From Mobula hypostoma (taxonomy: Eukaryota), in contig NC_086097.1 of the NCBI RefSeq assembly GCF_963921235.1, positions 138,572,001 to 138,636,000 of the forward strand: a stretch of DNA of 64,000 bases, written 5' to 3'. Under the pieces are notes generated by a model. That model did not search any database, was not told the origin of the DNA, and saw only the letters and a program-made list of their open reading frames with translations. Positions 1 to 64,000 of this stretch are shown here, piece by piece (positions within the stretch are counted from its first letter, which is position 1; each line of letters starts with the position of its first letter). A program made the translations under genes and the position numbers.

Positions 1-182
1 TTACTGGTATTTTAGGTTTTATGTGTTATTCGGCATGATTTGGGAGGTTATTTTTGGGTCTGCGAACGCTCACAAAATTTTCCCATATAAATAAATGGTA
101 ATTGCTTCTTCGCTTTATGACATTTCGGCTTACGAACCGTTTCATAGGAACGCTCTACCTTCGGATGGCGGGGGAAACCTGT
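1..182. mobile_element. Terminal fragment of a pogo/Tigger-like (Tc1/mariner superfamily) DNA transposon or MITE
   Basis: Ends in ...ggcgggggaaacctgt, a Tigger-style terminus (reverse complement acaggtttcccccg). CpG-richer than the flanks. The other end is outside the window. Confidence 0.5.
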
Positions 183-699
183 CCTCCAAGTGGTGTCTGC
201 TGAAGTGCTTCTTAAATGTAATGATGTGATTCCAGCACCGCCTCTTGAGAGTGCATTCCAAATATCGGCCACATTGTGGAAACAACATTTTTCCTTCAAA
301 TGTCATTTAAAACAACTTCCTCTCACCTTAAACCCATGCCTTCTTGTTTTTGGGGATCAGAACTGCAAACAGAATTCCAAATGTGACCTAACTAAGATAA
401 GAACTCTTGTATGCTACGCCCCATCCTCTGAAGGCAGGCATGCCATATTGTCTATCTTCACCACCCTATCTAGTTGTTTTCATGGAATTATGAAATTAAA
501 CTCCAAGATCCTTATTCATCAACATTCCTAATGTCTTATTATTTACTATATACAACTGGATCCACCTTCAGGTTTTCCTGATTCAGTCCAGATGAATGCA
601 CTCCAAGTCTTCCAGGTCTGTCTTTAAGCAGTCACTTACTTCCCAGTCCAAGTATCTCCACTTCAGGAGCCTCAGGATCAATCTGTCGCAGCCATTTAC

Positions 700-1660
700 C
701 TCAGAGGCATGGTAAGAGAGCTGGGCTGCAGGTGAGACTGAAACAGTGCATGTTCAAGTCCCTGCTCGCCAGCACATTATCAACTAATGTACAGGCTGTT
801 GAGAACAAAGTTGATTGAGTAAGAGCAGGGCTGGCCTATCAAAGAGAATTGAGGTACTGCTGTGCGCTATGTTTCACTGAAACGTAGTGTACACCTACTT
901 CACCTGACTGTTCCAAACAACTTGAGGGCTAATATATTCACAGGATGCATCATACAACATCCTCAGGCAAAGTTAGAGATAGAAGGGTCTGCTTCCTGAT
1001 CAGTTCTTTCTCATGTTTGTATATGTCAATCCTGGTGAGTTCCTGATCAACCATCTTGGAATATCTATAGATTAAAGATTAGCTTTATTTACCACATTTT
1101 CATTGAAGCATACAATTAAATGTGTCATTTATATTAATGATCAACAGAGTCTGAGGATGCATTGCGGGCAGCTCGCAAGTGTCACTGTGCTTCTGGTGTT
1201 AACATAGCTTGCCCACAACTTACTCACCCATACGTTATTTTAATGTGGGAGGAAACTGGAACACCTGAGGAAACCTATGTAGTCACAGGGAGAACTTACA
1301 AACTTCTTACAGGCAGTAGTAGGATTTGAACTCTGATCACTGGCACTGTAAGGTGCTAGCCCCTCTGCTACCGTGACATAATCCAACAATAAAATGTCAC
1401 TTATTCTACTCGCCACGGGAATTTTAATTCACTGTCCTGAAGGCAGTCTACATCTCATTTCAGGTGGACATGAAACCTGCACTAATGAACTATACTCTGT
1501 GGTCAACAGCCTTGAAACAGAATACCCTGAGGCCCTTTTCATCATTGCTGGTAACTTCAATCAGGCAAATTTCAAGAGAGTGACACCAAATTACTGCCAG
1601 CATTTCTCCTGTTTACCAAGTATCCACCCGCCCTTGACCATTGCTGTACAAACATCAAAG
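700..1660 (+). mobile_element. Degenerate Rex1/Babar-type LINE, endonuclease region, interrupted by a SINE
   Basis: Remnant peptides NVQAVENKVD, YCCALCFTET and YPEALFIIAGNFNQAN (ORF 1394..1741) resemble AP-endonuclease motifs. Confidence 0.7.
1071..1378 (-). mobile_element. V-SINE (HE1-like tRNA-derived SINE)
   Basis: Contains tgtgggaggaaactggaacacctgaggaaacc, the reverse complement of the V-domain core, and the same tail as the copy at 6481-6770. Confidence 0.75.
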
Positions 1661-1915
1661 GCATCAATAATCATTCCATGGTCACAGTCACTCAGATCAC
1701 ATTTCTTTCCCATTCTGATGTTTGGTCTAAGCAACAACTGAACCTCTTGACCATATAACCATATAACAATTACAGCACGGAGACAGGCCATCTTGGCCCT
1801 TCTAGTCCGTGCCGAATATCTGTATGCTTTTGTACTTTCAGTTGCTGTTAAATGATTGGCTGATTAGGTATTTGCATTAACGAGCTGGTGTACCTAATAA
1901 AGCGGCAACTGAGTA
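1661..1915 (-). mobile_element. Tc1-like transposon 5' fragment (TIR plus transposase N-terminus), interrupted by a short CR1 tail at about 1755-1816
   Basis: Minus-strand peptide MGKKCDLSDCDHGMII resembles a Tc1 transposase start. TIR-like end gtgtacctaataaagcggcaactgagt. Confidence 0.7.
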
Positions 1916-4154
1916 TCTTTGACATTGATACTCATAAGAGTATGATATTTCTAACTGCTGGATAAAAAGACTAGGAGTGTCTTGTCTTGATATGCCTCCA
2001 ATGCTCTGAAGCCTGTCATTAGCTCGCATCCACTATAGAATTGTTATGAATAGCTATCAGTCCTATCTATGCCTCTTATATTTTTGTAAGCCTTTGTGTT
2101 CATCCCTCAGCCTCACGCATTCCAATGAGAATAAACTTCTCCTATCCAGTATCTCCTGTATCTACAGCCCACTATTCCAGGTAATACCCAGTGAATCTCT
2201 TCACCGTTCTTTCTGTTTCCACTATATTCTTTCTGTGAGGTGACCGGAATTGCACATAGTGCAACCTGACCAATGTTTTGTACGGCTGCAACATGATGTA
2301 CCCATACTCATTGCTTCTGCCTATACAGGCAAACATATATCTCCTTGTGTTAGCACTTTCAGGGAGCTAGGGATTTTGTACCTTAATGTCTCTGCATACG
2401 TCAAACGTGGTGCATGATGAATTTTATAAGAAACGTTTTGATAAGAACCTGAGCTGGTCTGAATGGTCTAGGTTGTTGAATATGCTGTTTCTAGTGGTCA
2501 GTAAAGAAAGAGGGACATACAGATGTTGAAATCATTGGAACTGTGGAGAGTCCATTGTCAGTCCTGTCCTTGTAGCAACATATCAATCAAAGTGTAGGGC
2601 AAGGGTGGAAGGATTATGAATCTTGAGGATATTTTGGGAGTCTTGTATAGAACAGTGCTTTTTGGAAACAATAAATGTACACATTTATGTTGTACAGAAT
2701 TGGAACTGTTTGAGGAAATGAATGCTGTTTATTTTCTGCAGCAGGCTGAATAGTAAGGAAATAATGTACATACTTACACTATGTAATAAGATTAAAATGC
2801 AGCAAATGTAACCTGAAGGCTTGATGAAAAAATTGTTGTTGCATTCCTCCTTGTGTATGTCTGCTTGAAGTGCTTGGAACAAAGAACAAAGTGCATAGTT
2901 TGGAATTCAATTTTTTTTGTCCCACCAAGATGCCGTGCTGAGAATTATACTTCAAAGCCACATTGGCATCTCAAAATAGGTGAAGATACATCATGAATAT
3001 TGTTTGCTGTCATCTTTGTAGACATACTGGAAGATTTTGGTTTTCATTTGTTTAAAAAAAAGAGAATCCAAGTTGCATTTCTAATGAAAAAGAATCTACT
3101 GTCATGAAAGGAAAAGTAAAACCTGAAGGAAATCCTTCCAAGTGTGCCAAGTGGGAAATTCATTACTTTAGTCGTATTTTGACATTCTCGATATTTGTGA
3201 AGCTTTGGGCAGCTCCTAATAGCATGGAATAGGAACAGTTATAAATGCAGAAACCTCTCATTCAGCATTCTAGTCCACTAGGACCCCTATTTTTTTTTTC
3301 CAGCGTTTATTACCTTACTGCTAGTTATAATTTGTATAATTGTCGTTTCTACTCAAGATTTAATGGAATTGCCCTGAAGCATCTCAACCTACCCACCTGA
3401 TTCACCTTCCGTTGCTTATCAGTAATGTTTGCTTCGCTGGCTTAAGTTAGCTTTTGATCTTTTTCAAGGATGTCTCTCGAAGATCATTTCATGTGTTTGA
3501 AAATTCTCCTTTCTCAGTGTTTTGAGCTATATTTGTGACAAAAAAATTGATGTAGGACTTAATTGTTTTTGTCTTCTCTCAGTGAGATGGCTTATAATGG
3601 AAACGTATGTGTATAATACCTATAACAAAATTCTGTGATGCAATCTTATCTGACTGCGTGACTGTTAGGCGTTGTAATAATTCTTGTAAGGTTAAAAGGT
3701 AACACAAATATAGAAATGTTATTAGTTAAAACTATTTGCTAGATTTTTTTTATACAGACTAAACACTCTGTTAACTACACAGAATAATAACAAACTAAAA
3801 TATATCCCGAAAGGCTGAATGTTGTTATGATACGTGGTTCTTAAACTGCTTGACAAAGGAAGAGTCTGGACATTTAACTGAGTCTTTAGATTCAAACAAA
3901 CAAATCAAGAAGTTAACTTTGTGAAGATATACCCAAGCCCAAAACCTATTGAAGATGGTGTGCAGCAACAAAACATGCCACAGTCAGGGAAGCAGCATAT
4001 TCCACCAATGTACTATCTATGCAGCTCTCAATTCTGTTAATTTTGTGATCACGCATCGAGAGCAAAATATTTTTTTTCTTCCAGATATTTTGGCCTCACT
4101 AATTCCAACTTAAAATTACTACAGGGAATGATTTTAATTCCAGTTGCTTAAATT

Positions 4155-4900
4155 CCTTGGTGGTATAATTTCAGAGAATTTGTCCTGGGTCCAGCATGTA
4201 AGTGCCATTATAAAGAAGGCACAGCAGCAAACTTAGAAGTTTGTGAAGATTTGGCATGTCATCTAAGACTTTGGCAAACTGCTATAGATGTGTGGTGGAG
4301 AGTATATTGACTGGCTGCATCGTGGACTGGTATAGAAACACCAATGCCCTTGTATGGAAAAGCCTACAAAAAGTAGTTGATATGGCCCAGTGCATCATGG
4401 ATAAAGGCCTCCCCACCACTGAACTCATCTACACAGAGTGCTTTTATAGGAAAGCAGCATCCATCATGAAGCACCTCCACCATCCAGGCTATGCTGGCTT
4501 CTTGCTGCTGCCATGAGGAAGAAGATCCAGGAGGCTTAGGACCTACATTCCCAGGTTCAGGAACAGCGATTACCCCTCAACCATCAGGCTCTTTAACTTC
4601 ACTCAACTTCATTTGTTTCATCACCGAACTGTCCCCACTGAACTGCAGTCATTTGCAAGGACTCTTCATCTCAGGTTCTCGATATTTGTTGCTTATTTAT
4701 TTACTCATGTTTTCTCTCTTTTTGTACCCGCACAGTTTGTATTTTTTGCACATTGGTTGTTGTCGACTCTGTTGGTTGTAGTCTTTCATTGTTTCTATTA
4801 TGTTTCTTATATTTATTGTGATTACTTGCAATAAAATGAATCTCAGTTGTATATGATGACATATACGCTTGATAATAAAATTTACATCTAACTTCATTTC
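4155..4900 (+). mobile_element. Rex1/Babar-type LINE 3' fragment
   Basis: ORF 4256..4516 (YRCVVESILTGCIVDWY...LQKVVDMAQCI) is the post-RT C-terminal region. T-rich 3' UTR ending gataataaa. Confidence 0.85.
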
Positions 4901-5329
4901 GCACCTTCAGGAGGTGATGTAGATACACTTCTGGTATTTTTTTCAATTCCTTATAATGGAAAACTCTGGGTAATACTGGGGAACAGACGGACTTTGCATA
5001 TCAAAATAAACTAATCAACTCTTATACTCATATTCTTTGACTTTTTCTAAATATAAGAATATTGAATGAATGTTTTCAAGAACACATAGTAGGTGGATAA
5101 ATCACCAAGAGGTAAGCATTTACTGAAAACCACAAAATCAGTGTCGTCATCTCCATCTATAGCCTAAATATCCCATCCTGTTGAGAGCCAGGAATGGAGA
5201 AAAGCTTCTAAAGAATTATGATGAGCCAAATGTATGCTTGATGGAGCATGCACTAAGATCTCCTCAACCAAGACGTGGTGCATGTATCCTTGACTTCATC
5301 TCCTGGCACTCTTTCCATCTCAGCTGTTA

Positions 5330-6430
5330 CTGTGCCAGCTCGGCAAGATGTAGAAAAGGACATGCATTAGTTGTGAAACACAGGAGCAGACAAAATCCTT
5401 GCTGAAATTCTAAAACATGGCACAGAAGTGCTTCTGGCATGAGTTCATGATCTTTTCTCATCTCCCACATAGAAGAAAGAACATGCTAGAGGATCACAAT
5501 GGCACACTGAACATGAAAGAATGAAAGTTTGATTATTTAATTCACGAGTAGTCTGTTTGCTGTCTGCCATGAGGAAAGTCATTACAGGGATTATCCTCAA
5601 CTAACTTTCAGGAGCTAAGGACTCTTCCCAAGGTCATATAGAATTTTCACCGCATGACAGGTACAAGATAAGTGCAGAGACTAGATCAATCATGACATAT
5701 ACCTGACCTTTTCCCCACAGAAGCCTTTGCCATTAATCAAATTATGAAGGATTCTTTTCAGGTCTTAGGTGCCCACCAGAATTTATCACCATCATGTAAA
5801 ATGGCATGGAAGCTTTGATCCTTAGAAATTGATCCACCGCACCTATCGTGGGAGGAGCTGGTGGAGTGGCAAGTAAAACCAAGTCATTTCTGTAGGCCTC
5901 TGCAGTATTTAATGCCATCTTCAAGCTTCCTGCTGGAGAGAAGCTCATCAATGGGTTGAGTTGGGAAACTGCAATTGTTGGTTTCAATCTGGGACCAAAA
6001 TCACATGGGTGTTGCTTTTCAAGTTCAAGTGCATAGGTTTTGCTTGTTCATGTGAATTTTCAGACTGTGATTCCTTTCTGCGTTTACTGAGATATCTCAC
6101 ATACTAAACATCCAATATTGAGAAAATCAAAGCTACTGTTTTTTGTCATTGATATACACTCCTTTCCTGTGTGGCGCTTGGTGAAATTTGCAAACTTACT
6201 GTGATACAGAAGGCATAATGGCAGAGCCCTTTCGTTACCATCCAAGAACAAGGCTCCTGCGCTCAGTCCATCTGTTGCTAAACCCCAGATGGATACCATT
6301 TGCTACTTCCTCACTCAGCTTGTACAATTTAAATCACTGTAACCACCTGCAGTTCTGCAAATCTAGACATATCATGGAATAACATTGCATGTTGTGCAGT
6401 GCAGTCACACACAGACACTTCGCTAGATGG
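5330..6430 (+). mobile_element. Highly decayed LINE reverse-transcriptase fragment, probably RTE clade
   Basis: Scattered RT-like peptides in broken frames (LLSAMRKVITGIILN, GCPPEFITI-like). Confidence 0.45.
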
Positions 6431-6480
6431 GACATATGAGCAAAGGTTGGTCTTAGAAGTAGGAATTACAGTGGGAATTA

Positions 6481-6770
6481 CCATGGTGTAGGGGTTCAAC
6501 TTCTGCCACTGTTTGTAAAGAGTTTGTATATTCTCACCATGACTGCGTGGGTTTCCCGTGGCGCTCTGGTTTCCTCCTACATTCCAAAGACATATGGGTT
6601 AAAGGTTAGTAAGTTCTGGGCATACCATGTTGCTGCTGGAAGCATGGCAACATTTGTGGGCTGCTTCCAGCACATATTCAGACTTCGTTGACACAAATGA
6701 CATTATTTCACTGTATGTTTCTATGTACATGTGACAAATAAAGCTAATTGTTATCTTATTTGTATCTTTA
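6481..6770 (+). mobile_element. V-SINE
   Basis: B-box-like ggttcaact, V-domain tgcgtgggtttcccgtggcgctctggtttcctcctacattccaaagac, tail ...gtgacaaataaagctaat. Confidence 0.8.
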
Positions 6771-8639
6771 AATTTTGAAATAAGATGGGGAGGTTAGTCA
6801 GAGAGTGGAGTCTTTGCTGATTGTAGCACAGCTGTCAGTGGAATTTTGAAGAAATAAGGAACCTGTAATGAGCCCAAGTTATAGAGGTGCAATGATCTGA
6901 GGATTCGAGGAGAGGGGGAAGAGCTGAATCACTGAGGTTTTTAATCTCGGGGACAAGGATTGAAAAGTGTGGATGTTGTTAGATCAAGAGCCAGCTGAGG
7001 TCACATGAATGAGTGGAATATAATAACGAGTTTTGAGCAAGCTGAAGTTTAATAGTGTGGAAGAGTCGTCAGGAGGACAGCAAGAGGGCAATGTATTGGA
7101 ATTGCCAGCTGTTTGCGTAAGTGTAGTGTAGAGAAGTTTGTCTAATTGAACGGAGCACTTGGTTCATCTTTTGATTTATACTTTGTTATTCAACCTTAAG
7201 AAAAAAATTGAGGATAGCACATTATTCTGATTCGGAGACATCAAGTGTTTAGTTATCAGACAAAAATTATAGAAGAGGAAGAAACTGACATCACTTTGCA
7301 GATTATATTAATGATCCCACATCCACAGCTCAAACTTTCAATTCATTTTAAAATGTGGCTTTGAATCTTGGTGACATTGCCTCATTATGTGACAATCAAG
7401 TTTTATATGTAGATTGTGTATCAGATATGGTGAAGGGGGTTAGAAAACAATACTGTCTGTGTTAGTCAATCTGTTCTGCAGCAACTGAAGTATTAAATTG
7501 TTTGGGTAATATTACAAGAAATAATGTGTCCTCATTACATCACTTGCGTTATAGTGCTGATCCCCTGTAACATTACACTTCTGTCCTTCAAGTTCATCTA
7601 ATGCAGTGTTTCTCGGCTGTTTATTGACTAACCTCACATTGTTTTTACCAGCTTAGTACTTGGTTTAAGTCTCCTGTTATTAAAATATTAGACTTGGATG
7701 ACTTGGGATTGGCATGCAGAATGTTAATGCAAGTATACAAGCAGTTTTATGATAACAATGTCTGTAACCTTCGTTGCCCTTTTAATGTTTATATATTGTG
7801 TACATTTCTTTGAAAGACTGGTGTTTTAATCACATAGATTTCATTAAAATGTATGAATATTTTATAGGAAAGCTAGACATCTTGCATTGGCCATTTTATG
7901 TAAGAGGTATAAGTCGACCAAGAGAGAAATCGCAGCTGCTGTGTTTTGTATTACTCTCTGTACCCATGAGTTCAGAATCGGTCCTCTGCAATACCGCTCT
8001 CCAGAGTTGCTTCTCTTGTTAGACTCCAGCAACAATGCCACATTTGAATGTGTTAGTCTTGTATCTTAGTTTTCTTGCATTGCTTTACTTATTATTATTA
8101 TTTTGTCTTTTTTTCCTTCTATATTATGTATTACGTTGAGCTGCTGCTGCTAAGTTAACAAATTTCACGTCACATGCCGGTGACAATAAACCTGATTCTG
8201 ATAAGTTACAGTGGTGTCACTGGGCAAATCCACTGCATAACATTGAACTAAATTTTATTGGTGGAGTGTCTGAGTGCCCCATGCCCAGTCAGTTTTTACC
8301 ATCCATTCCAAGACACTGAAACTTCAGACTGCATGGTTCTGAAAGCCATTGTGCATCTCTGCTTCAATTGGTCAATATTCTTGGACAAGAATTACATTTT
8401 CTTCATTTTTTTCAGGATGTGGACATTACTTGGCAAGGCAAACTCTGGTTGGCCTTGAGAAGGTGGTTGTCAACTGCCACCTTAAACTAAGGTCCTTCTC
8501 CTCCGCCTTCTCCCCTGCCTCCCCCCCCCCCCACCCCTGTATAGTTGTGGAAGAAGTTCCAGGCTTTAGAAGCACAACAGGGAAGGAATGGTGATGCAAC
8601 TCCAGGGTCATGATAGTGTCTAGTATTGTGTGAATATGT

Positions 8640-9145
8640 GGATGGCAGTGCTTCCACATATTACAAAGAAGGCATGCCAGCAGCTATATTTCAATAGAAG
8701 TTTCAGGAGACTTGGTATGTCACCTACATCTTCAGCAAATTTCTACTGTGGTACCATGGAGAATATTCTGACTGGTATGGAGGGGCCACTGCACAGGACA
8801 GGAAAAAGTTGCAAAACATTGTAAATTCAACTAGCTCCATCATTGGCACCAGCCTCCCCAGTATCAAGGACAATTTCAAAAGGCAATGCCTCAGAAAGGT
8901 AGCATCCATCTAGAAGGATCCCCACCACTCAGGACATGTCCTCTTTTCGTTACTAACTTCAGGGTTGGAAGTACAGGAGCCTGAAGGCACATACTAACTC
9001 ACTATTTTTGCTCTCTTTTTGCACTACTTACTTTTCTTTACATATATCTTTTTGTTATTTATGGTATATTATGTATTGCACTGTACTGCTGCCGCAAATA
9101 CATTTCATGACATATATCAGTTATCATAAACCTGGTTCTGATTCC
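8640..9145 (+). mobile_element. Rex1/Babar-type LINE 3' fragment
   Basis: ITKKACQQLYFNRSFRRLGMSP...FYCGTMENILTG (ORF 8630..8824). Tail ataaacctggttctgattc. Confidence 0.8.
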
Positions 9146-9889
9146 ATTCATGTTAAGCACTTGCCTCCTCTCATGATAGAAATTGTGTTTTTGAGAGTGA
9201 GTTACAGGATAAATTGTAACTGCATTTTACAAATAGTATATACTGAAGTGATGGGTGGTGAAGGAAACTGATGTTCAGGGTAGTGGATGTGGTGCAAATC
9301 AAATGACATGATGGTGGATGGCATTGAGCTTGCATTTTGCACCTTCCTACACACTGGGCCTCATTGCATTATTCTGGCAGTGTAATTTTCATCTGTTGCA
9401 TTGCCCTTGTCAATTTTTAGTCTAAAGGAAAGCGAAAGGATAAATTGCATGTTGATAATGTAATTTGCTGCAAGTCTGTATAGAAATTGAGGTAAATTGG
9501 TGTTTTCTGGATGGCTGATTATCTTTGTTGCTGACATATACTCATGTTGGAATTTGCAGTTTTCTAATCTTTAAAGTGCACTTAGAAAGTACAGTGCTCA
9601 ACAATCATCTGACTTATTGCAATGTAAAATGCGAACCATGATCTCATTTTCTGCAGTGAGTATTGATGGAAATCTAATCCTTCGGGGCTTATTAAACATC
9701 GAAGAGTGTTACTCGGCCCACCTGACTTTTTTGCCAATTATGATCTGGCACATAACTCTGAGCTCTCCAGATTTAAATTTGTATTTTCAGTTATGTTTCA
9801 GCTAACTGCCGTCCATCCTCCTTTAGTATGCTTCTGCTTCAGGACTTGCAAATTCTCCTACTTTTTAGTGGCAAAAGAAAGGGGACAAT

Positions 9890-10250
9890 ATTCTATCAAA
9901 TGTTGAAAGGCCTAGATAGAGTGGATGTGGAGAGGGTATTTCCTATATGAATCAAGAACTAGAGGGCATGGCCTCAGAATGCAAGTATGTCCCTTTAGAA
10001 CAGAGATGAGGAGGAATTTCTTTAGCCAGAGGGTGTGAATCTGTGGAGTTCATTGCCACGGATAGCTATGGAGGCCAAGTCATTGGATGTATTTAAAGCA
10101 GGGGTTGAAAGTTTCTTGAGGGTGTCAGAGGTTCTGGGGAGAAGACAGTAGAATGGAGTCAAGGGGGATAATAAATCAGCCATGATGGAATGGCAGAACA
10201 AACTTGAAGGGCCAATTTATCTAATTCTGCTCCTATGTCTTATGATCTCG
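9890..10250 (+). mobile_element. CR1 LINE 3' fragment
   Basis: gagatgaggaggaatttctttagccagagggtgtgaatctgtgg (RRNFFSQRV.NLW-like), homologous to the other CR1 ends. Tail tcctatgtcttatg. Confidence 0.85.
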
Positions 10251-10578
10251 TAAACCTTGATTTTAGTTGCTATCACTCATTGATGTGAGATAGTAATAAT
10301 TCATTTCATGAAAATAAGTATTCATGTTAGACCAATTTGATGGATTGATAAGAACTGTTTTCTTTTTCTTCTATACCTGGGATAGCCCTAAGGAAGTCTT
10401 TTTATCCAAACACACTTCATCCAACATGGTCAGTTAGCCTGTTCCTTGGACTCCTGAATGAAGCATGTTACAGTGATTCCTGGTGGTCTAGATGTGTCTG
10501 GAAAATGCAGTTGACAAAGGTGAATAATTTCACTAGTGTAAACTCTGACTACTTGGAGCATATGGGACAACTAAAATG

Positions 10579-10652
10579 TACAGTGGCATGCAAAAGTTTG
10601 GGCACCCCTGGTCAAAATTTCTGTTACTGTGAATAGCTAAGTGAGTAAAAGT
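10579..10652 (+). mobile_element. Solo Tc1-like terminal inverted repeat fragment
   Basis: TA followed by cagtggcatgcaaaagtttgggcacccc, a typical Tc1 terminus. No partner end seen nearby. Confidence 0.6.
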
Positions 10653-10827
10653 AATTGATAGCACAATCTACGCTGCTTGTTCTGGAATTTTAGTGATAAC
10701 ACTGCAGGTTCCCTTCAGACAACAACTGGCTAAAATTTTTTTGCAGTGTTTGACAATTTAAACTCTGCTCAATGTCTGTACTGTTACAGATTAATAAATT
10801 AAATAGGTGCCTACGTTCAGTAGTATA

Positions 10828-11570
10828 TTTCCCTTATTCATATGTACTGGGCTTGTCCTAGCTTGGAGAAATTCTGGAGAGATGTCTTTTTAACTTTATC
10901 CCTTATAGTTAATTGCTATTTGGAACCTAATCCTATGATTGCTCTTTTTGGCACCTTGAGAGAAGTTGACAGGCATCTGAGTCTGACTAAACGTCGTACA
11001 TTATCTTTTGCCTCTCTTTTGGCTAGACATGCAGTCCTTCTTAGGTGGAGAGATGTTGCCCCCCCACTCACTCTCAATGGCTCAGAGACATTATGTCCTG
11101 CTTAGACGTTGAAAAGATTCATTATTCACTTCTTAATTCGGACATAAAGTTTCAAAAGGTGTGGGGACCTTTTCTTGAATATTTTCATAATTCCTGTTTA
11201 GGTTAAGAGTTTATCCCTCCTTTTTTGTCTTTTGCATTTAAATCCCTTACTTCCAGCTTCTTTCGGTGAAGACTTACGGCTTTTTTTAATGTGTAAATAT
11301 ATTATAGCTCAGATAGTTGGCGATATACCTTTTTATAAATACAGTTCTGTGGTGATAAAATCTCTGATTAACTTTTCTATATATCGTAAGGTTGGCTTGG
11401 AGTTGGGTAGTGGGAGGGTGGGGCGGTAACTAACTTTATACGATTCTACTATGGGTGCTTTTCCTTAACTGTTATGAACTGTACATTTGATATGTTTATT
11501 TTGCGCTGTGTAAACCTCTTACTGTTTTTTTTGTTGCATTGTAGAAACATAAAAAATTAATTTAAAAAAG
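10828..11570 (+). mobile_element. L1-clade LINE 3' end
   Basis: HMYWACPSLEKFW...LARHAVLLRWRD (L1 ORF2 C-terminal region), 3' UTR, and an A-rich tail at about 11546-11569. Confidence 0.85.
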
Positions 11571-12269
11571 TTTCCACATTATTTCTTATTATTGTGCATT
11601 AACTTCTGTACATTGCATTACATATTTAATAGAATTTGTATGTTGCACTCTAATGAAATCTTTCTTCTGCCATGCGATTTATAAAATATGTAAAATCTCA
11701 AGCACGTGACAACTTGTTGATCTGTAACAAAATAATGTATTTTTAATGGCTGGTGATTAGCAAACTTCAAACACCCACTGAAAAGTAACCACTTCATGTG
11801 CTGTGTTTCAAATAATTTATATAATTGAATTTAGTTAGCATCAACACCTGTCCATCACCCTTATTTTTTTAATGGTAAAAGTGGACAGTGCATTTCTGCA
11901 AGATACTGGTTCAGTTTGACTTTGAGGAGATCCAAGCTGCATACTGATCTTATAACTTCCCTCAGGAAACAATTTCAAAGGCAGGTTGCCCGTCATGAAG
12001 CAATTCTTCCTTTTATCATGCTTAAATCTTCCCATTTTCAGCCAATTCCAGCATCACCTTTTTCTGTCTCTTCTACCATAGCTAACATACTGACCTTTCT
12101 GTACAGAAAACACATTTTTGCCTTTGCACATTGTCAACACTTGAAGCAAACTCATTCTGACGCATTCTTCAAGTCAAATAAACATGGATTCAGTCTACTT
12201 AGTTATATTCATGATATTTTAAAAGCCTAGCAAAATGACTGCAAAGTGATTGAGAAAACTAAAGTTGAG

Positions 12270-12980
12270 ATGTTAGAAACTGAAATAAAAGCATGTACAG
12301 GTAGTTAACATTTCAGATTGATTCTTTTTAAGTCTGAACAAGGAAATGTTAGGATATAGGCATGTTTCAAATTGCAGAAAAGATGAAGGAATGGGAAAAG
12401 CTGAAGGGGCAGTGTGATGGGCTGGAGGCAGAGGAGGACAAAATGACACAAATGGTGGTGATGGCTGAGACACAGTAGTGAAAGCTTATTAATCACAACT
12501 GATCTGCCTGAGCAATGTCAATAGTGGATGAATGAGAACAGAGGAGAGACAAGGAGGGAAAAATAGTAGTGGAACTGTGAGATATGGGTTACTGCATTAC
12601 TGCATTTGTTAGATTAGTGAAATAAAAAAAATATATTGGAAGTATTTGGCAGATCAGCTAGCATCTGTGGGAAGAAAGAAGTGAAATTATAGATTGGTTT
12701 CCTTTCATCAGAATGAACCAGTTCTGATAACAAACTGGAAAGTCTGGTTATCTAAATTCATTGTTAATCTGCGGGTTGTAATGTGCCTGGATGTGAGATG
12801 AGACTCTGCCTCCTAAGTTTTGTCGGGTCAGTGTCAGAGCTCAAATGCAGAGAAGTAAGGCTGTGAAGATAATGGAGAATTCAACTCACAGGTGACTTGG
12901 ACTACAAGATCATCTCTGTGTGCTGAGTGAAGATGTTCTGCAAGTGGTCACCCAATTAGTGTTTTGTTCTCCAACCTGTA
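12270..12980 (-). mobile_element. Ancient, decayed Penelope-like element remnants
   Basis: Purine-rich tract, remnant ctttcatcagaa motif (about 12701-12713), and a segment at about 12750-12820 weakly similar to the GIY-YIG C-terminus of younger copies. Confidence 0.4.
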
Positions 12981-15240
12981 GTGTTTCTTAGCTTTTCTCT
13001 TCCTGCAATGATTTTTTTCTAGCATTTTCTGTTTTTACTTGTAACATATTAAAGGTGCTTGTGAGATCTTTTTCAAACCACAACCTGAACCCTCTCTCAT
13101 GTCCTCGATAAGAATGTGCTTGAGTATTCAAATATTGTTCCCTTTTATTTGTTGGCTTTTATTTTGGTCTGATAAACCCCTATGTAGTGTCGTGTGCTTT
13201 TTCTCTGGATTCAATATCAATGCCAGGTGTTGAAAACTTTTTTTTTAAAAAAAGAACTTGAACAACTTTATAAAGTTTGGGCCTTTGTGCAATGAAGCAT
13301 ATAGCAGATTTACAGATGGGTTAGTAGAAAGTGGAAAAGAATGTTTTCAATGCCAAGGGTGGGCTGAAATAAGAAATGTAAGGTTGCAGCCAAGTTTGAC
13401 AAATATTTCCATTAAATTTGCACTCATCTGTAACTGCTTTGAATTCTTCTGCTTGTTATGCCCTGGATACTGAGGTTAGGGGTTGGGGGTGAGATGTTTA
13501 TGTTACAAATGAAAAATTCTGCAGATGCTAGAAATCTGAAAAAAATGCACAAAATAATGGAAGTGCTTAGTAACTGAATAATCATCATATACATGAAAGG
13601 AAGTTTGAAAAAAAAATCTATTAAAACTTGTTTCTGCAGAATTTTTAGGTTTTTATTTCTGGTGGTGGCCTATACTAGCCAGGTTTTGGATATACTGGTC
13701 ATCTCTCTTTAAGTAGTGATGTATTTTTTAAACATTGCTTTTATAGTCATCACTAAATTTATACCACTCCTGTGTGTTCCAAAGTATGCATTCCTGCGAT
13801 TCACTGTTCTGTCCAGCTTTGTTTATGGAAATCAAAAAGCTTGGTATGAAAGTTATTGATTTAAAATCAACCCAACCAAATGACTATATTTTTAATTCAC
13901 ACTTCCAGTGGAAACATTATTTTTTGTAAAATTAAGTCATTGTAATTGCTTTTGGCTAGGTTTTAATCTTTATGAAATTCATTAGTGTGGTGTGCAATCT
14001 CAGCACTTCCTTCCTTAAGTTCCTTCTGATGTACTTCTTTCAGTTTTGCCTTTTTTGGCTAATTACTCTTCTGGCACAGATTTATGATGAATTCCGGGAC
14101 GGCCTCTATTTTGTAGCGTTTAAGGGATTGATACACAGTCTAATTGATGTGGACTGGAAATGTGAATATAATGTTGATAAGTTCTCCCAGTTTCAATAAC
14201 TTGCTTACTTTTTGAACAAAAATAGAACAAGTAGCTTCCAATAACTTGGACAAAGCAGCCAAGTGTGATCACACTCATTACAGAAGGAAAGAAGTAGAAT
14301 TCACTACAACTTGTTAAAGCTAATGCCATTTGGTTGTTGGGTAGCCATAATAATTCAGTGACCTTGAAGTGCTAGATAATGGAAACTTCTCTAGGATAAA
14401 ACATTACACAACCCTAATCTGTTTCGATGTTAGTAGTGACTAAAGGTGGTCTACACTTGGTACTGTGCCTGTTGGTTCAGAACCAGGGGTAGAAATTGTA
14501 GTTGCACTGAAGACCCAGCAGTTGACCTTGGCTGATAAGGATTCCTATTTAAACTGTTATCTGAGATGCAAAGAATTTGAAGAATTCTCATTTTGAAGCA
14601 TTCTTCATGTAGAATACATGTTGATTCAATTCTAGTTGGTTCTGGATATTTTGGTTTATCTTTGATATTTCTCTCATCTCACCAAATAGTTGTGAAAATA
14701 TCATGGTTCTCCTTTGTCCTTCTAGAGGTGTTCAAAAAGATTTGGGATATACACATAAATCTTAGGTTCCAAAGAAGTTTGAGTTCAAGTTTATTGTCAT
14801 GCCACACATGCTCAGGGCTTTGAAAATTAACTTTTTGCCGCAGTACATTATAAACATGTCAAACATAAATTGACAAATCTCTTGAGAAAGTTCCTACTCG
14901 TTTACATGGATTTAGATTTAATCTTTCATGGGTGTTTCTATAATACTCTTAAATGAAAGTTCCAAAGACAGTGTGTATGTATATTTACCTTCACTCTGGC
15001 AAGCCTGACAAAACTTATCAAAGTTCAGGTGTTGCTCAAAGTTTAAATTTGATGGCTTTTTATGGGGTTTGGGGTCTGGGCGTGGTTGGCAAAGCAAGTA
15101 TATATTAAACTTTCCCATTTGGTTTCTTCTTGAAAAGCAGGGTTGTGCCACTGCCTCGCACAACTGTAGTTCTTCAAGTGAAGGTACTGCCACATTGCTG
15201 TTGGGGTAAAATTTAAACCTCCTTGAATGGCTGATGGTTC

Positions 15241-15528
15241 AGGTTAGATTAGCTTTATTCATCACATGTACATCAAAGTGTTCATGAAATGCATCATCGA
15301 GAATGTGCTGCAAGTGCCACCATGCTTTTGGCAGTAACCTGGCATGCCGGCACTTTACTCACTCTTACGCATATGTCTTTGGAATGTGGGAGGAAACTGT
15401 AGCACCAGGAAGAAACCCACGTGGTCATGTGGAGAACGTTCAAAGTCAGACAGCTGGCAGGAATTGAAGTCAATCTTAAAACCTTTGCTGTAAAAGCAAT
15501 GCACTAACCGCTACACTACCATGCCACC
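15241..15528 (-). mobile_element. V-SINE
   Basis: gtctttggaatgtgggaggaaactgtagcaccaggaagaaacccacg is the reverse V-domain. Tail gattagctttatt. Confidence 0.8.
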
Positions 15529-15699
15529 CTAATCAAATATTCAGTCAAATTTTTCCAATAATTTAGTGATGGCTCCAATTACTTTGGCTCAGCTTGTGGT
15601 GATCAGTTCTGTACCTGAATTAGATGGCGGAATCTCAGATTGCAGCATTTAAATGAAAGCAGTTTAGTAAGGAGACGACAAAATGGAGAGCTGCAGCAG

Positions 15700-15955
15700 A
15701 ACAGTAGTGTGACGATTAGCGTAATGCTATTACAGCACCAGTGACCCGAGTTCAGTTCTGTCGCTGTCTGTAAGCAGATTTGTACATCCTCTCTGTGAGT
15801 GCGTGGGTTTCCTCTGGGTGCTCTGGTTTCCTCCCACATTCCAAAGACATATAGGTTAATAGGTTCATTGTCTCATGGGTACAATTGGCTGGCGCAGGCT
15901 CATGGGCTGGAGGGGTCTGTTACTGTGCTACATCTCTAAATAAAGTAAAATAAAG
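15700..15955 (+). mobile_element. V-SINE with CR1-type tail
   Basis: tRNA-like head (gagttcagttc), V-domain tgcgtgggtttcctctgggtgctctggtttcctcccacattccaaagac, tail gggctggaggggtctgttactgtgct...taaataaag. Confidence 0.8.
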
Positions 15956-17366
15956 TAGCTCTGTAATGTAACAGTAGCACGGCTAGAATTTTAGTCAAAG
16001 TTGCACCTTTTGATTATATAGAGAACTGATCAGCTGGTTTCCTTGTTGAGGGTGTAATGTGTATTTTGTCAGTGCATTGAAATCATCTGTACCTGTTGGG
16101 GTCATGATGCATATTGTTCAGCAGCAAAGAGTGGTTTTTCATTGGATCTGCAATATTGAGTGTGCAGTAGCATTATTTTGGATTATTCTACCTATCTTGC
16201 CTTTCTCTTGTGGTTTTAGATGTAATTAGTAAACGGAGCTGAATGATGGTAACTGATAAAAGCTTGAAACTGTTGGAGGACAAGTGTCATTGAATAGCCA
16301 CCGTCTTTCTGATGATTCATTTAATTTAGTTACATCTGTCTCAGGTGATCAAACTGATGTTCTTGTTTCACAAATGGATTTTTTTGTATTACTAATTTTG
16401 CAATTTCCTCTTGAAATTTCAACACGTGGAATAATAAAAAACATTAAACCAAGTTATTCATCCCATTGGGCAACCAATGGATATATTCAATCCTCCACAT
16501 CATTTCAATGATTGGTTTATTTCTCCTGTTGTCATGTTTTCTATTCTGTTCAATTGTTAACACCCTGGAAGACAGTAGACATGCTCTGTTTCCTATTCAT
16601 TACTCATGGCTAGGCCTACAGGGTGATTGCTTTCACCCTAAGTTAGTGGACTCTGGATATTATTGATATACAAACTCTTAAACCTCCTATTGGAAGGGGA
16701 GCAACAGTGGTTTCCTCTTCCTGCCCAGACAGTAGGCTATTGCTGAATTTGCTGGCTTGACACAGATGAGTCATTTGAATCTTTATTAAGGGAATTTGTG
16801 CTACCCACTGTCCAAACTTGTGGGGGTACCAGAAACCCACAAAAGGTTGGGTTCGAAGAACCCAAATTCTGTTTTTTTAAAATTTTCAAGTTTTGAAATA
16901 TCTATGATAAAAGTTATGTAGAAGGATCTTGCATACAGAAACAAAATACATGCTTTAGATTTACTGTTGTTGGCTGGTGCTTTGGAAAATAAGAACAGTT
17001 AGTCTATTTCTATATTTAACTGTGCTGAATTTCAAGCTGTTTTTGCAGTCTGTGATATTAATATTTTAATAGCCAACAATTAACTTTGCGTGAGCTTTTA
17101 TGTATGAACAGTCAACTAAATAATCCTGGAATAGGTTTCATGTGAATTAGAACAATTGATTTTTCTTGTGCATAATGGCTCTGAAAAAAAATTGATTGTA
17201 CTGGAAGAATCTTTTACCATGTAAAGGTGTGTCATGTCATTTCTCTGAACTGTCCTTCAGTTTTGAAACCTGCTTAGAAACAGAAGTGGTAGTGATGTGA
17301 AACTCCATAGTATTTCATGAGTACTGCTAATTCACTTCAGTGATTTTTTTTTAATGTTTGTTGCAG

Positions 17367-17468
17367 GAATCTTACACCTACAAAGACCCTATCACAGAAT
17401 TTGTGGAGTGCCTGTATGTGAATTTTGATTTTGATGGTGCTCAGAAAAAGCTCAGAGAGTGTGAATCG
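17367..17468 (+). CDS. EIF3E: EIF3E (eukaryotic translation initiation factor 3 subunit E / Int-6) internal coding exon, equivalent to human exon 9
   Basis: Translates [34 protein letters not shown], recognised as eIF3e sequence. Preceded by a T-rich tract and ttgcAG, followed by GTaagt. 102 bp, phase 0/0. Confidence 0.97.
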
Positions 17469-17644
17469 GTAAGTTTGTTTCAAATCTTGTTGTGCTATGA
17501 ATTCCTGCAGTTATCCATTGCGACAAGTAATCATACTAGTTCAAAATGTTTGAAGGAATTCTATGTTTCATTTCAAATATGAAGCATGTGTTAAGCAAAT
17601 GAGTGAACCTGTGGGTTTTCAAGTGCACCTTTGCGATTGCTGAC

Positions 17645-19115
17645 ATTTAGGAAAATTGTTAGCATTAAAAAGGTGTGGAAGCTTTGAAAAGGATGCAAAG
17701 GTTCAGAGATTCAAAAAACTTTATTGTCATTCTAACCGTACATCAGTTCTGCAGGGCAGAATGAGACAGCATTTCTCAGGAGCAGTGCAATCATAACAAA
17801 CGCAACACTAAATAATAAACATAACAATAAATAGTAAAACACAACAGCCACATGTCAGTTAAAATCAAGTTATAAGTGTCCAGTGCAAGTTAAAAGTGTC
17901 CAAAGCAGAGTCAGGTGGAGCAGCTATTTAGCAATCTGACTGCCTCTGGGAGGAAGCTGTTTAGTAGCCTTGTGGTTTTAGTTTTGATGCTCCTGTAACG
18001 TTTGCCTGATGGCAGAAGAACAAACAGTTCATGGAGAGGGTGTGAGGGGTCTTTAATGATGTACCGTGTCTTCTGGAGGCATCGCCTCTGAAAGAGGTCT
18101 TGGACAGAAGGTAGGGAGACCCTAATAACCTTCTCTGCTCCCCTAACCACCCTCTGCAAGGCTTTTTTGTCGACAGCACTGCAGCTGGAGTACCAGGTTG
18201 CGATGCAAAAGGTCAGCACACTCTCAATCACGCCTCTGTAGAAAGTAGTTAAGATGTTAGTGGGGAGTGATGCTTGTTTAAGCTTCCTTAGAAAGTGCAA
18301 TCTCTGCTGGGCTCGTTTCACAATCCCAGTGGTGTTCCTGGACCAGGTGAGATTGTCCGAGATTTGCACCCCAAGGAACTTGATGTTTTCCACTCTCTCC
18401 ACTGTGGAGCCGCTGATGCTGAGGGGTGTGTGCTCAGGCTGAGAGCGTCTGAAATCGACGATCATCTCCTTGGTTTTGGTGACATTAAGCATCAAGTTGT
18501 TATCCCTGCACCAGCTCTCTAGGTGTTTGACCTCCTCCCTGTACATTGTTTCATCATTTTTGCAGAAAGGTTTTATCAGAATACTGCCTAAATTAGAGCG
18601 TATGAGCTAAAAGGAGAAGTTTCACAAACTTTGGTTGTTTTCTCTGAAGCGTCGGAGTCAAAGGGGAGATATGACAGAAATTTATTAAGTTAGTAAAGTT
18701 ATAGATAGGGTGGGCAGTCAGAATCTTTTCCCCAGCAAAAATAAAGAAAGGTTGAGCACACTAGGCTAAGTTGAAGGTGGATTAAACGCGGATAAAATTA
18801 TGAGAGGCATCGATAAAATGGACAGTCAGCACCTTTTTCCCAGAGTAGCAGTGGGCAGTACCAGAGGACATTTCATTTAAGGTGAGTGAAGAAAGTATAG
18901 GGGAGATGTCAGGGATGGGCATTTTACACAGAGGGTGGTAGGTGCCTGGAACACAGCATGTTAGGGACTGATACATTATGGACACTTAAGAGATTCTTCG
19001 AAAAGCACATGGATGTGAGAAAAATGGAGAGGTATGGATTATGTACAGGTTTGGTTTAATTTGGCAGTGTTTGGTGCAGGTATTATGGGCTGAAGGCCCT
19101 GTTTGATGTTCTACA
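17645..19115 (+). mobile_element. Old CR1 3' fragments, split by a younger Rex1 insertion
   Basis: gaagctttgaaaaggatgcaaag resumes as gcagaaaggttttatcagaatactgcct after the insertion. CR1-type end tatgggctgaaggccctgtt. Confidence 0.65.
17705..18565 (-). mobile_element. Young 5'-truncated Rex1/Babar LINE
   Basis: Uninterrupted 211-aa ORF 17911..18546 (WCRDNNLMLNVTKTKEMIVDFR...FLGVQISDNLTW...AQQRLHFLRKL) covering late RT and the C-terminus. 3' UTR with gacaataaag tail. Confidence 0.92.
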
Positions 19116-19268
19116 CCTCCAACTTCCCTTCATTGCACTGGCTGCAATTGAATGCAGAGTGTGCATTTCAACTACAACAGACAGTGTGCAATTCTTTGTT
19201 CAGAAAGCTCTTCACAGCTTCATTGCTTCATCCAAGTTTGAAGGGCTTCAAAAAATTTCCCAATGTAA

Positions 19269-19500
19269 ATTAAAGTTCAAGTTCAAAGTAAATTTACTAA
19301 CAAAGTACTTGTATGTTACCTGCAATTCCTTTTTTTGCGGGCAATCACAGTAAGTACAAGAAACACAATAGAATTAATGAAAGACCACAGCCAACAGGGC
19401 GGACGACAACCAGTATACAAAGAGAAACAACTAATAGTGGAAATACCAAAAGAAAGAGAGAAAAAAAATAAATAAGCAATACACATCGAGAACATGCATC
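19269..19500 (-). mobile_element. Rex1/Babar-type 3' tail fragment
   Basis: Begins with (aagttc)n tail repeats plus aaatttact. Homologous to the tail at 36175-36420. Confidence 0.6.
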
Positions 19501-20014
19501 TTTAAGGTTGCTGAGATGACTCTGCTATTTGGGTTAACGGGTATGATGAAGTTTGGTAAATGGTATATAATGTTAGATTATTATGTTTTCTTCCAGTAAA
19601 GCTACATATTGAACAGAATGTTTCTATATTTGACATGGAAGTGTTGACTAGCAAAGCGAGATTGAGTTCACACAGCTCTTGTACCATGATTTTGATAACA
19701 AGATCCTAGCATTTATCCTGCTATAGATGAAGTTAATTGTCCTGGAAATCTGAATTCTCTCTCATTCTCTCCTTAAATTGTGAGATTGTTTCTTACCTTC
19801 CATTTACAAGGAACTTACCTAAAATGTGGTATTGCACTCACTGTATCCACAATCATGGTTACTGCCTCTTTAAGATATCAGTTCAAGGTATTTCATTGAT
19901 TTAAGTTTAAGTAGTTTGTTTTTCCCTAATATTTTCTTTAAGTTCCCATCTATTTTAGAAATACCTAGTCTCCATCTGTGAATGTAAATGCAAAATGAGA
20001 TTATTTTTTCCATA

Positions 20015-20141
20015 AACAACAGGAATTCTGCAGATGCTGGAAATTCAAGCAACACACATAAAAGTTGCTGGTGAACGCAGCAGGCCAGGCAGCATCTCTA
20101 GGAAGAGGTGCAGTCGACGTTTCAGGCCGAGACCCTTCGTC
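20015..20141 (-). mobile_element. Solo Penelope-like terminal fragment with 12-bp target-site duplication
   Basis: Homologous to the ends of the GIY-YIG-bearing elements at 41525-42200 and 62080-63230. Flanked by attttttccata at 20003-20014 and 20142-20153. Confidence 0.8.
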
Positions 20142-21979
20142 ATTTTTTCCATATCCTTTCTCCTCCATGATAATTTCTTCTGCATAGGCTTGTGTTTACT
20201 TTCACTGTCATCTTTTTTCCATAGACCTAGATGAGATTTTACTATCTGCTTTTTGTGTCTCTTAGATTTAGCTTCAATCAAGTTTCTTCGTATTAATCTC
20301 TGGGTCAAGACTTGGAAGAATCTAAAATCTTTCATTCTAGGCTTGTGCAGGCTTTCTGGTAGCATTATAAGACTCTTCATTTAACCTAATTTGATTAGCC
20401 ACAATTGGACCATATTTTCCTTTTTTTTGGAGAATGTGTATTTATTTTGCATATTATGAATGATTTTAAATTTCTAAACTATTTTTTAAATCAATTTTGC
20501 AAACCATCTTGTTCGTCCCTTCCCTTACACCTACAAAGTTTTGTGATTTGGATTTTAAATCATAATTAAGTAGTATAATCAACTATTTACAAGAATTTTT
20601 GAATCATTTTTATTCCCCTGTCATATTGCGACTGTCTCCGTTTTGTTAAAGGTTATTTCCATTAGTGCCATGAGTTAATCTATTTTGCTTTCAATCCTTC
20701 ATTCTGATGTAATCATGTTAGCTTTAACTAGTTTCTATTTTCCCCCAAGGAGACATTAGGCCCTAATGTATTCTTACCTTTGTTGGACCCTTTGCCTCTA
20801 ATTATGCACTAGTACCAGTGTGTTGTACTCTGCCTTGAAAGATCATTTCATCAGTAGAGTGGGGATGAACTTTTAGGCATGCTGTTATTTCAACATGCAT
20901 CCTTGATGTTCCTCTTTCTACTTTTGTATTGACCCCTGTCCAAGTTCTATTTTATCAATTTGTCCTGCTTGCTGCCCGAGTTATATGTCAGTTTACTGAA
21001 GCTCTTCTCTGCATAATAGTCGTTTTTCTCCAGATGTAGTTTCACTGGCTCATGAAGCTAAACCAGTATTTCACACACAACTCTTTTCAGCCGCACACTT
21101 AACCTTATAATACATTTGACAATTTGGCACAGTTAATCCAAAGATCAATTTCCATGAGATGCTCTATGTTAGCTTGGACCCTAGCTTTCTGGGCACTCTT
21201 GGCAGGGTCTAACTCCTGCTTTGCCTATATTGCTGATTCCAATATGCATCACAACATCTGGATTCACAATTCCTTCAATTTCTCTTCCAACTGTGTGAAA
21301 TACTTGCTTCCCCAACCTCCATTCTGTTTTGATGTCAGTTCAGTCTTCCCACCTTCATGCAAACTTTACCTCATCTGTCATCCTGCTCTCTGTGCTCCCC
21401 AGTGCAATTGACTCACTTTTAGCCTCATGAAAGGCAACTAACGTGTGTAGGAATTGCTGAACTTTGGAATATCATGGATTCTGAGGAAGTTCATCAAAGT
21501 TTTATGATATAAAGATATCTTGATATAAACAAACTGGCAAAAGTTAATTGCATTGCTTCTGAGTTTTTTGAAGGGAAAATATAAATGACGTTTGCAATGT
21601 GCCATGACCTCAAGTAATAGTTCTTTGAAAAATCATTAATATTTCTGGAGTTGTTCTTTGTGTTTTTTGGGTTATGGTTAGTATGACATTAAACTTGAAA
21701 GAATTAGTCTTGTTGACAGAATCATGTTAATCAAGACATTCTGGATTAATTTTCAGATTGATACCTCGTGGATAAAATCGGGTCAAGGGGGAGAAAGTGC
21801 AAAGACTGTTTAAAAAAGTAGTAAGGGATCCTCAATGTGAATGTTTTCTTGTACACAATTATGAGACCAGAGGACAACCTCAGCAGTGATTTAGTAGAAA
21901 GGAGTTTTAAGTCAAGCCATAGAGCTATACCACATGAAACAGGCTCAGGTTGTCCATGCTGACCAATACCTATCTAAAC

Positions 21980-22960
21980 TATGCAAGGCTTATTGAGAAA
22001 GCAAAGGGGCATGGGATCCATGGGGACATTGCTTTGTGGATCCAGAATTGGCTTGCCCACAGAAGGCAAAGAGTGATTGTAGACAGGTCATATTCTGCAT
22101 GGAGATCGGTGATCAGTGGTATGCCTCAGGGATCTGTTCTGGGACCCCTTCTCTTCGTGATTTTTATAAATGACCTGGATGGGGAAGTGAAGGGATGGAT
22201 TAGTAAATTTGCTGATGACACAAAGGTTGGAGGTGTTGTAGATAATGTGGAGGATTGTCAGAGGTTACAGCGGGACATTGATAGGATACAAAACTGGGCT
22301 GAGAAGTGGCAGATGGAGTTCAACCCAGATAAGTGTGAGGTGGTTCATTTTGGTAGGTCAAATATGATGGCAGAATATAGTATTAATGGTAAGACTCTTG
22401 GCAGTGTGGAGGATTGGAGGGATCTTGTGGTCCGAGTCCATAGGACACTCAAAGCTGCTGTACAGGTTGACTCTGTGGTTAAGAAGGCATACAGTGCATT
22501 GGCCTTCTTCAACCATGGGATTGAGTTCAAGAGCCAAGAGGTAACGTTACAGGTATATAGGAACCTCGTCAGACTCACTTGGAGTACTGTGCTCAGTTCT
22601 GGTCGCCTCACTGCAGGAAGGATGTGGAAACCATAGAAAGGGTGCAGAGGAGATTTACAAGGATGTTGCCTGGATTGGGGAGCATGCCTTATGAGAATAG
22701 GTTGAGTGAACTTTGCCTTTTCTCCTTGGAATGGTGGAGGATGAGAGGTGACCTGATAGAGGTGTATAAGATGATGAGAGGTATTGATCATGGGGATAGT
22801 CACAGGCTTTTTCCCAGGGCTGAAATGGCTAACACGAGAGGACACAGTTTTAAGGTGCTTGGAAGTAGGTACAGAGGAGATGTCAGGGGTGAGTATGTTT
22901 ATGCAGAGAGTGGTGAGTGCATGGAATGGGCTGCAGGTGACGGTGGTAGAGAAGGATACA
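21980..22960 (+). mobile_element. CR1 LINE 3' part (subfamily A)
   Basis: ORF 21950..22636 has PQGSVLGPLLF and SKFADDTK RT motifs. C-terminus in ORF 22579..22971. Confidence 0.95.
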
Positions 22961-22969
22961 AAGATTATT

Positions 22970-25070
22970 AGAGTAATAATCTTTCAAAAATTATTATACT
23001 CTGGTATGGTGCCATTGGTCTGGAAAATTTCAAATGTCACTTCACTGTTTAAGAAAGGAGGAAGACGGCAGAAAGGAAATTATAGACCAGTTAGCCTGAC
23101 CTCAGTGGTTGGGTATATGTTGCAGTCAATTCTTAAGGATGAGATTATGGAGTAGTTGGTGATACAGGACGTTAGGACAAAGACAGCATGGTTTACTTTA
23201 GGGAAAATCTTGCCTGAAAAACCTGTTGGAATTATTTGAGGAGATTAAAAATAGGATAGATAAAGGAGATGCGGTGGATGTTGTGAATTTGGACTTACAG
23301 AAGGCCTTTGACAAGCTGCTACACATGAGGCTGCTTACCAAGTTAGGAGCCTATGGTATCACAGGAAAGTTAATGGCATGGTTAAGCATTGGCTGATTGG
23401 TAGGAGGCAGCGAGTGGGAATAAAAGGATCCTTTTCTGGTTGGCTGCCAGTGACTACTGGTGTTCTGCAGGGGTTGGTGTTGGGACTACTTCTTTTGATG
23501 CTGTTTATCAGTGATTTAGATCAGTGGTCCCCAACCTCCGGGCCGCAAAGCATGCAGGGGTGCAGCAGTAGCTGGAGCGCACCCAGCACATCTTGAAGAA
23601 AAAAGCTGAAATAAACAAGCTAATTAATTAGGTGCCGCCTGGCACGTAAATGTTGGCCCAGATCAGAGGCAATTGCCGATTTCACTAGCTCTACGCGATA
23701 TTCACTCCTCTTTCCAGGGCGCTGGAACCTTTAGCTGTTCCATTGTTTGGTCAATTTAACCGCCAGCTCAATCAGGCTGAAAAGACAGGGCTGTCAGGAT
23801 CGAGGTGACATGTTGAACCTACACAAACTTCTAAAAACGTATAGGCGCTGCCGTGCTTTCTTTGTAATGACAGTTACATGCTGGTCCCAGGACAGATCCT
23901 CTGACACTTTTCAGAGAGAGAAACGTCAATCCTTAATGCCGAAGAATTTAAAGTTATTGATCCTCTCCACCTCAGTTCCTCTAATGAAGACTGGCTTCTG
24001 GGCGGCACCTAATTAATTAGCTTGTTTATTTCGGCTTTTTTCTTAAAGGTGTGCAGGTTGTGCTCCAGCTACCGCTGCACCTTTACATGCTTCACAGCCC
24101 GGAGGTTGAGAACCACTGATTTAGATGATGGAACATATGGCTTTGTTGCCAAGTTTGCAGATGATATGAAGATTGGTAGAGGGGCAGATAGTGTTGAGGA
24201 AACAGGTAGGCTGCAGAAGGACTTAGACAGATTAGGAGAATGGGCAAGAGAGTGGCAAATGAAATACAATGTTGGAAAATGCATGGTCTTGCACTTTAGT
24301 AGTAGAAATAAATGCACAGACTTTTTTTTTAAAGGGGAGAAAATCCAGAAATCTGAGATACAAAGTGACTTGGTGTTGTTGTGCAGAGCACACGAAAGGT
24401 TAACTTGCAGGTAGAATCAATGGTGAGGAAAGCAAATGCAATGTTAGCACTCATTTCAAGAAGTCTAGAATACAAGAGCCGGGATGTGATGCTGAGGCTT
24501 TATAAGTCAATGGTGAGGCCTCACCTTGAGTACTGTGAATAGTTTTGGGCTCCTCATCTAAGAAAAGATGTGCTGGCATTGGAGAGGCTACAGAGGAGGT
24601 TCACAAGGATGATTCCAGGAATGAAAGGGTTATCATTCACGAACGTTTGATAGCTCTGGGCCTGTACTTGCTGGAATTTAGAAGGATGGGGGTGGTGGTG
24701 GACCTCATTGAAACCTTTTGAATGTCGAAATGTGGGAAGGATGTTTCCCCATAGTGGGGAGTCCAGGACAAGAGGGCACAGCCTCAAGATAGAGGGGCGT
24801 GCATTTAAAACAGAGATGCAGAGAAATTTCTTTAGCCGGGGGGTGGTGAATTTGTGGAATTTATTGCCACAGGCAGCTGTGGAGGCCAGTTCATTGAGTG
24901 TTTTAAGGCAGAGCTTATTAGGTTCTGGATAGGATATGGTATCAAAGGTTGCAGAGAGTTCGCCGGTGTGTTGGGCTGAGGAGGGGCAGAAAGGATCAGC
25001 CATGATTGAATGGCGGAACTGACTCGATTGGACAAATGGTCTAATTCTACTCCAATGTCTTATGGTCTAA
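22970..25070 (+). mobile_element. CR1 LINE RT region and 3' end (subfamily B), interrupted by a hAT MITE
   Basis: NYRPVSLTSVVG, LQGLVLGLLL and AKFADDMK in broken frames. Tail atgtcttatggtct. Confidence 0.92.
23522..24118. mobile_element. Non-autonomous hAT (Charlie-like) element, 597 bp, with imperfect TIRs of about 118 bp and an 8-bp TSD
   Basis: Ends cagtggtccccaacc / ggttgagaaccactg. Arms 23522-23639 and 24001-24118 are reverse complements. TSD atttagat at 23514-23521 and 24119-24126. Confidence 0.92.
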
Positions 25071-27039
25071 TGGAGTCATCTTGGAGTTTTACTGGCAGCT
25101 TTGGACAGACATGGCCTGCGATACCAAACTGATTGTTATTTGTTATAGGTTGCCACTCTGACCATAAGTATGACTAAAATAGACATGAGAATGATGGACT
25201 GCGAGTAGTGGTTTATGAGTAGACACCAGATTTATTGTGGGCCTCATGAAAAGTAAGCTTTAACTTAAAAATACTGCCTGGCAGAGTTTTATCCAAGTGG
25301 AAAACGTGTTTTGTTTCCAAAGCTGACAGTCTTCCTTGACCCAGTATAATACTCAGCAATAAATCTGAGGCTGGGTGAGCAGATGAATGGAAATATGGCA
25401 TTCGACACTGCTGTATTGTGATGCCTCCATTTATAAATTCAGCAGGAGGTGGTATGGATCCAGCTGGAATTGTGGTGAGCTGGATACTCTATTCAGGGCC
25501 AAGAACTGCCCTCTAGCAGAAATCTGTCAGGTCCTTGGCAAAACCCAATGAACATATGGAATACAGACTAGGATATTTCACTTCTTTGGAGTTGTTCTAA
25601 GTGCGAAGAGAGTTTGTTGCTTGATTTCTTTTGCGTGGTATTTTGAGGTACATTCCTGAACAAAGGCTCAGAAGGAAGCACTGTCCTAGCCATTGAATAG
25701 GGAACAAATCGGATTAAATTAATTGGGACTTGTTTAGCATGAAGTACTAAAACTTTAAATGCCCTTGTTACCTAATGGACCGATACTGTTTTATTAGCTT
25801 AATAATTTGATGCATTTCTAAATCGTTGTCCTGCATTAATCCTGGTATATAATGGCACAGCAGTGTGTTTACTCTTTTTATGGGTGGTTAACAGAATTGC
25901 AATGTGCAAGCTGAGATACTACAATGATTATCTCAAAATTAGTTGCATGTAGTTCCATCTATTGAAACTCGTGGTCAAATTTATTGCTGGAATGTCACCC
26001 ATGAATCCTGAAACATGTGGTAGTATCACATTTAAAGTAAAGAGTGTTTCTGGTATGGGGGGATTGGGGGTCTCCTCCAACGCCATCTTTTGTAACCCAT
26101 CCTACATTGGCATTGAAAAGTGGATGGCAGTGATGTGTAATGTGAAGATGGTATATAAACAGCTACAGTCCATGTGGTGAAGCTATTCTAAATGGTCTGT
26201 CAAGTCCATGAATTTCTCTATTTATGATTGTATGAGACATTACAATGAAATTGCTTCTAAATCTGTAACATCATTTAATAATAATTTAAATAAATATATC
26301 CATTGCAGAAACTTAAATAAACCTGTAAAATATATAATGTGTTTTATCAACCCTGACTGTTGAAGGCATAAAAAATGCAATTTTTTTTGTAATTGTAATC
26401 ACTAACCTAGACTTGTAAATTGGACTTTGAATGGCATATCGAAGAAATAATAACCAAAAGTCAATATGATTAAAATTTAAGATGCTTAGAAATCTTAGGA
26501 GACTTTCAATGGCAATGCCAATCAGGGTACTGTGCTGATATTTTGTTTATACAATAAATAAATACGTAATCCATCGTGTAACTGAAATAATGGCTTCCTC
26601 ATAAAATTGTTCAATCATGTCTTTGTGGAGTTTTCTTGGGGCAGTCATTGCCTTCTTTTGGTGTCAGGGACATTGGGACATTTTTTTAAAGTTTTTTTTC
26701 TGAGTACAGTTACTTTTAACTGCTATATAAGAAAGGTTCATTTACAGTCACAGATAACTTCAGCATTGCTCTGTCTAGTTGATGATTTTGATGTATTATA
26801 CATCTGAAACAGCAAGCTACAAGCATAAGGATAATTTTGCAGTAGTTTTTATTTTATTTTAGACATCTAACCAGTAATGCCGTTCATTCCCCCAAATTAT
26901 TATGTCACATTCATTCCTCTTCGAACATTTTTAAACCTCCTTTGGTTTTCGGAGGCTGTCCTTAAGTTGGATTTTCTATGTGGCTAACTTATGTGTCCAG
27001 GATGTTTATGTAAATATGTTGCAGCTTTCGAAGAGGCTG

Positions 27040-27270
27040 TATTAGAACATTGAACAGTGCGGTAAAGGTCAGGTTACTCTAAGATCAATATAATCCTTCC
27101 CTCCTACATAGCCCTCCATTTTTCTATCATTCATGTGGCTTTCTAAGAGTTTCTTAGATAGCTGCTGCCTGGCCTGCTGAGTTTCTCCAGCATTTTGTGT
27201 GCTGAACTGGATTTCTAGCATTTGAAGAATATCTTTGTGTTTAAGAGTTTTAAATACCTCTAATATAGAA
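27040..27270. mobile_element. CR1 3' tail (- strand) interrupted by a Penelope terminal fragment (+ strand, about 27155-27242)
   Basis: gctgcctggcctgctgagtttctccagcattttgtgtg matches the Penelope termini. taagagttt occurs on both sides of the insert. Confidence 0.6.
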
Positions 27271-28829
27271 GATACAGTAGGTAAATTCCAGAGAATATTC
27301 CTGAGTATTATGGATAGAACTTTGAATTGAGACCTTCTTCAGATTCATAGGCCTCATAGTCCTATTTACATATTTATTTACCATGTAATATAGGAGTGGA
27401 GCAGCAAAATGTTTGCAGAAAAAGTTAAAAATTTAAAACTCTGTGGCCAAGTGGTGATCACGACAGCAATTATGAGTTCAGTTGAGTCGCTTTTGAAGTG
27501 GTATTGTGGCAATGAGGTGCGATGCATGAATAAGTTTCAATTGCCATGTCGCCAGAAGGATTCTTTATTCTTCCTCTTGTGTACCTGGTTAATCATCTTT
27601 CTCAAAAGAAGGTGTCCTTTTGCATTTGATCCATCTGGGCAACTGATAAACCATAATAAATGTTTTGAATTGGTTGGTAAACCTATAGAAATCAGTTCTC
27701 CATCAGGAGTTCAATAAAAGCATATATGTTAATATCTTGGAAGCATTCTAATTGACCACATTTTCTGTTTTGATTTTTAATTTCTTTGGGCTTCTGGCAT
27801 TGTTAATCAATTTTTCAGATTTACTTACTAACTCTGAAGTCAGTGTAGATTTCACCAGATTTTGACTATAAGGAAAAGCATATTTACTAAAAGCTTGGGA
27901 ATTGAAAAAGTAAGCAAAGATATTGCCTCACAGTACCTTGAGTAAATACCAAGTGAAAGGAGCTGAGCGTTATTTTAGGAGCTTTAGCAGTGTCTGAAAT
28001 TCCACTACTCCCAAATGCCAGCAAGGTTGGTTTATATGGTAACCTGAGCTTTTTATCCCAATAACCTCAGAGATAAAAAATGCTATATTGTAAACATAAA
28101 ACATAGATAATCTGCCTGTTAGCTGGCCTTCAAAGAGAGAAAAGTAGCTGACATTTCACGTGTGTGCCCCTTCATTTAGCCCACTCTTTATTTCTCGTCC
28201 TGCCAGAAAATGCTTTTTCAGATTCTCGCCAAACAGGACTTATCAGCAATTGGTATTAATTGCAAGTTACCTGTAGATGAAGGCTGTGGATATAATTTAG
28301 AATCCCCTGCTTTTATCTTCTAATAAATAAAATAGTGGATTGGCATTGGGGTGGGGGGAAGAAACAGTGATCTCTCTGGAGAAATTTTAGGAGTGTATTA
28401 GGTGTCTTGCATTGTCATGGCCAAATAGCTATTACCCATTTTAACCAAAAGCTGCCTTCTCAGTACATCTGTAATTGTCTTGCTGAATTTACTGATTTCA
28501 TCATATTCAGAAGCTGACCAGAATCAAGGTGCCTCATTGCAGTATCTAAACATTCCAGGAATTTCCTGCTATTGTCCACACATCTCATTCTGAACAGAAA
28601 TCCAATTTTGCAGGGACGGGGGGCCATGCCTATGGGAGAAGGGGGTCTTTTCTAAATGGTTTAACAATTGGACATTTTTTGTTTAGGCAGAAGTCAATCT
28701 GTTCAAGATTAATTGTCTTTTAATCAATCCTTAAATGGAGATAACTTTAACGTGCAGTACTAAATGGATGGGAAGTTGGCCTTCCTCTTGCATTTTGTAT
28801 ACGCCAAGATAGTGAATGTTGCTGACATC

Positions 28830-29370
28830 CAACAAGAATATAAGAACTAGGAGCAGAGGTTGAATGTAGGTTCCTGCCAGTCTGTTCCATGAAGTTCATG
28901 GTTTATCCAGTAATGAATTTAATTTTCCTGTCTGTTGGTCCACAGCCTGTAACTCCTCTTTAGTTCCCAATCGTTTCTATCAGCCTTGAATGTGTTCCAC
29001 AGCTCCCTGGGGTAGAGATTCTGAACATTCATAACTCTGAGTGACAACATTAATCTCAGTTTTGGAGTTAACCTTATTCTGAAAATGTGTTCCCTTATTC
29101 TATTTCCTCTCTTGAGGGTGGGGTGGAGTAGCTTGTCAGCTTTTACGTGCCTTTTGGAATCCTTGTTTCAATTACTTCTCATTTTACTGAATTCTAAAGA
29201 ATATCAACCCAATCTGCTCAACTGTTCCTCATAAAGCAAGCATTCCCCAAGAATCAATTTAAAGAGTCTTTTCTAAACAATTGGACTGTAAATTGCAGTA
29301 AGGAAGCCAAACTAGTGCAGGTGTGGTCTCACAATTGCTTTGTGCAGATGCAGCAAGGTGTTTGTACTTT
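28830..29370 (-). mobile_element. Ancient CR1 3' fragment
   Basis: Starts aagaatataagaactaggagcag (reverse CR1 tail), with weak colinear similarity to other minus-strand CR1 ends. Confidence 0.45.
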
Positions 29371-29394
29371 CATACTCCCTTCTCTCTGTAATGT

Positions 29395-30215
29395 TCTGGC
29401 AAGATGGCGCTGGTGATCAATGGGGAGTCATCCTGCAAACAGCTCTCGACACTACTGAATACTCTTCTTCTTTTAAATATACTTCTCTTGAGCTGTGATT
29501 GATTGCAACCTTTAAATTCCATTTTAATGTATTTTTGAACCAACTAAATGATCTGACACTTCTGCAATCACTTGGGGGCTTTGGGAAGGTTGAGAATGGA
29601 GTGTGCAGTGTGGCCATCCATCCCTAATGGCGCAGTACGAACCCGTAGTCGGCTCCATTACTCTGCACCGATTAAACTGTCGGGTGAGATTAAAATTAAT
29701 GAGGTCAAGAGTGGAAAACGAATGAGTGTTCAGCAGCATCTACCTACATTCAAGTTGTCTCCCTCTCGGTGTAGCTAGTGGAAGGTGCAGGGGTCTAGGG
29801 TCCCATATTGCAAGGTACAATCGCCTAGGTGGCTTATGGCTGTGGATTTGCTTTTGGGGACTCAAGTGCCATGTATTCTCATTTACTCTTTTTTTTTACT
29901 ACTTGTGTGATCTGATTGAGGCGCCTTAGTGCGGAACTGGCTTTGCGCGCTTTGGCCTGCTGCCATCGACAGAGTGCTGAGCTGACTAGATCATCAGCTC
30001 CTGGACCATTTTAGGATCTCTGCGGTTTTATGTTTACTGTTCTCTGTGTTATATGCTTACTTTTTGCTGTTTGTGTTTATTTTCTCTCATGCATTGGGTC
30101 TTTAATGGTCTTAATGTATGATTTTTCTCTGAAATGGTTCTATGGTGTTTTTTGTTTCACAGCTATCTGTGGAAAGACAAATCTCAGGGTTGTATACTGT
30201 ACTTTGAAACTTTAA
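29395..30215 (+). mobile_element. Non-autonomous Rex1/Babar-related retroelement (LINE-like 5' end and 3' tail, no RT)
   Basis: Starts at aagatggcg. Ends with gacaaatctcagggttgtata...actttgaaactt, similar to the tail at about 4830-4890. No RT peptide recognised between them. Confidence 0.5.
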
Positions 30216-32745
30216 TAAAGCCAATCTTCCTTGTGCTTTCCTAATTATTACTGTAGCCTTATACCGAATTTGTATTTCTTCTATGATCTCAGGTGGATTC
30301 CTCTGAGCAGGAGTATTCTGTAGTCTCTCTTCAACAAGCAATATCCTGTTGTTTTAGAGGCCAACCTTTCTTTTTCTTTTTTATATTCCATTTTTGCTTG
30401 CCTATCTGAACATATCTATCTATGGTTCCGTTCTTGTTGTTGTCCTCAGCTGACTCAGGTAGATTTACATTACCACCATCCTGAAGCGGGAAGTAGTTGC
30501 TGCTTAATATGTGTACTGGGAATCCACCCCATTAAGGAACTGCCATCAAATCCAGTGAACTCTCCCAGTTTGAATGCTCAGAGTATTGGATCAACATTCT
30601 GGAAAGTGACTTCTGCTGCTTCATTACCAAGGCCTGATCATTCTTGCCACTCAAATATTGATGTCCAACCTGGCAGGTGCATGCTTATTCCCCACTGAGT
30701 CTAATGTGGAATGCGAAAGAAACATTTGAAATGTAGTTTGAAAAATAGCAATGGAATTACCCCAGTGTTTCAGAACTGGGAAGAGATGTAGCACTTGATG
30801 ATGAAACAGGGTGATTTTTGTATTGATGATGAGAATGTGATGGGGGGATGAAAATTAAGTGAAGATCAATCCATAATCTCTCCCCATGCCTATATTACTT
30901 ACAAAAGGTGATATTTTGAAAGCTATTACTCTCTTCTAGCCCTTAGAACACCAAGGTCTTGAATATCCAGCAGTAAATTCAAGGGAACATCAATTTATAG
31001 AAGGTGCAGGTTGAATTATTAAAGTGCTGCAGTGGTAATTGAGATAACTCAAATTGGTTTGGTATTCAAAAGCAGTGGAATAGTTCTAATAAATGTAAAG
31101 GTTGAGCATTTTATGCCATGATTAAGTCAAGTTAAATTATATTACTTTATATTAGTGCCTTCTAAAATGTACCCAGCCAAATATTTTCTCAATTTAATGT
31201 ATACAGGCTGCCCTCTTGGCATGCTGTAGTATCATCTGCTGAAAATATGAATATAATAGTTCACTTCTTTTACTCCATGAATAACATTTTGGAATCTCAG
31301 GTACATGGACAATGACGAACAGCTGTGAGACAGCCATAATTGAATATGATAATTTGGTAGATAATGGGCTTGGAAATGAACAGAAATGATTTAAGTCTTA
31401 AAATTAGCACTATGCATTTATTTTATGCATTTTATTTTATTTGAGAACTGCGTTGAGTTTTCAGTTAAATTATTATTATTGTACTGCAGTGGTCTGGAAT
31501 GTCATCCTAGAGATGTGTATGCCCTTTAGTTTGGGAATTGGTCTATTACCATCTGCTGAGAGCATTCTTCGTATGCCTAATTTGATATCGGTCTTTTATG
31601 TTGTGATTAGCAACCAGCTAATGGCCTAGTTTTCTGTATTTCTGAAATTCTCAAACTGTTTGTTGGAGTTTTGCAACAGAATATGACTGAATGTAACCTA
31701 TATCATTGCTCTTCTCAAGGTAGTATAGAGGGAGTTTGGTCTGAGAATTTATTGTATTTACATATGGTTAGCTTCAATAATTACAAATGCTCTAGTGACT
31801 CAAGTAGTTCATGAATAGAGTTTGCAGAAAATGATTTTTTTTAAAAGCTTGCCAACATTTGCAATACTTTGATATTGTTTTATGGTTGAAATGCTTTCCA
31901 GTGCTTTTTCCACGTAGCCACCTTCATGAATTGGTGTCCCAGATTTTTTAATTCAAATACGGCATCAGTCTAGATGCACTCTTGGATGAGATATAAGCCA
32001 AGACCACTCTTCCCTTTTGGATGAATATTATAATATCCATGACACCATATCAAAGAAGGACAGAGGAATTATTTATAATAGCTTGTTGATTGATGGATGA
32101 ATGTTTATCAATCAGTATAGCATATTATTTCATCATCAGCAAATTAGTTTTTGTAAAAACTTATACATTAACGGCTGCTGTAGATCCTGTGTTTGAAATT
32201 AAATGTAAATGCTCGTTGTTTCTGGATGTTGAAAACTGAGCAAGCTTACTTGAGTGCTGCAGATTTTTAATTTAAGAATGCTACTATAAAGGTAATCTTG
32301 AATATAAATCAGTCTTTTGTAGCTGTTATCTGAGTGGAATCAAGATCACCTACAATAACTTAGCTAATAAAGCTTAATTTGTGAAACCTTAATTCCTATT
32401 GGATACCACTCAGTTGTCTATAATGAGTTCCTGAACCTGGTGGTGTGGACCACAGGCTCCTGAACAATCTCCGCGCAGCAGTGGGAAGAGAGCATGGCCT
32501 TGGATGGTGGGGTCTTTGATGATGGATGCTGATTTCTTGTGGTAGTGCTCCTTGTAAATGTGCTCAATGGTGGAAAGGGCTTTACCTGTGATATATTGAG
32601 TTGTTTCCACCATTTTTTGTTGATTTTTCCATTCAAGGGAAGTGATGTTCCATACCAGGCCGCAATGCAACCAATCTGTCAGTTCTTCACTGTGTATCTA
32701 GAACTTTGTCAGAGTTTTAGATGACGAACCAAATCTATGCAAACT

Positions 32746-34460
32746 TCTTTTTTCTTTTTCAATATTTTTATTGACTTCTTACATAAAAGAATAGAGTACA
32801 GTAGGATATATAATACATATCGATTACAATATATTGGAATCACAAATATAGTCTCATTACCCCATATCTGTATACATTAAATTTAAATATAATATTGAAA
32901 AGAGGTAATTTTGTTATACAAAAAAGATCTAAACCCACTACCAGAAAAAAAACAGCTGTTTGGTTAAAAAAAAGAAAAAGAAAAAATCCATATCATATAA
33001 TAAAACATATTGTTAGCCAACATCTGTGCTTAATAGCATATCAAAGATTTTGAAAATAATTCAGAAAAGGTCCCCACAATGTTAAAAAATCATATCTAGG
33101 TTCAGAAATTGAACAACGAACCTTCTCTAAATTTAAGCATGACATAACATCGTGTAACCAATGAGTATGAGTAGGCGGAGTGGCATCCTTCCACTTAAGC
33201 AACAATGCCCTCCTGACTATGAGAGAAATAAAGGCCAAAATATGCAAACCATGTGACTCCAAATAATATAATTTCCTCCAACAATACCAAATAAGGCAGT
33301 CAAAGGATTAGGTTTAAAATTTACTTTAAAAAGCACTGAAAAAGTTTGGAATACTTACTTCCAATATTTTTCAAGACTCAGACAAGTCCAAAACATACGA
33401 ATTAGTGAAGCTTCTCCATTGTTACATCTATCACAATAAGGAGATATATCCGAATAAAAATGAGACAGCTTATCTTTAGTCATGTGGGCCCTTTGAACCA
33501 CTTTAAATTGAAGAAGGGAATGACAGGCACATAACGATGAGGTAATAACCAATTTTAAAAATTCATTCCAAGGATCCTCAGAAATTGGAATCTGCAAATC
33601 TTGTTCCCAGAGATTTTTAATTTTGTCGAAAGGAATATTTCTCATTCCCAAAAACATAACATAAATATTAGATATAGATCCATGATGGAAGGGTTTCAAA
33701 TTAAAAATTGTATCAAGTAAATTCTTATCTGGACTTATAGGAAATGTATGTACTTGAGAACACAAAAAGTCTCTTAATTTGTAAAGATTGAAAAAAGTGG
33801 GTTTTGGGTAAGCTATACTACCCAAAACCCACTTTTTTCAATCTTTACAGTTGTTCAAATGAAGAGAGACTATCTCCAACAAGCAAATCCTGGAAACATT
33901 TAATACCCAATCTATTCCACTCTTTAAAAACTACATCAGTCATAGAAGGTTTAAGAAAATAGTTAGAAAAAATGAGACTTGAAAGTGAAAAACTCAATAA
34001 ACCAAAATATTTTCTAAATTGTACCCAAATCCTCAAGGTGTGTTTAACTACAAAATTATCAGTTAAATTACTTCAAGATAAAGGAATTGAGGATCCGAGA
34101 AGAGAAATGATAGAAAATTTATTAACAGAATTAGCTTCTAAAGAAACCCAAACGGAACAGTCCTCTTGATTAATATAATATAACCAAAACGTAAGATTCC
34201 GTATATTGACTGTGCAGTAATAAAACCTAAAATTGGGTAAGGCTAAACCTCCACTCTTTTTAGCTTTTTGAAGATGAACTTTATTTAATTGAGAAATTTT
34301 ATTTTTCCATATATAAGAAGATATAATAGAATCCAGAGAATCAAAAAAGGATTTAGGAATAAAAACAGGTACGGCCTGAAATAAATATAAAAATTTAGGT
34401 AAAATATTCATTTTTCTAGAATTAATCTGGCCAATCAACGATGCAAACTTCCAAGAAAGT
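32746..34460 (-). mobile_element. 5'-truncated L1-clade LINE
   Basis: KMNILPKFLYLFQ...GGLALPNFRFYY, CDRC...MFWTC and LNLEKVR...WGPF (ORFs 34073..34492, 33355..33825, 33041..33262). T-rich reverse tail at about 32746-32770. Confidence 0.92.
33780..33849. repeat. Perfect 31-bp inverted repeat with 8-nt spacer
   Basis: TGTAAAGATTGAAAAAAGTGGGTTTTGGGTA (33780-33810), spacer agctatac, TACCCAAAACCCACTTTTTTCAATCTTTACA (33819-33849). Confidence 0.97.
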
Positions 34461-36174
34461 AGGGGCACGGTCATGCCGCTTTTGTGTGGCACTTATGTGC
34501 CGGTCCCCGGTCCCAGGATGAATCCTCTGATCTCCCTCCTATATGTAATTCGTTACCACCTTTGATTTGGCCAACGACCATGCTGTCATCAACAAACTTA
34601 AATATGGCATTGGAGTTGCACTTAGCCACATAGTCATAAGTATAAAGTGAGTAGAGCAGGAATCTAAACATACATCTTCATTATGCACTTGTGCTGTGAT
34701 GGTTGTGGAGGAGATGTTGGGAGGTTTTGATTTTTCCAGAATGAGACAAGTATTTTGAATGCAAAGCAGCCACTTAGACTCAAATTTAAAATGTTCTCAT
34801 TTAATCCATATTTAAGTATATGGAGATGTATCTTCATTTACTTAGTATGTTTTAAAATACTATGACATACAATATCCTTTGGGCAAGGATGAAAGCACCG
34901 AAGTTTTGTCTTCAAAATTATATATTGGATCCTGATTTTGTGATTGTTCATAAATTACTCTGCCTTTCTTTCTGATGTAAACTTCTTTTGCCATTCCCAG
35001 AATTTAGAACAGTGAAGTTATATTCACAGTCCAATTGACCTTAAAAGAAAGTATGCCACTTTGTTATTTTACAATATCTTGTCTAATTCTCGGCGTTAAG
35101 GTGTTTTGTTGGTTGTCCCCAGTGAAGGATCTTGATTATTTCTCAGTTTAAGATTTCTTTACAGAACAATTTGAGGAGAGGTCTCGGGAAGAGTAGACAT
35201 TGGGTAATTTGAGGTTTATAAAATAATGACTGATGAATGAATAATGGGTCACATCCATCATGATTGACAAATTAATTTTTGATGGAAGGTGCTCTTGCAG
35301 ATTGCTTGGGGAATGGAAATTATAGCACTAGAGAAGAGTGATAGCTCTTCAGAAATGAGGAACAAATTTGTGTAGGCTCAAGAACAGGGCGAAAACTAGA
35401 TCTGGATAGGTACTCGAAGAGGGAAATAAGATGCAAGGCTGTGGGGTGGAGTGAAGGGAGGAGTTGATATACTGAATGATCTGTTTTGTATTCTTTCTGT
35501 GATTTTGTGAAACACCAGCCAGTCTTCTGTCAAATCCTGTAGGATTGTTTTTTAGAAGAGGTAGTTTGACAAGATGTCAACATATCTATGTAGTTCTCTC
35601 AAACTTCAGAATGCAATAAAAAACAAAATTGCACTGAAATATGTAATTATGCATTTAGTTGAGTTTAGGCATATCAGTGAAATATTAGGCATATCAAGTG
35701 ATTCAGTTTGTAATCTCCCTAAAAATAAATCTGATTTAACTTTCCACAGCATCTTTCTGAACATTAAAACTTCTAAATTGCTTCATGGTTATTGAAGTAA
35801 TGTTGAAATATGGCCCCTTCTCACTTTTCAGCTCCAATTATGCTGGTGTTTCTGGTCTTCGTGTGACAAATGTATAAAGGTTGCATTAACATATCAAGAG
35901 GAAGTAGAGCCCTGGCTTGGTATAGGAACGTGTGGAAAGAACATTTGCTGCTTTTAAATGTTGTTTTCTTGTGAAAGGAATCTGTAGTGCTTTTTTAATG
36001 CATATTTTGCACAGTGTTAGCTTGAATGTTCAGACTGACCATGTCTTTACCTTACAATTAAGAAAAGCGGATGTTTTAAGAGTCAAACCAGCTTTGATGG
36101 TGAACGTTCAAATTTTAGCTTTAGACCTGGTTTCACTTTTCTGAGATCCTGCTCAATCATTAATGATTTTGATC

Positions 36175-36420
36175 AAAGTTCGAAGTACATTTATTATCAA
36201 AATACGTATACTCTATACAAATTTGACTCGTCTCCTTACAGTCAGCCACAAAACAAAGAAACCCAATAAAACCCATTAATAAAAGAAGCCCGTCAAACAC
36301 CCAGTGTGCAGGAAAAAATAAAAACAATAAAAGTAAGCAAATAACATTCAGAACTAAAATTCGCAAAAGTAGGTCCCTAACAATGAAGCCAGTCATCACT
36401 ACAGCTGATCCAGGAACCCA
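36175..36420 (-). mobile_element. Rex1/Babar-type 3' tail fragment
   Basis: aaagttcgaagtacatttattatcaaa is the reverse of the tgataataaatgtacttcgaac tail. Confidence 0.6.
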
Positions 36421-36446
36421 TTAGTTAGAGGCTACAGCCTCAGTTA

Positions 36447-39400
36447 GACCATAAGACATAAGATCAGACTTAGGCCATTTGGCCCATCATGTCTGCTCTG
36501 CTATTCAATCATGGCTGATCATTTTCTCCTCTCCCCGTAACCCTTGATGCCATGTCCAATCAAGAACCAATTAAAACTCTGCCTCAAATACGCCCAATGA
36601 CCTCCCCTCATTGGGAAAGAGGACCGGGTCGAGACAACAGAGACTTATGGAGAAGAGGAGTTTGGTGGGTAATAAAATGGACGAGTTCACGGCACTAGCC
36701 AGGCGTCAGAGAACATTTCGGGAGTGCAGTGTTATGTGTTTCACTGGAACGGGGCTGCACGAGGACATACCCAGTCAAAATTTCTCCATGGACGGCTTCC
36801 AGACCGTTCCGGCTGACCGGAAGTGCACTGAGAGCGGTAAGCATAAAGGAGTTGGGTCCTTACTATTCTGGTTAACAACAGGTGGTGCAATCCGGGTCAT
36901 ATTACGATCGAGGAACGTGTTTGTAGACCGGATATTGAACTTTTTACTGTTGGACTTCGGTCACATTCCACCGAGATTCAACACTGGGCGGCGCGAGAGG
37001 TCGTTCCTGCCTGTGGCCATCGAACTTGCTGCTCCTCCCGTGGAGGGTCAGACACCCTGAGCCAGTAGACTGGTCCTGGACTTTTTTCCATCTGGCATAG
37101 TTTGCATTTTGTTGTTTAATTGTTTGTGGTTTTTGTATTGCTATATTTATGCTCTATTCTTGGTTGGTGCGGCTGTAACGAAATCCAATTTCCCTCGGGA
37201 TCAATAAAGTATATCTATCTATCCACAGCTGCCTGTGGTAATAAGTTCCACAAATTCACCACCCTCTGACTAAAGAAATTTCTCCACATCTCTGTTTTAA
37301 ATGGGCGCCCCTCTATCCTGAGGCTGTGCCCTCTTGTCCTGGACTCCCCCCAATATGGGAAACATCCTTTTCACATCTATTCTGTCTAGACCTTTCAACA
37401 TGCAAAAGGTTTCAATGAGATTCCCCCCATCCTTCTAAATTCCAGCGAGTACAGACCAAGAGCTATCAAACGTTCTCATATGATAACAGTGTCATTCCTA
37501 GAATCATCCTTGTGAACCTCTTCTGTACCCTCTCCAATGCCAGCACATCTTTTCTTAGATGAGGAGCCCAAAATTGTTCACAATACTCAAGGTGAGGCCT
37601 CACCAGTGCCTTATAAAGCCTCAGTATCACATCTCTGCTCGTCTTCCAGACTTCTTGAAATGAATTGAAAGGAAATGAATTGCTTTTGTCTTCCCCACCA
37701 CCAACTCGACCTGCAAATTATTCTGCACAACGAAGCCAAGTCCCTTTGCATCTCAAATTTTTGAATTTTTAAAAAGTGGCCTGCATTTATTTCTACTACC
37801 GAAGTACATGACCATGTGCATTTTCCAACATTGTATTTCATTTGCCACTCTTTTGCCCATTCTCCTAATCTGTCTTAGTCCTTCTGCAGCCTACCTGTTT
37901 CCTCAACACTCTGCCTCTCCACCAATCTTCATATCAACTCCAAACTTGGCAAGAAAGCCATGTATCCCTTCCTGTAAATCACTGATATGCAGCATCAAAA
38001 GAAGCAGTCCCAACACCAACCCCTGCAGAATACCACTAGTCACTGGCAGCCAACCAGAAAAGGATCCTTTTGTCCCCACTCGCTGCCTCCTGCCAATCAG
38101 CCAATGCTCTAACCATGCCAATAACTTTCCTGTGATACCATGGGTTCTTAACTTGGTAAACAGCCTCATGTGTAGCAGCTTGTCAAAGGCCTTCTGAAAG
38201 TCCAAATTCGCAACATCCACTGCATCTCCTTTATCTATGTTATTTTTAATCTCCTCAAAGAATTCCAACAGGTTCGTCAGGCAAGATTTTCCCTTAAGTA
38301 AACCATGCTGTCTTTGTCCTAACTTGTCCTATGTCACCAAGTACTCCATAACCTCATCCTTAACATATACTGCAACATATACCCAACCGCTGAGGTCAGG
38401 CTAACTTGTCTATAATTTCCTTTCTTCCGCCTTCCTCCTTTCTTAAAGAGTGGAGTGACATTTGAATTTTCCAATCCTCTGGCACCATGCCAGAGTACAA
38501 TGGATTTTGAAAGATTATTACTAATGCCTCCACAGTATCTGCCGCTACCTTTCTCAGAACCCTAGTCTGCAGTTCATGTGGTCCAGGTAACTTGTGCACC
38601 CTTAGTTCTTTCAGCTTTTTAAGCACCTTCTCCCTTGTAATAGTAACTGCACTAACTTCTCACCCCTCACACCCTTCAACGTCTGGCACACTGGTAGTGT
38701 CTTCCACAATGAAGACTGATGCAAAGTACTCATTTAGTTCATCTCCTTGGCCCCTGTTATTAATTCTCTGGACTCATTTTCTAGAGGTCCTATATCCACT
38801 CTCATCTCTCTTTTATGTTTTACGTTCTTGAAAACGCTTTTACAATTTTTGGTATTGTTTGCTAGCTTGCTTTCATATTTCATGTTTTCCCTCCTAATTC
38901 TTTTAGTTGCTGTCTGTAGGATTTTAAAAGCTTTCCAATCCTCTGTCTTCCCATTAATGTTTGCTTTGTTGTATGTCCTCTCCTTTGTGTTTACATTGGC
39001 TTTGACTTCCCTTATCAGCTACGGTTGTACACTTTAACCATTAGAGTACTTCTTTCTTTTTGGAATGCACTTAGCCTACACCTTACTCATTTTACCCAGA
39101 AACTTGACAGCATTGCTGCTCTGCCAGCGTTTCCTTCCAATTTATTTTGGACAACTCCTCTCTCATACCACTGTACTTTACTCCACTAAAATACCGCTAC
39201 ATCAGACTTTACTTTCTCCCTATCAAATTTCAAGTTGAACTCAATCATATTGTGATCATTGCCTCCTGAAGGTTCTTTTTCCTTAAACTCCATGAATCAC
39301 CTCCGGTTCATTACATGACACCTAATCCAGTTTAGCTGATCCCCTAGCAGGCTCAACAACAAACTGCTCTAAAAAGCCATCTTGTAGGCATTCAGCAAAT

Positions 39401-40915
39401 TCACTCTCTTGAGATCCATTACCAACTTGATTTTCCCAATCGACTTGCATGTTGAAACCTCCCATTCCTATCAAAACATTGCCCCTTTGACACGTCTTTT
39501 CTGTTTCTCGTTGTAATCTGTGGTCCACATCCCAGCTACTGGCTGCGAGGCCTGTATGTAACTGCCATCAGGGTCCTTTTACGCTTGCAGTTTCTTAACT
39601 CAACCCACAAGGATTCAATTGTTCCGACCTTATGTCACATCTTTCTACTGATTTGATGCCATCCTTTACTAGCAGAGCCACACCACCCTCTCTGCCTACC
39701 TTCCTATTCCTTTGATACAACGTGCAAACTTGGATATTAAGCTCCCAACTATAACTATCCTTCAGCCACGATTCAGTGATGGTTAGAACATCATACACCA
39801 TCTGTAATAGTGCAACAAGATTTCTTATTTCTTATACACTGTTCATTGAGATATAACACTTTGAGTACTGTGTTAGCTACCCTTTTTGATTCTGCATTCA
39901 TAATGCACAGATATTCACCCTGCTCGCTGCAATTATGTCTTATCATCTGCCTGCCGTTCCTGACAGTGTGACTGCACGCTATCTTTGCTTTTTTACCATT
40001 CGCCCTATCCTAAGTCCCTTTACTCTGGTTCTCACCCGCCCCCCCCCACCAAATTAGTTTAAGCCCTCCCCAACAACTCTAACAAACCTGTCCACGGGAA
40101 TATTGGATCCCCTTGGGTTCAAGTGCAACCTATCACTTTCGAACAGGTTATACCTCCCTCAGAGGGGATCCCAGTGATCCAAGAACCTGAAGCCCTATCC
40201 CCTGCACCAGCTTCTGAGCCATGCATTAATCTGTCAAAACATCCTGTTTCTACCCTCACTGGCACATGGCACAGGCAGCAATCTAGAAATTGCTACCCTG
40301 GAGGTCCTGCTTCTTGGCTTTCTACCTAGCTCTCTAAGTACTCTTTTCAGGACCTTGTTGCTTCCCTTACTACATCAGTGGTACCAACACGTACCAAGAC
40401 ATCTGGTTGCCTTCCCTCCCCCTCCAAAATGCTGTGGATGCAATCCGAGACGTCTCTGACCCTAACACCTGGGAGGCAAAGTACCATTCAGGAGTCCTGT
40501 TTGTGTCCACAGAATCTTGTGTCTATTCCCTAATGAGTCCCCTATCGCTACCACTCGCCTCTTCTCCCTCATTCTCTTGTGCACCACAGACCTGTGCTCA
40601 GTGCCAGTAATCCGGTCTCTGTGGAATTCCCCTAGGAGGTTATCTCCCACAAGAGTATCCAAAGCAGTATACTTATTATTGAGGGGAATGGCCACAGGGG
40701 TACTCTAAACTAACTGCCTATTCACATTTCCATTTCTATTGACAGTCACCCAGTTATTCACCTCCTGCAACTTAGACGTGACTACTTCCCTGTAACTCTG
40801 ATCAATTATCTTCTCACTCTCCTGTACAAGCTGAAGGTCATCCTGATGCTGCTGCAGATCCCTAACATGGTCTTCGAGGAGCTGCAGCTGGATGCAGTTC
40901 AGTGCAGAGATGATT
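36447..40915 (-). mobile_element. Near full-length decayed CR1 LINE (ORF1 esterase-like remnant, endonuclease and RT)
   Basis: ORF1 remnant IPLNNKYTALDT...VVAIGDSL (SGNH-like). EN motifs YDVLTITESWL and MGGFNM. RT motifs DFQKAFDK and LQGLVLGLLL. 3' tail agaccataagacat. Confidence 0.9.
36610..37222 (+). mobile_element. Internally deleted Rex1/Babar element nested in the CR1 3' end
   Basis: Endonuclease N-terminal peptide (NKMDEFTALARRQRTFRECSVMCFT) is joined at about 36961 to the extreme C-terminus (IPPRFNTGRRERSFLPVAI). aataaag plus (tatc)n tail. Confidence 0.8.
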
Positions 40916-41524
40916 AAACTTCGCCGAGCAGCAACTGAACGTTGGCCCAGTGCTCAAATCAACCAAACAGCAGGTCATTCCTTGCTCTTGGACCCAGGCC
41001 TGCCACTTTGATATGCTCTTGGACACGGAACCTGTCGCCTCGATTCAGTGCATACCCGACCTTTTCAATCTGGCCCCTCTGTCTCACCTCAGTTCTGCTG
41101 CTTCGAATTGGCTCCAAATTCAGTCCAGCAATGGCCAAACCTTGGTTCGTTCCTCTCTTTCAGGCTCGGGCCCTGCCGCCTTGATTTGACCCGTACACGT
41201 CACACCGCAACTGTCTTGCACCTTTGAGTAGTAGATGATCAGCCCAGTTGTTCATCAGCTATCTTGCTGATCCATTATTTCATGAACAGTCTGCATCTCC
41301 CTTGCCACTTTCTGCTGATGATATGTTCACCCTCTAAACTTTAGCTTTGTTTCAGTGTACAACTCCAAGTGTCTGTGGAAATATACTCCAGGCAAGGAAG
41401 AGTAGAAGTGAAAGGAATGTCTCACATAGGATGGAGTAGATTTTGTGCTTCCTAAATCATTCTATATTCGAATAAGTTATATGTCATGGTGATGTGTAAA
41501 TCACACTCAGACTTGGGCGAAAGA

Positions 41525-42200
41525 ATAAACACAAAAAAAAGTCTACGGATGCTGGAAATCCAAAGCAACTCACTCACACGCAATGCTGGAGGATCTCTGC
41601 AGGTCATGCAGAACCTATGGAAGTGAGCAGACAGTCAACATTTTGGACTGAGACCCTTCCTCAGGACTAAGCAGGAAGAGGGAAGATGCTAGAATAAAAA
41701 GGTGGGGGAGAGGGGAAGGTGGCTAGCTGGAAAGTGATAGGTGAAGCCAGGCTGGTGGGAAAGGTCAAGGCTGGAAAAGAAGGAATTTGATAGGAGAGGA
41801 GAGTGGACCATAGGAGAAAGGGAATGGAGGGCGGACCCAGGGAAAAGTAATAGGCAGGTGAGAAGAGGTAAAAGATCAGAGTGAAGAATAGAGGGGTGGG
41901 CGGAGGGGGGGGAATTTGTTTACCCGAAAGAAAAATTGATAGTCATGCCATTAGGTTGGAGGATCCCAAGCAGAATATATAGTGTTGCTCCTCCACCCTG
42001 AGGGTGGCTTCATCTTGGCATAGGAGAAGGCCATGGACTGACATGTCGGAATGGGAATTTGAATGTTTGGCCACCAGGAAGTCCTGCTTTTGGCGGATGT
42101 AACAGAGATCAATGAAGTAGTTCCCCCCCACACCACCCCCAATACCACCCCCAGTTTATGACGGAACTTACCGATGTAGAGAAGGCTACATTGGGAGCAT
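41525..42200 (-). mobile_element. Penelope-like retroelement 3' part (GIY-YIG endonuclease remnant plus terminal repeat)
   Basis: Minus-strand CSQCSLLYIG (about 42171-42199) and LVAKH...HSDMSVHGLLLCQDEATLRVEEQHYIFCLG (ORF 41943..42131). Purine/pyrimidine-skewed UTR. Confidence 0.8.
41632..41668 (-). ncRNA. Decayed minimal hammerhead-ribozyme motif
   Basis: Minus strand AGTC-CTGAGGA-A-GGGTCTCAGTCC-AAAATGTT-GACTG. The GAAA box is mutated to AAAA. Confidence 0.5.
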
Positions 42201-43369
42201 GGGAGAAAGAAGCCAACATCATTTATTTAGCCATCAGTAAGACACTCCTTTTTGCATACAAAGAATACTTGCCATGCTTGTGGATACTGTGGTTACTCTG
42301 TGTTCCGAAACCAAGGCTCAATAAATGTACAGCTGGGAGAAAAGATAAATGGAGAGTAGTCAAGCGAAAGGGAAATAATGTTTTTTCTGCCTTAACACAG
42401 CATTTTGATGCTTCAACTTGTGCTGAATTCAGCTGATTTTAATTATGATAGTAACTAATTATACTGGCAAAAGGTGAAAGCAGGAAATAATGATACTTCC
42501 ATGATTCTTTTTTTTCTAAAATTGTGTGAGAGCTAAGTGAATCAGGTAAATTAATGTTTTTTTTTCTTGCATTCCATCTGCTGTTTGTAAGAGATCTGTA
42601 AATTTCAGTGCTGCAAATGGCCACTGTAGCTGGGAGCTTGATTCACCCATGTGCCTTCATGTGGGGTCAGTGGTATTCTTTGGAAATGGGTTGATTCATA
42701 TCAGAGTCCCTGTTTACTTAGACAGTATAATATTTCTGACAATTTAGTATACTGCTGAAAAATAAATGGCTGTGATGAGCAACAGGTATTTTCAGTTATA
42801 AAAGTATGTTTGAGTCTTTGAATTGCTGTTCATTTTAATGATTCATCTTTCTCTTTCTCATTGTTGTATAGGAACAACATAACAATTCTATCCTTTGCAT
42901 CCAATGTTAAATGTTGGCAGCTATTCATTTGCATTCTAGTTGATTCACTAATGGCTGTGAACATAACCATCCATAGGTAGATTTAAAACAAAAGAATTTG
43001 GATAGTATTTATACAAAATTAGATGCAAAGATTATGAAATTGCCTATTAAGTACATTAGGTCCTGAAAGGACCGTTCAGCATCTCAACATTTTTTTTGTC
43101 ATCAGCCATGGAAAAGAAGGGATGATGTTGCAATGAGCAAAAGGGAGGGTGTACGAAAGAGTAGAGACCAGGAGGGAGTAACTAATACAATGGTGGAGGA
43201 GCTGGCTTTAAAAGAGTGGCAAAATCTTTAAAAAAAAAAGTAAGTTAGTTAGTAACAGAAGGCTTGTTTGGGGATTGTAAGTAGCGGACATCTGCAATCT
43301 GAAGCACCAGAAGAAGAAAAACAGAGATTAAAAATCTATCCATGCTACCATTACATTACAAAGCTGCTT

Positions 43370-43630
43370 TGTTTTATTTTATTTTATTTAGAGATACAGC
43401 ACAGCAATAAGCCTTCTGGCCCAAGAAGCCTGTGCCACCCAGTCAAACCCATGTGATCAATAACCTACTAACCCGTATGTCTTTGAACTGTGGGAGGAGA
43501 CTCTCGCACCCAGAGGAAGCCCATGCAGTCACAGTGAGAACATACAAACTCCTTACAGACAGCAGTGGGAATCGATCCCGGGTCACTGGCGCTGCTATAG
43601 TGTTGCTCTAACCACTGCGCTATCTTGCTG
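43370..43630 (-). mobile_element. V-SINE with CR1-type tail
   Basis: Reverse V-domain gtctttgaactgtgggaggagactctcgcacccagaggaagcccatgc. Tail tttagagatacagcacagcaataagccttctggccca. Confidence 0.8.
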
Positions 43631-44381
43631 CTCCTAGTTTTAATTCAGACCAATCCTAGAGAAACTCATTAGCCTAACTACTTGTTGATAGAAGCTTCCC
43701 CCTCTCATTGGTGAAGAGAGGCAGAAGATCAGCACTGTCAAGTCAGGCTGTTAGTCAAAGGGCCAGGGCTCACTTCACTTTTCCTAGGAAACGTTTCTGT
43801 AGCAGCCCATGACTTTTGGGAAATCTCAGTCCACCACATCATCTGCCAAGAAGTGAATTAGGTCTGTGAAGAAGTAACATTTGCATTTTGTGTATAGACT
43901 GTTTGGTTACTGTTGATATTTAAATACAACATTTTGGTTCAAATACCGTTAGAAATAAACATGAGATTTATTCTTTATGGAATTAAAATTGTACATTAGC
44001 TAAGATTTACATTGTCATATAATCTTATAATCCTATTATGCCATAATAAAATGGCAATTATTTATTTCATACATGCTGCATCAAATCATTAGGTATTTTG
44101 GCCTCTTTCCATTAAACCACTTATTCTGCGTACTGTAGCTAATGTGATCATTTAATTCTAATCATATGGACGTGTTTTTCTCATCAACATTCACCCAAGA
44201 GCTCTTTATCAACTGATTTATGATGACTTTGAAGACCATAGATATAGAGCTGAATCAGGCCATTTGGCCCATCATGTCTGCTCCACCATTCCATCATGGC
44301 TGATTTATTATCTCTCTCAACCCTATTCTTCCATCTTCTCACTGTAACCTCTGATCAAGAGCTAATCAATAATCTATCAAC

Positions 44382-44568
44382 GCAAACACAAGGAAATCTG
44401 CAGATGCTGGAATTACAAGCAACAGACACAAAATGCTGGTGAACGCAGCAGGCCAGGCAGCATCTTTAGGAAGAGGTACCATCGACGTTTTGGGCCGGGA
44501 AGGGTCTCGGCCCAAAACGTCGACTGTACCTCTTCCTAGAGATGCTGCCTGGCCTGCTGCGTTCACCA
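44382..44568. mobile_element. Fold-back Penelope terminal insertion with 61-bp arms and a TSD
   Basis: Arms 44437-44497 and 44508-44568 have 3 mismatches and a 10-nt spacer. Flanked by caataatctatcaac (44367-44381) and caatgatctatcaac (44567-44581). Confidence 0.85.
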
Positions 44569-44742
44569 ATGATCTATCAACCTCTGCTTTAAATGTATCT
44601 AATAACTTGTCCTCCACGGCCATCTATGTCAATTAATTCTACAATTACACTACCCTCTGGCTAAAGAAATTCTACTTCATCTCTGTTCTAAATAGGTGCC
44701 CCTCTTTTCTGAGGCAGTACCCTCTGGTCCTAGACTCTATAG

Positions 44743-44820
44743 CAGGGGTTCCCAACTTATGGTCCTCAGATGCTTCAGTTAATGGTAGGAGTCCATGGCA
44801 TTAAAGAGGTTGGGAACATC
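44743..44820. mobile_element. Mini hAT (Charlie-like) MITE remnant
   Basis: Inverted termini caggggttcccaac ... gttgggaac about 75 bp apart, interrupting the CR1 sequence. Confidence 0.6.
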
Positions 44821-45871
44821 CACTCAACAAGTTTCAATATTCAAAAGTTTTCAATCAGATATCCCCTTTAAATTCTTCTAAACTTCAGTGAGTACAGGCC
44901 CAGAGCCATCACGCTCTTCAAACATTAATTCCTTCATTCTGGAATTGTTCTCGTGAGCCTCCTCTGGACCCTCTCAAATGGCAGCACATATTCTCGATAA
45001 GCATCCCAAAACTGCTCATGAAACTTCAAGTGTGATTTGACCAATGCCTTATTAAGCCTCAGCATTACATGGTTGCTTTTATATTCTAGTCTTCTCAAAA
45101 TAAATGCAAACATTGCATTTGCCTTTCTTACCACTGACTGAACCTGCAACTTAACCTATAGGGAATCCTGTATGGAGACTCCTAAATCCATTTGCATCTC
45201 TGATTTCTGAATTTTCTCCCTGTTAGAAAATAGTCTACATCTTTATTCTTTCTACCAAAATGCATGACCATTCACTTCCCTACACTATATTCCATCTGCC
45301 ACTTCTTTGCCCATTCTCCCTATCTGTTTAAATCCTTCTGCAGACTCCCTGCTTCCTCAACACTTTCTGCCTCTCCACCTATCTACATAATGTCACCATA
45401 CTTGGCCACAAAGCCATCAATTCCTTCATTCAGAACATTGATATATAACATATAAAGAAGTAGCCCAACACCAGTAACTCTGATAAATTGTAAACGTATC
45501 TCTTATCTTTTTCTTGTGTTAGGTGTTACCTAAATGGAGCAATAACTCTGAGGGTATAGTTGGGTTGTCATACTGGGACTATGAACACCTATATTTAAAG
45601 CAGGTGTTGGTAGAAGCACGATTTTTCTTACTGAGTAGCCAATGCTGTTCTTTAAAGTATGCAAGGGTATACAGCTGACTTAATCTGGTGTCAAATTCAA
45701 CTGAATACAATAATGAAATGCCTGTCTGTAGCAAGTGATAAGCACTCGATGGTAATAGTTAGAATATCTTTATAGTTATTTTAAATAATCATTTGCTTTT
45801 ACTTTCATAGCAAGTTAATGTGAAAACACTACAGTGATGTCATTTTTTAATGCTATTTCAGGCAACAATGA

Positions 45872-47454
45872 CAGTTGCAAGAAAAAGTTTGTGAATCCTT
45901 TGCAATTACCTGGTTTTCTGCATTAAGTACTCATAAAATGTGGTCTGATCTTCATCTAAGTCACAATAATAGACAAACATAATCTGCCTGAACTAATAAC
46001 ACACAAACTATTGTACTTCTCATGTCTTAATTGAACACATTGTTTATTATTCACAGTCCAGGCTGGTAGAGCCTTCTTTAGCAGCAGTTACCTCCACCAA
46101 ACATTTCCTGTAGCTGCTGATCAGACTTGCACAATGGCAAGGATGAATTTTAGATCATTCCTTCATACAAAACTGTTTCAGTTCATCAATATTTCTGGTA
46201 TACCTTGCATGAACAGCCTTCTTCAGGTCATGCCACAGCATCTCAGTTGGGTTAAGATCTGGACTCTGATTTGGCCAACCCAAAACATGTTTTCTTCTTT
46301 TTAAACCATTCTGTTGTTGATTTACTCTTGTGTTTCAGATCATTGTCTTGTTGCATTATCCAGCTTCTGTTAAGTTTCAGGTGACAGACCACTAGCCTGA
46401 CATTCTTCTGTAAAATGTCTTGATACAATTTTGAATTCATTGTACCCTCAATGATTGCAAGCTGTCCAGGCCCTGAGACAGCAAACCAACCCCAAACCAT
46501 GATGCTTCTTCCACCATGCTTCACAGATGAAGCTTTGGTGTTGGCATGCAGTGTGCTTTTTCTTCCAAACATAGGGTGTGCATTTCTGTCAAAAAGTTCA
46601 ACTTTTGTCTCATCTATCCACAGAACATTATCCCAGAAGTGTTGTGGGACTTGCAGGTGGTCTTTTGCAAACTTGAGATGTACAGCAATGTGTTTTTTTT
46701 TGAGAGTAGTGGTTTCCTCTGTGACATCCTTCCATGAGCACCGTTCGTGTTCATTGTTTTTCTTACAGTGGAGATATGATTAGAGACTTTAGCAAGGTCT
46801 AGAGATTTCTGCAGGTTTTCGGATACCCATAGGTTCTTTTTCACCTCCTTCAGCATTGCACATTGTGCTGTTGGTGTGATCTTTGCAGGACACCCATTCC
46901 TAGGGAGAGTAGCAACAGTACTGAATTTCCTCCATTTCTTTACAATTTCGTATACTGTGGACTGAAGAACACTTGGGTCTTTAGAAATGCTTTTGTAGCT
47001 CTTTCCAGCTTCGTGCATTTCTGCAATTCTTCTGAGGTCCTCTAAAAATTGTTATGCTCGAGGCATGGTGCACATAAACAGATCTTTCTTGAGAAGAGCA
47101 GGCTTTGTCAGTAACCTGACTTTGTGTGTCTTTTTTTTGCAGGGCCGAGTACCTCTACAATCCACACCTCCAATCCCTTCTTGATTGGAATACCCAACTT
47201 CAAATAGCTTTTGTAGATGGCATTAACTCAGAAGTTCACATACTTTTTTTGAACCTAAATTGTGATTCTTTAAATGGTGTACTCGGTATTGACAAGAAGT
47301 AGTACAATTGTTTGTGTGTTACTAGCTTAGGCAGATTGTGTTTGTCTGTTATTGTGACTTAGGTGAAGATCAGACCACATTTTATCAGACCACATATAAT
47401 TAGTAGGGAAACCCAGGTAACTGCAAAGGGTTCACAAACTTTTTCTTGCAACTG
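45872..47454 (-). mobile_element. Full-length defective Tc1-like DNA transposon (1583 bp, long TIRs)
   Basis: TIRs of about 155 bp (cagttgcaagaaaaagtttgtgaa.../...ttcacaaactttttcttgcaactg) with TA on the right. Transposase remnants HEAGKSYKSISK, VKHGGRSIMVWG, QQDNDLKH and QSPDLNPTEMLW, broken by frameshifts. Confidence 0.95.
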
Positions 47455-47799
47455 TAGCACCTTGGTACTGAATATAATTATTCTTTCAATTGAATCAGAG
47501 GTTATAAGTATATTCAGTTTATTGCTGATTCTATACAAGAGTACTTCAGCCACCTTCCTTGCCCTTTCCCCTGCAGTTTCTGTTTCTTTTCAAATCCTTA
47601 CCCAGTTTCCTTTTGAATGGCAATTTAATCTGTCTACACTGTATTCCCACTATTCTCATTCCTTACCACTCACAACATATAAGTGCTTCTCTTCTATTGG
47701 TTTCTATCTTTGCCTATTTGCCAATTGCCTTCTATCTTTGCTGTCTGGGTTTATGATGCTGTCATCTATTGAATGACTAAACCCTTCACAATTGTCTGT

Positions 47800-48510
47800 A
47801 CGAAATAATGGAGTACTGCAGTTCTGGAATAAATGAGGAGCTGGGAGTCATCAGTATTACAGTATTGAAAAGATGTACTTTGAAGGGATTAATGACACTG
47901 AAAGCCAACAAATACCCAGGAGATGATTACTGGTATCCTAGAGTTTTAAACGAGGTAGCAACGGAGACGACATTGTTGTTTTCCAAATCTTTCTCGCAGA
48001 TTGGGTGATAAATGCCAGTTCCCTTCTTTATTTAGGAAAGGAGATAGGGCCAAATTGAGGAACAGTAGACTTCATTGCTCAAATGTCTTATTAAGGGATT
48101 GATAGCAGCATTTGCTGGGCAAAGTCGGCATGGATTTATGGAAATAATTCTATTTGCCAGTTCATGACCTATGGTTGGCAGAGTTAATAAGAGATAGCCT
48201 TTATACATGGTTTATTTGGACTTTCAGAAGGCCTTCAGTAGAATATCACAGGAATATTTATGAAAAACAATAAGCACATTGTATTGTGGGAATATATCGA
48301 TCTTGGTTAATGACTGGTTAAAGTGTCAGAAAAGAGGTTGGGAACAGATTTTAAGAATGGAAGCTGAGAAATCTCTGCCACAAAGGTGGTTATAGAATCT
48401 CCAGTGGTTCACGACTTACATCAGTGATTTGGATGATGGAATTTTGTGCATTGTATCCAAATTTGGTGCTTATATATAACTAGGTGGCAGTGAGTGCAGA
48501 GGGAAGAATG
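47800..48510 (+). mobile_element. Old CR1 RT fragment, resuming at about 51010
   Basis: LKANKYPGDDYWYPRVLNEVA and tatttggactttcagaaggccttc (YLDFQKAF). Confidence 0.7.
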
Positions 48511-48514
48511 ACTA

Positions 48515-51003
48515 GAAACCATAGAAACTACAGCACAGAAACAGGCCCTTTGGCCCTTCTTGGCTGCGCCGAACCATTTTCTGCCTAGTCCCACTGACCT
48601 GCACGCGGACCATATCCCTCCATACACCTCCCATCCATGTATCTGTCCAATTTATTCTTAAATGTTAAAAAAGAACCGGCATTTACCACCTCGTCTGGCA
48701 GCTCATTCCATACTCCCACCACTCTCTGTGTGAAGAAGCCCCCCCTAATGTTCCCTTTAAACTTTTCCCCCCTCACCCTTAACCCATGTCCTCTGGTTTT
48801 TTTCTCCCCTTGCCTCAGTGGAAAAAGCCTGCTTGCATTCACTCTATCTATACCCATCATAATTTTATATACCTCTATCAAATCTCCTCTCATTCTTTTA
48901 CGCTCCAGGGAATAAAGTCCTAACCTATTCAACTTTTCTCTGTAACTGAGTTTCTCAAGTCCCGCCAACACCCTTGTAAACCTTCTCTGCACTCTTTCAA
49001 CCTTATTTATATCCTTCCTGTAATTTGGTGATCAAAACTGAATACAGTACTCCAGATTCAGCCTCACCAATGCCTTATACAACCTCATCATAACATTCCA
49101 GCTCTTATACTCAATACTTTGATTAATAAAGGCCAATGTACCAAAAGCTCTCTTTACGACCCTATCTACCTGTGACGACACTTTTAGGGAATTTTGTATC
49201 TGTATTCCCAGATCCCTCTGTTCCACTGCACTCCTCAGTGCCATACTATTAACACTGTATGTTCTACGTTGGTTTGTCCTTCCAACGTGCAATACCTTAC
49301 ACTTGTCGGTATTAAACTCCATCTGCCATTTTTCAGCCCATTTTTCCAGCTGGTCCAAGTCCCTCTGCAGGCTCTGAAAACCTTCCTCACTGTCTACTAC
49401 ACCTCCAATCTTTGTATCATCAGCAAACTTGCTGATCCAATTTACCACATTATCATCCAGATCATTGATATAGATGACAAATAACAATGGACCCAGCACT
49501 GATCCCTGTGGCACACCACTAGTGAGAGGCCTCCACTCAGAGAAGCAATTCTCTACCACCACTCTCTGGCTTCTTCCATCAAGCCAATGTCTAATCCAAT
49601 TTACCACCTCTCCATGTATACCTAGCGACTGAATTTTCCTAACTAACCTCCCATGCGGGACCTTGTCAAAGGCCTTACTGAAGTCCATGTAGACAATATC
49701 CACTGCCTTCCCTTCATCCACTTTCCTGGTAACCTCCTCGAAAAATTCCAACAGATTGGTCAAACATGACCTACCACGCACAAAGCCATGTTGACTCTCC
49801 CTAATAAGTCCCTGTCTATCCAAATGCTTGTAGATTCTGTCTCTTAGTACTCCCTCCAATAACTTACCTACTACTGATGTTAAACTCACCGGCCTATAAT
49901 TTCCTGGATTACTTTTCGATCCTTTTTTAAACAACGTAACAACATGAGCCACTCTCCAATCCTCCGGCACTTCACCCGTAGACAGCGACATTTTAAATAT
50001 TTCTGCCAGGGCCCCCGCAATTTCAACACTAGTCTCCTTCAAGGTCCGAGGGAACACTCTGTCAGGTCCCGGGGATTTATCCACTTTAATTTTCCTCAAG
50101 ACAGCAAGCACCTCCTCCTTTTCAATCGGTACAGTTTCCATGGTCTCACTACTTGATTCCCTCAATTTCATAGATTTCATGCCAGCTTCCTTAGTAAATA
50201 CAGACGCAAAAAACCTATTTAAGATCGCCCCCATTTCCTTTGGTTCCGCACAAAGCCGACCATTCTGATCTTCAAGAGGACCAATTTTATCCCTTACAAT
50301 CCTTTTGCTCTTAATATACTTGTAAAAGCTCTTTGGATTATCCTTCACTTTGACTGCCAAGGCAACCTCATGTCTTCTTTTTGCCCTCCTGATTTCTTTC
50401 TTAAGTATTTTCTTGCACTTCTTATACTCCTCAAGCACCTGATTTACCCCCTGTTTCCTATACATTTCATACAACTCCCTCTTCTTCTTTATCAGAGTTG
50501 CAATATCCCTTGAGAACCAAGGTTCCTTATTCCTATTCAATTTGCCTTTAATCCTGACAGGAACATACAATGCACTCTCAAAATTTCTCCTTTGAAGGCT
50601 TCCCACCTACCAATCACATCTTTGCCAGAGAACAACCTGTCCCAATCCACGCTTTTTAGATCCTTTCTCATTTCTTCAAATTTGGCCTTCTTCCAGTTCA
50701 GAACCTCAACCCTAGGACCAGATCTATCCTTGTCCATGATCAAATTGAAACTAATGGTGTTATGATCACTAGAACCAAAGTGCTCCCCTACACAGACTTC
50801 TGTCACTTGCCCTAATTCGTTTCCTAACAGGAGATCCAATATTGCATCCCCTCTAGCTGGTCCCTCTATCTTCTGATTTAGAAAACTTTCCTGAACACAT
50901 TTTACAAACTCTAAACCATCCAGACCCTTAACAGTATGGGAGTCCCAATCAATGTATGGAAAATTAAAATCCCCTACCACCACAACTTTATGTTTCCTGC
51001 AGT
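48515..51003 (-). mobile_element. Young 5'-truncated CR1 LINE (late endonuclease through RT and 3' end)
   Basis: ORFs 50537..51025 (GDFN, GSSDHN), 49032..50606 (524 aa; YMDFSKAFDKV, PQGSVLGP, FADD) and 48585..48992, with few lesions. Possible TSD tgacta at 48509-48514 and 51004-51009. Confidence 0.97.
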
Positions 51004-51269
51004 TGACTAATGGGGATATAGGCAAGCAAAGTGCAAGTGTGAGGACAACACAGATGAAACAACGTGGAGAGTATAGTTACCCTCTTGGGTAGAAAAAGTG
51101 GAAGATGCAGTTCAGTGAATTTTCTGTTTTCTCCCACATTCCAAAAATGTGCTGATTGGTAGGTTAATTGGCACTGTAAGTTGCTCCTATTGTATAGAAG
51201 AAAAGTAGAATCTGGTTGGGAGGAGCTGATTGAAATGTGGGTGAGGAGAATAAAATGGGATTTGTGTAA

Positions 51270-51650
51270 GGCAGAGGAACTCAGTAGGTCAGGCAGCATC
51301 TGTAGAACTGGATAAACAGTCAATATTTCAGGCCAAGACCCTTCATCAGGACTGGAAAGAAAGGGAGAAGATACCAGAATTTAAAAAAGGTGGAGGAGGG
51401 AAAAGTGGACAGGCTAGAAGATGATAGGTGAAGCCAAGTGGGTGGGAACGGTAAAGGGCTGGAGAAGAAGGAATCTGATGGAAGAGGAGAAGAGGGGCAT
51501 CAGGAGGAGGTGATAGGAAGGTGAGGAAAAGGGGTAAGAGGCCAGACTGGCCCTCTCCTATCTAATCTTTTCTATTCCAGCCCTTTATCTTTCCCACCCA
51601 CCTGGGTCCACTTACCACCTTCTAGCTTGTCTGCCTTCCCCTCCCCCCAC
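51270..51650 (-). mobile_element. Penelope-like terminal repeat with an inverted partial copy
   Basis: Homologous to 41580-41880. The pyrimidine-rich 51552-51650 segment is an imperfect reverse complement of about 51389-51490. Confidence 0.75.
51317..51354 (-). ncRNA. Minimal type I hammerhead-ribozyme motif, best-preserved complete copy
   Basis: Minus strand CAGTC-CTGATGA-A-GGGTCTTGGCCT-GAAATATT-GACTG. Stem I CAGTC/GACTG, CUGAUGA and GAAA boxes intact, stem II hairpin, palindromic ATAT in place of stem III. Confidence 0.7.
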
Positions 51651-53480
51651 GGCTCAAATTTCTGGCTTGAATCACAGTGTCATACAGAATGGAAAGTGGG
51701 ATGAATATGGAAGAATTTCCACATCTACACCAACCAACAGGGACCCTTCCGTATTAATTATATTTTCCAACATTTGGCCTGTAGCCTTCTATGCCTGATG
51801 GTTTAGGCACTTCCTAAGTGCTCACAGTAACTCTGCTTCCACTACTTTTTCTGGCAGTGCATTCCAGGTACTTGCCACTCTCCAGGTGAAAAAAGGTCTC
51901 CCTCTGTTCACCTCGAAATCTTTTACCCTTTGCCCAAAATCTATGCCCTCTAAATTTTATTCACTTTTGAAAAGGGGAAAAAATCCTGCTATCTGTTTGC
52001 CTCATAATTTTATATATGTGAAATATCTCAATCATGCCTCCTTTAACCCAGAACATGCTGATCTGAGATGGTCTGAGACTAGTTGTAATAAGATGTTGGA
52101 TTTTGGTGTCTTTTTAAGCAGAATATTCTAAGTTCCATTGTTTGAAAAAAGTTGTGCTTTAACAATAGTAGAAACACCTAAACTAATTCTTGAGAAACAT
52201 CTTGAGAAAAATTCTTGAGACTGAAGTTGCAGATTTGAGGGAGACTGCCAGTCCAGATATTATGTTGAAGCCAGAGTGGCTGTTTCATTATCTTTTTAAA
52301 TCTGGATGCATGAATTAATAAAACATAGAAAAGTCTGGCTTGGTAATTTCTCCAGCTTTTGCTTCCTGCGATATTTCAAATATTAATGGCTCTGATGTGG
52401 TTATAGGAGTTTGTGACATTTTGATTTCTTCTGATTTGGAATTTTATGGTCATTTCATAACGGAACATGTATTCTGATATTGCTTAACAGTGAGGATTAA
52501 TCCACATCTGTCTGTTGGAAAATTGCATTTATGACAGGACACAACACTGATAAACCAGGCCGTTGATATTGTTTGATCTTTCTCATTGTAACAACACAGA
52601 GTGGGTTGTCATTTGGAAGGAGCAATGTCTGTGCTTTCAGATCTCCTTGGAGGCTGGACCAATGTAGAAATCAACAGCAATCAGACTAGTAGAGAGTAAT
52701 ATGATTGCAATTTACCACCTTAAGGGAAGATTACTTAACTTGGATGAATAATGGACAGTTCACAGCCCAAAATGGCAACTTGAAACTGCAGACACTGACA
52801 GTCTGTTGAAAATATTGGTGCACCAAAACACTATCTGGAGAAATAGTGAAGTTTTAGATTGTAGTCCTTTGTGAGTTTGCTGTTTGCCCAAACATTCTTA
52901 CAGTATTCTCGATGCAATCTGATAATATAGGTCTGAAGATAACCATTATAATTTGTCTTAGTAGGTAATATGGTCAGGGTGAAAAATGCATTAGTATTTT
53001 GTTGGCTGTTTTCCTGTTCTGCTTTAATTTCATGCATGAGTATTGGATTCGAATTTCCAGTAATGACTGGTGCTAGTCATTTTTCATGATTTTGATTTTG
53101 GATTTCAAAGGAAGACAAACTAAATTATAGATATAATAGAGACTCCTTGCTTAGAGCAGATAAGTGATAGGTAAAGTTGTTGGCCAGTTAATAAGCACTG
53201 TGATAAAGAAGAATGATGGAAAAGGTACGAAATTAAGTATTAAATAATAAGCTACAGCATATGTCAGGCATCACACCCAAAGAACCATTTGGCATTTGCC
53301 TTCTTGAGCTGACTTTCCCTCCGATCATTACAAAATTGAAAGAGGCTGTAACTCGGGTTATTCCCATAGCAAGACCCCGTGAATTTTTTTATAACATTGA
53401 TATCTAACTTTTGGATTATTTTTCATTTAAACACTATTGCATATGCTGGCATTTGGCCAGTGAGCCCCAGCTGCTGCTTC

Positions 53481-56400
53481 AGAATCAGAATCAGATTCTA
53501 AGTCAGGTTTAATATCATTGGCATATGTTGTGAAATTTGCTGTTTTGGGGCAGCAGTACTGTGCAACCATAGTAATTTTTAAAAGTCTTTAAATTACAGT
53601 AAGAAAATATATATACAGTATATATAAAATTAAAGGGGATAAGTAGTACAAAAAGAAAACAAAAAATAGTGAGTATACATGGATTCATTGACCATTCAGA
53701 AATATGATGATGGAGAGGAAGAAGCTATTCCCAAAATATTGAGTGAATGTCTTCTGGCTCTTGTACCTCCTCCTTGATGCTTGCAATGAAAAGAAAGCAT
53801 GTCCTTAATGAAGGATGCAACCTTTTTGTGGCATCGCCTTTTCAAATGTCCTCAGTGCTGGGAGGCTAATGTCCATGATGGAGCTGGCTGAGTTTACAAC
53901 TTTATTCAGCTTTTTCCAATCCTGTGCATTGACCCTTTCATAACAAATGATTAGAATGCTGTCCATGGTACATCTGTAGAAATTTGCTGAGTCTGTTGAC
54001 ATACCAAGTCTCTTCAAACTCCTAATAAAATATAGCCGCCGTTATGCCTTCTTTATAATGTTGTCAGTATGTTAGGTCAAGAATAGATCTCCATGATGTT
54101 GACATCTAGGAACTTGAAGCTGCTCACTCTTTCCACTGCTGATCCCTCAATGGGGACTGCTGTACTTTTCCTCGACTTCTGATTCCTGAAGTCCACAATC
54201 AGATCCTTGGTCTTAATGATGTTGAGTGCAAGGTTGTTTTTGTGACACCACTCAACCAGCTGATCTGTCTCACTCCTCTGTGCCTCCTCATCACCATCTG
54301 AAATTCTGACAACTGGGTAACATAGAAACACAGAAAACCTACAGCACAATACAGGCCCTTCGGCCCACAAAGCTGTGCCGAACATGTCCTTACCTTAGAA
54401 CTACCCAGACTTACCCATAGCCCTCTATTTTTCTAAGCTCTATGTATCCATCCAGGAGTCTCTTAAACGATCCTATGGTTTCGACCTCCACCACCGCCGC
54501 TGGCAGCTCATTCCACGCACTCACCACTCTGCGCAAAAAAAAACTTCTTGTGTCATTGGCAAATGTATAGTTGGCGTTGAGCTGTGCCTAGTCACACAGT
54601 CATGGGTGTAGGTAGAGTAGAATAATGGGCTAAGTACGCATTCTTGAGGTGCATCAGTGTTGCTTGTCAGCAAGGAGATCTTATTTCCGGTCTGTACTAA
54701 CTTTGGTCTACTGATGAAGAAGTTAAAGATCTGTTTGCAGAGGAAGGTACAGAGGTCCAAGTTTTGGAGCATATTGATGATGGTGTTGAAGGCTGAACTG
54801 TAATCAAAAGACAGCAGCCTGGCATAGTTATTCCTATTGTGGTAATAGACAAATTACAGCAAGTCCAGGTCCTTGCTTAGGCAAGGGTTGATTCTGGCCA
54901 TAACCAACCTCTCAAGGCATTTCATAGCAGATGTGAGTACAACTGGGCAATAGTCATTGTGGCAGCTCACTCTGCTCTTCTTGGGCACTGGTATGATTGT
55001 CACCCTTTTGAAGCAGCTGGGAACCTCTTACTAAAGCAGTGAGAAATTGAAGATGCCCTTGAATGCCCTCGCCAGTTGGTTGGCACAGGTTTTCAGTGGC
55101 CTACCAGGTACACCATCAGGTCCTGTCGCGTGTGTTTGACCTCTTGAAAGATGTTTTAATGTCTACCTCCGAAACAGAGATCACAGTGTTACCAGATGGT
55201 GCAGGGGTTCACACAGGTTTAGTATTATTCTCTTTCAAAGCATGCAAAAAGGTGTTAAGCTCATTTGAGAGTGAAGCACCTCAGATGTTCATGATGCTGA
55301 GTTTCGCCTTGTAGGAAGTAATGGCCTGCAAACTCTGCCAGAACTGATGGTGCATCTGCTCCTGTTCCTAACTTCAATCAGAATTGCTTATTCACAAAAT
55401 AGCCTTCTATAGGTTGTACCTTTTCTAGATAACTTGTCTTAAGTGCCACAGATCTAGTCCCCAGCAGTCTACGATTCTCTTGGTTCATCCACGGCTTTTG
55501 GTTTGGGTATATCCAGTATATTTTTGAAGGCACACACTCAGGTACACAAGTCTTGATGAAGTGAGTAACAACCTGACATATTAATTCAAATTTGAAGGCA
55601 GCTCATAGTAGTGCTGTAAATGTTCCTCCATCTGCTGTGACCATCCCTTGTTGGTCTTCACCACTGGTACTATGATCTCTGTGTGCTGAGCAGAGATGTA
55701 ATCAAACTTTATAAAGAGCAGGTGTTTGATGTCATGGTAAGCATTTCTGATGGTGGTGTAACAATGGTTAAGTGTGTTTCCCTCTGGGTCCACAGGTGAT
55801 ATTTTGTTGGTAGTTGATATGTGAGTTTCTCAAGCTGACCTGGTTGAAATCCCCCACGATGATAGGGAAGGTATCAGTGCCCTTTTTCATGACTGCAGAT
55901 CACAATGCTCAGCTCCTCTAGTGCCTGCCTGACATTGGCCAAGGGTGGAATGTACACTGCAGCCAGGATGATGGCAGTAAACTCCTTTAGCAGATAAAAT
56001 GGAAGACACTTGACTGCTAGATGTTGCAGGTCAGATGAGCAGGACTGAGGAGGAACTGACATCTGTGCACCACAATGAGTTAATCATGAAGCATAATTTC
56101 CCTCCTCTGCCTTTAAAAGGCTTGGCTGTCCTGTCTTGGCAGTGAGGCGAAGCCCTCGGGCTGCAGAGCTGCATACAAAATGGCGGGGGATTGGGCAAGG
56201 GAGCCATGTTTCCTGCAAGCAAATTACACAGTAGTCCCTCATGTCCCTTTAGTTCTCTGCAATCTTGTTCTGAAGTCTTCAATTTTATCTTCCAGAGACT
56301 ATACATTTACCAGTAGGATAGTAGGGAATGGGGATCTAAGGGCCCTGCATTTCAACACTTTCTTTTTCTTAAAGAGGAATTTTACTCGTGACCTGATGCT

Positions 56401-56572
56401 ATAGTCCAGGGTCTGCTGATAGAAGATGATAGATTTTTAAAAACATCTTAAAATGATGTTTTCACTAAAATACCCATGTTTCTGACTGTGGATTTCAGCT
56501 GTATTGATCCTAAATGAGAATATTTGATGATTCCCTTTGGAGCTAAGAGTACCCACTTGTCAGTACCATCTT
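53481..56572 (-). mobile_element. Near full-length decayed Rex1/Babar LINE
   Basis: EN peptides (PFYLLKEFTAIILAAVYIPP), RT (APQECVLSPLFYSTYTHDC; WCHKNNLALNIIKTKDLIVDFR), (agaatc)n reverse tail at 53481, and aagatggt 5' start near 56572. Confidence 0.88.
54319..54545 (-). mobile_element. CR1 3' tail (subfamily A) nested in the Rex element
   Basis: aacatagaaacacagaaaacctacagcacaatacaggcccttcggccc, closely matching 57903 and 60027. Confidence 0.88.
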
Positions 56573-57015
56573 AAAATCATCTTAGATTGGCTGGTGAGAA
56601 TTTTGTGTTGATATTGATAAGTTTGAAATCCATCTGTATCAATCTGTTCAGGAGAATAAAACAATACTTAAAAGAATTTTATTTCTCCCTTTATCTAACA
56701 GCTAATCTTACTAAGGGCAGAACTCTCTTGCTGGTTTCCAAAATGAATAGTTTTGCTTACAGATGTGCTTTTGCTGGTTAACAATTTTTCTGCTTGTGTT
56801 ACCAACACCCACAGAGTTGCCCTAAATCTTTCTGTTCTTTGCTGCTATGTAGAAACTTGATTTTTTTTTTGGGCTGATGTTCCAAGATGAGAATCATTTC
56901 AGATAAGGATGTATTGCAAACTGCTACAAATGTAGTGAAAGAGGGCCGTGTAAAACACATGTTATTTGCTATTTTAATAGTTTATTGTGGAATTTTCATT
57001 GATTATTTATCTATG

Positions 57016-57031
57016 TATATATATATATATA
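57016..57031. repeat. (TA)8 microsatellite just upstream of the EIF3E acceptor
   Basis: Direct reading. It ends 14 nt before the exon. Confidence 0.95.
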
Positions 57032-57045
57032 TTTTCTCATTTCAG

Positions 57046-57155
57046 GTGCTTGTGAATGATTTCTTCTTGGTGGCCTGCCTTGAGGACTTCATAGAGAATG
57101 CCCGGCTCTTTATCTTTGAGACATTTTGTCGTATTCATCAGTGCATTAGCATCAG
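57046..57155 (+). CDS. EIF3E: EIF3E internal coding exon, equivalent to human exon 10 (PCI domain region)
   Basis: Translates [36 protein letters not shown] plus 2 nt, continuing directly from ...LRECES. Acceptor ttttctcatttcAG, donor GTacag. 110 bp. Confidence 0.97.
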
Positions 57156-57237
57156 GTACAGATGCCTCTTAATCACCAGCTTGTGTAGAAGCAAGTTACT
57201 TAAATTCATGATCTTACCGTGAGCTCCTCTAGACAAG

Positions 57238-57437
57238 GAAACAGAAAATGCTGAAAACACTCAACAGTATCTGTGGAAGGGGAAACTTGTAAATGCTTTG
57301 GATCTAAGACCATTCATCAGAACTGGGAACTACCCTTTCCCAATTTTGAATAAGGGTCTCAGAGTTGAAACATTCATCTGGTTTGTTTCTCTGCAGCTGC
57401 AGCCTGTCAAGATGAGTGTTTCCAGAATTTTGTTTTT
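57238..57437. mobile_element. Old fold-back element made of two inverted Penelope-like termini
   Basis: acagaaaatgctgaaaacactca...gaccattcatcagaactgggaa versus ttcccaattttgaataagggtc...tgagtgtttccagaattttgt, an imperfect inverted pair. Confidence 0.6.
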
Positions 57438-57902
57438 TCAACTCCCAGAACCCAATAATGGCCAGTCTTTTGAATGATGCTTGAGTAATACTCTAACTTC
57501 AACTGATCAGTTTAACTGACAGAAATGCAAATTAAGTGGATAGTGGTCATGGGACCTTGTGTTTAAGTTTTGTTTGAATAAATATTAACTGTCTATGTAG
57601 TTCTGAGATGTTTACTACTGTTCAAATAATTTCTGAACCAGTTGACTAAACCAGTGGAGTTTGAGAGAATTCATGCTTCTGCACTTTAAGTGAGATTCAT
57701 TGGAGATACTCTGGCACTTTGTGCATCTGCCTCATTCTTTTTGAGATGCATTGTTTGATATAGATATGATTTTGAGTGAAGCTTGTGATTTCAGATTTCT
57801 TGTGCTCAAACTTCTCACCTTTGCATCTGCTCTATTTTCAAAATTCTTTCTTCCAGAATGGTTCCAACATGTTGTGACTAGTTTCCTTTGGGACCTCAGA
57901 TA

Positions 57903-59098
57903 TAGAAACATAGAAAACCTACAGCACAATACAGGCCCTTCGGCCCACAAATTTATGCCAAACATGTCCCTACCTTAGAAATTACTAGGCTTACCCATAA
58001 CCCTCTATTTTTCTAAGTTCCATGTACCTATCCAAACGTCTCTTAAAAGACCCTATCGTATCGGCCTCCGCCACCGCTGCCAGCAGCCCATTCCACGCAT
58101 TCACCACTCACTACGTAAAACAACTTACCCCTGACATTTCCTCTGTACCTACTCCCCAGCACCTTAAACATGTGTCCTCTTGTGACAACCATTTCAGCCC
58201 TGAAAAAAAGCCTCTGACTATCCACACGATCGATGCCTCTCATCATCTTACACACCTCTATCAGGTCATCCTCTGTCGCTTCAAGGAGAAAAGGTCGAGT
58301 TCACTCAACCTATTCTCATAAGGCATGCTCCCCAATCCAGGCAACATCCTTGCAAATCTCCTCTACACCCTTTCTATGGTTTCCACATCCTTCCTGTAGT
58401 GAGGTGACCAGAACTGAACATGGTACTCCAAGTGGGGTACTATATAGCTGCAACATTACCTCTCGGCTCTTGAACTCAATCCCACGATTGATGAAGGCCA
58501 ATGCACTGTATATTTTCTTAACCACAGAGTCAACCTGCACAGCATCTTTGAGTGTCCTGTGGACTCGGACCCCAAGATCTCTCTGATCCTTCACACTGCC
58601 AAGAGTCTTGCCGTTAATACTATATTCTGTCATCATATTTGACCTACCAAAATGAACCACCTCACACTTATCTGGGTTGAACTCCATCTGCCAATTCTCA
58701 GCCCATTTTTGCATCCTATCAATGTCCTGCTGTAACCTCTGACAGCCCTCCACACTATCCACAACACCTCCAACCTTGTGTCATCAACAAATTTACTAAC
58801 CAATTCCTCCACTTCTTCATTCAGGTCATTTATAAAAATCACAAAGAGTAGTGGTCCCAGAACAGTTCCCAGAGGCACACCACTGGTGACCAACCTCCAT
58901 GTGGAATATGACCCGTCTACAACCACTCTGTGGGCAAGCCAATTCCGGATCCACAAAGCAATTTCCCGCTGGATCCCATGACTCCTTACTTTCTCAATAA
59001 GCCTTGCATGGGGTACCTATTCAAATGCCTCGCTGAAATCCAGATACACTACATCTACTGCTCTACCTTCATCAATGTGTTTTGTCACATCCTCAAAA
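57903..59098 (-). mobile_element. CR1 LINE 3' part (subfamily A)
   Basis: PLGTVLGPLLFVIFINDL, SKFVDD and WQMEFNPDKCEVVHFG. (tagaaaca)n tail. Confidence 0.95.
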
Positions 59099-59099
59099 A

Positions 59100-59214
59100 A
59101 TTTTTCTGTTGCTCAGTGTCACAAAAGCCAAGTAAAATCCACTGTGATTCAATGCCGTAAAACAATAAAACATGAAAACTTTCGGGGGGGGGGATACTTT
59201 TTATAGCCACTGTA
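59100..59214. mobile_element. Tc1-like terminal fragment
   Basis: Ends gggatactttttatagccactg followed by ta, a Tc1-type terminus with a TA site. Confidence 0.6.
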
Positions 59215-60026
59215 CATGACGCTCAGGCTTATAAATTTAAATTTTCCAATGTCAGATAGCTAAGAATATGAAATCTGTTGCAACATGATGATATGAAAGA
59301 TAGTGTAATGGGAAATTGAACCTTAGGATGCTAGTGTGTAGGCTTAAGGCAGCAAACACCTCCTCATCCACCCGTCAATAGATGATAATTTTTGATTGGA
59401 AGCTGAAATCCTGAAAAGAACAAAGAAAATCTTTCTGTCAATCTATAGAGTTGATTGTGGTTTGTTTTAAATAAAAGTGTGGAATCTTCTTAATTTTTTA
59501 ATGGTGAATAATACAAGAAATTTACTAGAATTTTATTTTTGTCGAAGTGTCCTTAAAAACCACTCAGTGTGCATGTGTATCTATTCGAATAAAATATATT
59601 CTTATTTTCCCTTGGGGCTGACGGAAGAGGTGTAGCCATTCCAGCAGATTTGTGACTTGTTTGTAATATTTGGTATAATAGTTGCTTGTTTGGCACTGTT
59701 TGATACCGCAGAATACACATACTATTTGAACATATTGAGAGCAATTGTTTAACTAATGATTAACATGCATTTGGCTACTGAAACAAAACCTGTTGGCTCC
59801 TTGTTAACTAGTGTTCTGGGGGTTGCACTGGGAAGTAGAATAGTTTTTAGTATCAAGAAATCTGTTAAGGAAAAATAAGCTCAAAGCATGCTTAATAAAA
59901 ATACTGAGCCATGTATATGGCAGTGGTGAAAATGACAATTATTATTTATGGTGATTGTAATTTGTTTAGAAAGCAGAAGATAGCACAGATAACACAGCCT
60001 GTGAAAAATCTCTGAAAGTTATTGTG

Positions 60027-60445
60027 AAAACATAGAAACATAGAAAGCATACAGCACAATACAGGCCCTACGGCCCACAAAGCTGTGCCGAACATGTCCC
60101 TACCTTAGAACTACCTAGGCTTTACCCATAGCCCTCTACTTTTCTAAGCTCCATGTACCTATCCAGGAGCCTCTTAAAAGACCCTATCGTTATCGTTTCC
60201 GCCTCCGCTGGCAGCCCAATCCACGCACTCACCACTCTCCGCATAAACAAAAAATTTACCCCTGACATTTCCTCTGTACCTACTTCCAAGCACCTCAAAA
60301 CAATGCCCTCTTGTGCTAGCCATTTCAGCCCTGGGGAAAAGCCTCTGTCTATCCATACGATCAATGCCTCTCATTATCTTGTACACCTCTACCAGGTCAC
60401 CTCTGATCCTCCGTCGCTCCAAGGAGAAAAGGCTGCGTTCACTCA
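60027..60445 (-). mobile_element. CR1 3' end (subfamily A)
   Basis: LFSLERRRIRGDLVEVYKIMRG (ORF 60174..60446). (aaacatag)n tail. Confidence 0.92.
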
Positions 60446-62079
60446 ATTGTTTTTGTATTTTACTTTTTAAAAATTCATAAGACCATTAAATGCCTGGCAG
60501 AGCAGCTCATGTATTTGAATATCTCTGAGGAGAGCAGGGCCCCACAGTGTCAGTGTCTATTTGTTTCAATTCTACTGCTTATTAGTAATGGTTTTTGAAG
60601 CATGTATGTTTATATAAGTTACTAGACATTTGTGAGAAACACTTCTACAAGTAATGGCTCTTTAGTCAGTCACACATGTATTTTGTAGGCTAAGGGAGCA
60701 GTAAAATATTTTAAAATATTGGATTAAAATTCCTGAAGAAATACTTTAGTTCTTGGAGGATTCAGCTGGGTGTCAGTCTGTTACCCAAGTTAATGGATTA
60801 GGTGAGAAGTTCCCCAACATGTATGAATTAATCAATCTTGCCATATTTGGAATAGATATTTCTTTTGAAAAATAATTTGATGCTTTATTGCCAAAATCTT
60901 TGCAATTAAAGACAGCTGAGTAGTTCCTTTTTGCAGAAGTTTGTCTTTTCCAAATGATGTGGAATGTTCCAGCTCCAGGGATACTTTGTTGAATATGGAT
61001 TCTTGTCTTTTGCTTGTGTCTAGCTGAAAGATGGAGCTGTGATTATAGAATATCATATCATGCAAAACAGCAGAGCTGATCCTGAACCACTCACTTCTTG
61101 GGGGTTATAGGATTTAATTCTTCAGTATAACTAACTAGTGTGCTGTTTGCCATCTCTTGCCCAATTTACACAACCTGACTTGAAAGCTGTGTATATTTGA
61201 ACCAAGTTCCAACCTACATTTCCCATCCCTCTCTTAACCCACTTCTGATTCAGATTTATATTTACTTGTAATATGTACATCAAAATATATAATGAAATGT
61301 CATTTCCGTTAGCTTACACAGCCAAAGATGTGCTGGGGGCAGGCTGCAAGTGTTGCCACACATTCCAGCACCAACATAGCATGGCCAGAATGCTTAGCAG
61401 TGCAACACAGAGCACAACAAAGCAGAACGTGCACTAAGCACAGCAGGAAAACACGCCCAGTTCTTTCCTCCCTCCCAATGCACATTGCCAGCTACATTAG
61501 GTTAACATCATTGTGTGATTGTGAAAGTTTGTAGGTTGAAGACAAAACAGCAACTTTATGGTTCAAGTCAGAAATATCCTTAATTGGGAGTGTGTTTTGT
61601 GGTTATCTTTTGGCTATATCTCATTTGTACAAAACACTGCGTATGACACATGCTCACTGGATGTAATGTGGAATTGCTCATGCCTAGCCTGGAGGACAGA
61701 CATAATACTTCATTTGCTCACCTGGCTAATCTAAGGCCCTTGTAAGTTCTCCTTATGAGAATCCAAGCTGTTAATAACTGCTTGTATATGCTGAAAGCAA
61801 TTAAAGGCTAGTAAATTATCCATAAGTTGTAGGTTCATTGTCAGAATCTTACTTAGTGGTTACACACCTGTGCAAAAGTGCATGCATTCTGAGATTGTTT
61901 TGCTTGTATATGTACGTATCCTCAGTGAATCTTGAGATTATTCTCACATGAAGAGGGTCTTTGTGAGTGAGGGAAGGATCAGTACTTGCTTGAGACCTCT
62001 GTTTGAATTGGCTCATGAGAAACGATTGAAATTGATCATTTTCTTGTCCAATGCAAATAGATGTAGCACTAAGCATTTA

Positions 62080-63230
62080 GACCTGCCTCTACAACTTCCC
62101 TTCACCAACTTTCAGGATCCCAACAGAGCTTCAAGATGAGGCAGTCCTTCACTTGTGAGTCCATCAGGGTCACTTACTGCATCCGGTATTCCTGGTGCGG
62201 CCTCATTTATATTGGTGAGTGCTTCATTGAGTATCTCCACACTGTAATCATCCAGAAGCAGTTGAACATGTATTGATAAAATGTAAGAAGTATCAAAAAG
62301 AAAGAGTGAAGATGATAGGAGCGCTTAAGATAAACAAACAAAAACTGATGTGGGTATAGAAGACATTTTAAGTGGGAATTCAAGAGAAATACAGATCCGT
62401 ATCATGAAGTATCTGAAAGATTCAGGTTTATTATATAGAATTTAGGGAATGCAATTCTTTTCCCTTCTGTTTATCCAACGATCCACACTCCAGTCTAGCA
62501 GGTGGCGGTAATGCACCTAAAAGCTGGTTTGCCAACCGCCATAAAACAACACAAGAAGAAGAAGAAGAAGGGTATCTCCACTCTATCTGCCGTAACGGTG
62601 GTGATCGCTCTGTGGCTAGCCATTTTAATTCCATTTACCATTTCTATGATGACGTGTTTGTCCACAGCCTCCTCTACTTCAAAGTTGAGGCCAAGTGCAG
62701 ATGAGAGGAATATCACCTCATATTCTGCCTTGCTAGTGTCCCAACCTGATGTTCTGAACATTGATTTCTTCAGCTTGCAGTACCACTCGCCTCTGACCCC
62801 ACCCCTTCCTTTTCCCTTATTCAACCATTCCTGATTACTCCTCCGCTTTCTCGATCTGCCCATTGCCTACTCATTGCACCCTTTAATTCCCTTTCTCACT
62901 TCCTTCCCATATTCCATAATCCACTGTCCTCTCCTATCAGATTCCATTTTGTTCCCTTACATTATTTTCCACTCTCTCCCCCTCCTCTACCTGCCTGTCT
63001 TTTCCTTCACATCATGGTCCACTTATCACCTGCTAGCTCTTGCTCTACCTCTACCCCACCTTTATATACTGGCTAACTCCCCTCTTTCTTCCCAGTCCTG
63101 AACGAAGGTCGGGCTACAAAATGTCGACTGCCCATTTCCCTATGTAAATCCTGCCTGACTGATTGAATTCTTCCAGCATTTTTGTGTGTTGCTCCAGACT
63201 TCCAACATCAGCAGTCTATCTTGTATCTTC
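62080..63230 (+). mobile_element. Penelope-like retroelement 3' part (GIY-YIG remnant plus terminal repeat), interrupted by an I/Nimb LINE
   Basis: VTYCIRYSWCGLIYIGE at 62169-62219 (GIY-YIG-like), C-terminal QPDVLNIDF, pyrimidine-rich UTR, decayed hammerhead-like motif at 63093-63130. Confidence 0.8.
62243..62570 (+). mobile_element. I/Nimb-clade LINE 3' end with (AAG)n tail
   Basis: CNHPEAVEHVLIKCKKYQKER (C-x7-H-x4-C knuckle), one frameshift, then KYLKDSGLLYRI* (stop at 62443-62445). aagaagaagaag tail. gtatctccac duplicated at 62231-62240 and 62572-62581. Confidence 0.7.
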
Positions 63231-63331
63231 ATTGCAAATAGGTAATATCAGCTACAAAAATTTCTGAAACTGTTTAGTACAAGGCATTTTAGGTGCCAAA
63301 ATATAAATAAAGCTTGTACATGGAACTACTG

Positions 63332-63702
63332 CAGATATCCCACCCTGCAAAAACTCATTTCAGGGAGGTAGCACTATCAATTTGCGGGAGACTCCCAGAA
63401 CTTCCGGGAGAGGTGGGATGACTGCAATAGAGTAGCTCCTTAGCAGCTAGCCAGCTAGTTTAAATAATGTTAGCTATTGCTAATGAACGAATAACACCTG
63501 TTAAACTCACCTCAACATGTCTTTTACAGTCTTAACCCACCATAGGCAATAGAAAAGTCACTGTTGCAAATAGTGCAGCGAGCAACACTGTCATTATTTT
63601 TAACCCCTATTAGGCAGGGGTACACTTTAGTGTAGTCTGGGGTGATGTACATTTTATATTTTCTTTTTTTGGAAAACTCTGCCATGGCGCGCATGTGCGC
63701 TG

Positions 63703-63746
<44 letters not shown>

Positions 63747-63963
63747 ACTCTCTTGGGCTCTCGTGCTTGCTCTCTCTCACTCTCGCAGTCTCTCTCTCTC
63801 TCTCTCTCTCTCTGTCGTTCTCGTGGTCTCTCTCACACTTTCGCTCGCTCGCTCTCAAAAAAAAAAGTGATTTCCGGGACATTGTATATAAATTGCGGGC
63901 ATTAGGGAGCCGCTATTAATATGCGGGAGACTCCTGGAACTTCCGGGAGAGGTGGGATGTCTG
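63332..63963 (-). mobile_element. Non-autonomous hAT-like DNA transposon, 632 bp, 6-bp TSD, retaining a zinc-finger-like transposase first exon
   Basis: TIRs cagatatcccacc / ggtgggatgtctg. ctactg duplicated at 63326-63331 and 63964-63969. Minus-strand MAEFSKKRKYK...ARCTICNSDFSIAYGG, then KRHVE and a GTGAGT donor. Confidence 0.8.
63705..63856. repeat. Imperfect (CT)n/(CTCG)n microsatellite inside the hAT-like element
   Basis: Direct reading. Confidence 0.95.
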
Positions 63964-64000
63964 CTACTGTGTATCTTTCCATTACCAACTATCTGCAATA

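What the first reader, a model, noticed from the sequence alone, without database searches (positions are those of the whole stretch)
51317..51354. Minimal hammerhead ribozyme in a Penelope terminus, antisense within the EIF3E intron
Seen: the minus strand reads CAGUC-CUGAUGA-A-GGGU(CUUG)GCCU-GAA-AUAU-U-GACUG. That gives a 5-bp stem I, both catalytic boxes, a short stem II, and a 4-nt palindrome where stem III should be. Related copies (20111-20142, 41632-41668, 44499-44526, 63093-63130) point to an ancestral CUGANGAA-GGGUCUCGGCCC-GAAACGUC-GACUG with an ACGU palindrome and a GUC cleavage triplet. Established: Penelope-like retroelements carry minimal type I hammerheads that lack a stable stem III and are thought to cleave as dimers. 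Inference: this copy changed ACGU to AUAU, probably by CpG decay on both strands. The palindrome and an NUH triplet (AUU) survive, so it may still cleave.
Basis: partly seen in the sequence, partly recalled or inferred. Interest (0 to 1): 0.75.

Follow-up and report, generated by a model that had tools for sequence, protein, structure and literature searches.

The report
Decayed Penelope hammerhead in EIF3E intron
This is a real minimal hammerhead-ribozyme motif at the end of a broken copy of a very abundant Penelope-like jumping gene, lying backwards in an EIF3E intron; the kind is already known, and this aged copy is likely inactive and of no use to the host.

Summary
The motif is there as described: the only strict minimal-hammerhead hit in the window, 0 in 50 shuffles. 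It lies antisense in an EIF3E intron, in a roughly 400-bp remnant of a Penelope-like element (RT, Cys linker, GIY-YIG; likely Neptune), with about 450,000 motif-bearing copies (extrapolated). Young copies confirm the ACGU/GUC ancestor. The motif is conserved between subfamilies (35 of 37 nt against about 63% upstream), so it likely matters to the element. This copy has ordinary CpG decay: AUAU is as frequent as double hits at other CpGs. With an AUU triplet, a weaker helix III and no intact partner nearby, cleavage is unlikely (untested). Family-level extras: 71 of 154 tail-bearing copies start at the hammerhead's front edge, not at its cut site; this scan noted that before on other shark/ray DNA. 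Added here: only 2 of 36 young copies carrying the ORF start stop at the upstream hammerhead (18 of 52 on first pass), which suggests two template classes. An old subfamily carries an A6C core, and the youngest has G10.1-U11.1. Verdict: new member of a known kind.

The parts
51317..51354 (-). Minimal type I hammerhead motif, decayed copy (AUAU palindrome, AUU triplet, G10.1-U11.1); predicted cut 51322/51321
51270..51316 (-). Shortened 3' tail of the element (ends at about +75 from C3; usual ends about +91-98 and +127-141)
51355..51545 (-). Pyrimidine-rich 3' non-coding part of the pLTR, old subfamily group A
51552..51665 (+). Inverted 5' piece of the same pLTR, without hammerhead or tail
   Evidence: (I18)
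57043..57159 (+). EIF3E exon (eIF3e residues 317-355), the next identified exon downstream of the insertion
41522..42230 (-). Longer old copy: broken GIY-YIG end, 3' non-coding part, hammerhead with failed core, tail
19999..20142 (-). Young solo stub starting at +1 of the core, with an 11-bp target-site duplication
44373..44571 (.). Young head-to-head stub pair joined inside the hammerhead, 15-bp duplication with one mismatch
62897..63243 (+). Old copy with disrupted first box, preceded by a broken endonuclease end
57241..57433 (.). Weak, very old head-to-head stub pair (scores 16-17 bits)
27158..27244 (+). Tail-only fragment

Best explanation
The motif is the minimal hammerhead of the terminal repeat (pLTR) of an endonuclease-bearing Penelope-like retrotransposon, likely of the Neptune clade, and this copy is an old 5'-truncated insertion that has likely decayed without selection and is likely inactive. 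[quoted passage not shown] Inferred from PMC11167929 (anole Poseidon element): the element's protein primes reverse transcription internally at those two sites, one from each nicked target strand, which gives direct plus inverted arms with one long and one short end. Inferred from PMC4209133 and PMC11167929: the intact hammerhead would cleave as a dimer through the ACGU palindrome and probably needs the element's protein. After insertion the copy lost all its CpGs, and it sits on the strand opposite to the EIF3E pre-mRNA.
For: Strict descriptor hit with 0 in 50 shuffles. Parent elements L112 and L113 with hammerheads 3,514 and 3,517 bp apart. Pfam RVT_1 E 3.2e-05 and GIY-YIG E 4e-04 in one frame of L111; Cys linker conserved in distant homologs. 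Old versus young consensus: hammerhead 35 of 37 identical, upstream 57 of 90 and 61 of 95, adjacent tail 8 of 16, distal tail 62 of 77. Minimal hammerheads with different stem sequences in 6 of 80 distant metagenome PLE loci (5 sense and 2 antisense hits), 0 in 20 one-strand shuffles. 25 of 29 head-to-head pairs have one long and one short end; 10 of 33 listed pairs have an 11-15-bp duplication. This copy's non-CpG tail divergence is 10.7%, old-group median 12.5%. In old copies the core decays about as fast as the tail (11.6% over ten core positions, 9.3% over eight, 14.9% in stems, 13.4% in tail).
Against: This copy is better kept than most old copies: only 8 of 46 gapless old copies pass the core test and 1 of 46 passes core, stems and palindrome, so it is in the tail of the distribution (it was also picked for looking intact). 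Orthologous conservation could not be tested. The RT Pfam scores (23.5-24.9 bits) are under the curated cut-off of 29.6. No tree with named Neptune or Nematis references was built. An A6C core subfamily amplified to 20 of 92 old copies, which weakens the view that efficient cleavage is needed by the element.
Confidence: 0.85

Rival explanations
1. This copy still cleaves, in an antisense transcript or in trans with one of the many young copies, and has been kept or co-opted by the host.
For: Both boxes, stem I, stem II and a Watson-Crick palindrome survive, which holds for only 1 of 46 random old copies. About 60,000 intact copies are extrapolated genome-wide (21 in 1.2 Mb), so partners exist in principle.
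Against: AUU triplet (PMC1636495 passages). AUAU frequency equals the background of double hits. AUAU does not pair with the ACGU of young copies by Watson-Crick pairs. Active-like dimer -10.8 kcal/mol against -14.7 for an ACGU copy, and below two monomers (2 x -9.1) in stability. The same-strand neighbours in the window are broken. Even intact metazoan minimal hammerheads cleaved poorly as dimers in vitro (PMC4209133).
Confidence: 0.07
2. Family level: the hammerhead fold is kept by the element for a role other than cleavage (protein binding, promoter or translation signal), or cleavage is dispensable for retrotransposition.
For: No pile-up of copy starts at the cut site: 5 of 162 start at +28 to +32 and 0 of 39 young ORF-start copies do. 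An A6C subfamily (20 of 92; linked to G at +60, 14 of 20 against 9 of 66) and a G10.1-U11.1 lineage both amplified; A6C lowers Mg2+-dependent cleavage strongly in other hammerheads (PMC7151607). Catalytic mutants did not change insertion in vitro for the anole element (PMC11167929). Naiad elements thrive without canonical hammerheads (PMC8557442).
Against: The catalytic boxes, the palindrome and the triplet are what is kept between subfamilies and in distant relatives whose stems differ. The anole hammerhead does cleave when protein is present, with C3G/G8C rescue (PMC11167929). A ligated circle leaves no scar at the cut site, so absence of starts there is also expected if cleavage is followed by ligation.
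Confidence: 0.35
3. The copy belongs to a separate non-autonomous element (retrozyme or SINE-like stub family) and not to a truncated autonomous PLE.
For: About half of tail-bearing copies are 100-140-bp hammerhead-plus-tail stubs. Retrozymes are proposed to derive from pLTRs (bioRxiv 10.64898/2026.07.22.740005).
Against: This copy extends about 190 nt upstream into the PLE 3' region and has an inverted 5' piece. No adjacent tandem unit. Stub junctions and upstream flanks are diverse and mostly unrelated to each other, and both subfamily groups give stubs and long copies.
Confidence: 0.05
4. Chance match to a loose pattern.
For: Rfam gives no hit; the motif is only 38 nt.
Against: 0 hits in 50 window shuffles; 155 core-covering homologs in 1.2 Mb; fixed position in full-length elements.
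Confidence: 0.01

Closest known systems
Minimal hammerheads (min-HHR) in pLTRs of metazoan Penelope-like elements (Cervera and De la Pena 2014, PMC4209133; parts 1-2 of 4 read)
   Same: Type I topology, no loop 3, palindromic 15.2-16.2, extra nucleotide between A9 and 10.1, located in both pLTRs, mostly single dispersed motifs, opposite-strand pairs close together.
   Different: Helix II is 4 bp, not the 7-8 bp of Schistosoma; 10.1-11.1 is G-U in this copy and in the youngest lineage; an A6C subfamily exists; extrapolated number (about 450,000) is far above the 4,000-9,000 descriptor hits reported for coelacanth and Xenopus (different method). Cartilaginous fishes are not named in the parts read.
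Poseidon element of Anolis carolinensis, PAc (Frangieh et al. 2024, PMC11167929; parts 1-3 of 4 read)
   Same: Two 3' end sites about 35-40 nt apart downstream of the hammerhead; no genomic or RNA ends at the cut site; direct and inverted arms.
   Different: Here the ORF starts about 166 nt after C3 and the end sites lie in the 5' leader, whereas the PAc ORF starts inside the hammerhead; this element has the CX2-5CxxC linker that Penelope/Poseidon lacks.
Neptune/Nematis EN+ PLEs (Craig et al. 2021, PMC8557442; passages read)
   Same: RT, Zn-finger-like linker, C-terminal GIY-YIG, partial tandems, inverted 5'-truncated copies, one-sided 30-40-bp tail.
   Different: Clade placement by tree was not done; about half of the copies are hammerhead-headed stubs.
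Non-LTR retrozymes (bioRxiv 10.64898/2026.07.22.740005; parts 1-3 of 5 read)
   Same: Type I hammerhead, pLTR origin, present in a chondrichthyan genome.
   Different: Retrozymes are tandem arrays; this copy is a single dispersed truncation continuous with PLE 3' sequence.

Membership tests
min-HHR of metazoan PLEs | CUGANGA and GAAA boxes with U16.1 and non-G at 17 | tested here: met
min-HHR of metazoan PLEs | Helix I and helix II formed; no or minimal helix III with palindromic 15.2-16.2 | tested here: met
   5-bp helix I, 4-bp helix II, AUAU
min-HHR of metazoan PLEs | Extra nucleotide between A9 and 10.1 | tested here: met
   A in 77 of 82 old and 48 of 48 young copies
min-HHR of metazoan PLEs | Highly conserved G10.1-C11.1 pair | tested here: not met
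   G-U in this copy and in 33 of 52 young copies; C is the older state (43 of 93 old copies C, 38 T). A typical trait in PMC4209133, not part of its descriptor.
min-HHR of metazoan PLEs | Location in the pLTR of a PLE, present in both repeats | tested here: met
   L112, L113; upstream hammerhead in 34 of 39 young ORF-start copies
min-HHR of metazoan PLEs | Self-cleavage as dimer or with protein | not testable with these tools
   Only folding energies; no raw RNA reads
EN+ Penelope-like element | Single ORF with RT and C-terminal GIY-YIG | tested here: met
   L111 794-aa frame hits RVT_1 and GIY-YIG (RT under Pfam cut-off; GIY-YIG at cut-off in L113); homologs carry PF00078 and PF01541. L111 itself has a frame-shifted stretch.
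EN+ Penelope-like element | Partial tandems, inverted 5'-truncated copies, one-sided 30-40-bp tail | tested here: met
Neptune clade | CX2-5CxxC linker between RT and EN | tested here: met
   CxxxxCxxC in L111-L113 and most full-length homologs; shared with Nematis
Neptune clade | Phylogenetic placement of the RT with named Neptune elements | not tested
   No named reference sequences were retrieved
Non-LTR retrozyme | Tandem array of hammerhead-bearing monomers | tested here: not met
   No adjacent direct repeat of the unit; copy continues into PLE 3' sequence
Host-domesticated intronic hammerhead (kind recalled, not from a call) | Sense orientation in the pre-mRNA | tested here: not met
   Gene on +, motif on -
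Host-domesticated intronic hammerhead (kind recalled, not from a call) | Conservation at the orthologous locus across species | not testable with these tools
   No relative genomes held; contigs gave no locus-spanning record

The most novel reading that the evidence does not exclude
The genomic copies record two RNA templates. Stubs come from a linear RNA that begins at the hammerhead's front edge (a pLTR start site) and is primed at its own 5' tail, so copying runs off after 100-140 nt. The stub-to-long ratio would then be a genomic read-out of hammerhead processing in vivo, comparable between the A6, A6C and U11.1 lineages.
Probability: 0.25. Interest if true: 0.65.

Novelty: new member of a known kind. 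Interest (0 to 1): 0.3.

Why it matters
The single copy matters little: it is one of several hundred thousand and probably dead. The family is a useful test bed for an open question, the role of hammerheads in Penelope retrotransposition: it has very young near-identical full-length copies, natural core variants (A6C, U11.1) that amplified, and a position-specific, first-pass-only stop at the hammerhead's front edge that makes clear predictions for 5' end mapping and circular RNA assays.

Tried and rejected
Rfam scan: 0 matches. RNA evidence: no RNA holder listed; the four runs are contigs, RNA status a guess, and gave no splice joints, ends or locus-spanning record; not used as evidence. Pile-up of starts at the cut site: not seen. 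Compensatory origin of AUAU: rejected, background frequency. Fixed distance from the priming site as cause of the stop: rejected, start positions do not differ between short-end and long-end copies (39 and 32 copies, Mann-Whitney p = 0.66). Intrinsic block by the hairpin on every pass: disfavoured by the second-pass control. Spliced retrocopies using the pyrimidine tract and AG just before the core: none among 38 solo stubs by comparison with five element copies, and two stubs inside other repeats (L201, L148) show flanks contiguous at empty sites; the other solo stubs could not be tested this way. Extra G at the stub junction (lead from earlier findings): 6 of 9 against 3.2 expected, p = 0.057, inconclusive. 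Orientation bias inside EIF3E: 5 sense and 7 antisense core-spanning hits, underpowered. Target-site duplication for this insertion: none of 7 bp or more found. Pfam on the short endonuclease remnants in the window and in five first loci: no hit. Paper searches returned nothing specific on shark or ray Penelope hammerheads; search of earlier findings by sequence returned nothing.

Full report
Observation. A strict minimal type I descriptor finds it as the only hit on either strand of the window, with 0 hits in 50 dinucleotide shuffles. Rfam has no matching family at gathering score. The host gene is EIF3E on the + strand: eIF3_N matches at C1:138459765 and C1:138469701 and an exon at window 57043-57159 matching eIF3e residues 317-355. 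The motif is therefore intronic and antisense.

The element. The motif and its flanks belong to a dispersed repeat (2,662 candidates, 40 scored, 81-87% identity over about 147 nt). The window copy at 41.5-42.2 kb carries a broken endonuclease end, which led to longer copies and to near-full-length ones (98,401 candidates, 108 scored). I fetched 20 of those 108, chosen for long open frames. All 20 have a terminus homolog downstream of the RT match, and L112 and L113 are partial tandems with a hammerhead in each repeat, 3,514 and 3,517 bp apart. [quoted passage not shown] By the definitions in PMC8557442 (passages) the linker excludes Penelope/Poseidon and points to Neptune or Nematis; no tree was built. 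The closest named homologs are from Chiloscyllium, Hypanus and Rhincodon, so the host is likely a shark or ray (inference).

Census. In 120 stretches of 10 kb at round coordinates on 20 large contigs, two profile HMMs of the terminus gave 224 hits, 155 covering the core, which extrapolates to about 450,000 in 3.48 Gb. An old group (A, median non-CpG tail divergence 12.5%) and a young group (B, 3.3%) separate. Young copies confirm the ancestral ACGU palindrome and GUC triplet (34 of 42 gapless copies with ACGT). Between the two consensus sequences the hammerhead is 35 of 37 identical, upstream sequence 57 of 90 and 61 of 95, the adjacent tail 8 of 16 and the distal tail 62 of 77. Among 80 distant metagenome loci (many lack the termini) the descriptor found 5 sense and 2 antisense hits in 6 loci, with different stem sequences, and none in 20 one-strand shuffles. 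The descriptor requires pairing, so this shows recurrence of the fold rather than an independent covariation statistic. Within the genome the stems are invariant between groups and copies show decay, not covariation.

This copy. It is a group A insertion of about 400 bp: direct arm about 51270-51545 on the minus strand, inverted 5' piece 51552-51665. Its tail divergence of 10.7% is typical. Its differences from the young motif in the loop, palindrome and triplet fall on CpG sites. The TA double-hit state at 15.2/16.2 occurs in 6 of 101 old copies, like 2 of 91, 4 of 93 and 8 of 102 at other CpGs, so AUAU needs no compensatory explanation. It is well preserved for its age (8 of 46 old copies pass the core test, 1 of 46 the full test), but it was chosen for that, and about 60,000 fully intact copies are extrapolated (21 in 1.2 Mb, 20 of them young). 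Old copies lose core positions at about the rate of tail positions. PMC1636495 (passages) ranks GUC and AUC above GUA and AUA and states that U is excluded in third place after a first A. The active-like dimer evaluates to -10.8 kcal/mol against -14.7 for an ACGU copy with the same stems; for all four versions tested it is less stable than two folded monomers, in line with poor cleavage of minimal dimers (PMC4209133, parts 1-2) and protein-assisted cleavage of the anole element (PMC11167929, parts 1-3). Cleavage of this copy in vivo is unlikely but untested.

How the element likely inserts. Copy 3' ends are bimodal (+91-98 and +127-141 where target duplications fix them; +84-103 and +125-134 in near-full-length copies). 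In tandems this tail continues into the 5' leader, with the start codon 166 nt after C3. 25 of 29 head-to-head pairs have one long and one short end and 10 of 33 listed pairs have an 11-15-bp duplication (no shuffle control). This matches the two internal priming sites and two-strand nicking shown for the anole element and the known one-sided tail.

Where copies start. Of 162 tail-bearing random copies with score 40 or more (62 of the 224 hits dropped), 154 reach +29; 73 of them start within -20 to +29 of C3 (71 after removing two with pyrimidine-rich upstream sequence), 30 of 121 in the ten bases before C3, against 26 of 81 over the next 160 nt. Only 5 of 162 start at +28 to +32, the cut site. 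The position does not shift with the 3' end class (p = 0.66). I reached this before consulting earlier findings; one search then showed that the scan had noted the same pile-up on other shark or ray DNA and on another piece of this genome, and supplied two leads (extra G, 12-14-bp duplications). The duplications were confirmed; the extra G was inconclusive (6 of 9, 3.2 expected, p = 0.057). The added control: among 39 of the 40 best-scoring young copies carrying the leader and ORF start (2,205 candidates), 3 start downstream of +29, 2 within -20 to +29, none at the cut site, and 34 run on, 19 beyond -545. Young first-pass copies stop there in 18 of 52 cases (Fisher p = 0.0015). Background stopping outside the hammerhead is similar on both passes (5 of 34 over about 165 nt; 15 of 34 over about 520 nt). 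Caveats: the second-pass set is the top of a ranked list, its downstream parts were not fetched, and 11 of the 18 first-pass stops are arms of head-to-head pairs and are not independent. The result argues against an intrinsic block and against a single linear template starting at the hammerhead edge. It leaves two readings: a separate short-run template that begins there while long copies come from circles or read-through tandems, or a stop tied to the initiation complex.

Natural variants. 20 of 92 old copies carry C at position 6, linked to G at +60 (14 of 20 against 9 of 66, p = 3e-6), so this is an amplified subfamily. A6C is a known natural variant that favours Mn2+ and cleaves slowly in Mg2+ (PMC7151607, abstract and results). 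The youngest lineage carries U at 11.1. Both weaken the case that fast cleavage is required.

Literature. Minimal hammerheads in PLE termini, dispersed single motifs and opposite-strand pairs are described (PMC4209133); pLTR origin of retrozymes, including one chondrichthyan genome, is described (bioRxiv 10.64898/2026.07.22.740005, parts 1-3); the Drosophila promoter and intron are described (PMC2377424, passages). Searches listed no paper whose title or abstract start reports stubs beginning at the hammerhead edge or an A6C PLE subfamily; most subscription papers and repeat databases are outside the library, and no supplements were read, where shark or ray motifs could be listed.

Verdict. 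Real motif, known kind, ordinary decayed copy. Interest 0.3, carried mainly by the family-level observations.

Noticed in passing
G000 random sample L131-L250 and EIF3E region (e.g. L156, L177, L202, L250): An old subfamily carries an A6C catalytic-core variant (20 of 92 group A copies), linked to other diagnostic positions.
   Followed up: partly
L111-L129, L331-L368: The youngest lineage has U at 11.1, giving G10.1-U11.1 instead of the usual G-C; the extra A could pair with this U in an alternative register (inference).
   Followed up: partly
L112, L024 (38-nt motif): ACGU versions fold as monomers into a longer hairpin in which the first box pairs with the palindrome and triplet, a possible self-inhibited state.
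   Followed up: partly
window 51350-51375 (-) and family consensus: A pyrimidine tract ending in CAG lies just before the core, resembling a 3' splice site and also an initiator-like motif (motifs recalled); no spliced retrocopy was found.
   Followed up: partly
L111-L129: 5' ends of the direct arms of most near-full-length copies fall between about -2,500 and -2,980 from the downstream C3; the set was selected for long frames, so this may be a selection effect.
   Followed up: no
L333, L348: Two young copies at different loci start at the same position, -405 from the upstream C3.
   Followed up: no
L201:1924 (-): A copy with an internal deletion from just after the ORF stop to about +30, close to the predicted cut site.
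   Followed up: no
L256: A distant metagenome PLE has the same minimal architecture at its 3' end plus an inverted copy upstream.
   Followed up: no
window 49032-51000 (-): A LINE-type RT frame of 524 aa (Pfam RVT_1, E 6.5e-37) with further related fragments at about 21.9-25.1, 37.2-39.0, 44.6-45.5 and 57.9-60.5 kb; CR1-like by recalled resemblance.
   Followed up: no
window 45900-47400: A Tc1/mariner-like transposase remnant between inverted repeats 45930-46020 and 47298-47388 (family by recalled resemblance).
   Followed up: no
G000:C1:138459765-138629159: EIF3E spans at least 169 kb in this genome.
   Followed up: no
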